Below, piece by piece: positions 1-64,000 of a DNA stretch of 64,000 nucleotides (positions are counted from its first letter, which is position 1; every line of letters begins with the position of its first letter). The stretch covers positions 55,353 to 119,352 of the forward strand of contig CAWBRF010000037.1 of NCBI GenBank assembly GCA_963791075.1. The letters run 5' to 3'. The stretch comes from an uncultured Planctomycetia bacterium (lineage in GTDB: Bacteria; Planctomycetota; Planctomycetia; Pirellulales; Thermoguttaceae). Made by a program: the position numbers and the translations under genes. Below the pieces are notes generated by a model. That model saw nothing but the letters and a program-made list of their open reading frames with translations, was not told where the DNA came from and ran no database searches.

Positions 1-789
1 CAGGCCCTCGACGGCGACGTTTCCGCCGGTGACGGCCGCCGCGGCGAAGAAATAGCTGGCGGCCGAGGCGTCGGGCTCAATCGCGTAGCGGCAGGCCCGA
101 TAGCCGCTGGGGGCAATGTGAAACCGCTCGCCCTTCTGCTCGATGTGCACGCCGAAAGACTCCATCACGCGGCGGGTCATCTCAACATACGGCTGCGAAA
201 CGAGTTGGCCGGCGACGCGGAGTTCGACCGGCGTTTGGGCTGCGGGAGCGGCCATGAGCAGGGCGTTGAGGAATTGGCTGGAAATGTCGCCGGCGACGGT
301 CGCGCGGCCGCCGGGCAGGCCGGCGGCGTGAACCAGCACGGGAGGACAGCCTGTGCCGAATTGGCTGACCGCGTCGGCGCCAAGTTGCCCCAGGGCGTCC
401 AGAAGGTCTTCAATTGGCCGCTGTCTCATGCGGGCGTTGCCGTCGAGGCGGAACTCGCCATGGCCGAGCGCGGCGACGGCGGTCAGGAATCGCATCGTGG
501 TGCCGCTGTTGCCGGCCATGATGTCGGCCGTCGCGGCGGGCGGCCGTCCGTTGCACCCGACGACGCGGATCCTCGCCTGCGGCGGATCGTGCTCGATGGC
601 CACGCCGAGCAGTTCCAGTCCTTCGATCATCGCGCAGGTGTCGTCGCTGTCCAGCGCACCGTCCAGGATCGACTCGCCTTCGGCCAAGGCGGCGCAGACC
701 ATCGCCCGGTTTGTGATGCTCTTCGACCCCGGCGGGCGGATCGATCCGCGGATCGGTCCGGCAGGTTGAATTTCGATCGTGTCGGTCAT
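1..789 (-). CDS. aroA: 3-phosphoshikimate 1-carboxyvinyltransferase (EPSP synthase); 3' end cut by the window edge
   Basis: Hand translation of the reverse strand from ATG 789-787 gives [40 protein letters not shown]..., with the PGSKSxTNR motif. The frame is open to position 1, so it is absent from the ORF track. Confidence 0.85.
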
Positions 790-923
790 GTTCGACGCCG
801 TTGGACTGGCGGGACAAGGGGAGCGAACCCGCCCCCTTGGCGGCTGGTCTTAGCTGGTGTATAGTAACTTGTTTTGATCTCGGTTCAATCCCCCCCACTT
901 GCCGGCGTTGCCGGTCGGCTGCG

Positions 924-1931
924 ATGACGCGAATCGCCATTTTCGGCGCGACGGGCTATACCGCCTTGGAACTGCTGAAGATTCTCCTCCGCCACCCGGG
1001 CGCGGAGATCGTCGCCGTGACCAGCCGGCAGGAAGGGCAGCCGGCGGTCGCCTCGATTCATCCCTCGCTGTTGGGCCGCATCGACCTGCGGCTGGAGGAC
1101 CTGAGCCCGGCGGAGGTCGCCGCCCGGGCGGAATGCGTTTTCAGTTGCCTGCCGCACGGAGCCAGCGCCTCGGTCATTCCGCTGCTCTTGGACGCCGGGG
1201 CCCGCGTCGTCGATTTCAGCGCCGATTACCGCCTGAACAGCCCCGAGGTCTACGCCCAGTGGTACGGCCAGAAACACGTCGATCCCGGCCGGCTGGGCAA
1301 GGTGGTCTATGGACTGCCCGAGCTGTTCCGTTCGCAGATACCGCCGTCGCGGCTGGTGGCCAACCCGGGCTGCTATCCGACCAGCGCCATTTTGCCGCTC
1401 GCGCCGCTGTTGAAGGCGGGGTTGATCGAGCCGAAGGGCGTGATCGTCGATTCGAAGAGCGGCGTTTCCGGGGCGGGGCGAACGCCCAAGCTGACGACGC
1501 TCTTTCCCGAGTGCAACGAAAGCCTTTGCGCCTACAACGTCGGCCGGCATCGGCACACGCCGGAGATCGAGCAGGTGCTCGGCACGGCCGCCGGCGCGGC
1601 GGTCGAGATCATTTTTACGCCCCAATTGGTCCCCATGGACCGCGGCATTTTGACCACCGCCTATTCGCAGCCGACCGGCGCGATCGGCGAGGAAACGGTG
1701 ATGCAGACCTTGAGCGACTTCTACGCCGACGAGCCGTTCGTCCGCGTCGTCGATCACTTGCCGAGCACCAAGGACTCGGCGCACAGCAACTTCTGCGACA
1801 TCACCGCGCGGGTGATCCGCGGCCGCGTGCTGACGATCAGTTGTCTGGACAACCTGATTAAGGGGGCGGCGGGCGCCGCCGTGCAGAACTTCAATTTGAT
1901 GTTTGGTTTTCCGGAAACCACCGCGCTGTAG
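924..1931 (+). CDS. argC: N-acetyl-gamma-glutamyl-phosphate reductase
   Basis: ORF 801..1931. The conserved N-terminus [25 protein letters not shown] starts at ATG 924. [16 protein letters not shown] is the active-site Cys region. Confidence 0.9.
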
Positions 1932-1938
1932 CGCACGC

Positions 1939-1962
1939 TCCCTTCTCCTCCGGGAGAGGGGA
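1939..1962. repeat. short copy of a GC-rich palindromic intergenic element (tcccttctcc-tccg-ggagagggga)
   Basis: Inverted repeat directly after the argC stop. It belongs to the same CCCTCTCCC/GGGAGAGGG family as 3913-3952, 23121-23160, 50265-50291 and 53118-53154. Confidence 0.6.
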
Positions 1963-2019
1963 CTTGCGATGCGGCAACTTGCCGGCCGATTCACGATCCT
2001 GATTTCGGAGAAATCATCC

Positions 2020-3213
2020 ATGTCCATCCGCGTTCCGCAGGGTTTTCTCTTGTCGGGCGTTCATTGCCGCATCAAGCGCGATCCGCAAAAACCCGACCTC
2101 TCGCTGGTCATGTCGGAGACCCCGGCGACCGGCGTGGGCGTGTATACGCAGAACCTCGTCTGCGCCGCCCCGGTCGAGCTGGACCGCGGCCGCACGCCGA
2201 GCGACCGGATTCGCGCGGTGGTGATTTGCTCCGGCGTGGCCAACGCCTGCACCGGTCCGCGCGGCCTGGAAGACGCGCGGAACATGGCGCGGATGGCGGC
2301 GTCCGTCTGCGGCGCCAAGGAGGAACAGGCCCTGGTCCTCTCCACCGGCGTCATCGGCTCGTTCCTGCCCATGGACAACATCGAACAAGGCATTTCCGCC
2401 GCGGCCGTCAAGCTAGGCGACACCGAAGCCTGTCTCATCTCCGCCGCCCGGGGAATGTTGACCACGGACACCGTTTACAAGGTGGCCGGGCGCTCGGCGA
2501 CGATCGCCGGGCGAGAAATTCTCGTGACGGGCATGGCCAAAGGGGCGGCGATGATGGGGCCCAACATGGCGACGATGCTCGCCTTGATTCTGACCGACGC
2601 CCCCCTCGACGCGGCCTCGGCCCAGGCGGCCTTGCGGGCGGGCGTCAACGACAGCTTCAACTGCATGAGCGTCGACGGCCACATGAGCACCAACGACACC
2701 GTGCTCTTGCTCGCCAACGGCGCGGCCGGCGGGGCGCCGCTGGCCGGCGACGGCCTTGCCCAGTTCCAACGCACGCTCGATGAAGTTTGCGTCGATCTGG
2801 CCAAAGCGATCGCCGGCGACGGCGAGGGCGCCACGCACCTGATCACCATCGACGTCGCCGGCTGCGCCGACCGCGACTCCGCCCTGACCATCGCCAAAAC
2901 CGTCGCCAACAGCCCCCTGGTGAAGACCGCCATCCACGGCGCCGATCCGAACTGGGGCCGCATCGTCTCCGCTGCGGGCTACGCCGGCGTGCCTTTCGAT
3001 CCGGCCGGCGTCAGCTTGCTGCTCAACGGCGTTTTGCTCTATCGCGGCGGCGTCCCCGAGCCGTTTGACGGCAAGGCGGTCTCCGATTCGATCCGCGATC
3101 GGCGCGACACGCACATCGAACTGTCTTTCCGCGAAGGGGCCGCCGGGGTGCGGTTTTGGACCACGGACCTGACCGCCGAATACGTTCGCCTCAATGCGGA
3201 CTATCACACCTAA
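2020..3213 (+). CDS. argJ: bifunctional glutamate N-acetyltransferase / amino-acid acetyltransferase
   Basis: ORF 1903..3213, with a likely start at ATG 2020 (MSIRVPQGF). ArgJ signature GMAKGAAMMGPNMATMLALILTDA. Adjacent to argC. Confidence 0.9.
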   Translation: MSIRVPQGFLLSGVHCRIKRDPQKPDLSLVMSETPATGVGVYTQNLVCAAPVELDRGRTPSDRIRAVVICSGVANACTGPRGLEDARNMARMAASVCGAKEEQALVLSTGVIGSFLPMDNIEQGISAAAVKLGDTEACLISAARGMLTTDTVYKVAGRSATIAGREILVTGMAKGAAMMGPNMATMLALILTDAPLDAASAQAALRAGVNDSFNCMSVDGHMSTNDTVLLLANGAAGGAPLAGDGLAQFQRTLDEVCVDLAKAIAGDGEGATHLITIDVAGCADRDSALTIAKTVANSPLVKTAIHGADPNWGRIVSAAGYAGVPFDPAGVSLLLNGVLLYRGGVPEPFDGKAVSDSIRDRRDTHIELSFREGAAGVRFWTTDLTAEYVRLNADYHT

Positions 3214-3364
3214 AAGCCCGCGAAAAAGACGAGGAAGGCCGCGATGAACCGCTCCGGCGGGCGGTTTCCCCCCCAGGCGCCAATTGACGCAAGACGCCGC
3301 TTTCCCTATAGTGTGGGGCGGGCGCCAGCATTGCACTGCCTGACGGCGCCCGGGAGGGCGGGGC

Positions 3365-3862
3365 ATGAGCAGCGACGAAAGTGCGGGGTCCGGCCTGGAA
3401 ACCATGCGGGGACGCAACTACCCCGCCATCCGCCAATTCACCGTCTTCCTCGAAAACCGCGTCGGCCAACTCCTCGAAGTCATCCGCCGGTTTGAAGGGA
3501 CCAAGGTCCGCATCGTCGCCCTGTCGATCACGGAATCGGCCGAATGCGCCTTTGTCCGCTTCGTCTTGAGCCATCCGGAAGACGGCCGCGAGGTCCTCGA
3601 ACGCGCCGGCCTGGCGATCATCGAAACCGATCTGATCGGCGTCGATCTGCCCAACGGTCCCCAACCGCTGTTGCAAGTCTGCACCGCGCTGCTCCAGGCC
3701 GAGGTGAACATCATCCACGCCTATCCGCTGTTGACTTGTCCGCACGGCCGGCCGGTGGTCGCCTTGATGGTCGACAACATCGAAATGGGCCTGGAAACCC
3801 TTGCCGCCAAGGGATTCGGCATCGTCACCGAGGCCGACCTGCTCAGCGAAACCCCGGGATAA
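3365..3862 (+). CDS. ACT-domain (amino-acid-binding) protein
   Basis: 165-aa ORF with two ACT-like halves (QFTVFLENRVGQLLEVIRRF... and NGPQPLLQVCTALLQAEVNI...). The start may instead be the internal Met near 3404. Confidence 0.55.
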   Translation: MSSDESAGSGLETMRGRNYPAIRQFTVFLENRVGQLLEVIRRFEGTKVRIVALSITESAECAFVRFVLSHPEDGREVLERAGLAIIETDLIGVDLPNGPQPLLQVCTALLQAEVNIIHAYPLLTCPHGRPVVALMVDNIEMGLETLAAKGFGIVTEADLLSETPG

Positions 3863-3912
3863 TCGGCGCGAGTAAAGAGGCGCGCAAGGCGGAGAATCGG
3901 CGTCTCGGGCAG

Positions 3913-3952
3913 TTCCCCTCACCCCGACCCTTTCCCAGAGGGAGGGGGGGAC
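3913..3952. repeat. GC-rich palindromic intergenic element, long form
   Basis: ttcccctcaccccgaccctttcccagagggagggggggac. Near-identical layout to 23121-23160 and 53118-53154. Confidence 0.6.
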
Positions 3953-3967
3953 TTGGGCGCGGCGCGA

Positions 3968-4936
3968 TCACTTCCCCGTCGGCCACGCCGCGGGCAGGCT
4001 CTTTGCCTCGCGCACCACGATCCGCTCCACCGCATCCCAGGCGAGGACGGTGACCGTCCATGTCCCATCCGACTCCTTGCGGCCAAAGACGCCGTGGGTG
4101 TCGCCGGACATGGCGCGGGCGAAGTGATCCGGAGCGAGGGTGTCGCCGCCGGAGATGTGCAATTCGACCTTCGCCTGCTGATCCTTTGCCGCCCAGAGCT
4201 GCGCAAGAATCTTCGCCAAGGGATGGCCGCCGGCGCGACCGTCCGGCCGCCGCGGGCCGCCGACGACGGAGGAACCCGGCTCCCGCAACTCGATCTGCGT
4301 GTTCGACGCGGTCTCTCGCTCCGCCGTCTCGGGCAAGGGAATGGCCAGTTCGTCGGGCGAGGCGATCTCCGCGGCCGAGTACGACTGCTCCGCCACTTCC
4401 GCGGCGTCGGCCGCGCCGAGTGCCTCGATCGCTTCCGGCTCGACGAGTCCCATTGCCGCCGCTTCCCGGCCGACGGTCGAATCGATGCTGATCTCCTCGT
4501 GTTGGGCCTCCTCCGCGCCCTCGTCCAACACCGGGATGCGGAATCGCGAGCCGCATTCGGGACATGCGCCGGGCCGCCCCTGGAGGCTCGCCGGGCCGTG
4601 CAAGTGGTGCCCGTTGGGGCAGAGAAATTCGATCTGCTGTTCTTTGGCCGCCGCCGGCTTGGCCGCGTGCGCGGGTCCGCCCAGGTTCGAATCGCTCATT
4701 TCCGCCTGGGAGCTGTCGGAACCAGCGCCGCCGGCCGGCGCGGCCTCCGCGGTGTTGGGAACGACGAATTTCACGCCGCAGCGCGGGCATTTCGCCGTTC
4801 GCCCCGACTGGTCCGCCGGACAATGGATTCGATGCCCGTTCGGGCAGAGAAATTCGATCACATTCCCCCCGCCTCGATAAGTGGGCAGCCCGCTTTGGAC
4901 CGACACGACCACAAGCCGGCCGCGACGCGGCTGCAA
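3968..4936 (-). CDS. hypothetical protein with two tandem zinc-ribbon modules
   Basis: 322-aa ORF. Duplicated module IEFLCPNGH(R/H)...CP(R/E)CG(V/S)(K/R)F.(V/I)P, an acidic linker, and a C-terminal globular part. Confidence 0.55.
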   Translation of the reverse strand: MQPRRGRLVVVSVQSGLPTYRGGGNVIEFLCPNGHRIHCPADQSGRTAKCPRCGVKFVVPNTAEAAPAGGAGSDSSQAEMSDSNLGGPAHAAKPAAAKEQQIEFLCPNGHHLHGPASLQGRPGACPECGSRFRIPVLDEGAEEAQHEEISIDSTVGREAAAMGLVEPEAIEALGAADAAEVAEQSYSAAEIASPDELAIPLPETAERETASNTQIELREPGSSVVGGPRRPDGRAGGHPLAKILAQLWAAKDQQAKVELHISGGDTLAPDHFARAMSGDTHGVFGRKESDGTWTVTVLAWDAVERIVVREAKSLPAAWPTGK

Positions 4937-5150
4937 GCCTATTCTCTTGATCCTACCTTACACTTGCGGCAGGAACAATCACCAGCGGGGATTGTCCTGA
5001 ATTTCCGCACGTGCAACGCGGCGCTGCTCGCTGGCGCCCTCCGCTAGCATTATATTCATGCACCCATTGGCATCAATCCTTGACAGGATGCCCGAATGTG
5101 CGAAACTGGAGGTGGGTCTGGGAAAATGGGTCCCTTCGTGCGAGTGTCGG

Positions 5151-5861
5151 ATGCCGATTGCCGTTATTTGTCCGGGCTGCCGCAAGACGTTTCACGTTGG
5201 CGACCAGTTTGCCGGCAAGTCTGGCCCTTGTCCAAAGTGCAAGACCGTCATCAAGGTCCCGGCGGCGACGGCGGAGGTGAAGGTCCACGCCCCAGGCGAC
5301 TTCTCCTCCGGCGGGCGGACGGCCGGCGGGAAACTGGCCCTGAAGCCGATCGCCCGGAAACAGATCAAACTTCAGCCGGTCGCGGCGGCAATCGTCGCCG
5401 CGGCGTCGCTGGCGATGATCGTCGCCGCCCGGCTGGGCGGAAAGATCGGCCTGCTGAGCCTCGACAGTTGGAGGGGCTATTGCGGCGTCACCGTCGCTCT
5501 GGCGATCATTTCGCCCGCGTTGGTCGTGGCCGCCTACAGTTTCCTTCGCGACGATGAACTCGAGCCGTATCGCGGCAAGTCGCTCTGCCTCCGCGCCGCG
5601 GCCTGCTCCCTCGGCTACATGGTCCTCTGGGGAGTGTTCGGTTATGTGACGGGCAACTTCCAAATGGAGGAGCTTTGGAGTTGGGCGTTTGTCGCCCCGC
5701 CGTTCTTTGTCGTCGGCAGCCTCGCCGCGTACGCGGCCCTCGATCTGGAGTTTAGCAGCAGTTTCCTCCTCTACTGCTTCTACGTGTTGATTACCATTTT
5801 CCTCCGCTGGGTCGCGGGGATGGGCTGGGTCTGGAACATCGTTCCGCCTTCGATCGTGTAA
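5151..5861 (+). CDS. zinc-ribbon membrane protein
   Basis: ORF 5058..5861. Likely start is ATG 5151 (MPIAVICPGCRKTFHV...CPKCKTVIKVP), followed by about 4 hydrophobic helices. Confidence 0.5.
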   Translation: MPIAVICPGCRKTFHVGDQFAGKSGPCPKCKTVIKVPAATAEVKVHAPGDFSSGGRTAGGKLALKPIARKQIKLQPVAAAIVAAASLAMIVAARLGGKIGLLSLDSWRGYCGVTVALAIISPALVVAAYSFLRDDELEPYRGKSLCLRAAACSLGYMVLWGVFGYVTGNFQMEELWSWAFVAPPFFVVGSLAAYAALDLEFSSSFLLYCFYVLITIFLRWVAGMGWVWNIVPPSIV

Positions 5862-5864
5862 GCG

Positions 5865-7191
5865 ATGCACGGCATCCTCGAAATCCCCGAAGTGGCCGCG
5901 CTCGATTCGCGGCGGGCGATCATCCGCATTCCGCCGGAGGTCGATGTCCCGCTGACGCCCCGCGTGCGGCAGATCATCGACACGGCCGACTTCCGCCGCC
6001 TGGCGCGGATCAGCCAGTTGGGCCTGGTTTCCCTGGTTTATCCCGCCGCGCTGCACACGCGTTTCGAGCACTCGCTGGGCGTCTATCGGCTTTCGCTCCT
6101 CTACCTGAAGCAATTGGCCCATCAGGACCGCATGGCGGCGGTCCGGCCGGAAGCGGCCGAGACGTTCATCGCCGCGGCGCTGCTGCACGATTTGGGTCAT
6201 TGGCCGTTCTGCCATCCGATCGAAGACCTCGACTTGCCGGGCGTGCCGAGCCACGAGTTGTTCGCCAACAGTCTCCTCTTGGAGGGCGAAGTCGGCGACG
6301 TGTTGCGGCACGATTGGGGCGTAAGTCCCCGCGACGTGGTGGCGCTGCTGAGCGAGAAGCCCCGCGACGCCCCCGCGCATCCTCGCCAGCATGTTGTCCG
6401 GACCGATCGACATCGACAAGATGGACTATCTCTTCCGCGACAGCCTGCACGCCGGCGTCCCCTACGGCCGGCACTTCGACCAGCAACGCCTCTTGGGCAG
6501 CCTGTGTCTGAACAAGGCGGGCGACGGGCTGGCGGTGACGGAAAAGGGGAAGACGGCGGCGGAGTTGATGGTCTTCGCCCGCTATGTCATGTTCAGCGAG
6601 GTCTATTGGCATCACGGGGTCCGCGCGGCGACGGCGATGCTCCAGCGGGCGTTTTACCTGCTGCACGGCGCCGTGGACGCCGACGCCTTGTTTCGCATGA
6701 CCGAGCAGGAATTCATCGACGAGCTTCAGCGGGTCGGCGGCGGCGGGCCGGCCGGCGAGCTTCTTTCCGGTTTGTTCGGCCCGTCGCGCCGGCTTTACAA
6801 GCGGCTGGCCCAATACAGTTTCTTCGAGCAGCGGGAACTTTATCAACGGCTTGCCCGGCGGCCCTATCCCTGGCTGGCCGCGTGCGCGGAGCAATTGGCG
6901 GCGGCCGCCAGCACGGCGTTGGCCCGCGTGGTCGCGCCGCACGAAATCCTTTTCGACGCCCCGCCGCCGGCGCGGGAAGTGCAATTCGACGTTGAGATCC
7001 ATTTTCCCAAGGAAGGGCGATATCGGCCCTTGGGGGAGGTCTCGCCGGTGATTCGCACTTTGGCCACGGAGCAGTTCGACGACTATGTGAAGCGGGTGCG
7101 GATATTCGCCCATCCCCGCGTCGTGGCGGACCTCCGCGATTTGCCTAACTTTTCCGAGTTGCTCGACCAGGCGATACGACGAACGGACTAA
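5865..7191 (+). CDS. HD-domain phosphohydrolase (dNTP triphosphohydrolase-like); frame-broken as given
   Basis: ORF 5865.. carries HTRFEHSLGV and LLHDLGHWPFCH. The sequence continues in ORF 6391..7191 (MLSGPIDIDKMDYLFRDS). The frame change lies at the C5 run 6370-6374. Confidence 0.7.
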
Positions 7192-8201
7192 TGTCGTGCG
7201 TGACGCAGACGGCGATTTACGTTCTGGATGCACTGGCGAGACGCCAGTGTCGCCCCGGTGCGGCGGATTTTGCCGCCCTAGCCCGCCGCATTGCGAACTG
7301 GACCACCAACTGTGTCGTGACTGCCATCATCCTCGTCGCCGGGATCGGCTTCGGCCGGCAAGCGATGCGTTGGTGGGCGGCCGACAAGGCGGAACCGATC
7401 GCCGAGAGTCCGCTGCTGGCGGCCACCGACGGCCTGGGCGACCCATGGACGCCGCACTTCTTGCAGTTCGGCGATCAGCCCTGGTCCATGTGGCGGCAGT
7501 CAATCGCCGCGGATCGGCCGGCCGCGGCGGCGGCGCTGCTGGCAAATTGCCGGCGTTTGATCGAAACGGCTGACGAACCTCCGGCGGCGAAATCACTGGC
7601 AAAGCCAGTGCCGCCCACCGATCCCCTCGGCGGCCTCCCTCCGGGCCTGGAAAAGCTCAAGCCGGCGGCGGAAGCGGCGGGGAAGTGGCGGCTGTATGCG
7701 ATCGAAGGCGGTTTTCCCATGGTCGCGGGGGTGCGACAATTTTCGCAAAACCCCCCCGACAAAGCGGGGTCTAACCTTGCCGAACCACCACGCCGCGTGG
7801 TAATCTGGGGATTAGCGGTCCCGGTCGCCGCCAAGGTCTGGACGCTGTGCGTTTTCCAGCCGATAGCGGGCGATGGCCGCAGTAAACCGGAACTTTTTCC
7901 ATCGCGCATCGAGCTACCCCCAGGAAGTCGGAAACTCGTTTCCATGCAGCTTGGCGACGGGGGCGGCATCGTCGCCTTCACTGGCCCCGAGCCGTTGGCT
8001 GCGTGGAAACAGTTCTTCGACCGCTGCTTCGCCCAGCGCGGTTGGAAGACGGACGGTTGGCGGCGGGCGGGATCGACGTGGCAGGCCCGTTTCGTCGCGC
8101 CCGCGGCGCGGCGGGCGGCGATGGCCGACATTCGCTTGAGTCCCGGCGGGCAGGGCAAGTGCACCGGGTTGTTGACGACGTGGCAAGGCGCGGAGAAATG
8201 A
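7191..8201 (+). CDS. hypothetical membrane-anchored protein, first gene of the Tad-like cluster
   Basis: 336-aa ORF with TAATG overlap onto the HD gene stop. One N-terminal TM helix. Only a 4-nt gap to the cpaB-like gene. Confidence 0.4.
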   Translation: MSCVTQTAIYVLDALARRQCRPGAADFAALARRIANWTTNCVVTAIILVAGIGFGRQAMRWWAADKAEPIAESPLLAATDGLGDPWTPHFLQFGDQPWSMWRQSIAADRPAAAAALLANCRRLIETADEPPAAKSLAKPVPPTDPLGGLPPGLEKLKPAAEAAGKWRLYAIEGGFPMVAGVRQFSQNPPDKAGSNLAEPPRRVVIWGLAVPVAAKVWTLCVFQPIAGDGRSKPELFPSRIELPPGSRKLVSMQLGDGGGIVAFTGPEPLAAWKQFFDRCFAQRGWKTDGWRRAGSTWQARFVAPAARRAAMADIRLSPGGQGKCTGLLTTWQGAEK

Positions 8202-8205
8202 TGAC

Positions 8206-8985
8206 ATGAAAGGCATTCAGGGCTTGATCGTGGCCGTCGGCTTGGGCGTGTGTGCCGCCATCCTCAATTACTTCTACCTCCACAACGAGTCGCAGAAGCT
8301 GAAGATGGTCTACTTCATCGCCCTGAAGCCGGACAAGACCGTCGTCCGCGGCGAGCGGCTTTCGGCCGACGATTTGGAAAAAGTGGGCATCCCGGAGCAG
8401 CACGTCGGCGCGCTCCCGGAGCACGCCGTCCTTTACTCCGACCGCGCCACCGTGGACAACCAGCCCGTTTGCCGCACTCTGTCCGGCGGCGCGCTGTTGT
8501 TGCAGGACGACATTCGCACGCCGCTGCAAGATCAACTCGAGCTGGGCGAGGGTGAAAAGGCGATCGGCATCCCCATCGACACGAGGACGTGCGTGCCCTC
8601 GCTGATCGTGCCGGGCGACAGGGTGTCGTTCCTGGTCCCCGTGGCCGCGGCGAAGACGCCGACGCGGGCGGCGGAAAACGCCAACGGCCAGGAGAACGGG
8701 CAACTCAATCCCATTCCCGACGCGGCCGCCGCGGCGTCTTCCGGCCTCACGCGGATGATTGGCCCCTTCAACGTCCTTTCGTTGGGGAACCGGCTGAGCC
8801 GGGCGGAAGTCTTGCGCGGGGCGAAGCTCCCGCAAGTCCAGGAAAACGTCATGATGATCAGCGTCGGCCTGAAGTCCAACGGCCAGTTGCAGGACGACGC
8901 CCAGACCCTCTGGGACCTGGTTTGGGCGAGCGGCGGCCGCGGCGTCGGGGTCGTGCAGTACGAACGCAAAGGCGCCGGCAGATAG
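8206..8985 (+). CDS. cpaB: Flp pilus assembly protein CpaB-like
   Basis: N-terminal TM helix (GLIVAVGLGVCAAILNYFYL), then a SAF-like segment (VVRGERLSADDLEKVGIP). Sits immediately upstream of cpaF, tadB and tadC. Confidence 0.6.
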   Translation: MKGIQGLIVAVGLGVCAAILNYFYLHNESQKLKMVYFIALKPDKTVVRGERLSADDLEKVGIPEQHVGALPEHAVLYSDRATVDNQPVCRTLSGGALLLQDDIRTPLQDQLELGEGEKAIGIPIDTRTCVPSLIVPGDRVSFLVPVAAAKTPTRAAENANGQENGQLNPIPDAAAAASSGLTRMIGPFNVLSLGNRLSRAEVLRGAKLPQVQENVMMISVGLKSNGQLQDDAQTLWDLVWASGGRGVGVVQYERKGAGR

Positions 8986-8994
8986 GCGGGTGCG

Positions 8995-10905
8995 ATGAAG
9001 ATTTGGTACAACAAGGTCAATGAAAGCCGCCGCTCGGTGATTGAGGCCGTCGAGCCGGTCATCACCATCGGCCGCGACAAGGCCAACACCGTCTGTCTGC
9101 AAAGCCCGCTGGTTTCGCGACGCCACGCTGTGGTCCGCGCGGCGAATGGAAAACTGCAACTGGAAAACATCGGGCTGAACAGTTGCGTCGTCGGCGACGA
9201 GGAGGTCTTGGGCGGACAGTCGGCGATGTTCGCCCCCGGCACGAAGGTCCGCATTTGGCCCTACAGCCTCACCTTCGAGGCGGAAAAGGCGGTCTCGATC
9301 TCCCGCGACGAACTCGAAAGCCACTTGCGCTCGAACATGGCCGACTTGGAGCTGCGCATCCATCGCAAACTCTTGGAGCGGCTGGACCTGTACGAGTTCG
9401 AAGGCGACCGCGGCAGCGATCCGGAGAGCATCGTCCTGCTGGAAAACAACATCGAGGACGTTTGCCGCGAGATGAAGCTCTTCAGCCCGGAGAACGAGGC
9501 CCTGCTGGAGGAAATCACCGGCCTGACCCTCCGCGACCACCTGGTCAATCAACTCATCATGGAGACGGGCGCGGACCAGTATTTCGACCTCGCGGCGCTG
9601 ACCTCCAACGAGTTCGACGTTCCCGCCACGCTCGTGCCGGAGCGGGAGAGCGAGCCTGCACGACCTGTTGCAGTTCGTCCGCCAGCGGCTGAATCTAGGC
9701 GAGTGCCGCGACACGAGCCAGCGGGTGACGCGGGTGGAGAACGCCTTCAACGACATCTTCCATCTCGTCCGTCCGCATCTGCACCACGAGCTGCGCAAGT
9801 ACCTCATCTTGCGGACGTTGAAGAAAGACCTGAAGGACACGATTTTCGGCTTCGGCCCGCTCCAGGACCTGCTCCGCGCCCGACGGTGACGGAAATCATG
9901 GTCGTCGCCAGCGACCAGATCTACGTCGAGCGGTCCGGATTGATCGAGCGGTCCGGCCGCCGATTTATTTCGGACCAGGTGACGGAGGCGATTATCGAGC
10001 GGATCGTCGCCCAGGTGGGCCGGCGAATCGACAAGAGCCAGCCGCTGGTGGACGCCCGGCTGCCCGACGGCTCGCGCGTCAACGCGGTGATCCCGCCGCT
10101 GGCGGTCAAAGGCCCGACGCTCACGGTGCGGAAGTTTCCCGCCCAACGGCTGACGATGGAAGACCTGGTCGAGATGGGCAGCGTCACCACGGCGGCGGCG
10201 ATGTTCCTGCGGGCGTGCGTGATCGATCGCCACAACATCCTCGTCAGCGGCGGCACGGGCACGGGCAAGACGACGATGCTCAACGTCCTGAGCAGCTTCA
10301 TCCCCTTCAAAGAGCGAATCATCACGATCGAGGACACGACGGAGCTGCGCTTGCACCAGGAGCACGTCGTCACCATGGAGACGAAGCCGGCCAACGTCGA
10401 GGGCGCCGGCGAATACACCATCCGTGACCTGGTCAAAAACGCCCTGCGCATGCGGCCGGACCGCGTCATCGTCGGCGAATGCCGCGGGCCGGAGGCCCTC
10501 GACATGATCCAGGCGATGAACACCGGCCACGACGGCTCGATGACCACCGTCCACGCGAACAGCGCCCGCGAGGTCGTCGAGCGGTTGGAAGTGCTTGTCC
10601 TCATGGCCGCCGATCTGCCGGTCGCCTCGATCGACCGCCAGGTGGCGTCGGCCTTGGACCTGATCGTTCACATCAGCCGGCTGCCGGGCGGGGCGCGGGT
10701 GGTGACGCAGATCTCCGAGGTCGTCCGCTACGATCCGGAGGAAAAGCAGATGGTCGTGATCGACATTTTCAACCTCCGCGGCGGCCTGCTGCGGCCGACC
10801 GGCTATTTGCCCTCCTTTGTCGATTCGCTGGTGGAGAAGGACTTGTTGGACTTGCAATTTCTCTACGGCCGCGACGGCGCCAAGCCGGAGGCGATTGAGC
10901 CATGA
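8995..10905 (+). CDS. cpaF: FHA-domain-fused CpaF/TadA-type pilus assembly ATPase
   Basis: FHA domain (ITIGRDKANTVCLQSPLVSRRHAVV). ATPase core with Walker A GGTGTGKTT, RPDRVIVGECRG and MNTGHDGSMTTVHAN. Codons from ~9655 to 9885 are conserved only in ORF 9668..9889 (..IFGFGPLQDLL), so there are two compensating frame changes. Confidence 0.85.
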   Translation: MKIWYNKVNESRRSVIEAVEPVITIGRDKANTVCLQSPLVSRRHAVVRAANGKLQLENIGLNSCVVGDEEVLGGQSAMFAPGTKVRIWPYSLTFEAEKAVSISRDELESHLRSNMADLELRIHRKLLERLDLYEFEGDRGSDPESIVLLENNIEDVCREMKLFSPENEALLEEITGLTLRDHLVNQLIMETGADQYFDLAALTSNEFDVPATLVPERESEPARPVAVRPPAAESRRVPRHEPAGDAGGERLQRHLPSRPSASAPRAAQVPHLADVEERPEGHDFRLRPAPGPAPRPTVTEIMVVASDQIYVERSGLIERSGRRFISDQVTEAIIERIVAQVGRRIDKSQPLVDARLPDGSRVNAVIPPLAVKGPTLTVRKFPAQRLTMEDLVEMGSVTTAAAMFLRACVIDRHNILVSGGTGTGKTTMLNVLSSFIPFKERIITIEDTTELRLHQEHVVTMETKPANVEGAGEYTIRDLVKNALRMRPDRVIVGECRGPEALDMIQAMNTGHDGSMTTVHANSAREVVERLEVLVLMAADLPVASIDRQVASALDLIVHISRLPGGARVVTQISEVVRYDPEEKQMVVIDIFNLRGGLLRPTGYLPSFVDSLVEKDLLDLQFLYGRDGAKPEAIEP

Positions 10906-11753
10906 ACGAGCCGTGGCAGATGTGGTTGGGGAGCCTGACGGTCGGGGCGGCGACGGCCACTTTGGCCTACACCGGCCGCGACTGGTTCGCCGCCGCCATG
11001 GCCGCCGTCGAGGGCGACCTGACGGAGAAGCTCCGCCGGATGCGGGCGCCGACGCGAAACGTCCACAAATACCTCGTCCTCTGGCTGATTGCCGTCGGCT
11101 GTGCGCTGGTCGGCGTCTGGATCGCCCTGGACAGTCCGCTCTTGGGGGCGATGACCGCGGTGTTCCTCACCGCGGCGCCTTGGTGGCTGTTGCGGCGAAT
11201 GGCCCAGCGGCATCGCCGGCAAATTGACGACCAACTGGCCGACGCCATGGTGATGCTGGCCAACGGCGTCCGCGCCGGGCTCTCGCTGGCCCAGTCGCTG
11301 GAAATCCTCGCCGCCGAGTGCCCCCGGCCGATCAACGCCGAGTTCCACCAGATTGTCGCCGAATACAAGTTGGGCAAGCCGCTGGAGCGGACCCTGGTCG
11401 AAGCGAAACAGCGGCTGCAAAGCGAAAACTTCGCGCTGTTCGCCGCGGCCCTGATGGCCAGCCACGAGAGCGGCGGACGGCTGAATGAAACCGTCGAGCG
11501 GATCGCCCAATCGGTCCTCGAATTGCAGCGATTGGAGCGAAAGGTCCTTTCCGAGACCGCCCAAGCGCGCAAGTCCGCGGTCTACATGGCCATTGCCCCA
11601 GCCTTCATTTTGGTCGCCTATTACTTCGTCGATCGGGTCAACACGTCGCTGCTCTTTACGGAGGCCCTCGGGCACGTGGTCCTGGCGACGGCCGTCGTCT
11701 TGAACGCGGCGGCGTATTTTTGGGCGAGAGCGATCCTCAGTCCGGACCTGTAA
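10902..11753 (+). CDS. tadB: type II secretion F-family protein, TadB-like
   Basis: 283-aa ORF overlapping the cpaF stop by 4 nt. T2SSF-like core (QLADAMVMLANGVRAGLSLAQSLEILA) with flanking TM helices. Confidence 0.75.
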   Translation: MNEPWQMWLGSLTVGAATATLAYTGRDWFAAAMAAVEGDLTEKLRRMRAPTRNVHKYLVLWLIAVGCALVGVWIALDSPLLGAMTAVFLTAAPWWLLRRMAQRHRRQIDDQLADAMVMLANGVRAGLSLAQSLEILAAECPRPINAEFHQIVAEYKLGKPLERTLVEAKQRLQSENFALFAAALMASHESGGRLNETVERIAQSVLELQRLERKVLSETAQARKSAVYMAIAPAFILVAYYFVDRVNTSLLFTEALGHVVLATAVVLNAAAYFWARAILSPDL

Positions 11754-11757
11754 ACCG

Positions 11758-12710
11758 ATGACCCACTTCGATTTCTTCCTTGCCGCCGACTTGCCCGCCG
11801 CCCCGGCGGCGACGATGCTCTTGGCGTGCGCGGCGGCCGGTTTGGCGGCGGCCGCCCTTGGCTGGTGGGTGGTTTGGGTGCTGCAAAGCGAGGACATCGC
11901 CCAAGGCGCCGAATGGCGCTACGACGTCAGCCGCATCAACGAACTGCGGCGCGCGGAGCCGCTCTACCGCTTCTTCCAGCCGATTCTCACCCTGCTGGGC
12001 CGCTTCAACCGCCTCCTGTTCCCGGGGAGCTTGCCGGAGATCGGCCGCCAAATTCAAGCGGCGGGGCTGACGCGATTCTGGCTGCCGGAAGAATACCTGG
12101 GCCGGGCGGAACTCGTCGCCCTCCTGGCCCTGCCCGTGTACGTCTACGCCTTGTCCGCGGCGATGGGCGACTTCGGCCTTGCGCTGGCGGTCGCCGCCGT
12201 GCCCCTGACCGCCTGGCAACTCCGCCGGCGGTTGGCGAGTCGCGCGCCGCCCGATTGAAGCTCATCAAGCGACGCATCCCCTTCTTGCTCGACCTGCTGA
12301 CGCTGTTGATGGAGGCGGGCGCCTCGTTCATCAACGCCCTGCGGCAGGCGGTCGAGGAGTTCCGCGGCCATCCGATCGCCGAGGAATTCGGCCGCGTGCT
12401 TGCGGACATGAGCCTCGGCAAGACCCGCGCCGAGGCGTTCGAGGCGATGCGCGATCGCCTGGCCGACGACGAAATCACGTCGATCATCGGCTCGATCCTC
12501 CAGGGCGAATCGCTGGGAACGCCGCTGGCGCAGATTTTTCGCACCCAGGCCGACGTGCTGCGAATCAAGCGGACCCAGCGGGCGGAATTGGCGGCCGGCG
12601 AGGCAGGCGTCAACATGCTCCTGCCGGGCATCCTCGTGATGGCGTCAACGGTGCTGATTATCCTTGGTCCCTTCATGTTGAATTACCTCAAGTTCGGGCT
12701 GACGATGTAG
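11758..12710 (+). CDS. tadC: type II secretion F-family protein, TadC-like; frame-broken
   Basis: The N-terminal part is ORF 11758..12258. The C-terminal part (RIPFLLDLLTLLMEAGASFINALRQAVEEF...) is in ORF 11826..12710. Frame change near 12245. Confidence 0.7.
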
Positions 12711-13568
12711 ATGGCGATCAAGTTCGACTGTCCGCGCTGCAGAAACAATCTGCTGGTTCCCAGCAAGAAGGCGGGAAGTTACGTGAACTGCCCGCGCTGC
12801 GGCGGCCGGTTCTGGGTGCCGAAGGACGCGCCGGCGGATGTTTCCTGGTCGGACGCGAAATCCGCGCCGGCGGCCGGCGCGGCGTCGGGGCCGCCGTCGC
12901 CGCTTCCGTCTGCGGCGGCGACCGGCTGGACATTGGTTCCGCCGGCGGCGCCGCCGGTCGTTCATACCCCGCCGCCGGCGACATTTTCAGAGGCGGCCGT
13001 TGCGCCGCCGCCGTCGGCGACCCCGCCCGCGGCGCCCGCCGCCGCCGCGGCTGGTGAGGCCGCCGCCGCGTGTGGCCCGGCTCATTTCGGCCGACGCCGC
13101 CCAGTCGGTGCTCAAGCCGTCGGCGGACGGCCAACTGCCCGACCTGCAATTGCAGGAGGGGATCGGCGCCGGGGAGGCGGACGCCCCGGCCAAGTCGCTG
13201 CATCCGGCGGTGCTGTTCGGCGTGCCCGCGCTGAGCGTCGCGATCTCCGTTGTCTTGGCGATGGCGTCGTTCGGGCCGTCCGACTCCGCCGACAGCGAGC
13301 AAAAGGCCATTTCGCGACAGTACATCGAGGAGCATTATTTCGGCGGCGGCAACATCGACCGCGGCGAATTGCAGCCGTACCAAATCTATCTTCGCGAGGC
13401 GAAGCGGGCGCATTCCAACGGCGACCTGAAGATGGAGAAGGCGCGTTACCGCAAGGTGCTCGACCTGCTCCGCGGGACCGCGGCGAAGGCCGGCGGGGAT
13501 TGACCGGCAGCCGCACGGACGATGAAGATTTGGAAAAGCACATCGGCGCGATCCTCAGCGGCGAGTGA
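12711..13568 (+). CDS. zinc-ribbon, Pro/Ala-rich, single-TM protein; frame-broken
   Basis: Starts MAIKFDCPRCRNNLLVP...CPRCGGRFWVP. The TM and C-terminal part is in ORF 12838..13503, and the tail is back in the first frame. Changes near 13075 and 13500. Confidence 0.45.
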   Translation: MAIKFDCPRCRNNLLVPSKKAGSYVNCPRCGGRFWVPKDAPADVSWSDAKSAPAAGAASGPPSPLPSAAATGWTLVPPAAPPVVHTPPPATFSEAAVAPPPSATPPAAPAAAAAGEAAAACGPAHFGRRRPVGAQAVGGRPTARPAIAGGDRRRGGGRPGQVAASGGAVRRARAERRDLRCLGDGVVRAVRLRRQRAKGHFATVHRGALFRRRQHRPRRIAAVPNLSSRGEAGAFQRRPEDGEGALPQGARPAPRDRGEGRRGLTGSRTDDEDLEKHIGAILSGE

Positions 13569-13584
13569 GAAGAGGGAAAATTGC

Positions 13585-16500
13585 ATGGACCCGACGCCCC
13601 GCTACGAGATTGTGGACGCGATAGCCTCGGGCGACTTCGCCACGGTCTATCGCGCCCGCGACCGCGAATTGGGGCGCGAGGTGGCCGTCAAACAAATCCA
13701 TCAACAATTCCTCGCCGACCCGCGGCAGTTGGCCCGCTATTGGCAGGAGGCGCAGTTGCTCGCCTCGCTGCAACATCCCAACGTCGTCACCATCTACGAC
13801 GTTGTGCGGAGCCGCGGTTGGCTGATCTTGGAGTTGATGCGGGGAAGCCTGAATCAAGGGGCGACGGGCGAACCGATCGACTTGGATTTCCTCCGCGTGG
13901 TCTTGATCGACTGCCTGTCCGCGCTGCACTTCCTGCACGTCAACGGCGTGATCCACGGCGACATCAAGCCGAGCAACATGCTGGTGGATGGGCGGAATCG
14001 AGTGAAGATCGGCGATTTCGGCCTCGCCCGGCGAGCCAGCAACGAAGGCGGCAGCTTGCTGAAAGGGACGACGAAGTACATGGCGCCCGAACTGGTCCAT
14101 CCGCAGTTCGGCGAGATTGGGCGCGGCCAGCGACCTCTATTCTCTCGGCTTCTCCGCCTATGAGTTGATGTGCGGGGCGCAATTCGAGTCGCTGTTTCCC
14201 GGGCTGGGGGCCTTCGGCCGCGACAAGCAGATCGCCTGGATGATGTGGCACGCGGCCGCGGACCGGCGACTTGCCGGAAATCTCCAAGGTGCTCCAAGGG
14301 GTGCCCGCCGACCTCGCCCGCGTCATTCAGCGAATGGTCGTCAAGGAAGCGGCGGGGCGGTATTCCTCCGCGGCCGAGGCGCTGGCCGATCTTCGCCCCG
14401 ACCCGCGGCTGGCCAATGCCCTGCCGGAGCAACTCGACCAGGCGGCGGAAGCGGCCCGGATCGCGGCGGCGGCGCGGAAGCGGCGGCTTCGCTGGTTGGC
14501 CGGAGCGCTCGCGATCGCCTCCGCCGCGGTTTGCGTGGCCATGCTGCTGCGGCCTGAGCCGCCGAAGCCTGCGCTCAAGCCGCGCGATCCCATCCGCGGC
14601 ACGGTGGTCCATGTGCTGGACGAACTGGCGCGGCCGAAGCTCGACGTCGATGTGAAGGAAGGCGGAAAGATCGTCTCCCGGGAGATTTCCATCGGCCGCG
14701 AGGACCATGTCTTGATCAACGACGCTCCCGCTTTTCTCCGCGATCTTCAGCCGCACGACACGGTCGAGATCGACGAGAAACTCGAAATCGCCGACGGCAA
14801 AGTGAAGCATCGCTTCCAGGAAGTGCACGCCTTTCGGCCGAAGATGGACCGCGGCCACGTCGAGTCGCTCAAGGCCGACGAGGGGACCCTGGTCATGGTC
14901 GTCGACGAGGGGGAAAACCGCAAGAAGCAACTCCTCATCCGCGTGCCCGCCGAGTTGCCGATCGCACTGAACGGCTCGCCGGAACTGGACGGCAAGCCCG
15001 TTCGACTGGCCGACCTGAAGGAGAAAGACCGGATCGAAGTCCATCATGAGGCGGACGAGAAGGGCCGCCGCGCCGTCGAGCTTAGCGCGGAGCGGCTGGT
15101 GAGCGTCAACGGGGTCGTCCGCGAGATCGACCCGCAGCACAACAAGTTGACAATATCCTTTGGCCCGAAGGACGATCGCCGGATGACGCTGCCCTTGGCC
15201 GCGCAGTGCGAGATTGTTCTTAACTCTCAGGCGAAGGTCCAGGAGCGGCTTCTGAAACTGACGGATTTGAAGCCGGGCGACAAGGTGTCCGTGGCGCACG
15301 ACGTGGCGGCGACGAAGATCGACGCCTACCGGCTGCTGGGGCAGAGCGGCGTGATTCAACGGATTACGGAGAAGACGATCGAGGTGCAGCGCGAGGGAGA
15401 CGCCGCGCCGACAACCTACACGATCGGGCCGACTTGCAAGATCACGCTCGGCGGCGAGGAGGTCCAGTTGAGCGACCTTCAAGTGGGCGACGCGGCGGAG
15501 CTGACCAACGACCAGCCGCCGGACGCGAAGAATCCCCAGGCCCTTTCCGTGACCGCACAACGGCGGCCCGACAACGCCCGCTGGGCAATCATCCTCGGCG
15601 ATCAGGACTTCGACGACCGCTTGCTGACCCGACTGGAGCACGCCGTCGCGGACGCGAAACTCGTCGGCGACGTCTTGGTGAAGCGATACCGCGTGCCGAC
15701 GGAACAGGCTTTGGTGTTGACCGACGAGAGCCTTGTCCGCCTCGAACAGGCCATCCCCGACCGGCTGGCGAAGATCGGCGCCGAGGCGAAATTGATCGTC
15801 TACGTCGTCGGGCACGCCTATCTCGACGACAAGGGGGCGGTCTATGTGGCGGCGAAGAACTTCGACGCGAAGCGTCCCGACGTGACCGGGCTGGGGTTGC
15901 AATGGCTGGTCGATCAATTGGAGCAGTGCCCGGCGAAGGAAAAACTCTTGCTCTTGGATTGCTGCCAGGAAGGGGAGGGCGGCGACTTGCGCCGCGAGCC
16001 GTCGTCGATCGAAATGCTCCACACGCTCAAGGGGCCGCCGGGGCGCTCGCCGTTGCGGACGCTCGCCGCGGTGGCAAGTTGCAAGGCCGGTCAACGCGGC
16101 CGCGCCGCGGCGGACAAGGCGCATGGCCTGTTTGCCGCCTGCGTCGCCGACGGTTACTCCGGCCGCGCCGACGCGAATCACGACGGCCGCGTCGAAACCA
16201 CGGAACTGTTCGAGTGGCTCCAGGGCGCAATGGCGGCGGGAAGCGACGCGAATCTCGCGCAAACGCCCGAACTCATCCTCCCCGACGACCGGCCGCTGCG
16301 ACTCGGCGACGACGCGAAGAAATCGATTCGCAAGTTGGCCGATTTTCTTCAGCACGCGAAAGTCAATTTGAATGCGGCCAAGGACGAGTTCGCGACCGCC
16401 TCCCAGGCGGCCGGCAAGGAACTCGAACCGCGGCTGCTCTACGGCCTCTTGCTGATCAAAGTCAACGACCGCGAAGCGGCGCTGAAGCACTTGGAAGAGT

Positions 16501-16977
16501 TGAAGGCCGACAACCCGTCCTTGCTGCTTCCTTTGCAGGGAATGGCCTGGCTGCGATTCCAAAAGCGCAGCGATGAAGCCGGAGTGAACGACCTGGTGGA
16601 ACTGGTCGCGAAGATTCCCAAGCCGGAAAAGCCGGGCGCGTCCTACCCTCCGCAAATTCAACAACTCTTCACGTGGATCGGACAGTTGCGCGAGTTCGCC
16701 GCCGCGGCCGAACAGGAGGGAAACCGCCCCGCAGCCGATCGCTTGGCCAATCTCGACGCCGCCGTCGCCGATCGCGGCGCGGAAGCCAAACGGCAGTATG
16801 AGGAAGGGCGCGTGCGCGTCCGGCGCGGATTTCGCGGTTCGATCGGCAGTTGGAAAGCAGCGACGACGCCGCGCTGATCGCGCGGATCAAGGTGGAGCGG
16901 CATCGGCTGGCGTACTACGCCGAATTCCCCCTGGAGCGCTGGCGTCAGGAAATCCTTGCCGGGCTCGATCGGCAATG
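13585..16977 (+). CDS. Ser/Thr protein kinase - TM - repeat modules - caspase-like (peptidase C14-type) domain - helical repeats; frame-broken
   Basis: Kinase motifs VAVKQI, HGDIKPSNML, DFGLAR and APE, starting at ATG 13585. Frame changes near 14118, 14268 and 16820. TM helix LAGALAIASAAVCVAMLL. Caspase-like His/Cys dyad YVVGHAY ... LLLDCCQEG (~15580-16200). Stop at 16975-16977. Confidence 0.8.
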
Positions 16978-17177
16978 ACCGACGGCCCGCCGTGCGCAAC
17001 GGCGCCATGGAAAACGGCGCTTTCCATGGCCGCGTCTTGCTCTTGTCCGATTCGACGCAAACGAATAGAATCGCCCGTTTCTATGGTTCCATGGGGCCTC
17101 CGTGCCCTGAGGGCCAGGCGTCTGTCCAGGATGACGACGCTGCGGATCGCACCTATCCCCTTACAGGATGGCAACTT

Positions 17178-20006
17178 ATGTCAGCGGAAGGGATGCCGCA
17201 GACAGAACCCTCGCTCCTGTCGCGACCACTGGCCGCCGTCGCCCGGCTTGCCATTCGCTTCCCCTTCCTCACGATCGTGGCCGGGCTGCTGGCGGCCGCC
17301 TGGGCGATGGGCATCGCCCACGATCAGCTCAAATTCCACACGAATCGCGACGACGTTCTGAACCCCTCGGCGGAATACAACCGCCACTGGCTGCAATACA
17401 CGAAGGAATTCGGCGACGAAGAAGATGTTTTCGTGGCGATCGAGGGACCGGATCGCGAGGCGGTCGTGTCCGCGATGGACGACGTGGCCGCCGCCGTCGC
17501 CGCCGATCCGGCCCACTTTCACGACGTCATGCACAAGGTCGATCTGTCGAAGCTCCGCGCCAAGGGACTTCATTATCTCGATCCGGGGGACGTGGCGCAA
17601 ATCAACAGTTTTCTCGTCCAATTGGATCCGGTCCTCCGCGGCGATTGGTCGCAGTTGACGTTGGCCGGCATGGCCGGCCGGCTGGCGGCGATGTCGAACA
17701 TGGCCGGCGCGCCGCCCGCCGCGGTTGAGATGGCCCGCCAGGCGCAGGCCCGATGGTGGGCGAGCCTGAAAACGGCCCTGGTTCAGCCGGGCGCGTACCA
17801 ATCGCCGTGGCCGAGCATGGCGTCGGCGCCGGCGGGCATGGACGATCTTTGCGCCAACGCCTGCCGCTACAATCTGCTCAACGGCGGCAAGATCGGCATC
17901 GTCCAGCTTCGCTTCGTCCGCGGCGCGAGGGAAACGGAAAACTTCGCCCAAAACAGCGGCCCGGTCGACGCCCTGCGGACGCTCGTGGCCGCGGCCAAGG
18001 AGCGGCATCCGGCGGTGACGATTGGCCTGACCGGCCTGCCGGTAATGGAAAACGACGAGATGCGGCTGAGCGAGTCGGCGATGATGACGGTCACGTTTCT
18101 CTCGCTGGGGGGAATTTTTCTCGTCCTCGTGGCCGGATTCGGCAATTTCCGCCATTCCATCCTGGCCACCGCCGCCGTCGTCCTCGGGACCATGTGGACG
18201 ATCGGCTACACGACTGTCATGGTCGGCTACTTGAACATTCTGAGCATCGCCTTCGGCTCGATTTTGATGGGCTTGGGGATCAACTACGGCATTTATTTCG
18301 TCGCCCGATATCTCCAGTTGTGCGCCACTTCGGACTCGACCGCCGAGGCCGTGGTGAAGACGGCGGCGAGCGTGGGGCCGAGCATTACGATGGGGGCGTT
18401 CACGGCGGCGGCGGCGTTCTTCACGGCGGCATTCACCGATTTCCGTGGCGTGGCGCAACTGGGCGTGATCGCCGGCGGCGGCATCTTGCTCTGCTGGCTG
18501 GCGGCGATGACCGTGTTGCCGGCGTTGATCGCGATGTTCGACGCCCGTCATTTCGCCCGAAAAACGCCCACCCCGTTGGACATTTACCCCGGACTGCGGT
18601 TGCTCTATTTGAAGCCGCGGTTGACGCTCCTGCTGATCGTCGCGGCGACGGCCGCCCTGGCGACGGGAGTGAAGCATCTCTGGTACGACGACAACCTGTT
18701 GAACCTGCAAGCGACGGGGCTGGAAAGCGTGCAGTTGGAGCGGAAGCTGTTGACGGAAACAAACCAAAGCTCCTGGTTCGCCTTGTCCGTGGCCGACGGT
18801 CCGGCCGACGTGTTGCGGCGAAAGGCGGAGTTCACAAAACTTCCCTCCGTCGAGCGGGTCGAAGAATTGGCGTCGCTGTTCCCCGGCCATGAAGAGCAGA
18901 ACCAGCCGATCATCCAGCAGATTTATCGACGTTTGGCGGGCCTTCCCCCGCAGACGCCGAACCTGCCGCCGCTTGCGCCGGCGCAGGCGGGCCAACTCCT
19001 GGCCGGTTTGGGCCAGGCGGCGTCGGCGGGCGGTCAGGGCGCGGCGGCGGCGGCGATGGCCGCGATCGTCCGCCAATTGTCGCCGCAGGAACTCGCCCAG
19101 CGGTTGTCTCAGTTCCAACAGCGCGCCGCCGCCGATCTGCTCCAGCGGCTCCGCCTGCTGCGCGCCGCCGCCGATCCCAATTCGCCCACCTTGGCCGACT
19201 TGCCCGAAAGCCTCGTCCACCGTTTCGTCGGCCGCTCGGGCAAGTTCCTCATGCGGATCTACGCGAAGGACGACATCTGGGACCTCGCCTCGCGGGAACG
19301 CTTCGTCGGCGACATCCGCCGCGTCGACAAGGACGTCACCGGCAATCCCATCCAGGTCTACGAAGCCTCGCGCGACATGAAGCGAAGCTACCAGTGGGCG
19401 GCCCTCTACGCCTTGGTCGTCATCGTCGCCATGCTCTTCGTCGAATTCGGCAACCTCCACTATCCCCTCTTGGCCATGCTGCCGCTGGGACTGGGCGTGC
19501 TCCAGTTGTTCGGGCTGATGGGCTGGCTCGGCATCCCGCTGAACTCGGCGAACATGATCGTCTTGCCGCTGATCCTCGGCCTGGGGGCGGAGAACGGCAT
19601 CCACATCGTCAACGACTTCCGCCGCCGCCCCCGCCGCTATCATCGCATGAGCGCCGCGACCACCACCGCCGTGATCATCAACTCGCTGACCACCATGGTC
19701 GGCTTCGCGGCGCTGATGATCGCCAGCCACCAGGGGCTCTTGAGCCTCGGCCGGGTGTTGACCATCGGCATGAGTTGCTGCCTGATGAGCGCGTTGGTGT
19801 TGCCGAACCTCTTATTGTTGCGCCCCGGCGGGAGCGAAGCGGCCTTCGACCTCGAAGAAGAGGGCGCGGCGGTCGTTCCCGTCCGCGTCGGCGATCTGCT
19901 GAAGGCTTTTCCGCCGCCGCCGCAGTTCGTCGCCATTTCGCGCGTGCCGCGCAACGGACCGGAAGATTATGAGCTGCCGACGGCGACGAGGTCGCTGGGC
20001 CGTTGA
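17178..20006 (+). CDS. MMPL/RND-superfamily transporter
   Basis: ORF 16956..20006 with a likely start at ATG 17178. Two blocks of about 6 TM helices are separated by large soluble loops, the typical MMPL layout. No frame breaks. Confidence 0.8.
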   Translation: MSAEGMPQTEPSLLSRPLAAVARLAIRFPFLTIVAGLLAAAWAMGIAHDQLKFHTNRDDVLNPSAEYNRHWLQYTKEFGDEEDVFVAIEGPDREAVVSAMDDVAAAVAADPAHFHDVMHKVDLSKLRAKGLHYLDPGDVAQINSFLVQLDPVLRGDWSQLTLAGMAGRLAAMSNMAGAPPAAVEMARQAQARWWASLKTALVQPGAYQSPWPSMASAPAGMDDLCANACRYNLLNGGKIGIVQLRFVRGARETENFAQNSGPVDALRTLVAAAKERHPAVTIGLTGLPVMENDEMRLSESAMMTVTFLSLGGIFLVLVAGFGNFRHSILATAAVVLGTMWTIGYTTVMVGYLNILSIAFGSILMGLGINYGIYFVARYLQLCATSDSTAEAVVKTAASVGPSITMGAFTAAAAFFTAAFTDFRGVAQLGVIAGGGILLCWLAAMTVLPALIAMFDARHFARKTPTPLDIYPGLRLLYLKPRLTLLLIVAATAALATGVKHLWYDDNLLNLQATGLESVQLERKLLTETNQSSWFALSVADGPADVLRRKAEFTKLPSVERVEELASLFPGHEEQNQPIIQQIYRRLAGLPPQTPNLPPLAPAQAGQLLAGLGQAASAGGQGAAAAAMAAIVRQLSPQELAQRLSQFQQRAAADLLQRLRLLRAAADPNSPTLADLPESLVHRFVGRSGKFLMRIYAKDDIWDLASRERFVGDIRRVDKDVTGNPIQVYEASRDMKRSYQWAALYALVVIVAMLFVEFGNLHYPLLAMLPLGLGVLQLFGLMGWLGIPLNSANMIVLPLILGLGAENGIHIVNDFRRRPRRYHRMSAATTTAVIINSLTTMVGFAALMIASHQGLLSLGRVLTIGMSCCLMSALVLPNLLLLRPGGSEAAFDLEEEGAAVVPVRVGDLLKAFPPPPQFVAISRVPRNGPEDYELPTATRSLGR

Positions 20007-20016
20007 ACGAAAGCAG

Positions 20017-20092
20017 GGTGGGCCGAGCGCCGCGAGTCCCACCATGAACTTTAGGTCGATCTTGGTGGGACTCGCTGCGCTCGGCCCACCCT
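20017..20092. terminator. long hairpin between convergent genes (29-bp stem, 18-nt loop)
   Basis: 20017-20045 (gggtgggccgagcgccgcgagtcccacca) pairs with 20064-20092 with one mismatch. It lies between the MMPL stop (20006) and the VIT-family stop (20105). There is no T-tract. Confidence 0.45.
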
Positions 20093-20104
20093 ACACACTG
20101 CACG

Positions 20105-21064
20105 CTACGAACTTCCGATCAAGATGCCGGCCAAGAACACCAACACCCCGCCGACGACCACCTGGAAAACGGAAGTCACGAAGGGACTCTCCATGTAGCG
20201 TTTGCGAATCCAGGCGATCGCAAGAAGTTCGACGGCGACGACCGCGGTGGCGATGCCGGTGGCCAGCCAGAATCGCGGAATCAAAAACGGCAGGGCGTGG
20301 AAGATGCCGCCGCAAAAGGTCATGATCGCGCAGACCACGCCGCGGAGGACCGGACGGCCGCGACCGGTCATGCTGCCGTCGTCGGAGAGGGCCTCGGCGA
20401 AACCCATGCTGATGCCCGCCCCCACCGACGCCGCCAGGCCGACCAGAAAGGTCTGCCATGTCCCGTGCGTGGCGAAGGCGGCGGCAAACAGCGGGGCCAA
20501 GGTCGAAACCGAGCCGTCCATCAGGCCCGCCAACCCCGGCTGGATCACTTGGAGGACGAACAGTTGCCTGGCAACGCGGGCTTCCTCCTCCTTTTCGCTT
20601 TCCGGTTGCCGATCGGGTTCGAGCGCGGCGGAGGCCATTTCGTGTCGCCGTTCGGCCTCGGCAAGATCGCCGAGCAGTTGGCGCAACTCGGCGTCGCTGG
20701 TCGCCTCGGCGGCGCGGCTGTAGAACCGCTGCGTCTCCAATTCCATCAGCGCCACGTGCCGCCGCACGCGTTGGACGTTCCACGGTTGGGCGGAGACGAG
20801 CGGGTCGCGGCGGACGAAGCCCTGGACGTCCTGCCGGCGGATCAGGGGGATTTCCTCGCCGTAGCGGCGGCGGAAGGCCTCGACGAGCAGATGCCGATGG
20901 CCGTCTTCCTCTTGCCGCATCGCTTGGAGTTCCTCGGCCGCCCGCGGATAGTTCGGCCGCAGCAGCCGGGCGAATTCCTGCAAGATGCGTCCGTCCTCTT
21001 CTTCCAGGGAAACAGCCAGGGCGAGCACTTCCGACGCGGTCAGGTCTTTGAATCGCCGTCGCAT
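20105..21064 (-). CDS. ferritin/rubrerythrin-like domain fused to a VIT1-family iron transporter
   Basis: C-terminal 320 codons of ORF 20105..21874, from ATG 21064 (MRRRFKDLTASEVLALAVSLEEEDG...). The C-terminal TM region is VIT1-like (GLMDGSVSTLAPLF...). Confidence 0.75.
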   Translation of the reverse strand: MRRRFKDLTASEVLALAVSLEEEDGRILQEFARLLRPNYPRAAEELQAMRQEEDGHRHLLVEAFRRRYGEEIPLIRRQDVQGFVRRDPLVSAQPWNVQRVRRHVALMELETQRFYSRAAEATSDAELRQLLGDLAEAERRHEMASAALEPDRQPESEKEEEARVARQLFVLQVIQPGLAGLMDGSVSTLAPLFAAAFATHGTWQTFLVGLAASVGAGISMGFAEALSDDGSMTGRGRPVLRGVVCAIMTFCGGIFHALPFLIPRFWLATGIATAVVAVELLAIAWIRKRYMESPFVTSVFQVVVGGVLVFLAGILIGSS

Positions 21065-21156
21065 GGAATTTTTACTCTCTACGGTTTGAAATGGGCCGAG
21101 CGATCGCGGGACAGGACGGTTTGCATCATTTTTGAGCGCCGGCGGTGCGCCTCGCG

Positions 21157-21840
21157 TCAGGCCAACAGGGCGGCGATGACTCCAGTGAGAAAGACGCCGT
21201 CGAAGGTGCCGGCGCCGCCGATCGAGACCATCGGTGCGCCCAGCCCGGACAAATGGCCCAGATTCAACAAATCGGCCCCGATCAACGTGCCCAGCGTGCC
21301 GGAAATGTAGGCCAGCGGAGCGGCCGCTTGACGCGTAAGCGCCAAGGCGACCGCGGCGGCGATCACCGGCGGAACGAACGTCGGCACGGCAACGCCCAAT
21401 CCGGGGACGAGTCTCGCCAGGTTGTAGACGACCACGGTCACGACGGCCACGCCCAGCGCCGCCCGGCCGTAAAACGTGTTCTTCGTCAGCAGGTAGAGGC
21501 AAAGGATCGTGGGAATGACCGCCCCGCCAATGTTCACGGCGAGCACCGTGTCCGGCGATTCGCGAACCACCGGCATGCGATAGTAGCCCCAAGGAAAGGG
21601 GACGGTCTGAACGGCGACGCCGCGCTGGCCGCGAATTTTCGCCACGGGGAGGTTGACATAGCTGCCCAAGAGCGACAAGAACAGCACCGCAAAAACATAG
21701 CGGCGGTGGATGCCCATCTTCTCGTAGGCATGGCTGAGGATGCCCAATTCGACCAGGGCCACGGCGATGGCGAAAAGGAGGGCGAGACCCCAAAAGAACA
21801 GGGGCGCCAGCGGCAAATAATGATAGCCGGATGGAAGCAT
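21157..21840 (-). CDS. DUF1614-like integral membrane protein
   Basis: ORF 21157..21897 with a probable start at the Met at 21840 (MLPSGYHYL). Polytopic, with LLGSYVNLPV and VNIGGAVIP motifs. Confidence 0.5.
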   Translation of the reverse strand: MLPSGYHYLPLAPLFFWGLALLFAIAVALVELGILSHAYEKMGIHRRYVFAVLFLSLLGSYVNLPVAKIRGQRGVAVQTVPFPWGYYRMPVVRESPDTVLAVNIGGAVIPTILCLYLLTKNTFYGRAALGVAVVTVVVYNLARLVPGLGVAVPTFVPPVIAAAVALALTRQAAAPLAYISGTLGTLIGADLLNLGHLSGLGAPMVSIGGAGTFDGVFLTGVIAALLA

Positions 21841-21928
21841 TCGCGTTTTCACCGGGCTCGGGCGCCATGCCCACGCAAGCGTGGGCATGGCGCCCAACTC
21901 AAACTTTCATCCTCATATCGCCGAGCCG

Positions 21929-22946
21929 CTACTTTTCCTGCGGCTTCGCCTCTTGCGCGGGAAAATGTTTGCCGTGCTGCTCCATGATCCACTTGCCGTG
22001 CTTCTGGATCATTTCCCAAACATCGCTGGCCGACGCCTTCCAACGCAGATTCACCTTGTCGCCTTGCACTCTCACGTGCAGGGCTTCGATCAGCTTCCTT
22101 GCGTCCGGATTTTCGCCGGCGTGCGCCGCGGCCAATGCCTTTCCGCCCTCGACGATCGACTTCAGGTCGCCGGCAAACTCGTCGCTCTTCGTCCTTGCCG
22201 CGGCGTGAAGAACAACTGGCCGTTGTCCTCCCCCATGCTAAAACGCAACGAGCGAATCTGTTTCGCGATCGGCGACTTGCAGGGCAAATCGGCCTCCGCC
22301 AAGCCGGTCGCCCTGGCCAAGACCATCGTCCCCGGGCGGACCTTGCCGGAGAGCGGCCCATTGCCGACGGCGGGCGCCTTGCCGTCGAGAACCGCCAGGG
22401 CCGTTTTCAGTTCCTCGACGCTGGAGGCAAACACGAGTGCGTTGAATTCGGAGTAAAGACCCGCCCCAGGGGCTGCGTTCTTGTACGCCGCGGCCCAGAT
22501 TGTCCGCGCGTGCCCGTGGCGTGTCTCCGTCCAACTGTGGAGATCGTAGGATCCGAACTTCTCGACCTTATGATCTTTCGCCTTTGCGGCCGTCGCCTCG
22601 GCCAGCTTCAGATCGAAATTGGCGTGAACAATCAACACGCCGGTGTGCTTGCCCAATTCCTTCCCGTAGGCGGTCAGGCCGTGCAAGTCCTTGCAGACGT
22701 CCTTGGAGACGTCGATGCCGAACTTGTCGCGGATCTCCTTGAACTTCTGTTCGGCGCCCTTGTGCATCTCCAAGCACTTGGGCCAGGCGTCTGCACCAGG
22801 ATGGATGCCCGCATCGCGTCCACGTTAACGTGGATAAGCCATTTGGCGTCGGCGGGGACCTGCTTCAAGTCGAGCGGTTCCGCGCGGACGACGGCCGCCA
22901 AGCCCAAAACAGCGGTGAGAACGAGTCCAAATGCAAACGGTTTCAT
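21929..22946 (-). CDS. secreted hypothetical protein; frame-broken
   Basis: The signal peptide MKPFAFGLVLTAVLGLAAVVRA is in ORF 22674..22946, the body in 22162..22773 and the tail in 21929..22135. Changes near 22790 and 22200. Confidence 0.5.
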
Positions 22947-23120
22947 GATTCACCTCCACAATCGGGATAAAAAATGCGTCCTGAGGATAGTTTGCGCAAT
23001 GTCCGGCAGAAAAACAAGGCTCGCAGGCGACGGAGCCCAAAACACCCCTCGGATGGGGAAACGACGGCAAATGAGGACAACAGGGAAAACGCGGAATGTG
23101 TTGAGCAATGACCAGGGCGG

Positions 23121-23160
23121 GTTCCCCTCACCATACCCTCTCCCGAGGGGAGATGGGGAC
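23121..23160. repeat. GC-rich palindromic intergenic element, long form
   Basis: gttcccctcaccataccctctcccgaggggagatggggac. Confidence 0.6.
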
Positions 23161-23365
23161 CGCAATAGGCCGTTTCGCGAGTTCTAGCCTTTGCGGGTGG
23201 TTCAATCCGGCTCTTTGTGGTGTCCAGGTTCGCCTTGACCCTTCGGGCGAAAAGCACTATTCTTCGCCTCACGACATGCTATTCTCCTGCGATCGGCATG
23301 AGGCCGATCAAGCTTTTCTTGTCGGCTCGATCAGACAGGTCGTCGCCGAAGGAGTGCACGGACGC

Positions 23366-25089
23366 ATGAATCGCCGTCAGGTCTCGGTCTGTTTCATTCT
23401 CGCGGCGTTGTTGCTTGGCGGGTGTTCCGCATGGACCTCGCTGACCACAAATCCCGACGAGGAGAAGGCCAAGGAAGCGCAGAAGAAGTCGCGACACGCG
23501 CGACCGGCTGGTGGGCGACGTCTGCGTCCCCTTCGGGATGTTCCCCGTCGAGATCAAGGGATCGGCTGGGTCACCGGATTGCACGGCACGGGCAGCGATC
23601 CGGAACCGTCGCCGCAGCGGGCGGTGCTCATCGAAGATATGCAGCGGCGAGGCGTCGACAACCCGAACACGCTGCTGGCCTCTCACGACGCCTCGATGGT
23701 CCTGGTCCGGGCAGTGCTTCGTCCGGGCATTCAGAAGGGCGATCATTTTGACATCGAAGTCCGCGCGCCGAACCGCAGCGAAACGACCAGCCTCCGCGGC
23801 GGCTACCTCCTGGAGACGCGGCTGCGCGAGATGCCCGTCCTCGGCGACGGCATGGTTCACAACGGCCGCGATCGCGGCACGGCCCAGGGCCCGGTCCTCG
23901 TCGATCCGACCGCCGATTTCAACAACGAGCAGAGTCGCGCCGTGCTGTGTCACGGCCGCATTTTGGGCGGCGGCATTTCCTTCGTGACCCGCGAATTGGG
24001 GCTCCTCATGACGAACGAGCACCGCGACGTCGTCGTCACGTCCCGGGTGGCCGCCGCCGTGAGCAAGCGGTTTTTCAATTACCAAAAGGGGATTCAAGTC
24101 GGCGTCGCCAAGGCGCACACGGACCAGTGGGTCGAACTGGCCGTTCACCCCCATTACAAGGACAACCTGGAGCGCTACATGCAAGTGGTTCGGGCGATCG
24201 CCATCCAGGAGACGCCGGCGCAGCAGATGCAGCGGATCATCGAACTGGAGAGGAAACTGTTTTCCGCGAAGGACGCGTCGCGGGCCGCCGTGCAATTGGA
24301 AGCCATCGGCCGGCCGGGCATCGAGACGTTGATGAAGGGGATGCAGTCGAGCGACCGCGAGGTGCAATTCTATTCGGCCGAGGCGCTGGCGTACCTGGGG
24401 CGCCGCGAGGCGGCGGAGCCGCTGGGCCGGGCCGCCCGCGACGAACCGGCGTTCCGCGTGTCGGCCTTGACCGCCCTGGCGGTCCTGGACGATCCGGCCG
24501 CCGCCGAGCAACTTCACAACTTGCTGGCGGCGGCCAGTGCGGAAACCCGCTACGGCGCCTTCCGCGCCCTCTGGATCGCCAACCCCAACGACCCCGTCAT
24601 CAAGGGCGAACAACTCGGCGGCCAGTTCAGCTACCACGTGCTGGACACCGCGGCGCGCCGATGATCCACGTCACGCGGAGCAATCGCGCCGAGGTGGTGC
24701 TCTTCGGCCGCCAGCAGACGTTCTCCACGCCCTTGTCGATCAACGCCGGCAACCAGATCATGATCACCAGCACGTACGGCCGGCGAAATCTCCGTGAGCA
24801 AGTTCAGCGTCGCACGACGCCGACCAGAAGCGCGTCGTGTCCAGCAGGGTGGACGACGTGATTCGGGCGATCGTCGAACTTGGCGGGACGTATCCCGACG
24901 TCGTTCAGGCGATCCAAGAGGCCAAGTCCGCCGGGGCCTTGCCCAGCCGCTTCGAGGTCGAAACCATGCCCGAAGGGGGACGGCAACTACGAGCGGCGCA
25001 CGGCAAGCGAGGCGAGCGACAAATCTCCACAAGACAAGGGAAACCCGGCCGCCGCGGTTCTCGCCGACGACAAGATGGCGGTCAAGTAG
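23366..25089 (+). CDS. FlgI (P-ring)-family lipoprotein with an inserted HEAT-repeat region; frame-broken
   Basis: Lipobox LLLGGCS. FlgI-like N-terminus (..VEIKGIGWVTGLHGTGSD) and C-terminus (RVDDVIRAIVELGGTYPDVVQAIQEAKSAGALPSRFEVE). HEAT-like segment (..SSDREVQFYSAEALAYLG..). At least 5 frame changes, near 23490, 23565, 24655, 24795 and 24975. Confidence 0.6.
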
Positions 25090-25137
25090 TCCGCCTGCTA
25101 TAATGCGGGGCGGGCCCCCAATTGACCTACCTTCAGC

Positions 25138-28100
25138 ATGCTCAAGGCACTCGAACTCGCCGGTTTCAAGAGCTTCGCCGACAAGACGCGTTTTGAATTC
25201 CCCCAGGGAATCACCGTCGTCGTCGGTCCGAACGGCTCGGGGAAATCGAACGTCGTCGACGCCATCAAGTGGGTGCTGGGCGAGCAGAGCGTCAAGAGCC
25301 TCCGCGGCCGGGAAATGGCCGACGTGATCTTCAACGGCTCCGGCGCCCGCCGGGCGATGAATTCGGCCGAAATCACCCTCACCTTCAACAACGCCAACCG
25401 CCTCCTGCCCCGTGGACACCCCCGAGGTCCACATCACCCGCCGCGTCTACCGCAGCGGCGAAGGCGAATACCTGCATCAATCGCAGCCCCTGCCGCTTGC
25501 GCGACATCCGCGACCTGCTGTCCGGCACGGGCATGGGCACCCAAGCCTACAGCGTCATCGAGCAGGGCAAGGTCGACGTCCTCCTGCAATCGTCGTCCCG
25601 CGACCGCCGCGTCATCTTCGAGGAGGCGGCCGGCATCAGCCGCTTCAAGCTGAAGAAGATCGAGGCGCTGCGGCGGCTGGAGCGGGTGGATCAGAACCTG
25701 CTGCGGCTCTCCGACATCGTCGACGAGGTGGACAACCGCCTGCGCACGCGTCCGCGCCCAGGCCGGAAAGGCCCGCCGCTACAAGGAATACACCGACCGC
25801 CTGCAGGAGCTTCGCACCCAGGTGGGGCTGGTCGACTGGCGGCGGCTGACCGAGCGGCTCGGCGGAGTTCGAGGCGGAACTCCAGGCGTCTGGCCGGCCA
25901 GCGCGACGCGCTTGGCGGCCTCCGCCGAGTCGATCGAGGCCCGATTGCTGGAAGCCGAAGGCCGCATCGGCGAAATCAACGAGGCCATTCGCCAGGCCGA
26001 ATCGCGGATCGCCGCCAACCGCGAGCGGATCGCCGCCGAGGAATCGACCGATCGAGCACGAGCGAAGCACGCGCCGCGACCTGGAAGAGGAAATCGCCCG
26101 CCATCGCCGGCGCAGCTGCTTGACGCTGGCCGCCCGCGCCGACGACCTGCAGCAGGAGTTGCACGACACCACGCGCGGCCGTCCGCGAGGCCGAGGAGCA
26201 GCACCGCCGGATCGCCCGAGCTGGTGACCGAAGGCCGAGCGGGCGCTTGACCGAGTTGATCGCCCGGCTGGACCATCTTGCGCGGCGAGAACGAGCAGCG
26301 GCGCGCCAGCCACCTGGAGCAGATGCGTCTGGCGGCGGGGCTGGCCAGCGAGACCAGCGCGCTGGAGAGCCAGGCGACCGCGGCCGAGGCGGTCCGCCAG
26401 CGGAGCCGCGACCGCATGGCCGAGTTGGACCGGCAGCTGGGCGAATTGGCGGCCGAGTTGGACCGAATTGCGCCGCCGCCGCGACGAACTGGCGCAGCTG
26501 CGCCGAGCGGCAGGAAGGCCTGGCCGGCCGAGGTCGCCGAGCAGACTCGCCCAATTGCAGCAGCGGCTTGGCCGACGGGCAAAGCGAACTGGGCGGCCTG
26601 CGAGCAGCGGCACACCGCGGCGGCCGAACGGGCCGCCGTGCTCGAAGAATTGGAGCGCCGCCAGGAGGGGCTCAGCGCCGGCGTCAAGGAAGTGCTGGCC
26701 CAGGCGGGAAGCCCCGGCGAGCGGCCCGTTCAAGGCGGTTTGCGGGCTGGTGGCCGATCTGTTGTGCGTGAGCGTCGAGGCGGCGCCGCTGGTGGACGTC
26801 GGCCTTGGGCCAGGCGGCGCAGCACTTCGTGGCCGCGCGCCGAGCAAGGAATTGTTGGAGCACTTGCAGGGCCAGTCGCAGCGTTTGGCCGGCCGCGTGG
26901 GCTTCTGTCTGGCTGGACGGCCACGGTCGCCGGCGACTGCCGCGGCAGGAGTCGATCTCGAAGGGCGGCCCGGGGTGCTGGGCCGCGCCGATCGCTTCGT
27001 CGAGACCCAGCCGCGCTATGCCCCCCTGGCCCGGCGGCTGCTGGGGCGGACCTGGATCGTCGAGAAACTCTCGCCCACGCCCTGGAGCTGGCCCGCTCGG
27101 CCGGGCGCGGGATTGAGCTTCGTCACCCTGGCGGGCGAATTGCTGGAGGCCGACGGCACGCTGGTTGTCGGGCCGCGGCAAGCGGCCGCCGGATTGATCT
27201 CGCGGCGAAGCCAACTCCGCGCATTGAAGGGCCAGTTGGCCGAGTTGGAGGAGCAGGATCGCCCAGGCCGAGGCCGCGGTTGCCGGCGTGCAGGAGCGGA
27301 TCGCCGTTGTCAGGAAGAGCATCAGCGGCGAACGGACGAACTTCGCCAGGCGCTGGACGCCGTGGCCGAGCATCGCCTGAAGATCTCCGCCGCCGAGGAG
27401 CGCCGCGCCAGTTCGACCAGCAGCGCGGCGCTGCTCGATGACGAATTGCAGGCCGCCGAGGCGCAACACGAAACGCCGCCCTGCTCCGCCTGGCCGAAGC
27501 CCGCGAAAAGCGCCGCCGGCTCGACGCCGGACCTGGCCGAGATGGAACACTGCCTGGCCGGCCTGGGCGAGCAGATCGCCGCCCTGGAGGCCCAGCGGCA
27601 GGCTCCAGCCGCGAAACCACGGAAACCAAGGTCGAACTGGCCAAGAGCGAGGAGCGGCTCCGCAGCCTGCACGCGCGGCTGCGGCAGATCGAGGAGGGCC
27701 GGCAGGAGCGCGACCCGCGCCCTGGCCGACGGCCGAAGAGCAATTGGCCGAGTGCATCCGCCGCGCCGAGACGTCGCGATGGAACATCCTTGCGGGCGGA
27801 ATCGGACATTGCCGAACTGTACATCCGCAAGGAGTCGTTCGCCGGCGAGACGGTCCAGCACGTCGACCGCCGCGAGATTGCTCCAGCAGCAGCGGGCGCG
27901 AACTGGCCGCCGAGGCGCAGAGACTCCGCGGCAAGGTCCGCAAGATCGAGGAACGCATCCATGCCCAGGACCTGGCGGCCAACGAAGTTCGCGCACGAGC
28001 GGACCACGCTGGTCGAGCGGCTGCGCGAGGATTACGGCATCGACCTGGCCGAAGTCGAACGACGAGTCCGCCGATCAGCAGGAGCACGAGCGCGAGGCGG

Positions 28101-28802
28101 TGCAGGAGGAGATCGACGAACTGCGGCGGAAGATCGACGCCATCGGCAGCGTGAACCTCGAAGCCCTCGAGGAACTCCAGTCGCTGGAGGCCCGCCACAA
28201 GACCCTTTCCGAGCCAGTTCCAGGACCTTTCCGACGCCAAGGCGGCGCTGGAGAAGATCATCGACAAGATCAACACCGACAGCCGGCGGCTGTTTTCCGA
28301 GACGCTGCAAACCGTGCGGGAGCATTTCCAGCAGCTGTTTCGCGACCTGTTCGGCGGCGGACACGGCGACATCGTGCTGGAGGAGGGCGTCGACATCCTG
28401 GAAAGCGGCATGGAAATCGTCGCCCGGCCGCCGGGCAAGGAGCCGCGAAGCATTTCGCTGCTCAGCGGCGGCGAGAAGACGTTGACCTGCGTGGCCTTGC
28501 TGCTGGCGATTTTCCGCAGCCGGCCCAGCCCCTTCTGCGTGCTCGACGAGGTCGACGCGGCCCTGGACGAGGCGAACATCGACCGCTTCACCAAGGTCCT
28601 GCGCGATTTCCTCGCCTGGACGCAGTTCATCATCGTCACGCACTCGAAGAAGACGATGACCTGCGCGGACACGATCTACGGCGTGACGATGCAGGAATCG
28701 GGGGTGTCGAAGCAAGTGTCCGTCCGCTTCGAGGACGTCAGCGACGACGGCCGAATTCTCTCGAAACCTCCCGCTGCGGACGACAAGACGCAGGCGGCGT
28801 GA
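25138..28802 (+). CDS. smc: chromosome segregation protein SMC; heavily frame-broken
   Basis: N-terminus [44 protein letters not shown]-terminus [39 protein letters not shown]. The coiled-coil and hinge pieces are spread over all three frames, with well over 10 changes. Confidence 0.9.
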
Positions 28803-28927
28803 GCCGTCAGGAAATTCCCCCGCCCGCCCTGCCCCCCGCGGCCGACGCTTGCATTTTCGCCTGCCTCGGGAATAGAATAGAGTGCGGGCTCGGCCGTGAG
28901 TCACAGCCGCCGCTTTGGGGGTGAACG

Positions 28928-29423
28928 ATGCCGGAACCGTCTTGGTGGATTCTGGCGCTGCTGGCTGCCCTGGCCGGGATCGTCGTCGTTCTCTGGCGGC
29001 CCGTCCGCTTGGCGGCGCGAGAGTCGCGGCTGTCCCAGGCAAAGCGGAATTTTCACCGCCAGCGGGAGCGTCTGGAAGCGAAATTCATTCAACTGGCCTC
29101 CACCCAGGCCAAACCGGACTCCCCCCGTTGGGCCGATTGCGAGTTCGACGACGCCGTGGCCTACGTCCGCAATCGATCGACCGGCGAATTGTCGGCCTTT
29201 GTCGCCGTGACCGTCGCCTTGCAAGGCGTCCACGACGCCGCAGCCGTCCTCGACGGCCGACTTGATCGGCAACCTCCGCGCCGGCACTGCCGTCTTCCGC
29301 TTCGATCGCGACCATTGGGAGACCGACGGCCGGGCCATCTTGAACCTCAGCCCCTCCGAGGCCATCCGCTTCTACCAGGACGACCTCGAAGTCGTCGCCC
29401 AGGAACTGACTTCGCACTTGTGA
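28928..29423 (+). CDS. hypothetical N-terminally anchored protein; frame-broken
   Basis: TM helix WWILALLAALAGIVVVLW. The tail ..DLIGNLRAGTAVFRFDRDHWETDGRAILNLSPSEAIRFYQDDLEVVAQELTSHL is in another frame (change ~29255). Stop at 29421-29423. Confidence 0.4.
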
Positions 29424-29446
29424 TCGCTCGCGGCGGCCACGGCCGG

Positions 29447-30010
29447 CTATGCCGCCGGCGGCGTCTCCCGCGCCAGCAGGCTGATCTGCTTGAATTCCGG
29501 CGTGCCCGCCGTGCGACACAACTCAAACAACGCCGACTCCGTCGTCGTCAACGTCGCCCCGGCCGAGTCCATCCGCGCAGCGCCGTGCGATGGTCGATCT
29601 CGAACCGCGAGCCCGCCGCGTCCACGGCGACGTAGACCCGCCAGCCGTCGGCCATCATGTCCAGCGCCGTCTGCTGCACGCAGACGTGCGTTTCCACGCC
29701 GCAGAGCAACAGCCGACAAACGCCGCGGGCGCGGAGCCTCGCAAACAGCTCTGGACAGCCGGAACAACTGAAGGCCAACTTCGTCGCCGGCTCGCCCAGC
29801 CTCGCGGCCACCTCGGGCACGGTCTTGCCCAGCCCCTGCGGATACTGCTCGCACGCCTCGACCGGCAGGCCGAGAAGCTTCGCCCCGTCGATCAACCGCC
29901 GCACATTCCAAACCACGCGGTCCGCGTCGCGAATGTGCGGCATCATCTTCTCTTGGACGTTCGATCACCAGCACCGCGGTGTCGCCGCGAGACATCAGTT
30001 CGGGGTTCAT
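29447..30010 (-). CDS. isochorismatase-family hydrolase; frame-broken
   Basis: MNPELMSRGDTAVLVI... continues in ORF 29548..29946 (..LLLCGVETHVCVQQTALD..) and returns to the first frame for the tail. Two frame changes. Confidence 0.7.
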   Translation of the reverse strand: MNPELMSRGDTAVLVIERPREDDAAHSRRGPRGLECAAVDRRGEASRPAGRGVRAVSAGAGQDRARGGREAGRAGDEVGLQLFRLSRAVCEAPRPRRLSAVALRRGNARLRAADGAGHDGRRLAGLRRRGRGGLAVRDRPSHGAARMDSAGATLTTTESALFELCRTAGTPEFKQISLLARETPPAA

Positions 30011-30107
30011 GCCCCGAAGCATACCGCAAGATCGCCCACAAAACAAGGGCCGGGCGGCGCTGGCTTGGCCAGCGCCGCCCGGCGAAAATCTTTGTTGACC
30101 GCCCTTG

Positions 30108-30977
30108 TCACCACGCCGTGGCCAACGACCGGGTCTGGCCGTGAATCCACTGCTGATCGACGACGCTGAGCTTCTCCGCCTGAATGCGGAACACGCTGCC
30201 GTCGTCTGTCGCCAAACGAACGACGCCGTCCTCGACGCTCAGCAGTCGGGCCTCGATCCGGTACTTGCCCGAAACGTCCGTCCACAGCCGCAGGCCGCGG
30301 ACATCGTTCTGGCCGAACGGATTGTCTCCCGCCGGCGCGGCCGGTTTGGCCGGGGCCTGTGGGGCGGCCGGCTTGGCGGCCTCGGGGGCGGCGGGCTTGG
30401 CCGGCTCGGGAGCAGCGGGTTTGGCCGGCTCGGGGGCGGCGGGCTTGGCCGGCTGCTCGGGGATTGGCGGAACCGTCGCTTTCTCTGCCGGCTTTTCCGC
30501 AGGTTGCTCCACCGGCTTCGCCGGTGCCTTCGGCGCTTCCACGGCGGGCAGCATCGGCGGCGGGGCCTTCGGCAGCATCGCGGCCGGCTTCGCCGGAGCC
30601 GGCGGCTCGGCCGCTGGCGGGGTCATTGGCTCGGCCGGCGGTTGCTTCAATGCCGGCATAGGCGGCGCCTGCGGCGCGGCCTTGACCGCTCCCGACCCAG
30701 ACGGAGCCGCAGGCGACGACATCCCACAGCAACCCGGACCGCACGTCTCGCAACACGCCGACTCGCATGGTGTGCAGCACACGGACTCGCAGCACCCCGA
30801 CGCACAGCACACTGGGGCGCAGCAATGGCGGCAGTGTCCACAGCACTTCATCACACGACTGCGGCTGGCGGCGCACCGCCGAACCATCCCGTCAAGACAA
30901 CACGCCGACGCCGCGTCGGCCACAACGAACGATGCGGCAAGCAACGCGGCTACGAACAACACGGAACGCTTTCCCAT
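30108..30977 (-). CDS. secreted protein: Cys-doublet-rich region, Pro/Ala repeats, C-terminal SHD1-like domain
   Basis: Signal peptide, then about 9 CC doublets within ~60 aa (CCGHCRHCCAPVCCASGCCESVCCTPCESACCETCGPGCCG). PAKPAAPE repeats follow. The C-terminus RLWTDVSGKYRIEARLLSVEDGVVRLATDDGSVFRIQAEKLSVVDQQWI fits the SHD1 pattern. Confidence 0.7.
   Translation of the reverse strand: MGKRSVLFVAALLAASFVVADAASACCLDGMVRRCAASRSRVMKCCGHCRHCCAPVCCASGCCESVCCTPCESACCETCGPGCCGMSSPAAPSGSGAVKAAPQAPPMPALKQPPAEPMTPPAAEPPAPAKPAAMLPKAPPPMLPAVEAPKAPAKPVEQPAEKPAEKATVPPIPEQPAKPAAPEPAKPAAPEPAKPAAPEAAKPAAPQAPAKPAAPAGDNPFGQNDVRGLRLWTDVSGKYRIEARLLSVEDGVVRLATDDGSVFRIQAEKLSVVDQQWIHGQTRSLATAW
30367..30455. repeat. 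24-bp tandem repeat, about 3.7 copies, inside the CDS
   Basis: Unit gcgggcttggccggctcgggggcg, encoding (PAAPEPAK)n on the reverse strand. Confidence 0.7.
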
Positions 30978-31280
30978 TTCGACATCCTCCCGTTATCAAG
31001 GAATAAAACAGAGATTTGGCCTTTCCACGACCGAAGCACCAATTGAAACTATTTTACCTAGCCCCCCTCCCTTATTCAATCACCCCGCCCGGCGATCGGA
31101 AATCATCTTCAAGGGAACGGAATGACTAGGCGGCGACAGCGGTTTGCTCGGGCAACGCGCAAAGCCCCCTCTGCATGGGGATGTGCTTTGGGGACCGACT
31201 CCCTGGTGCTCGGGCCGCTTTTGGGCCATATTGACGGATTGTTGAGGCATTGCTCCGAAATTCCCCCTTCAGGGCGTTTT

Positions 31281-31823
31281 ATGAAGACTCATTCAACCAC
31301 CGTGCTGACCGTGCGGCACAAAGGCATTGTCGCCATGGGCGGCGACGGACAGGTGACCGTCGGCAGTTCGATCATGAAGGCCGACGCAGTCAAGATCCGC
31401 CGCCTGCTCGACGACCAGGTCATCACCGGATTCGCCGGGGCCAGCGCCGATGCCTTCTCTTTGCTCGACCGTTTCGAGGCGAAGTTGAAGGACCATCGCG
31501 CGAACATGGTCCGGGCGGCGATCGAATTGGCGAAGGAATGGCGGACAGACCGCGCCCTGCGCCGCTTGGAGGCGATGCTCGCGGTCGTCGACGCTCAGCA
31601 TACGCTCCTGGTCACCGGGACCGGCGACGTGATCCAGCCGACCGACGGCGTGTTGGGGATCGGCTCGGGCGGGAGCTACGCCGTTGCCGCCGCCCGCGCA
31701 CTGCTGGCCCATAGCACGCTGGGCGCCGCGGAGATCGTCCGCACGGCGTTGACGATCGCCGCGGGCATCGACGTTTATACGAATACGAACATCGTCGTGG
31801 AGGAACTCGCGTGCCAGACTTGA
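31281..31823 (+). CDS. hslV: ATP-dependent protease subunit HslV
   Basis: ORF 31122..31823. Start at ATG 31281 (MKTHSTTVLTVRHKGIVAMGGDGQVT), which gives the catalytic Thr after processing. Confidence 0.9.
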   Translation: MKTHSTTVLTVRHKGIVAMGGDGQVTVGSSIMKADAVKIRRLLDDQVITGFAGASADAFSLLDRFEAKLKDHRANMVRAAIELAKEWRTDRALRRLEAMLAVVDAQHTLLVTGTGDVIQPTDGVLGIGSGGSYAVAAARALLAHSTLGAAEIVRTALTIAAGIDVYTNTNIVVEELACQT

Positions 31824-33148
31824 CCCCGCGTGAAATCGTCGTCGAACTCAACCGTCACATCGTCGGCCAGGACGACGCCAAGCGGGCGGTCGCCGTGGCC
31901 ATCCGCAACCGCTGGCGGCGGCAGCAGCTTGCGGAGGAGATGCGGCAGGAAGTGGCCCCGAAAAACATCCTCATGATCGGGCCCACCGGCGTGGGCAAGA
32001 CGGAGATTGCGCGGCGATTGGCCCGGCTCACCGGCGCCCCGTTCATCAAGGTCGAGGCGACCCGCTACACCGAAGTCGGCTATTACGGCCGCGACGTCGA
32101 GAGCATGGTTCGCGAGTTGGTCGAGAACGCGATCGGCCTGGTGCGGCAGGAGGAGCGGGAATCGGTCCGCGAGGAGGCCGGTCGCCGGGTCGACGAGCGG
32201 CTCTTGGACCTCTTGGCCCCCGCCCCGCCCGCCTTCGACGCCTCCGCCGACAGCCCCAATTCCCCCGACCGCTATCAGCGCACGCGGGAAAAGATGCGGG
32301 CGATGCTCTTGACCGGCGAGTTGAACGAGCGGCGGGTGGAGATCGCCATCGAGCAGCGGGCGGCGCCGATGATGTTCACCGGCGCCGGCTTGGAGCAGAT
32401 GGACTTCGACCTGCAAGGGATGTTCGAGAAGATTTTGCCCAAGGGGAGCGTCCGCCGCGAAATGAGCGTGACCGAGGCCCGCCGCGTGCTCTTCGAGCAG
32501 GAGTGCGACGCCCTGATCAATCAGGAGAAGGTCAACGCCCGGGCGATCGACCTGGCGGAGAACCTGGGGATTATTTTCATCGACGAGATGGACAAGGTGG
32601 TGGCCAGCGAGCAGACGCACGGGGCGGACGTTCGCGCCAGGGGGTGCAGCGCGACCTGCTGCCGATCGTCGAGGGCACGACGGTGCAGACCCGCTACGGC
32701 TACGTGAAGACGGACCACATTCTGTTCATTGCCGCCGGCGGCGTTTCATCGCGCGAAGCCGAGCGACCTGATGCCCGAGTTGCAGGGGCGGTTTCCGATT
32801 CGCGTTGAGTTGAAGGACCTGGTGCAGGAGGATTTCATCCGCATTTTGACCGAGCCGAAGAGTTCGTTGACGAAGCAGTACGTGGCCCTTTTGGCGACGG
32901 AGGGGGTCGAGTTGTCGTTCAGCGCGGACGCGGTGGATTCGCTGGCGGAGTTTGCGTTTCAAGTGAACCAGCGGACGCAGAACATCGGCGCGCGGCGGTT
33001 GTACACGATCATGGAGCGATTGTTGGAGGAGTTGAGTTTTGAGGCGCCGGAGATGAAGCGCGGCCGCGTGGACATCAACGCCGCCTACGTGCGGAAGCGA
33101 CTGCACGACGTCGCCGAGGATGAGGATTTGAGCAAGTTTATTTTGTAG
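31811..33148 (+). CDS. hslU: ATP-dependent protease ATPase subunit HslU; frame-broken
   Basis: GTG 31811 overlaps the hslV end. Walker [16 protein letters not shown]. ..[15 protein letters not shown].. is in ORF 32503..32808, and the C-terminus is in ORF 32729..33148. Changes near 32631 (TT run) and 32745. Confidence 0.9.
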
Positions 33149-33239
33149 CAGTCGGGCGGCGGCGGTCTTGCATCCGGCCTCCCCGGGGTTGGACGGCGGT
33201 CGAAATTCGGACATAATGTGCGCCGGCGGAGTTTCCATT

Positions 33240-34106
33240 ATGGCGCGAAATGAAAAAAAATCGCCGGCGTATGTCGTCACCGGCGCGTCCAGCGGCATTG
33301 GCCAGGCGTGTGCGATGGCGCTGGACGCCCGCGGCGGCCGCGTATTCGCCGGGGTTCGCCGTGAGGCGGACGCCCAGCGGATTGGCAGCCAAGCCTCCGC
33401 GCGGCTGACGCCGCTGCTGCTGGACGTGACTGATCCGGATGCGATCGCCGCCGCGGCCCGGCGCGTCGAGGAGGCTGTCGGCGAGACCGGCGTCGCGGGA
33501 CTGGTCAATAACGCCGGGATCGCCGTCGCCGGTCCGCTGGAAGTTGTGCCGCTGGCGGAATTGCGCAAACAACTCGAAGTCAACGTCATCGGTCCGATTG
33601 CGATGATCCAGGCGTTTCTGCCGCTGTTGCGAAAGGCGCGCGGGCGGATCGTCAACATGAGTTCCGTCAGCGGACGGTTTGTCGTGCCGTATCTAGGACC
33701 GTATGCCGCGTCGAAGTTCGCCCTGGAGGCGCTGAGCGACTCGCTGCGCACGGAGTTGAGGGCCTGGGGCATCCGCGTCGCCCTGATCGAGCCGGCAAGC
33801 ATCGCCACGCCGATCTGGGAGAAGAGTCTTGCGGCGGGCGACGAATTGGAGGCGGCGGCCCACCCGGAGCAGGCGGCCCTGTATCGCGCGGATTTGGATG
33901 CGTTGCGCAACGCGATCCAACGGGCCGCGGAGACGGCAATGCCGGTGGAGCGGGTGGTTCGCGCGGTTTTGCACGCCCTCACCGCGCGGCGGCCGAGAAT
34001 CCGCTATCCCGTCGGTCTGCGAACGAACATCGCGATCCGCATCTTCTCTTGGTTTCCCGATCGCCTGCGGGATTGGAACATCCGCCGGCGACTCGGGCTT
34101 CCCTAA
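33240..34106 (+). CDS. SDR-family oxidoreductase
   Basis: ATG 33240. TGASSGIG cofactor motif, NNAG, and YAASK catalytic motif. Confidence 0.85.
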   Translation: MARNEKKSPAYVVTGASSGIGQACAMALDARGGRVFAGVRREADAQRIGSQASARLTPLLLDVTDPDAIAAAARRVEEAVGETGVAGLVNNAGIAVAGPLEVVPLAELRKQLEVNVIGPIAMIQAFLPLLRKARGRIVNMSSVSGRFVVPYLGPYAASKFALEALSDSLRTELRAWGIRVALIEPASIATPIWEKSLAAGDELEAAAHPEQAALYRADLDALRNAIQRAAETAMPVERVVRAVLHALTARRPRIRYPVGLRTNIAIRIFSWFPDRLRDWNIRRRLGLP

Positions 34107-34190
34107 CACGGCCGCCCGCCTTGTGGCTGCGGCGCACCTGGGGGAACCAACCCCGGCCCAATTGCCCTAAGTCGTTGCCGCATAAGGGAA

Positions 34191-34242
34191 TGCCCGGGGG
34201 GAGACTCGAACTCCCACCCCTTGCGGGACAAGATCCTAAGTC
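34191..34242 (-). repeat. displaced 3' 52 nt of tRNA-Leu(UAG); att direct repeat
   Basis: Identical to 47977-48028. It covers the tRNA from the anticodon loop to the discriminator base. Confidence 0.9.
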
Positions 34243-34370
34243 ATTGGGATAGCCCAACCCGTCTGATTTAGTCGCGTCGAAACCTCTTGATTCATTTAGA
34301 CTTGCTGTTATACTTGCTTTCGTACTACGCTATTCGTTTTTAGTCCAATCTATTCATTTTACCAAGGCGC

Positions 34371-34391
34371 GTAGCACGAAGGCGTAGCACG
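34371..34391 (+). promoter_or_regulatory. tandem pair of the 8-mer GTAGCACG (arm-type recombinase site or operator)
   Basis: GTAGCACG at 34371-34378 and 34384-34391, with a further single copy at 34465-34472. Confidence 0.5.
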
Positions 34392-34535
34392 AAACGCAAC
34401 CCCCTCAACAGAGTTGGTAATCAGATGAATTCTTTGTTTCATCCGAGAAACCGACGAATCGGCCGTAGCACGCGGCGGAAGGCCAAAATGGCCAAAATGA
34501 TCGTCGCGTCTGACTGGCATGTCTTGCGGGGGTTT

Positions 34536-34557
34536 CGTGCTACGGTTCGCGTGCTAC
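34536..34557 (-). promoter_or_regulatory. tandem pair of GTAGCACG in inverted orientation, just upstream of the integrase start
   Basis: CGTGCTAC at 34536-34543 and 34550-34557. The integrase ATG is at 34573. Confidence 0.5.
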
Positions 34558-34596
34558 GCGACGGAGGGTCCTATGGTCACATCGTTCCCATTTTCT

Positions 34597-36330
34597 GTAG
34601 TTGTTCACGCGGTCGCGGGGAGCGACCGCGGGGCCGCAGAAAAGAGGGAGAGATAGCGGGGAACGAGTGCCGTCAGGGGCCTGATGGCAGCAGCGAGGGC
34701 GGCAGGGTGCCGGAGAGATAAGCTTGGACCGAGTCCAACAGGAACTGAAAGACCGCGCGACCCTGTTCGGCGCAGGTGGCGATCACGGTCCAGATCCGCT
34801 CGCACCAGCGACAACCTTTTTCGCTCCGCGTTCCCTGGGTGATTCGCCGGTCGATCACCACGAAGCGAATCGCCTGTTCCGCAAGGTTGTTCGTTGGGTC
34901 AACTCCCGGGGTGGTGATGAAGCGGAAGTACGACTCCCCGTTCTCGCGGAACCGTTTCGCCATGTTCCGCGCCTGTTTCGTCTCCGGCACGCCGGTCGTG
35001 GCCGCCTTCATCACTTGCTCCCGTGCCGTTTCCAACGCCTTTTGAAAATCCGCCGCGGTCATCTGCTCGCGCCGATGGATGACGGCAAACAGGTCGCGCA
35101 GGGCGTCCCGCAGCCGTTGGCCGTAAGCTTGATTTTCCGCTCCCGGCAGCGTCAGCAGAAACTTCACGTCGCGGATCAGGTGGGCCATGCAGAACTGGAG
35201 CAGCACGCCGAACACGCGCATATACTTGCGGTAGGCGCTGAAGTAATCGCAGCCCAGCACCCCATTGAACTCTTCGCCGAGCACCTCCACCAGCACTTTC
35301 GATCCCCGCGACTTGTCGATGCGGAAAAGCGTGTAAAGCTGGGCGCGGAAACACCAAGTCCAGAACTTCTCACGGTACTCCTTGTGCCCCGTCTCGTCAA
35401 CGTTCAGCACGGGTTCGCCCGGCAGCCGCTCGAACAACTCGGCATACGCCTTGGCCAACGAATCGCTCACCTTGCCGATCAATTTCGCGAGGTAGCCGCG
35501 GGAAATGTCCACGTGGGCCACGTCGCGGAGGAACTTCCAGATCGTGGAGAACGAGGCGTGGCAGACGCCTTTCATGAAGGCCACCAGGGCCGTCAGCCGC
35601 GGGCCGAACAGCCCCGCCTTGACCACCGCCTCCGGCAACGGCGCGTAGTGGAACTTCTGGCAGTGCGGGCACCAGTAGGCCAAGCCTTGATGTTCCGTGA
35701 CGATGGTCGGCGTGGCGATGATTTCCACCTGTTGCAGGACGTCGGGCGGACGATTGGCAAGCCGAAGCGAACCGCCGCACTCGGGGCAGCAATCCAGCGT
35801 GTACGGCTCGAAACGGTTGACGGCCTCGGGCGGAAACGGCGTTCGCAGAATGTTGATCATGTCCTGGCTGCGCACCCGTCTGCGCTTCTCGCCGTCCTTG
35901 CGCGGCGGCTTGGGCGGCTTGACCATATCGCTCGACGGCGGTTTGGAGGAGGTGGAGGAGTTCTTCAGCGCCGCGGCCAATTGCTGCTTCAGGCGTTCAT
36001 TCTCTTCGCGAAGGTGCGCGTTCTCTTCTTCCAGCGTCGCGATGCGTCCCATCGCCCCAGCGAACTCCTTCTCCAGCCGCGCCATACGCTCGGCTAGCAA
36101 ATCGCGTTCCGAATCGTGGCTCGCTTCCCGCAGCTTCATGGGGCGGAAAGATACGCTTCCGGCCTCATGGGAACAAGATCAACCGGCTGCTCGCCTAACA
36201 AGAATTCTGGCGGATTCTTGCCGGGGGGGGGCTTGACAAGCCAAATTCCGTCGATCAAAATCACATTCGTTGTCCTGCCGCTGAGGGGTTCGGACAGGAC
36301 GATAGTCGTAGGAACCCCGTGAACGGTTAC
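34597..36330 (-). mobile_element. IS66-family insertion sequence (single-ORF type), 1734 bp
   Basis: Imperfect terminal inverted repeats GTAGTTGTTCACGCGGT and GTAACCGTTCACGGGGT (13 of 17 match). 8-bp direct target duplication CATTTTCT at 34589-34596 and 36331-36338. Confidence 0.85.
34673..36139 (-). CDS. IS66-family transposase
   Basis: 488-aa intact ORF. N-terminal leucine-zipper region, zinc finger (CPECGG...CPHC), and a DDE region (VLNVDETGH ... GCDYFSAY ... NNLAEQAIR). Confidence 0.85.
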   Translation of the reverse strand: MKLREASHDSERDLLAERMARLEKEFAGAMGRIATLEEENAHLREENERLKQQLAAALKNSSTSSKPPSSDMVKPPKPPRKDGEKRRRVRSQDMINILRTPFPPEAVNRFEPYTLDCCPECGGSLRLANRPPDVLQQVEIIATPTIVTEHQGLAYWCPHCQKFHYAPLPEAVVKAGLFGPRLTALVAFMKGVCHASFSTIWKFLRDVAHVDISRGYLAKLIGKVSDSLAKAYAELFERLPGEPVLNVDETGHKEYREKFWTWCFRAQLYTLFRIDKSRGSKVLVEVLGEEFNGVLGCDYFSAYRKYMRVFGVLLQFCMAHLIRDVKFLLTLPGAENQAYGQRLRDALRDLFAVIHRREQMTAADFQKALETAREQVMKAATTGVPETKQARNMAKRFRENGESYFRFITTPGVDPTNNLAEQAIRFVVIDRRITQGTRSEKGCRWCERIWTVIATCAEQGRAVFQFLLDSVQAYLSGTLPPSLLPSGP

Positions 36331-37534
36331 CATTTTCTGAGCAGCGAATCCGAGCGCTGAAGGCGCCGGCGTCCGATGCGAACGGACGCGACTATCACAA
36401 GGACACGAAGACGCCCGGTCTACAGGTGGCAGTCTTCCCCACCGGGAAAAAGGTGTTCTACTTCGTCAAGCGGATCGACGGCCGGCCGACCAGGATCAAA
36501 CTTGGCACAACGGAGGAGTTGTCGGTTGACGACGCCCGGAAGGCGGCGCAGAAAAAGGCGGGGGAAGTGGCGGACGGCAAGAAACCCGCAAGCCGAGCGA
36601 CGCGCCCGCCGGCAAGAGCCGACGCTAGAAAAGCTATGGGAGCACTGGTTACTCTATGCGGAGGCCCACAAGAAGCCCTTGTCGGTCAACGGCGATCGTC
36701 TGAATTATGCCAAGCATCTCGCCAAGTGGAAGAATCGCCGGCTGTCCGCAATCCGAAAGACGGACGTGCAGGCGCTGCATTCTGAAATCGGCGCCTCGTC
36801 GGGCCCCTACGCCGCTAACCGCGTGCTGGCCTTGCTTCGCGCCATGCTCAATAAAGCCGACGAGCTAGGCTATCGTGGCACGAATCCCGCCGCCCGGATT
36901 ACCAAGTTCCGGGAGCAGTCGCGCGACCGCTTCCTACAGCCCCACGAGATGGAACGCTTCATGGTGGCACTGGCCGCCGAGAAATCCATCTTCCGCGATT
37001 TCTTCGTGATGTGCCTATTGACGGGGGCAAGGAAAAACAACGTCCAGACGATGGCGTGGGCCGATGTGGACCTGGACGGCCGATTCTGGAAAATCCCGGA
37101 GACAAAGGCCGGCATGGCGGTCATCGTTCCCCTGGTCCCGGCCGCGCTGGAGATCCTCAAAATGCGCCAGGTGGACGCGAACGGTTGCCCCTACGTTTTC
37201 CCTGGTCGGCGCCGCGGGGACCACCTACGCGAGCCCCGCGAAACGTGGAAGCATATCTGCGCCGCCGCCGGCCTGTCCGATTTGCATATTCACGATTTGC
37301 GGAGGAGTTTGGGTTCTTGGATGGCGGGGCAGAATGTCTCCCTCCAAATCATCGGCAAGGCGTTGGGCCACCGCACACCGCAGGCGACGGCTATCTACAG
37401 CCGCTTATCGCTCGATCCGGTCCGCGCCGCCGTGGAAGGCGCAGCGACCGCCATGCTTACCGCCGGAAAGCAGACGAAGCTGCTGGCGACGATCGACACA
37501 GAGTCAACCGAAGCGGAGCAGGAGGGGAATTGAC

Positions 37535-38035
37535 ATGGTGACAGACTTAGCAAGGCAACTGGCCGTGAATCTGCAAACCACAAACGCACCTGTCATCAAT
37601 ATCCAAATAGATGAGGCGGACATGTTGCAGGCGCGGAAACTCTGCAAACAATTCGGAGTGAACCTCGCCACGATGAGAGAAAATGACGTGATTGGATTAC
37701 AGGCGCGCCTCGTCATGCTGCCGAAGCTGCTTGGCGCCCAAATGGGCATGATAGCGCAGTCCGCCCTCCTGGTCGGCCATATAGCAAGTGAGAAGGAGCA
37801 CGCGGACGCCGCAAAGCAAAATGCGCGGACGGCCCGAGAAGCGAAGTCTAAGAAGGCCACGGCCCGGTACGATGGAATCAGGAGGGACGTTCAAGCAATG
37901 CTCGACGCCAACAAGCGCAACACCCTCACCCATGCACGGGAGCAAGTCGCGCACTCCCGCAACCTCTCGCTCAACACCGTGAGGAAGGCGACCCCGCAAG
38001 GCAAGATGAAGCTGCCGAAGAAAAAGAAAAAATAG
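37535..38035 (+). CDS. hypothetical protein with a Lys-rich tail
   Basis: ATG 37535 lies 1 nt after the integrase stop, in the frame of ORF 37064..38035. No family recognised. Confidence 0.4.
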   Translation: MVTDLARQLAVNLQTTNAPVINIQIDEADMLQARKLCKQFGVNLATMRENDVIGLQARLVMLPKLLGAQMGMIAQSALLVGHIASEKEHADAAKQNARTAREAKSKKATARYDGIRRDVQAMLDANKRNTLTHAREQVAHSRNLSLNTVRKATPQGKMKLPKKKKK

Positions 38036-38134
38036 TCTGCCAACACTGTATAGTGTTGGTATCGACACCGTTTTTTTCCTCGCTAGGATTGACGGTAGAA
38101 CAAGTTTGTTCGCCAATCTTAGCGAGGAGTTTTT

Positions 38135-38352
38135 ATGTCTATCGCTTGTCTCGAATCTCCCCTTGCCGCCTTGCTTCCTCGCGAGGAGGCGGCGGCGTAC
38201 ATCGGCTTTTCCGTTGCTGCATTAGCCGCGTGGCGCACAGCGGAAAGTATCGCGACATTCTCCCCGTCGCCAAGATCGGCAAGCGGGCCTATTACCGCAA
38301 GGCCGATCTCGACCGCTTTATCGAATCGCGTTTTGATCGTTCGGCACGATAG
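38135..38352 (+). CDS. AlpA/excisionase-family helix-turn-helix protein; frame-broken
   Basis: LLPREEAAAYIGFSVAALAAWR, then (after a frame change ~38235) HSGKYRDILPVAKIGKRAYYRKADLDRFIESRF. This is the MerR-type Xis/AlpA pattern. Confidence 0.6.
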
Positions 38353-38410
38353 GAAACACATACTCCGCGTTTTCAGGCATGGAAGACGCGCGGGCGCAAC
38401 GGATGGACGA

Positions 38411-38683
38411 ATGAATCCAACATGCCCGACCTTGACCCGGCAAGCGGCTACCATCCCGAAGCCGTGGCGCCGATCGACCCTTACCCACCGTTGTCCCGTC
38501 TGCCGCCGCGTCGGCTGTCTCTTCACTGGTCCCCATGATGCACCCGTGGCCGCGATATGCCGCCGCGTGGAGGCGAGCCGGCGAATCGGCGAGCGGGGAT
38601 GGCTCCACGTCTTGAACGATTCCGGCCCGACGTGGGCGCCGTGGCGCGTGAGCTTGGCGAAGCTGGCGGGAGGGCCGCGATGA
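38411..38683 (+). CDS. small Cys-rich (zinc-binding?) protein
   Basis: MNPTCPTL...CPVCRRVGCLF...ICRRVEASRRIGERGWLHV. Its stop overlaps the primase-helicase start (ATGA). Confidence 0.45.
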   Translation: MNPTCPTLTRQAATIPKPWRRSTLTHRCPVCRRVGCLFTGPHDAPVAAICRRVEASRRIGERGWLHVLNDSGPTWAPWRVSLAKLAGGPR

Positions 38684-41034
38684 GCACCGCAACCAGCGCA
38701 CCCGTCGCCCCCGACGTTCAAGCCGACGTTGCCGAAATCGAGCGATCCATCGACCTAATTGCAGGTGATTCCGATGTGATCGAAATTCGCGCTCCAGACA
38801 TCCCAACAGGCAACGGTTACACGGCCGTAGGCAGCGGCTACTTTGATCGTGAACACCACCACGCCGCGGCGCAGGCGGCATATCGGCTTTCAGTCGATCA
38901 AAAGGCCCCGGGCGTTTATATGACCTTGAACCCGGTCCTTCCCGCCCTGTTGGCCAGAGCAGCCAACCGCATGGCCATGAAGCCCAAAAGCACCACGACG
39001 GACGCCGAAATCTTGCGGCGACACTGGTTGTTCATCGACATCGACCCGCACCGACCGAGCGGCATTGCGGCGACGGCCGCGGAGATGTGGGCGGCAGACG
39101 ACCTTGCAGGCATCATCACCGACAAGCTGGCCGCCTATGGTTTCCCACGCCCTATTCGCGCCGACAGCGGCAATGGTCGCTATTTGTTCTATCGAATTTC
39201 TGAACCAAACGACGAAGCGACAACCAAGCTTATCCGCTCCTTCTATTCTGGCTTGGACGCGATTGTCCCCCGCGTCAACACAAACCAACCTCATGCTGCA
39301 ATCGACCAGGGAGTTTTTAACGCGGCCCGAATCGCGCGGATCGGCGGCACTTGGAACCGCAAAGGCGACAACACCGCCGACCGTCCGCACCGACTGGCCC
39401 ACTACTTTGCCCCCAAGGCCGGCGAAGCAATCGAAACCGTCGCCCGGGAGCATATCGAGGCCGTGGCGGCGATGGCGCCGACCACCAGCACGGCCAGCAA
39501 GAACGGCCAGCACACCAGCACGGCCGGCAAAATCGACGTGCCGGCCTACTGTGCGGACTATGGGGTCGAAATCCGCGACATCAAGCAAGAGGCGGGGCGG
39601 ACCATATTCACTCTGAACAGGTGCGCATTCAACCCCAACCACGGGAGCAAAGGCGAAACGTCGATCGTACAGGCCGATGGCGGGCTGACGACGTTTCATT
39701 GCAAGCACAACAGTTGCGGGAGCAAGACTTGGCAGGACTTTAAGGCGGTGGTGGGCAAACTTGAACCAAGACACGTCGGGAAACCGGATCGTCCTACCAC
39801 CGTGCGGACGTTGCCGACCGTCTTGGAGCCCGGCACGCTGGTTAAGGCGGCCGACCGCGGAAACTTCGGAACGGTGGTTTCGGACAACGGCAATAGTTGC
39901 ACCGTGCATTTTGTTTCACCGGAAGGGCAAGCGGCGGACGTTGAGTTGCCGAAATCGCAGCTACGCTCCCAGGACGGCCAGCGCCTCGACGGCGAGCAAG
40001 GGCCAATAATCCCTCCGCCGTGTTCTTTGCCGGAACTGGTCTCGACTTATCCGACCCAACGGCCCGCGGTCATTGACGGGCTGTTGCGCGAGGGTGAGAC
40101 GATGAACGTGGTTGCAGCGCCGAAGCGCGGCAAATCGTGGCTTTGCAATGGTCTGGCGCTGGCCGTGGTGGGCGGGTTGACTTGGCTTGACGCATTCCGT
40201 TGTACTCAGGGCCGCGTGCTGATAATCGACGGGGAGTTGCACCCGGAGGTAATCGCCCACCGTCTGCCGGCCGTCGCGCAAGCTATGGGAATCGGCCCGG
40301 AGTGTACCGACCTAATCGACGTGCTACCGCTTCGCGGGCTGGGCGTTGACCTGATGCAACTTAGCCCGTTCATCGACTCAATCGAGCCCGGCCGCTATGC
40401 CCTAATCATCCTGGACGCATGGTATCGGTTTCTGCCCATCGGCTTTTCGGAAAACGACAACGCCCAAGTGATGGCGCTTTACAACCGGATCGACGGTTAC
40501 ACTTCCCGCCTACGGTCGGCGTGGGTCAACGTCCATCACGCCAGCAAAGGCGATCAAAGCGGCAAGAGCACGACCGACGTAGGCAGCGGAGCCGGCAGCC
40601 AGAGCCGAGCCGCCGACACCCACCTGATTATCCGCCAGCACGAGCAAGACGACGTTGCGGTAATCGAGGCCGTGGTGCGAAGCTGGCCCCCCGTCCAACC
40701 GCTTGCAATCCGCTGGACGTTCCCCGTCTGGCAACTCGACACCCAAGCCGATCCCCGCAAACTCCAGCGCCCACGGGAGCGGACAAATCGGGAGACCAGG
40801 GATATTCACTTGGCGGAGGATCGGCAAAACGTCGTCAACGTGATGGTTGCGGCATCGGGACCGCAGACACTATCGGACGTTCGGAATACGTCCAGAATCG
40901 GAAACCCGCGGTTTGGGTTCGCGTGGGCTTCGCTTATCGAGGATAGCACAATCATCCCCTCCGGGAGCGTTGTAAAGGGAAACAACCGGAGGTATGAGGC
41001 ATTCATTCTTTCACAACAGGAAACCGACCAATGA
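38680..41034 (+). CDS. replication protein: primase/polymerase-like N-terminal domain fused to a RepA/RecA-type (AAA_25-like) helicase domain
   Basis: ATG 38680. N-terminus has ..HWLFIDIDPHRP...IRADSGNGRYLFYRI. C-terminus has Walker A VVAAPKRGKSWL, then LIILDAWYRF and VNVHHASKG. Intact 784-aa frame. Confidence 0.75.
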   Translation: MSTATSAPVAPDVQADVAEIERSIDLIAGDSDVIEIRAPDIPTGNGYTAVGSGYFDREHHHAAAQAAYRLSVDQKAPGVYMTLNPVLPALLARAANRMAMKPKSTTTDAEILRRHWLFIDIDPHRPSGIAATAAEMWAADDLAGIITDKLAAYGFPRPIRADSGNGRYLFYRISEPNDEATTKLIRSFYSGLDAIVPRVNTNQPHAAIDQGVFNAARIARIGGTWNRKGDNTADRPHRLAHYFAPKAGEAIETVAREHIEAVAAMAPTTSTASKNGQHTSTAGKIDVPAYCADYGVEIRDIKQEAGRTIFTLNRCAFNPNHGSKGETSIVQADGGLTTFHCKHNSCGSKTWQDFKAVVGKLEPRHVGKPDRPTTVRTLPTVLEPGTLVKAADRGNFGTVVSDNGNSCTVHFVSPEGQAADVELPKSQLRSQDGQRLDGEQGPIIPPPCSLPELVSTYPTQRPAVIDGLLREGETMNVVAAPKRGKSWLCNGLALAVVGGLTWLDAFRCTQGRVLIIDGELHPEVIAHRLPAVAQAMGIGPECTDLIDVLPLRGLGVDLMQLSPFIDSIEPGRYALIILDAWYRFLPIGFSENDNAQVMALYNRIDGYTSRLRSAWVNVHHASKGDQSGKSTTDVGSGAGSQSRAADTHLIIRQHEQDDVAVIEAVVRSWPPVQPLAIRWTFPVWQLDTQADPRKLQRPRERTNRETRDIHLAEDRQNVVNVMVAASGPQTLSDVRNTSRIGNPRFGFAWASLIEDSTIIPSGSVVKGNNRRYEAFILSQQETDQ

Positions 41035-41035
41035 C

Positions 41036-41178
41036 GCAACGGGATAGCAACGGGATAACGCAACGGGATAAACCTTGTCCGGTTGCGGTGCATCAGGAAC
41101 GGGATAAACCCTGTAAGGGTTATCCCTCCCGATGCGACCGGAGGCCGGATAGCCTGATGCAAAAATCGCAACGGGATA
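41036..41178. repeat. iteron array: 5 direct copies and 1 inverted copy of (GC)AACGGGATA; putative replication origin
   Basis: Direct copies at 41036-46, 41047-57, 41060-70, 41097-41106 and 41168-78. Inverted copy at 41117-41126, forming the palindrome GGGATAAACCCTGTAAGGGTTATCCC. The array starts 2 nt after the primase-helicase stop. Confidence 0.7.
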
Positions 41179-41481
41179 GAAACTGCAAGCCGAGCAGTCT
41201 AAGCCGTGGGCCGACTGGCGAGCCGACCCCCGCGGCCGCCGGACCGTCGCGCCGCCTGGTGCTGGCCGTCGATCCTGCCACATCGGCCAGCGCTGGACGC
41301 CACGGTCTGGCCGACGATCCTTGCACCCCGGACACCATGCCGGCGGCCGTCGCGAGCGCTGTTGCGGCATGGCGGAGGCGTCGGGCGCGTCGTTTTCGGC
41401 ATGTCCGTCTGACAAGGAATCAGGTGGGTGGACACCACAAGCTATTGTAGAATAACGAGTTATGACGTTGACGCCTACCAC

Positions 41482-41500
41482 CGTGCTACATTCGTGCTAC
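41482..41500 (-). promoter_or_regulatory. tandem pair of GTAGCACG in inverted orientation, upstream of the 41542 gene
   Basis: CGTGCTAC at 41482-41489 and 41493-41500. Confidence 0.5.
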
Positions 41501-41541
41501 GCGGGCGAAAAAACCGGACCGAAGAATAAGGACTTACGGCG

Positions 41542-42225
41542 ATGAGCGAACCCGGCAATACCAACGCCCTCCGCAATGGTCGGCGGTCTGTCCGCAACGG
41601 CATTGTGTTGGCGGCCCTGTCCGATCGTCACGCCTCCATCGCCGTAGACCTCCGCCGGCTGAAGCGGACGCTAGACCCCTACGTCCAGCAACGCCAAGGG
41701 GCGGAGCGCCTGAAGGCCATAGCGATGGCAAACGAGATTGCACGGTGGGAGATCAGCGCCCGGATCATGCAAAAGACGATGGCAACGGAGGCGCTGAATC
41801 CCGAGCTAGCCCTGTCCTACTTGAACGGCATCGGACAGGCGACGGCCCGCCGGAATGCCTTGCTCAACAAGCTACTGGCCAATGGCAAGGCCGCCGGCGC
41901 CGACCCCTGGGCATTGCTCGATTCACCACGCGGCGACGGCGGCGATTCGGCCGCGTCGGGCGAGTCACAAGCCGACCCGGGCGAGAAAGCGCCACAAGCG
42001 AACCCACGCGGCGACGGAGGCAATGGCAGCGGGGGAGCCGGCCCGCCCGCCGACGCGGCACAAGCCGCCCCACGCAACGCTGGCAGCGATTCTCCCACGG
42101 GGACCGACCAGGAAGCCAAGCAACCCGCGGAATCGCCTACAGCAACGCCCGGCGGCATGGTGGAGGCGTCCGGCGCGTCCGGCAACGGCATGGCCGACCA
42201 GGGGACCGGAGCGGAGGCGACGTAG
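41542..42225 (+). CDS. hypothetical protein; possible small-terminase-like DNA-binding protein
   Basis: The N-terminal GNTNALRNGRRS motif resembles the GNxNAxKHG motif seen at the start of some phage small terminase or packaging proteins. The C-terminal half is low-complexity. Position is upstream of the nuclease and TerL. Confidence 0.35.
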   Translation: MSEPGNTNALRNGRRSVRNGIVLAALSDRHASIAVDLRRLKRTLDPYVQQRQGAERLKAIAMANEIARWEISARIMQKTMATEALNPELALSYLNGIGQATARRNALLNKLLANGKAAGADPWALLDSPRGDGGDSAASGESQADPGEKAPQANPRGDGGNGSGGAGPPADAAQAAPRNAGSDSPTGTDQEAKQPAESPTATPGGMVEASGASGNGMADQGTGAEAT

Positions 42226-42228
42226 ATC

Positions 42229-50371: not shown

Positions 50372-51118
50372 GAAGTTCTGCGCTGTGTTCCTGATTGGGC
50401 ACGTCGGCCGATGAATCATATCCTGTGCGACGGGCGACACGCCCGGACGGCACGAATGGGTGACTATCAGTGCGCGTTTTTCAAGAAATGAGGGAGCGAC
50501 GAAAACCGATGGAACGCACAACGCGGCGGCAGCCATCCATGCCGAGGCATTTCGGCGAATCCATTCGCCGACCAGGGGGCTCATTGCCGCCCCCTGGACC
50601 CCGGCTAGCCTCCCTCCGTTCCGGAGTTGTTGTCATTCCAGAAAAACCGAAAACCGGGGCCTTGTGCCATGCGCCACTACCCCAAAAACACAAAGGGCCG
50701 GATTCTGCGGTTCACCGCAGCCGATCTTCTGGCCGTGAAATGAGCATCCGGGCAGGCTGGGACGGCCTATCGGGTGGAAGAGTTCGCCCGGCTCCGCCGG
50801 GCACATACACGCCCTCCTTTCTGGTCCCTTGGCGTCCGGTCCTGTTTCCCTCTGCAACTACGCCGCCGCCGCGTCCCTTCGACTGCCCAGACCCAGCGCC
50901 AGGCATGTCTGACGCGGCAGCAGCACGATTCCGTTGTCGATGTGGCCGGCGGTCGGTCCACTGCCGCCAAGCCGCCCTGCTGCATGACGCAACGGGGCCG
51001 GGCACAAGGCCAGTGTTGGCAACGATGATGCTGGCAGGCGCCCGCCATCACGGCAGTACGAGGCTGTAGTGGGCTATTGCGGCCGTTTGCCGGTACAACC
51101 TGACTTCGCGGGACTAGA

Positions 51119-51669
51119 TCAGCCATCGAAGGTAATAAACTCGGCTGGCACCCGATCAGCTAGCCAAACCTTTTCGTTGCCCTCGTAGAAACGGACCCCG
51201 CTGGCGTGGGCGTCTCGCGCAAGACCCGCAGAATCACTGGCTGTGGCGATTTTCGGCGGCCAACCTCCGCCGCTGTTGCTGCATCAACGGACAGGTGAAC
51301 ATACTGCCGACCCATTGGCAACAGCCCCGACGATCTGATGCACGAGACATTGGCTGGGGCCGTCCCGTGATAAAGCAGGTCCGGCGGAATGGCGGGTGTC
51401 TCACGCAGTCGGACGGGAATAGAGTGGCCGTAAAGGGCGCGAATCCTGCCGTCGCTGATTTCGTGACGGCGCTTAGAGGACACTGCGATCATGTCGGCAA
51501 GATCAGCCTCCGCAAGGTTGCTCCATTCGCGCCGCTCACCCCGGAGAGCACTCAAGACACCATCGACCGATGTCCACCCTTCCTCGTCAAGCTCTAGCTC
51601 GTAAAGCCACGGCGCATGGCGGAGGGCATGAGAGACGGCCCGGCTCAAATCGGTTAAGTTGACTCCCAT
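51119..51669 (-). CDS. kptA: RNA 2'-phosphotransferase (Tpt1/KptA family); frame-broken near the 3' end
   Basis: MGVNLTDLSRAVSHALRHAPWLYELELDEEGWTSVDGVL...LLYHGT...YVHLS. The last ~30 codons (ARDAHASGVRFYEGNEKVWLADRVPAEFITFDG) read in another frame (change ~51222). Stop at 51121-51119. Confidence 0.8.
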
Positions 51670-52064
51670 GAACCGGCTTCCTCCGGGACCGACTCCCAAG
51701 ACTCCGCGACTAACTCGAAACAACCCGCGCTGTCGAGGTAGATCATGTAATGGTGCATTTCCCATTTGTCCCGCCAAGCCTCGCTCGTATCCGCTCTCAG
51801 TTCATCGACCCACGATGAGTTACGAATCTCCACTAGTGTATCATAAACCTCTTGAATGTGCCATTCCGTGCAGCACCGCTCGGAACGGGTTCGAGTTGCC
51901 AAAACTCGCTTGAAACGAATCCCGCTACGTTGAGCAACCCCGTTGCGGCGATAAGTGAACCGAATCGCTGGAAGACCGCCAGACAGACATAGGCTCGCAT
52001 CAGCCGAAAAGTTTGTCGATGGCACCGGGGTCTTGTAAAGCGGTATCTTGGAATTCATGGTCAT
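51654..52064 (-). CDS. hypothetical 136-aa protein, immunity-protein-like by position
   Basis: Overlaps the upstream gene by 4 nt (ATGA) and the kptA start by 16 nt. Contains ..CCTEWHIQEVYDTLVEIRNSSWVDEL...WEMHHYMIYLDSAGCFELVAESWE. No family named with confidence. Confidence 0.5.
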   Translation of the reverse strand: MTMNSKIPLYKTPVPSTNFSADASLCLSGGLPAIRFTYRRNGVAQRSGIRFKRVLATRTRSERCCTEWHIQEVYDTLVEIRNSSWVDELRADTSEAWRDKWEMHHYMIYLDSAGCFELVAESWESVPEEAGSWEST

Positions 52065-52561
52065 TGTCCCCCCGTGGGCTCGACTGTGGGGGTGCCTTGG
52101 CTCGTCAGATGGTTGTTCTGGAGTTGGTTGGTCAAGCGTGCCTCTGCCGCAGCGTCACCCGTGACGTTGACCGCGTTCCATTGCGACCTGGGGATGCCTG
52201 CCCTCTGAAGAGCCTGTGCTGATCGGGTGTTGAGGATTAACGTGTTGCCATCGCGGACGATGTATTGGATGGGAACGTCGGCCGCCGTTAGGCCACCAGA
52301 TTGCAACGCACCTGCAACGTCGTCAATTGTTTGCCCCGCAAATGCGCCCTCTGCGCTGAACGTTTCACTAAAAGTCGTTTGAGCAAAGTTCGCATTTCCA
52401 AGAACACCTGACGCCAGTCGCAGCGGTATGGGCAGACCGGTGGCATTCTGCACCCCGATTTCGGCACTCCCCCAAAGGAGGTCCGCTCCTGCCGCCACCA
52501 TTCCACCGCCAGCTCTCAGGGTCGCCGCGGCCGGCAAGAAGAAAGCAAGCTGGCCCACCAT
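52061..52561 (-). CDS. hypothetical 166-aa protein resembling a polymorphic-toxin C-terminal/adaptor module
   Basis: ..FSETFSAEGAFAGQTIDDVAGALQSGGLTAADVPIQYIVRDGNTLILNTRSAQALQRAGIPRSQWNAVNVTGD... This pattern is recalled from toxin-associated modules. I cannot name the family. Confidence 0.45.
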   Translation of the reverse strand: MVGQLAFFLPAAATLRAGGGMVAAGADLLWGSAEIGVQNATGLPIPLRLASGVLGNANFAQTTFSETFSAEGAFAGQTIDDVAGALQSGGLTAADVPIQYIVRDGNTLILNTRSAQALQRAGIPRSQWNAVNVTGDAAAEARLTNQLQNNHLTSQGTPTVEPTGGQ

Positions 52562-52627
52562 TGCGCCCGTCGATGCCCCGCCACCGAGAACGACGGTGCT
52601 GCTACTCCCCCATTTTTCCTCTCATTG

Positions 52628-53125
52628 TCAGTGTGTCCCTGAATTTCCTCTTTCGCTTGCCTCGGCGATATTCCAAAGCCTAACGGTGGGGCAATATGTT
52701 GGGGGCCTAAAATAGCCTATAGCGACCACACGGTTGTCGGGCGATATCGCCAAAGTGCTGCCATAGCCCCACCTTCCCCTAAGGCCGCAAATCATCGTCG
52801 TGCGGTTGAGATCCCATGCATGGATGACATTCTCACGGAGGACCACGAGTAGTGACCCATCGGCCGAAACTCGAAGCCTCCGCGCTGGAACACCGTCGCC
52901 TTTCTCCAAGTATCTCCGTTCTTCACTGCGCAACTCCCATGATATTATATCACCTTCCCCCGTTCCAAGAATCACCCGGTCGTACGCTGACAAAAGCTGC
53001 GTATAGGTCTTACTCGAATCTATTTTTCCGATCCTATTCTCTGTGGGGACGACAAAAGGGGTCGGGAGTCGTTGATTTGCCCAAGCCAGCAGTGGCACGC
53101 CGCGCCCATCCCGCTCCGCCCTCAC
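52628..53125 (-). CDS. WD40-like repeat fragment (about 3 blades), probably a gene remnant
   Basis: ..ENVIHAWDLN.., ..TLAISPDNRVVAIG.., ..TVRLWNI... The annotated N-terminus overlaps the repeat element at 53045-53125. Confidence 0.35.
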   Translation of the reverse strand: MRAERDGRGVPLLAWANQRLPTPFVVPTENRIGKIDSSKTYTQLLSAYDRVILGTGEGDIISWELRSEERRYLEKGDGVPARRLRVSADGSLLVVLRENVIHAWDLNRTTMICGLRGRWGYGSTLAISPDNRVVAIGYFRPPTYCPTVRLWNIAEASERGNSGTH

Positions 53126-53154
53126 CCTGACCCTCTCCCGGAGGGAGAGGGGAC
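53045..53154. repeat. composite repeat, right copy, inverted relative to 50265-50346
   Basis: 53045-53078 (ggggacgacaaaaggggtcgggagtcgttgattt) is the reverse complement of the 50317-50346 box with 1 substitution and 3 inserted nt. 53118-53154 is the long GC palindromic element. Confidence 0.65.
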
Positions 53155-53161
53155 CAATTCG

Positions 53162-54046
53162 CTACGGCTTCGCCGGGAAAAGCGGCCGCAAATACTTCAG
53201 GTCCGCGGTGTAATCCGCCACAACGCCGTGCGGCGTCGCCGCTTCCAAGTGTATCCAACCGCTGTACTCAATGTCGTCCAGCGCCCGGCGGACCGCCTTG
53301 AAGTCGATCCGCCCATGGCCGAGCATGTAGCCGGCGTCCTTGAAGTGGAACTGGCAAATCCGCTTGCCGAGGAGGCGAATCTCGCGGAGGATGTCGCGGC
53401 CCTTGTCCGTCGAATTGCCCACGTCGTAGTAGACCTTGACCGCCGACGAACCGACGCGGTCGAGAATCCGCAGGTTGTCCTCGGCGCTGAGATAATTTTC
53501 CAGGCCGATCGCCACGCCCAACTCCTCCGCCTTCGGGGCGACGTCCTTGAGGACCTTCACCACGCGGTCGATCTCGCCGGTCTTTTGCATGTCGAGTTCG
53601 CCGGGCCCGAAGAAGGCGGGCATGACCAGCGTCAAGTTCATCGCCTTGGCGGCGTCGAGGCTTTCGGCCAGCCACTGGGCGGCCGTGGGATTGTTCTTCA
53701 GCGGCACGCTGTTGAGTTCGCCCAGCGCGATCGAGGCGATTTCCAGCCCCGTCCGCTTGGCGGCCTGGAGATACTCTTGCTGCACCTTGGCGTCGCGAAG
53801 GTGGCGATTGCTCTTCGTGCAGAACTCGGCCTGAATGCCGTCCAGCCCGATCTGCTTGGCTACATCGAATGCGCCGATGTTGCAGCGTTTGCCCAGCGAC
53901 CAATCGCACCCGCCGATTTTGAACCATCGCGGCGCAGGCGCGGCGAAGAGAAGGCTGAATTGCGACGCGGCCGCGGCGAAAGCGGCTGCCTGGGCCGATC
54001 GCCGCAGGAGCGTTCGACGCGTGATTTTCTGTTCGCTTGGATTCAT
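53162..54046 (-). CDS. sugar phosphate isomerase/epimerase (xylose isomerase-like TIM barrel) with a Tat-type signal
   Basis: C-terminal 294 codons of ORF 53162..55327, from ATG 54046 (MNPSEQKITRRTLLRRSAQAAAFAAAAS...). Also carries ..GLENY.. and ..FHFKD... Confidence 0.7.
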   Translation of the reverse strand: MNPSEQKITRRTLLRRSAQAAAFAAAASQFSLLFAAPAPRWFKIGGCDWSLGKRCNIGAFDVAKQIGLDGIQAEFCTKSNRHLRDAKVQQEYLQAAKRTGLEIASIALGELNSVPLKNNPTAAQWLAESLDAAKAMNLTLVMPAFFGPGELDMQKTGEIDRVVKVLKDVAPKAEELGVAIGLENYLSAEDNLRILDRVGSSAVKVYYDVGNSTDKGRDILREIRLLGKRICQFHFKDAGYMLGHGRIDFKAVRRALDDIEYSGWIHLEAATPHGVVADYTADLKYLRPLFPAKP

Positions 54047-54081
54047 GGTTTCACCCGGGATGGCTCTTGCATTTTCTCGCG

Positions 54082-55554
54082 CTAAAACGAGAGCAAAACT
54101 TGCCAAATGAACACGTTGGCCAGGGAATCGATGTCCTCCCAGACCCGCTTGACGATGGCTTCGTCGCCGGGGATGGCGGGCAGCGATTGGCGATGCCGCT
54201 GCCACGGCTCGCACAGGCCGCGCGGCGTCCCCCGGCCGTTGCTCAAGAACGCCGCCGGCCCCTCCGCGCCGCGCGAACGGGCCGGCGGCGGCCCCGCCGC
54301 AAGCGAACTTCCCGAGGAATACACCCCATACTCGCGCGTAAAATCGGTCAGCGCGCGGACGTTCTCCACGCGGGCGTCGTTCTGGATGATCGCGCCGGCG
54401 TCCATGATGTATCCGCCGTTGCCGGCCACGGCGTCGATGACCTTCTTGCAGCACTGGCGGACCTGCTCCGGCGTTCCCGTGCCGAGCAGGTAGTTGGGAA
54501 TGCCGCCGCTCAAGCAGAACTTCTCGCCCAGCGCGCGATGCGCCTTGACGACGTCGCCCTGATCGACGTGATAGACCATGCTGCCGGCCGGCAACTCGGC
54601 GAACGATTCGAGGTGATGGTCCCACTTGCCCTCGGCGTAGAAGAGCGTCTGACAGCCGTCGGCCCAAAGCTCCTCGATGATCGGCTTGACCGTGGCCCAG
54701 TAGACGTTCTTGAAGATCTCCGGCGAAACGAAGGGGACGCCGCCGCGGTGCATCCAGTAGCCGATGGGGAGGAGGTGGTTTGGATCGGCGGTCGTGCGGG
54801 CGACGTGGTAGAGGTGCGGCATCAAGGCTTCGCAGGCCGCCACGACCTTGTCGCGCCGCTCGAACAAGTCCTCGACCAGCCCGAGGTATCCGCGCAGCTT
54901 GTCGGCGAGGATGTCCATCGGGGCCTTGAAAATTCCCGCAATCGCCGACGCGGTCCCCGATTCGGCCCGCAGGCGGGCGATCTGCGCGCCGAACGCCATG
55001 AAGTATTGCAGCATCGCCATGCCGCTCTTGACCAGGGCGACGTTGCTCGCGGCGGTGGCCGGTTCGCCGGGAGCGCAAATGCAGGTCGAAACCCGCGGCA
55101 GCCAGACATTTAACAAGAACCCGGTCGGATCTTCGATCAACCGATCGTATTCGTCGGCGCGCATGAACTCGCCGCCGGCGGGCGGCTCGCGATATTGGAA
55201 GCCCGTGCCCGCGGGAATGTGGATTCCCGGTATCCCGTAATACTTCAGCCCCAGGGCCTGCGCCAAGCCAGTCCAGACGTAGACCATGTTCGGCACGACG
55301 GCGTCCCAATCGAAGTCGGCGGCGCACTTCCGCGCGGCGTCGAAGGCGAGATTGTAGTCGTGGGCCAATTCCTGGCAGGTGTAGCCGGCGTAGACCCCGG
55401 TGAACTCGGCGACAAACGGCCGGATCGGGATCATGTCCGGCTTGCCGTTCCGCATCGCCGTCACGTAGCGGTTCAGCCGGCGTTGATAGCGGGCCTCCAT
55501 GTCCGACTCTTGACGCGTCGCGGGCGAAACAGCAGTCATTGGACGATGCCTCAT
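54082..55554 (-). CDS. uroporphyrinogen decarboxylase (URO-D)-family protein
   Basis: 490-aa intact ORF with overall URO-D/MtaA-like pattern (..DMIPIRPF.., ..LSGGIPN..). The start may be the internal Met near 55500. Confidence 0.5.
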   Translation of the reverse strand: MRHRPMTAVSPATRQESDMEARYQRRLNRYVTAMRNGKPDMIPIRPFVAEFTGVYAGYTCQELAHDYNLAFDAARKCAADFDWDAVVPNMVYVWTGLAQALGLKYYGIPGIHIPAGTGFQYREPPAGGEFMRADEYDRLIEDPTGFLLNVWLPRVSTCICAPGEPATAASNVALVKSGMAMLQYFMAFGAQIARLRAESGTASAIAGIFKAPMDILADKLRGYLGLVEDLFERRDKVVAACEALMPHLYHVARTTADPNHLLPIGYWMHRGGVPFVSPEIFKNVYWATVKPIIEELWADGCQTLFYAEGKWDHHLESFAELPAGSMVYHVDQGDVVKAHRALGEKFCLSGGIPNYLLGTGTPEQVRQCCKKVIDAVAGNGGYIMDAGAIIQNDARVENVRALTDFTREYGVYSSGSSLAAGPPPARSRGAEGPAAFLSNGRGTPRGLCEPWQRHRQSLPAIPGDEAIVKRVWEDIDSLANVFIWQVLLSF

Positions 55555-55641
55555 TTTTTGGGGGAAAACGACGCTATAAGAAAAAGTCTATCGCGGGGGA
55601 CGGCTGCGTTCAAGTCGGTTGATGGCCAACGCCGCCTTTTT

Positions 55642-56073
55642 TCACTCGCTCGCCGGCTCGCCGCGGTCCTTCTCCAAGATCACGCGGTTGCCTTCGGCGC
55701 TGTACTCCACCCGCGACATGAACGCCCGCATCAACATCACGCCGCGGCCGCAGGCCTCGTGCAGACGCTCGGGACAGGTCGGGTCGGGCACCGAACGCGG
55801 ATCGAAACCGCAGCCCTCGTCGGTGATCTCGACGCGGACGCGATCGGGAGAAACCTGGCAACTCACCCGCACCGTCTTGTCCGCCGCCAGCCGGTTGCCG
55901 TGATGGATGGCGTTGACCAGGGCCTCTTCCACCGCCAAATTGACGCTGAAGATGTCGCTCTGTCGCCAGTGCTGAAGCTCGAGCTGATCGAGCAACTCGT
56001 CCACCACCCGGCGGCCGGCCGCGGGGTCGCTGGGAATCACATGTTCGCTTCCCCAAATCCAATGCTCGGACAT
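55642..56073 (-). CDS. anti-sigma regulatory factor (RsbW/SpoIIAB-type Ser kinase, HATPase_c)
   Basis: ..AVEEALVNAIHHGN..., ..VEITDEGCGFDP.., ..GRGVMLMRAFM... Confidence 0.75.
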   Translation of the reverse strand: MSEHWIWGSEHVIPSDPAAGRRVVDELLDQLELQHWRQSDIFSVNLAVEEALVNAIHHGNRLAADKTVRVSCQVSPDRVRVEITDEGCGFDPRSVPDPTCPERLHEACGRGVMLMRAFMSRVEYSAEGNRVILEKDRGEPASE

Positions 56074-56112
56074 GGTTAGCAGGGTCTTATCGCGTCCGCG
56101 CGGCAGGTTTCG

Positions 56113-56466
56113 CTAAAAGGACGCCAAGGCGTCCGCCTCGTCGTCCTTGATGTCGAAGAGGCGGTTCAATCGGGTGATCGTAAAGACCTCGTAAATTTCC
56201 GGCCGGATGTTGGACAGCTTCAGCACGCCGCCGTGCGCCTTCACCTTCTTGTCCAAGGTGATCAGCTTGCCCAAGGCGGCGCTGGAAAGGAAATCGACCG
56301 TGGAGAAATTCAACAGCAACTTGTCGCGATTCTCGATCTCGACGAGTTGGAACATTTCCGCGCCCAATTCCTGGATGCTGATGTCCTCGACAATTTTGTG
56401 ATCGCGAAAGCGGACCACGGTCACGTCGCCGACTTGATTGACGTCCACGCGGCGGAAATTGGCCAT
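56113..56466 (-). CDS. STAS-domain anti-sigma-factor antagonist
   Basis: 117 aa. ..LLLNFSTVDFLSSAALGKLITL.. carries the phosphorylatable Ser context. Downstream is ..IYEVFTITRLNRLFDI... Confidence 0.75.
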   Translation of the reverse strand: MANFRRVDVNQVGDVTVVRFRDHKIVEDISIQELGAEMFQLVEIENRDKLLLNFSTVDFLSSAALGKLITLDKKVKAHGGVLKLSNIRPEIYEVFTITRLNRLFDIKDDEADALASF

Positions 56467-56661
56467 CAGGCGAGACTCCTTGTTATTCCATGGCAGGATT
56501 CGGCGCGGGCGGTCCCCGCTCCTTCCTACGCTAATCCTAGTTTGCCGCTCGGGGGGGTGTCAAGGGGGGAGAACTCGCAGCGGTCCGGCGGCCTGCCCCT
56601 GTTCCGCGCACCAATTTTCCGTTCCGGAAGAGTGACGCAGCCGGATGCCAGACGCTATTTT

Positions 56662-56943
56662 TCAGCCTGCCGCAGGCTTCTCGTCGAGCGTCACGATCCG
56701 TTGCCCGGTGACCTCGGCGTAAAGGACGTCCGGATCCAGGTCGGCGCCGCCGGGCCAGCAGATCGCGCCAAGTTCCCGGTTCACTGCCAATTGGGCGAAC
56801 TCAACCGGATCGCGCAAAGGAGCAAAGACTCCCTCAAAACGAATGAGCCGCCCTAAATCGACAACCCCTTCGACGCCGTCTTCAAACCGCAGATAAGCCT
56901 TGTGCCCGTCCAACGCTCGGGCTTCCACAATGTCTTTCAACAT
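56662..56943 (-). CDS. DUF2442-family small protein
   Basis: 93 aa. ..LRFEDGVEGVVDL... ...AICWPGGADLDPDVLY.. is the typical DUF2442 pattern. Confidence 0.6.
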   Translation of the reverse strand: MLKDIVEARALDGHKAYLRFEDGVEGVVDLGRLIRFEGVFAPLRDPVEFAQLAVNRELGAICWPGGADLDPDVLYAEVTGQRIVTLDEKPAAG

Positions 56944-56946
56944 GAC

Positions 56947-57231
56947 TTATGGCTCCAGGGGATCAATCCTCTCCAATGGCAAATCTTGCCGTGCTCGTTC
57001 CCAGTCTTGTTTCAGTTCCGTTCTCCGCAACGCGGCCCATTCGATAACAAGCCCCATCACCCGTGGCGACAGATGGCCTTCCAAGACCGTTAGCCTGTCG
57101 ATGGAAATCAGCGCTTTCTGGCTCCCGTAACGAACGTGGAAATGGGGTGGCGCATGGTCATTGTAGTACATGCTGACGAGGACGCCGAAGAAACGGCTGA
57201 TTTCCGGCACAAAATCACCTCCCGCGGTCAC
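56947..57231 (-). CDS. DUF4160-family small protein
   Basis: ..ISRFFGVLVSMYYNDHAPPHFHVRYG.. is the DUF4160 hallmark. The start is uncertain (possibly GTG ~57210). Confidence 0.6.
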   Translation of the reverse strand: MTAGGDFVPEISRFFGVLVSMYYNDHAPPHFHVRYGSQKALISIDRLTVLEGHLSPRVMGLVIEWAALRRTELKQDWERARQDLPLERIDPLEP

Positions 57232-57322
57232 GGTTTCAATGACGTCTGCACAACCATTCTACCCTCTTCCGAGCGGGCCGAAAAGGCGGTACAATGGCGT
57301 GCACCAATCACCGAGCCAAACC

Positions 57323-57538
57323 ATGCTCGCCAAACTCCAGACGTATTCCCTGGTCGGCATCGACGCCCTGCCGGTCGAGGTCGAGGTGGACGTCTCGCCC
57401 AGCGGCCTGCCGAAACAAATCCTCGTCGGCCTGCCCGAGGCGGCGGTCAAGGAAAGCGCCCATCGCGTCGAGCGGGCGATCGTCAATTCCGGCTTTCAAC
57501 GCCCGATGACCCGGGTGATCGTCAACCTTGCCCCGGCG
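57323..57538 (+). pseudogene. comM: 5' fragment of comM/yifB (Mg-chelatase-like ATPase), truncated by element insertion
   Basis: MLAKLQTYSLVGIDALPVEVEVDVSPSGLPKQILVGLPEAAVKESAHRVERAIVNSGFQRPMTRVIVNLAPA. Similarity stops where ComM would normally continue (D..K.G). Confidence 0.8.
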
Positions 57539-59455
57539 AGGTGCCCATTCGTAAAGTAATGGTTTCGCCGCTAACAGGCACGATTTCAACCCTGTCCAGG
57601 AAGCTTTTTCTAAGCATCCGCCGCCCTTTTTGGTCTGTATATCGGAAGTGGCACAAAATGCGGTCAATCACACCCCGCAACGCTTCCGTTTTCTGCCGTC
57701 CGCCCCCGCTTTTGCTGGTTGCTTTCAAGGCGTTGTCGTTCGCTGCGCGCCTCCCAACCAGTTCCGCCATTAGGTCGCTCCAAGGTACGCGCAGGTCTTC
57801 AGCTTGCTGACGTAGGTTGTCGATCTCGGCTTGCAACGCTTCCATTTTCTCATTGGCCCTGCCCCGGACTTTGGCGCTAAGGCCCCGGAAGTCCTCAACC
57901 ATCCCGTCAAGCTCGGCTTCCTTCGCTTGGACGGCCTTTTCGATACGGGGTCGGACGCGCTCATAAAGCAAGGCGTACACATCGTCAAAGGTTGGCCCGC
58001 TTTCTTGTGGCGGGTCATGTCATCTCGCCCGACGTGCTCCTCAACAAATTCGTGCATTTTGTCAAACGTCTCGGCGTACCTTTGCATCACGCCGCTGAAT
58101 TCAAACGCTACGGGGAGGGCCAAGCCAGGGTTCCCCGTCTCGGTTGCCTCCAGTAGTTGCCGTACCTTGGGGGCAGTCGCCTTCAGGTAGTCTAGGACGA
58201 TTCGCTCCAAGACATCGTGCGCGACACGGTGGCATCGACAACCAGCCGGGTTCGTCTGCCCATACGTTGCGTAGGTGCCGCATAGGTAGGAAGCGACAAG
58301 GTATGGCGTCGAATCGCCCCGACAAGCGCGCATCGGCTTCCCACATCCTCCGCAGATTAGAAAGGGCTTCAGCCACAATTCTTCCGTGTTGGGCGGTCGC
58401 TTCAGCCGCTTGCCTTGCTCTGTGCTGGCAACCTGTATCTTGGCTTGTACCTTCTCCCAAATCGGAAGCGGGACCATCGGCTTATATTCCGGCTTGTCGG
58501 GCTGGATGAAGTCGGCGGCAGTGCGCCGACGGTTGGCCGCGACGTGGCCATTGGTGCGAACTACTTCGCGCACTTTTCCGCCGACGCATTCCATGAATCG
58601 ACTGCCCGCCCGCTTGTTCCAAGTGGGCAAGCCGATGTACGCGGGATTTCGCAACATGCTCAACATTCCCGTTTTGTGCCAAGCCACGTTGAATATCGGA
58701 TCGACCTTCAGCGCGTTCATACGGTCGGCCAACATCCGCGGGCTGATGGCTTCCGTAGCGTACCACTTAAATGCCTGGACTGCCCACTTGACGCGCTCTG
58801 TTTCGATTGACGGCCGAATGCGCAGCGTATCGGTAGGGTCTTTGCGCGGCGCGTTGTCCTTCCCGTCGAACTGCTCCCGCTTCCCGTCGGGATAGACTTT
58901 CCACCGTTTGAAATGCCCGACGTACACCGTTCGCCACTTCTCGCGCCCGGCGGAATCAAAGCAAACCACGTCGCAACCAAACGGCGGGTAGCCCCCTTGG
59001 TATTCCCCCTTGGCAGCGTGTCCGATCTTGCCCGTGATGTTCCGGTGGGCTTTCTCTTTCTGTTCGCGCGTGCTGGTGATTGCGCCAAGCGTTCCGGTCA
59101 AGATTGAAACATCGTCATCGCCCGACAACACCTTGCCGTCAGCATCGACAAGGGCCGTCCCATGTTCGCGTAACAGGCTGATGAATTTTCCCCATTGGTA
59201 GGCGTCCGCCACTCCGAAGCGGTCTTGCCGATCTACCACGATTTTATCGAGCAAGCCGGCTTGAACCGCTTTCAAGAGGCGTTGAAAATCAGGGCGTTTG
59301 TCGGGCTGGTCGCGCGGGTTTTTTCCCTCCGCGTCCCGAAACCAGAATGCAATCGTGAAACCCGATGCTTTGATGCGCCGCTCCTGCCGCGCTGTTTCCT
59401 GCTTATCGGAAGACACCCTGATATAGGCCGCCGTCGCTCTGCCGTTCTCTCGCAT
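57522..59455 (-). CDS. large serine recombinase; one frame change
   Basis: N-terminal resolvase domain (AAYIRVSSDKQ.., ..VVDRQDRFGV). Recombinase and zinc-ribbon region (..CGGCGKPM..). The C-terminal coiled coil is in ORF 57522..57980 (change at the A/T run 57988-57990). The last ~5 codons read into comM sequence. Confidence 0.85.
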
Positions 59456-59581
59456 GGCTTAACCCTCTGGACATCTACAGTCTACCTTCCCTTGCCAGAA
59501 GCGGCAAATTTCCAAGGGGGTAACAGACCAGCAGGCGTCCCGTAAAATAGCGTCACGTATTCCATGATAAGAGATGTCATC

Positions 59582-64000: not shown

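Follow-up and report, generated by a model that had tools for sequence, protein, structure and literature searches.

A three-gene module links KptA/Tpt1, an RNA 2'-phosphotransferase, to a polymorphic toxin and its predicted immunity protein in bacteria. The product of the first gene (A) is, from its architecture, the C-terminal warhead of toxins delivered by RHS or CdiA proteins, and its model has a ParB/sulfiredoxin fold. In the mechanism that we propose, this toxin would spend an NTP on phosphorylating a ribose 2'-OH, most probably in an essential RNA, for example a tRNA or rRNA. The product of the second gene (B) would block the toxin, presumably by binding to it, and KptA, which is co-translated with B, would provide a second, enzymatic layer of immunity by erasing the 2'-phosphate lesion. 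Drawn from sequences and predicted structures, this account of the module as a whole is a tentative one, to which we give slightly less than an even chance. The wider claim, that the family-A warheads would be the first toxins to kill via RNA 2'-OH phosphorylation and that KptA would natively be an eraser-type immunity enzyme, is possible but more doubtful.

Tpt1/KptA enzymes are found widely among bacteria. For the bacterial enzymes, a natural RNA substrate that bears a 2'-phosphate has yet to be identified (PMC9095486), and ligases of the fungal type, which generate 2'-PO4 RNA, the classical Tpt1 substrate, are absent from bacteria (PMC11417386). A preliminary description of the locus had likewise called the substrate of the bacterial enzymes unclear. 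Roles of bacterial Tpt1 in the metabolism of NADP(H) or in ADPR>p signalling are currently proposed (PMC10622864). The module offers a concrete alternative answer, namely that KptA is made together with the protein that would confer immunity to a delivered toxin, and the spread of the module suggests that bacterial KptA repairs damage done by a toxin with a phosphotransfer fold. If this is true, bacterial Tpt1 would gain its first physiological substrate, RNA 2'-phosphorylation would join the known toxin chemistries and NAD+-dependent dephosphorylation the known immunity mechanisms, and the conservation and mobility of the Clostridium thermocellum-type Tpt1 enzymes would be explained. We found no description of an A-B-KptA module in the literature searched on KptA/Tpt1 with polymorphic toxins and immunity; a prior mention elsewhere is possible.

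The module was analysed in a 64,000-nucleotide stretch of DNA from an uncultured Planctomycetia bacterium (the window), where it lies on the reverse strand and comprises, with one neighbour, the following features:

52061..52561, reverse strand: gene A, orphan polymorphic-toxin C-terminal cassette, 166 aa (ORF call and homologues)
52064-52399, reverse strand: conserved toxin domain of gene A with predicted ParB/sulfiredoxin fold, residues ~55-166
51654..52064, reverse strand: gene B, 136-aa acidic protein, predicted cognate immunity protein (ORF and co-occurrence)
51221..51669, reverse strand: 5' part of KptA/Tpt1 in the original frame, residues 1 to ~150 (PF01885)
51119..51220, reverse strand: 3' part of KptA in another frame, ARDAHASGVRFYEGNEKVWLADRVPAEFITFDG and stop (translation and DNA alignment)
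52628..53125, reverse strand: WD40-like fragment, 165 aa, a neighbour outside the module, directly upstream of the toxin cassette (weak beta-propeller Pfam matches)

Genes A and B overlap by 4 nt, the ATG of gene B lying within an ATGA shared with the TGA of gene A. The KptA ATG at 51669 is placed 16 nt within gene B, whose stop ends at 51654. Three overlapping reverse-strand genes spanning 51119 to 52561 had been reported in the preliminary description, together with a core peptide in the 166-aa protein and the identification of the third gene as KptA/Tpt1. Both overlaps were confirmed, the peptide was found in gene A, and the third gene matches Pfam PF01885 above the gathering threshold (E 9.8e-27, 94.6 bits, cut-off 26). 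The limits of gene A and gene B and the start of KptA also stand, but the KptA end at 51119 does not hold in a single frame and is reached only with a frame change.

The nearest solved structure to the window KptA is C. thermocellum Tpt1 (6ede/6e3a, E 1.9e-58), with ~55% identity, and the catalytic Arg-His-Arg-Arg tetrad is present as R17, H18, R77 and R121. The KptA reading frame of the window copy is broken. A 1-nt deletion at ~51220/51221 moves the canonical C-terminus, the last 34 codons, to another frame; the uncorrected ORF ends at 51160 and, so truncated, misses the NCBIfam equivalog cut-off (135 bits vs 231). DNA alignment with the closest relatives (loci L001 and L003) and with L007 shows one base to be absent after GTCTT, where the relatives have TTG or TTT, and the KptA proteins of relatives align full-length across the frame break of the window copy. 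The end previously placed at 51119 thus passes over a frameshift without showing it.

Upstream of gene A in the window there is no delivery region of the RHS or CdiA kind, and gene A has no DPxGL or VENN-type demarcation motif. In the absence of these motifs, the window copy is an orphan cassette. The lack of a delivery domain, taken together with the 1-nt frameshift in KptA, indicates that the cassette is either stored or decaying, or that the frameshift is an assembly error; decay may be under way. A nearby gene, for a sigma-54 activator, likewise has a broken reading frame. The GC content is 0.57-0.61 over 51.0-53.0 kb vs ~0.65 in the flanks within the window, and the WD40-like fragment forms the upstream edge of this lower-GC islet. 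A scan of 50.8-52.9 kb found no promoters or terminators.

Gene A carries a genuine polymorphic-toxin C-terminal domain, as judged from the architectures of its homologues, and its toxicity is predicted. We found 255 homologues, some of them annotated as RHS or filamentous haemagglutinin, in a family of about 1,300 cluster representatives. The domain, the C-terminal ~112 aa, always sits at the extreme C-terminus of RHS, CdiA/filamentous-haemagglutinin or PT-HINT proteins, and the carriers range from 117 to 5282 aa, with RHS repeats, RHS core, PT-HINT and FHA/VENN regions detected. In relatives the domain is preceded by an RHS-core ending, D(P/L)xG(L/H), or by AVENN in a Duffyella CdiA. In Burkholderia ambifaria it forms the C-terminal domain of WP_012367400.1. 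The resemblance to toxin C-terminal regions suggested in the preliminary description is borne out by these architectures, and no match of the 166-aa protein to a non-toxin family was found. Gene A itself has no match in Pfam, NCBIfam or PADLOC, and 69 family members have none in Pfam. Its profile found nothing meaningful among PDB sequences and no similarity, by hhalign, to an unrelated RHS C-terminal domain at locus L078. The charge of the toxin domain, judged from the sequence, is roughly neutral or acidic and not basic, which would be unusual for an RNA-binding enzyme.

The ParB/sulfiredoxin fold is an NTP-binding fold that includes sulfiredoxin (Srx), an ATP phosphotransferase, the kinases SerK and SbnI, and ParB, a CTPase. 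The AlphaFold2 (AF2) model of gene A (pLDDT 93.3) shows this core fold, and NTP binding and a capacity for phosphotransfer are predicted from it. In a Foldseek search with the model against the PDB, the top 16 matches were all ParB/Srx proteins. KorB was the best of these (prob 0.98), Arabidopsis sulfiredoxin matched with prob 0.93 and an rmsd of 3.4 Å over 70 residues, and further matches were Noc, ParB and human Srx. The matches in BFVD were mostly viral ParB-like/ParB-Sulfiredoxin proteins, of ParB, Srx, KorB, Noc or DndB-like types. The fold matches are moderate, with TM values of 0.37-0.47 and E ~1e-2. At the sequence level, neither the window copy nor the 69 family members matched ParBc (PF02195), and hhalign gave a probability of 0.3% for the gene A profile against human Srx, for which a hand-entered sequence was used. 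S69 and N111-T112-R113 are invariant in the family. In the model, N111-T112-R113 starts the helix after a beta-hairpin and, judged from this location alone, would correspond to the position of the ParB GERR and Srx GCHR motifs.

Two groups of toxins with a ParB fold provide the closest comparisons. Tox-ParBL1/Tox-ParB domains, described by Zhang et al. in 2012 (PMC3482391), form the C-terminal part of RHS or filamentous-haemagglutinin toxins, and the Tox-ParBL1 signature consists of an N-terminal Ser ([ST]) and [NT][RT][RT] replacing DGHHR (PMC3482391). The invariant S69 and N111-T112-R113 of family A fit this published pattern in a comparison by motif with Tox-ParBL1, whose type member is NGK_2271. 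In contrast to family A, the immunity partners listed for Tox-ParB are Imm-SUKH and Imm44 and not B, and no KptA link is described there (PMC3482391). Family A is without a Pfam model. CdiA-ToxB/iToxB is likewise a ParB-fold CDI warhead with a small downstream immunity protein and orphan cassettes, and ToxB, the only ParB-fold toxin studied experimentally, is reported to be an ATPase and not a kinase (bioRxiv 10.64898/2026.05.05.722872). ToxB, marked by a ParB N-terminal domain with Box I-III motifs, was identified through PF02195 and is rare, with 52 species known to have it, most of them Enterobacterales, whereas A is widespread, has no PF02195 match and carries KptA; the ToxB preprint does not mention KptA/Tpt1 (bioRxiv 10.64898/2026.05.05.722872). 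Family A is thus a different family from ToxB with the same fold.

We read gene B as the cognate immunity protein of A, the role that its position would imply. By tblastn, B lies directly downstream of A in 63 of the 74 genome loci, and with an iterated HMM it adjoins A in 69. When metagenomes were searched with B as the centre, A was found upstream in 58 of 80 loci, 17 were without A despite sufficient room, and 5 were cut. The AF2 model of gene B is of high confidence (pLDDT 93.4) and has no fold match in the PDB at E<0.1; its best, weak resemblance is to the immunity protein PIM7 (TM 0.35-0.40). There was no match to gene B in Pfam, NCBIfam or PADLOC, and its profile found nothing meaningful among PDB sequences.

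KptA adjoins B in 53 of the 66 informative genome loci, across more than ten phyla that include Planctomycetota, Acidobacteriota, Actinomycetota, Bacillota, Bacteroidota and Proteobacteria; the remaining 13 loci are without an adjacent KptA. The preliminary description had placed the acidic 136-aa protein in the position of an immunity gene and proposed a coupled trio. In line with this, B proves to be an obligate downstream partner of A, and the three genes are conserved together. The same order recurs in dozens of unrelated genomes, and the A-B(-KptA) arrangement is therefore far beyond chance. Among the 39 loci where the genes are co-directional, the stop of B runs into the start of KptA in 32, and 0-11 nt separate the two in the other 7. 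Loci with KptA are spread over all major clades of the toxin tree, and the R-H-R-R tetrad is retained in 50 of the 53 toxin-linked KptAs. KptA was present on only 13 of 47 soil metagenome contigs, the other 34 having A-B or B without an adjacent KptA, which indicates that it is a frequent but optional third gene. Apart from the genes of the module itself, what recurs at these loci is limited to antisense shadow ORFs, additional RHS orphan cassettes and genes of mobile elements.

The KptAs that accompany the A-B pair belong to two distinct lineages. The first, to which the window copy and the C. thermocellum enzyme belong, is co-directional with A-B, and the second, Runella-like (7kw8), is convergent and is also found in CdiA loci, on Burkholderia ambifaria pBMC401 and on a Duffyella plasmid. 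C. thermocellum Tpt1 (CthTpt1), the structurally characterised enzyme that was crystallised with its reaction product (PMC10622864), nests inside the toxin-linked KptA clade as the sister of locus L016. Its closest relative is the KptA of an A-B-KptA locus of Ca. Formimonas warabiya (77% identity). Neither A nor B was found at the CthTpt1 locus, where the gene is solitary beside an ISL3 transposase. Other KptAs also stand outside the module. The KptA of locus L082, from the same clade, comes after a peptidase gene and is not toxin-linked; that of L078 comes after an RHS toxin with an unrelated C-terminal domain and a DUF6960 protein; and one lies in a SUKH immunity-gene island without a toxin, preceded by a small overlapping gene that is not detectably B. 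By hhalign, the gene B profile showed no similarity to the small proteins before KptA in L078 (DUF6960) and L080, which, on sequence grounds, are partner families other than B.

In Tre1-Tri1, DarT-DarG and toxSAS with its small alarmone hydrolase, immunity rests on undoing the covalent change that the toxin has made, in addition to or in place of inhibiting the toxin. The erasers in these systems are ADP-ribosyl- or pyrophosphate-hydrolases, whereas the proposed KptA eraser would be an NAD+-dependent 2'-phosphotransferase, and, unlike in those systems, the two proposed layers of immunity would be split between the co-translated B and KptA. The chemistry proposed for A and KptA, ATP-dependent phosphorylation of an RNA 2'-OH and its removal by KptA via NAD+, has a parallel in ArkI/KptA, the writer-eraser pair for tRNA 2'-phosphouridine (Ohira et al. 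2022, PMC9095486). ArkI differs from A in that it is a protein-kinase-like housekeeping enzyme that makes a beneficial modification outside any toxin-immunity cassette, and the two share no homology. Counted against the mechanism are the moderate fold match without a sequence match, the dispensability of KptA, the non-basic A domain, the report of ToxB as an ATPase and not a kinase, the same-clade KptAs that are not toxin-linked and the L078 KptA with its other partners.

Several of these observations bear on an unlikely, but not negligible, alternative in which the toxin resembles ToxB in binding and hydrolysing NTP, or has some other target, and KptA is mechanistically untied to it. ToxB, the CDI toxin with a ParB fold, exerts its toxicity by binding and hydrolysing ATP, many A-B loci are without KptA, and KptA of the same clade is found alone or beside other genes; the ADPR>p signalling role proposed for KptA/Tpt1 (PMC10622864) would also fit. 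A hitch-hiking KptA leaves unexplained, however, why two KptA lineages in different orientations accompany the same A-B pair, why B and KptA overlap at their stop and start in 32 of 39 loci, and why the link extends across more than ten phyla and both RHS and CdiA carriers. Chance adjacency of KptA was rejected on the two linked lineages, the number of phyla and the gene overlaps.

We consider it quite unlikely that the toxin is instead an RNase or other enzyme whose products end in a 2',3'-cyclic phosphate or a 2'-phosphate, with KptA acting in end-healing by taking off terminal or junction 2'-phosphates so that the RNA could be resealed by host ligases. A 2019 study by Munir and colleagues reportedly found that some Tpt1 enzymes take off terminal 2'/3' phosphates, which would suit such a role. 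ParB-domain toxins were first predicted to be nucleases (PMC3482391), and a clean-up function on RNA cleaved by metal-independent RNases has been ascribed to KptA (PMC9503650). The ParB/Srx enzymes of known chemistry, however, transfer or hydrolyse NTP phosphates and do not carry out RNA transesterification. No gene for a 2H/cyclic phosphodiesterase, a polynucleotide kinase or an RNA ligase was conserved along with the module. A search around it for a fourth co-conserved gene (RNA ligase, 2H, macro or Nudix) found none, which indicates that the module is not a multi-enzyme end-healing pathway.

Very unlikely, in our view, is a toxin that phosphorylates or consumes a small nucleotide, for example by converting NAD(H) to NADP(H) or by acting on another cofactor with a 2'-OH, with KptA reverting the change. 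SerK and SbnI demonstrate that the ParB/Srx fold can phosphorylate small molecules, and the small, non-basic toxin domain is compatible with such a substrate. For archaeal Tpt1 enzymes, NADP(H) and 2',5'-ADP both serve as donors of a 2'-phosphate, which is passed to NAD+ (PMC10622864). In the same reaction scheme one NAD+ is destroyed per KptA turnover (PMC10622864), so that reversal on an abundant metabolite would probably drain the pyridine-nucleotide pool and not rescue the cell.

A KptA that acts as a second toxic effector by ADP-ribosylating 5'-phosphate nucleic-acid ends, or as a regulator that modifies the toxin or B, is highly improbable: Tpt1/KptA enzymes do ADP-ribosylate 5'-phosphorylated RNA and DNA in vitro, and KptA-like exotoxins have been speculated upon (PMC11833690; PMC8120803), but the module's KptA in all cases stands alone, as a protein of ~180 aa in which no region for trafficking or signalling export, no PAAR, no RHS and no LXG part is present. 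Its gene follows that of the immunity protein B, with which it is co-translated, and KptA is found in an immunity-gene island as well. It retains the canonical tetrad of the 2'-phosphotransferases and groups with CthTpt1. Delivery of KptA as an effector was rejected on the missing trafficking region and the immunity position. A role of KptA in repair, as an eraser, fits better, because KptA has no delivery domain, occupies an immunity position, is coupled to B and occurs in immunity-gene islands. The proposal that KptA erases a 2'-phosphate lesion made by A is directly testable in cultured strains that carry the module, among them Burkholderia ambifaria MC40-6 (plasmid pBMC401), Streptococcus sanguinis, Sporomusa rhizae and Ca. 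Formimonas warabiya.

The cassette consists of three genes on the minus strand of the window: A, encoding the toxin-like protein, B, encoding its partner, and the KptA/Tpt1 RNA 2'-phosphotransferase gene. These are listed here with the flanking features.

Features of the cassette and its flanks (window coordinates)
52061..52561, minus strand: A, ORF of 166 aa
51654..52064, minus strand: B, ORF of 136 aa
51160..51669, minus strand: KptA as the sequence stands, from its ATG; PF01885 match
51119..51220, minus strand: canonical KptA C-terminus, 33 residues, ARDAHASGVRFYEGNEKVWLADRVPAEFITFDG, translated in a different frame from the 5' part
52628-53125, minus strand: WD40/beta-propeller-like fragment, 165 aa, on the upstream side of the toxin cassette, its end 66 nt away; conceivably a remnant of a former carrier protein
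49104-50491, plus strand: sigma-54-dependent activator, split over reading frames
47976..48058, minus strand: tRNA-Leu, within the region 44771-48058

The lengths of A and B and the 4-nt and 16-nt overlaps of the preliminary description were recovered from the window sequence: A and B share an ATGA, and the KptA start ATG at 51669 lies 16 nt within B. The third gene is indeed a KptA/Tpt1 (Pfam PF01885, E 9.8e-27). It had been described as extending to 51119; the canonical C-terminus is encoded there, but in another frame, and the KptA frame ends at 51160 as sequenced. Alignment with DNA of the closest relatives places one absent base after GTCTT, at ~51220/51221, where comparison loci L001 and L003 read TTG and TTT, respectively.

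A had no match, to a non-toxin family or any other, in Pfam, NCBIfam or PADLOC. The C-terminal ~112 residues of A make up a highly conserved module whose members share 60-80% identity across phyla. A word-indexed search returned 255 relatives, several of them annotated as RHS or filamentous haemagglutinin proteins or carrying RHS or PT-HINT Pfam domains, and in every aligned relative the module occupies the extreme C-terminus, behind RHS-core motifs ending D(P/L)xG(L/H). An exhaustive profile search yielded 1,289 cluster representatives at E<=1e-3 (452 at E<=1e-30), and the proteins ending in the domain span 117-5282 aa. In genome loci the carriers are mostly RHS proteins; Burkholderia ambifaria MC40-6 and Duffyella gerundensis have plasmid-borne carriers of the CdiA haemagglutinin type, the Duffyella one with a VENN motif. 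Since the domain ends RHS and CdiA-type carriers, A is a genuine polymorphic-toxin warhead, in keeping with the resemblance to toxin C-terminal regions noticed earlier.

The AlphaFold2 model of the A domain (pLDDT 93.3, pTM 0.85) was searched with Foldseek, a check that the preliminary description had proposed for A and B. The top PDB matches were exclusively ParB/sulfiredoxin-fold proteins: KorB (prob 0.98), Arabidopsis sulfiredoxin (prob 0.93, rmsd 3.4 Å over 70 residues), Noc, several ParBs and human sulfiredoxin. Among predicted viral structures, the top matches were ParB-like nuclease, ParB/Sulfiredoxin and DndB-like proteins. With E ~1e-2 and TM 0.37-0.47 these are moderate scores, and no match between A and ParB/sulfiredoxin was found at the sequence level. 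The secondary structure runs helix, beta-hairpin, helix, strand, helix, and the invariant N111-T112-R113 opens the helix following the hairpin. In the model, this motif appears to sit where the GERR of ParB and the GCHR of sulfiredoxin lie, by position rather than residue by residue. The ParB-like toxin family Tox-ParBL1 is defined by a conserved N-terminal Ser and a [NT][RT][RT] motif (PMC3482391), and the invariant S69 and N-T-R of A fit this pattern when set against the motif description. The recently described ToxB, in contrast, matches PF02195 and is the ATPase warhead of CdiA proteins that are rare (bioRxiv 10.64898/2026.05.05.722872); A, which has no PF02195 match, is not ToxB.

B belongs to a family of stand-alone proteins of about 125-135 aa, for which no annotation was found. 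Its model is confident (pLDDT 93.4), and Foldseek matched it to no solved fold. Among 74 genome loci collected through the toxin domain, B lies directly downstream of that domain in 63 by tblastn and in 69 by iterated HMM; the other five are cut contigs or fragments. Two Bacteroidota loci carry a diverged, convergent B positioned after KptA. B constantly adjoins the toxin, co-varies with it and is small and acidic, as would be expected of a cognate immunity protein; B is thus predicted to be one, as its position had suggested.

The three genes are co-conserved well beyond the window. Counting genome loci in which B is followed by 700 nt of sequence or more, KptA adjoins B in 53 of 66. Represented among these are Planctomycetota, Acidobacteriota, Actinomycetota, Bacillota (including four Streptococcus sanguinis genomes), Bacteroidota, Chloroflexota, Fibrobacterota and several proteobacterial classes. 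KptA-positive loci are spread over all major branches of the toxin-domain tree. In 32 of 39 co-directional loci the start of KptA overlaps the stop of B, and the other seven have a gap of 0-11 nt. The Arg-His-Arg-Arg tetrad is retained in 50/53 linked KptAs. Two different KptA lineages are joined to the same A-B pair: co-directional KptAs are of the Clostridium thermocellum/window type (47-80% identity to that type, 33-40% to the Runella-like structure 7kw8), whereas convergent KptAs, among them those in the CdiA loci of Burkholderia and Duffyella, are 7kw8-like (45-57% identity to 7kw8, against just 36-46% to the window type). This pattern, whether it reflects two recruitments or a replacement, is hard to explain by hitch-hiking. 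In a B-centred metagenome sample, mostly soil contigs holding the closest relatives of window B, KptA was present in only 13 of the 47 contigs that extended far enough downstream. Thus, A and B form the obligate core, to which KptA is a frequent yet optional third member. We regard the architecture as very probably that of a toxin-immunity cassette to which KptA belongs as a conserved accessory.

The closest solved structure to window KptA is C. thermocellum Tpt1 (CthTpt1; E 1.9e-58), which nests within the toxin-linked KptA clade. Its best non-self match, at 77% identity, is the KptA of an A-B-KptA module in Ca. Formimonas warabiya (L016); Sporomusa rhizae (L063) and L020 are among the other top matches. 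The gene identical to the crystallised CthTpt1 (L075, 3477-4025) is solitary, beside an ISL3 transposase. The contexts of four further KptA relatives were sampled. One is an A-B-KptA module and one is unrelated. In Anaerobacterium chartisolvens (L078/L079, 3075-4037), a 3432-aa RHS toxin, whose unannotated C-terminal domain is unrelated to the A warhead, precedes first a DUF6960 (PF22283) protein and then a C. thermocellum-type KptA; either KptA has another toxin-immunity family as its partner here, or the cassette has been displaced. On metagenome contigs L080/L081, an island of SUKH/SMI1-KNR4 immunity genes contains a KptA (L080, 3501-4040) that overlaps the end of a 122-aa gene, with no toxin seen nearby. 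The sampled contexts indicate that C. thermocellum-type KptA largely resides in inter-bacterial conflict loci.

No natural 2'-phosphate RNA substrate has been identified for bacterial Tpt1 (PMC9095486), and the fungal-type ligases that form 2'-PO4 RNA are absent from bacteria (PMC11417386). ArkI is an RNA 2'-OH kinase whose mark is erased by KptA (PMC9095486), and Tpt1 also takes the 2'-phosphate of NADP(H) (PMC10622864). The ParB fold binds ATP for catalysis in sulfiredoxin and SerK (bioRxiv 10.64898/2026.05.05.722872), and sulfiredoxin has been described as a phosphotransferase (PMC3482391). Combined with the cassette anatomy, the most economical reading would be that warhead A, using NTP, phosphorylates the 2'-OH of a ribose, most probably in an essential RNA, that B would block the warhead, and that KptA, produced together with B, would remove lesions already present. 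No ligase, 2H, macro or Nudix gene was found in the module, which argues against a multi-step end-healing pathway; together with the one NAD+ spent per KptA turnover, this favours a rare, highly toxic lesion over a bulk metabolite. Against this reading stand the non-basic character of the toxin domain of A, the many loci in which KptA can be dispensed with, and the ATPase activity of ToxB, the sole ParB-fold toxin studied (bioRxiv 10.64898/2026.05.05.722872). We give repair by KptA of lesions made by A slightly less than an even chance.

Polymorphic toxins, ParB-fold warheads and immunity through enzymatic reversal are all of known kinds. The new element is a KptA/Tpt1 gene conserved in, and translationally coupled to, a toxin-immunity cassette, of which we found no mention in the papers searched or read, an earlier one from the Aravind laboratory being possible.

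The closest relatives of window A, B and KptA, at ~80% identity, are from Thermoguttaceae and other Planctomycetota, and the GC of the cassette stretch is slightly low (0.57-0.61 versus ~0.65). The broken sigma-54 activator and tRNA-Leu flank it on one side, the WD40-like fragment and ordinary metabolic genes on the other. Because just ~50 unrelated residues precede the toxin domain of window A and no RHS or CdiA region lies upstream, the copy in the window is best regarded as an orphan cassette without a delivery domain, its KptA frame-broken and the whole possibly eroding; its worth is as a pointer to the wider family. In the activator, PF00158 positions 1-100 and HTH_8 share one frame and positions 109-168 lie in another, a reading that implies at least two frameshifts. 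The broken KptA and activator frames reflect either an indel-prone assembly or decay of the whole islet, with the activator as a pseudogene. A second decayed KptA in an A-B-KptA module was seen in Microbulbifer sp. (L011, 4093-4634), where a convergent KptA split into two frames adjoins the A-B pair.

A large serine recombinase (57522-59455, minus strand; Resolvase, Recombinase and Zn_ribbon_recom domains) lies 5 kb from the cassette. A 152-aa coiled-coil-like ORF (57522..57980) overlaps its 3' end in a different frame and may be its frameshifted C-terminus. At 56662-57231 (minus strand) a DUF4160 and a DUF2442 gene stand side by side, forming a small two-gene module of a common type, and a STAS-domain anti-sigma-factor antagonist followed by a HATPase_c_2 anti-sigma kinase forms a partner-switching pair at 55642-56466 (minus strand). 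The region 44771-48058 holds a weak terminase-large-subunit-like ORF (E 1.5e-4) and unannotated minus-strand ORFs at 46623..47261 and 47351..47902; together with the tRNA-Leu, they may represent what is left of a prophage or island beside the islet.
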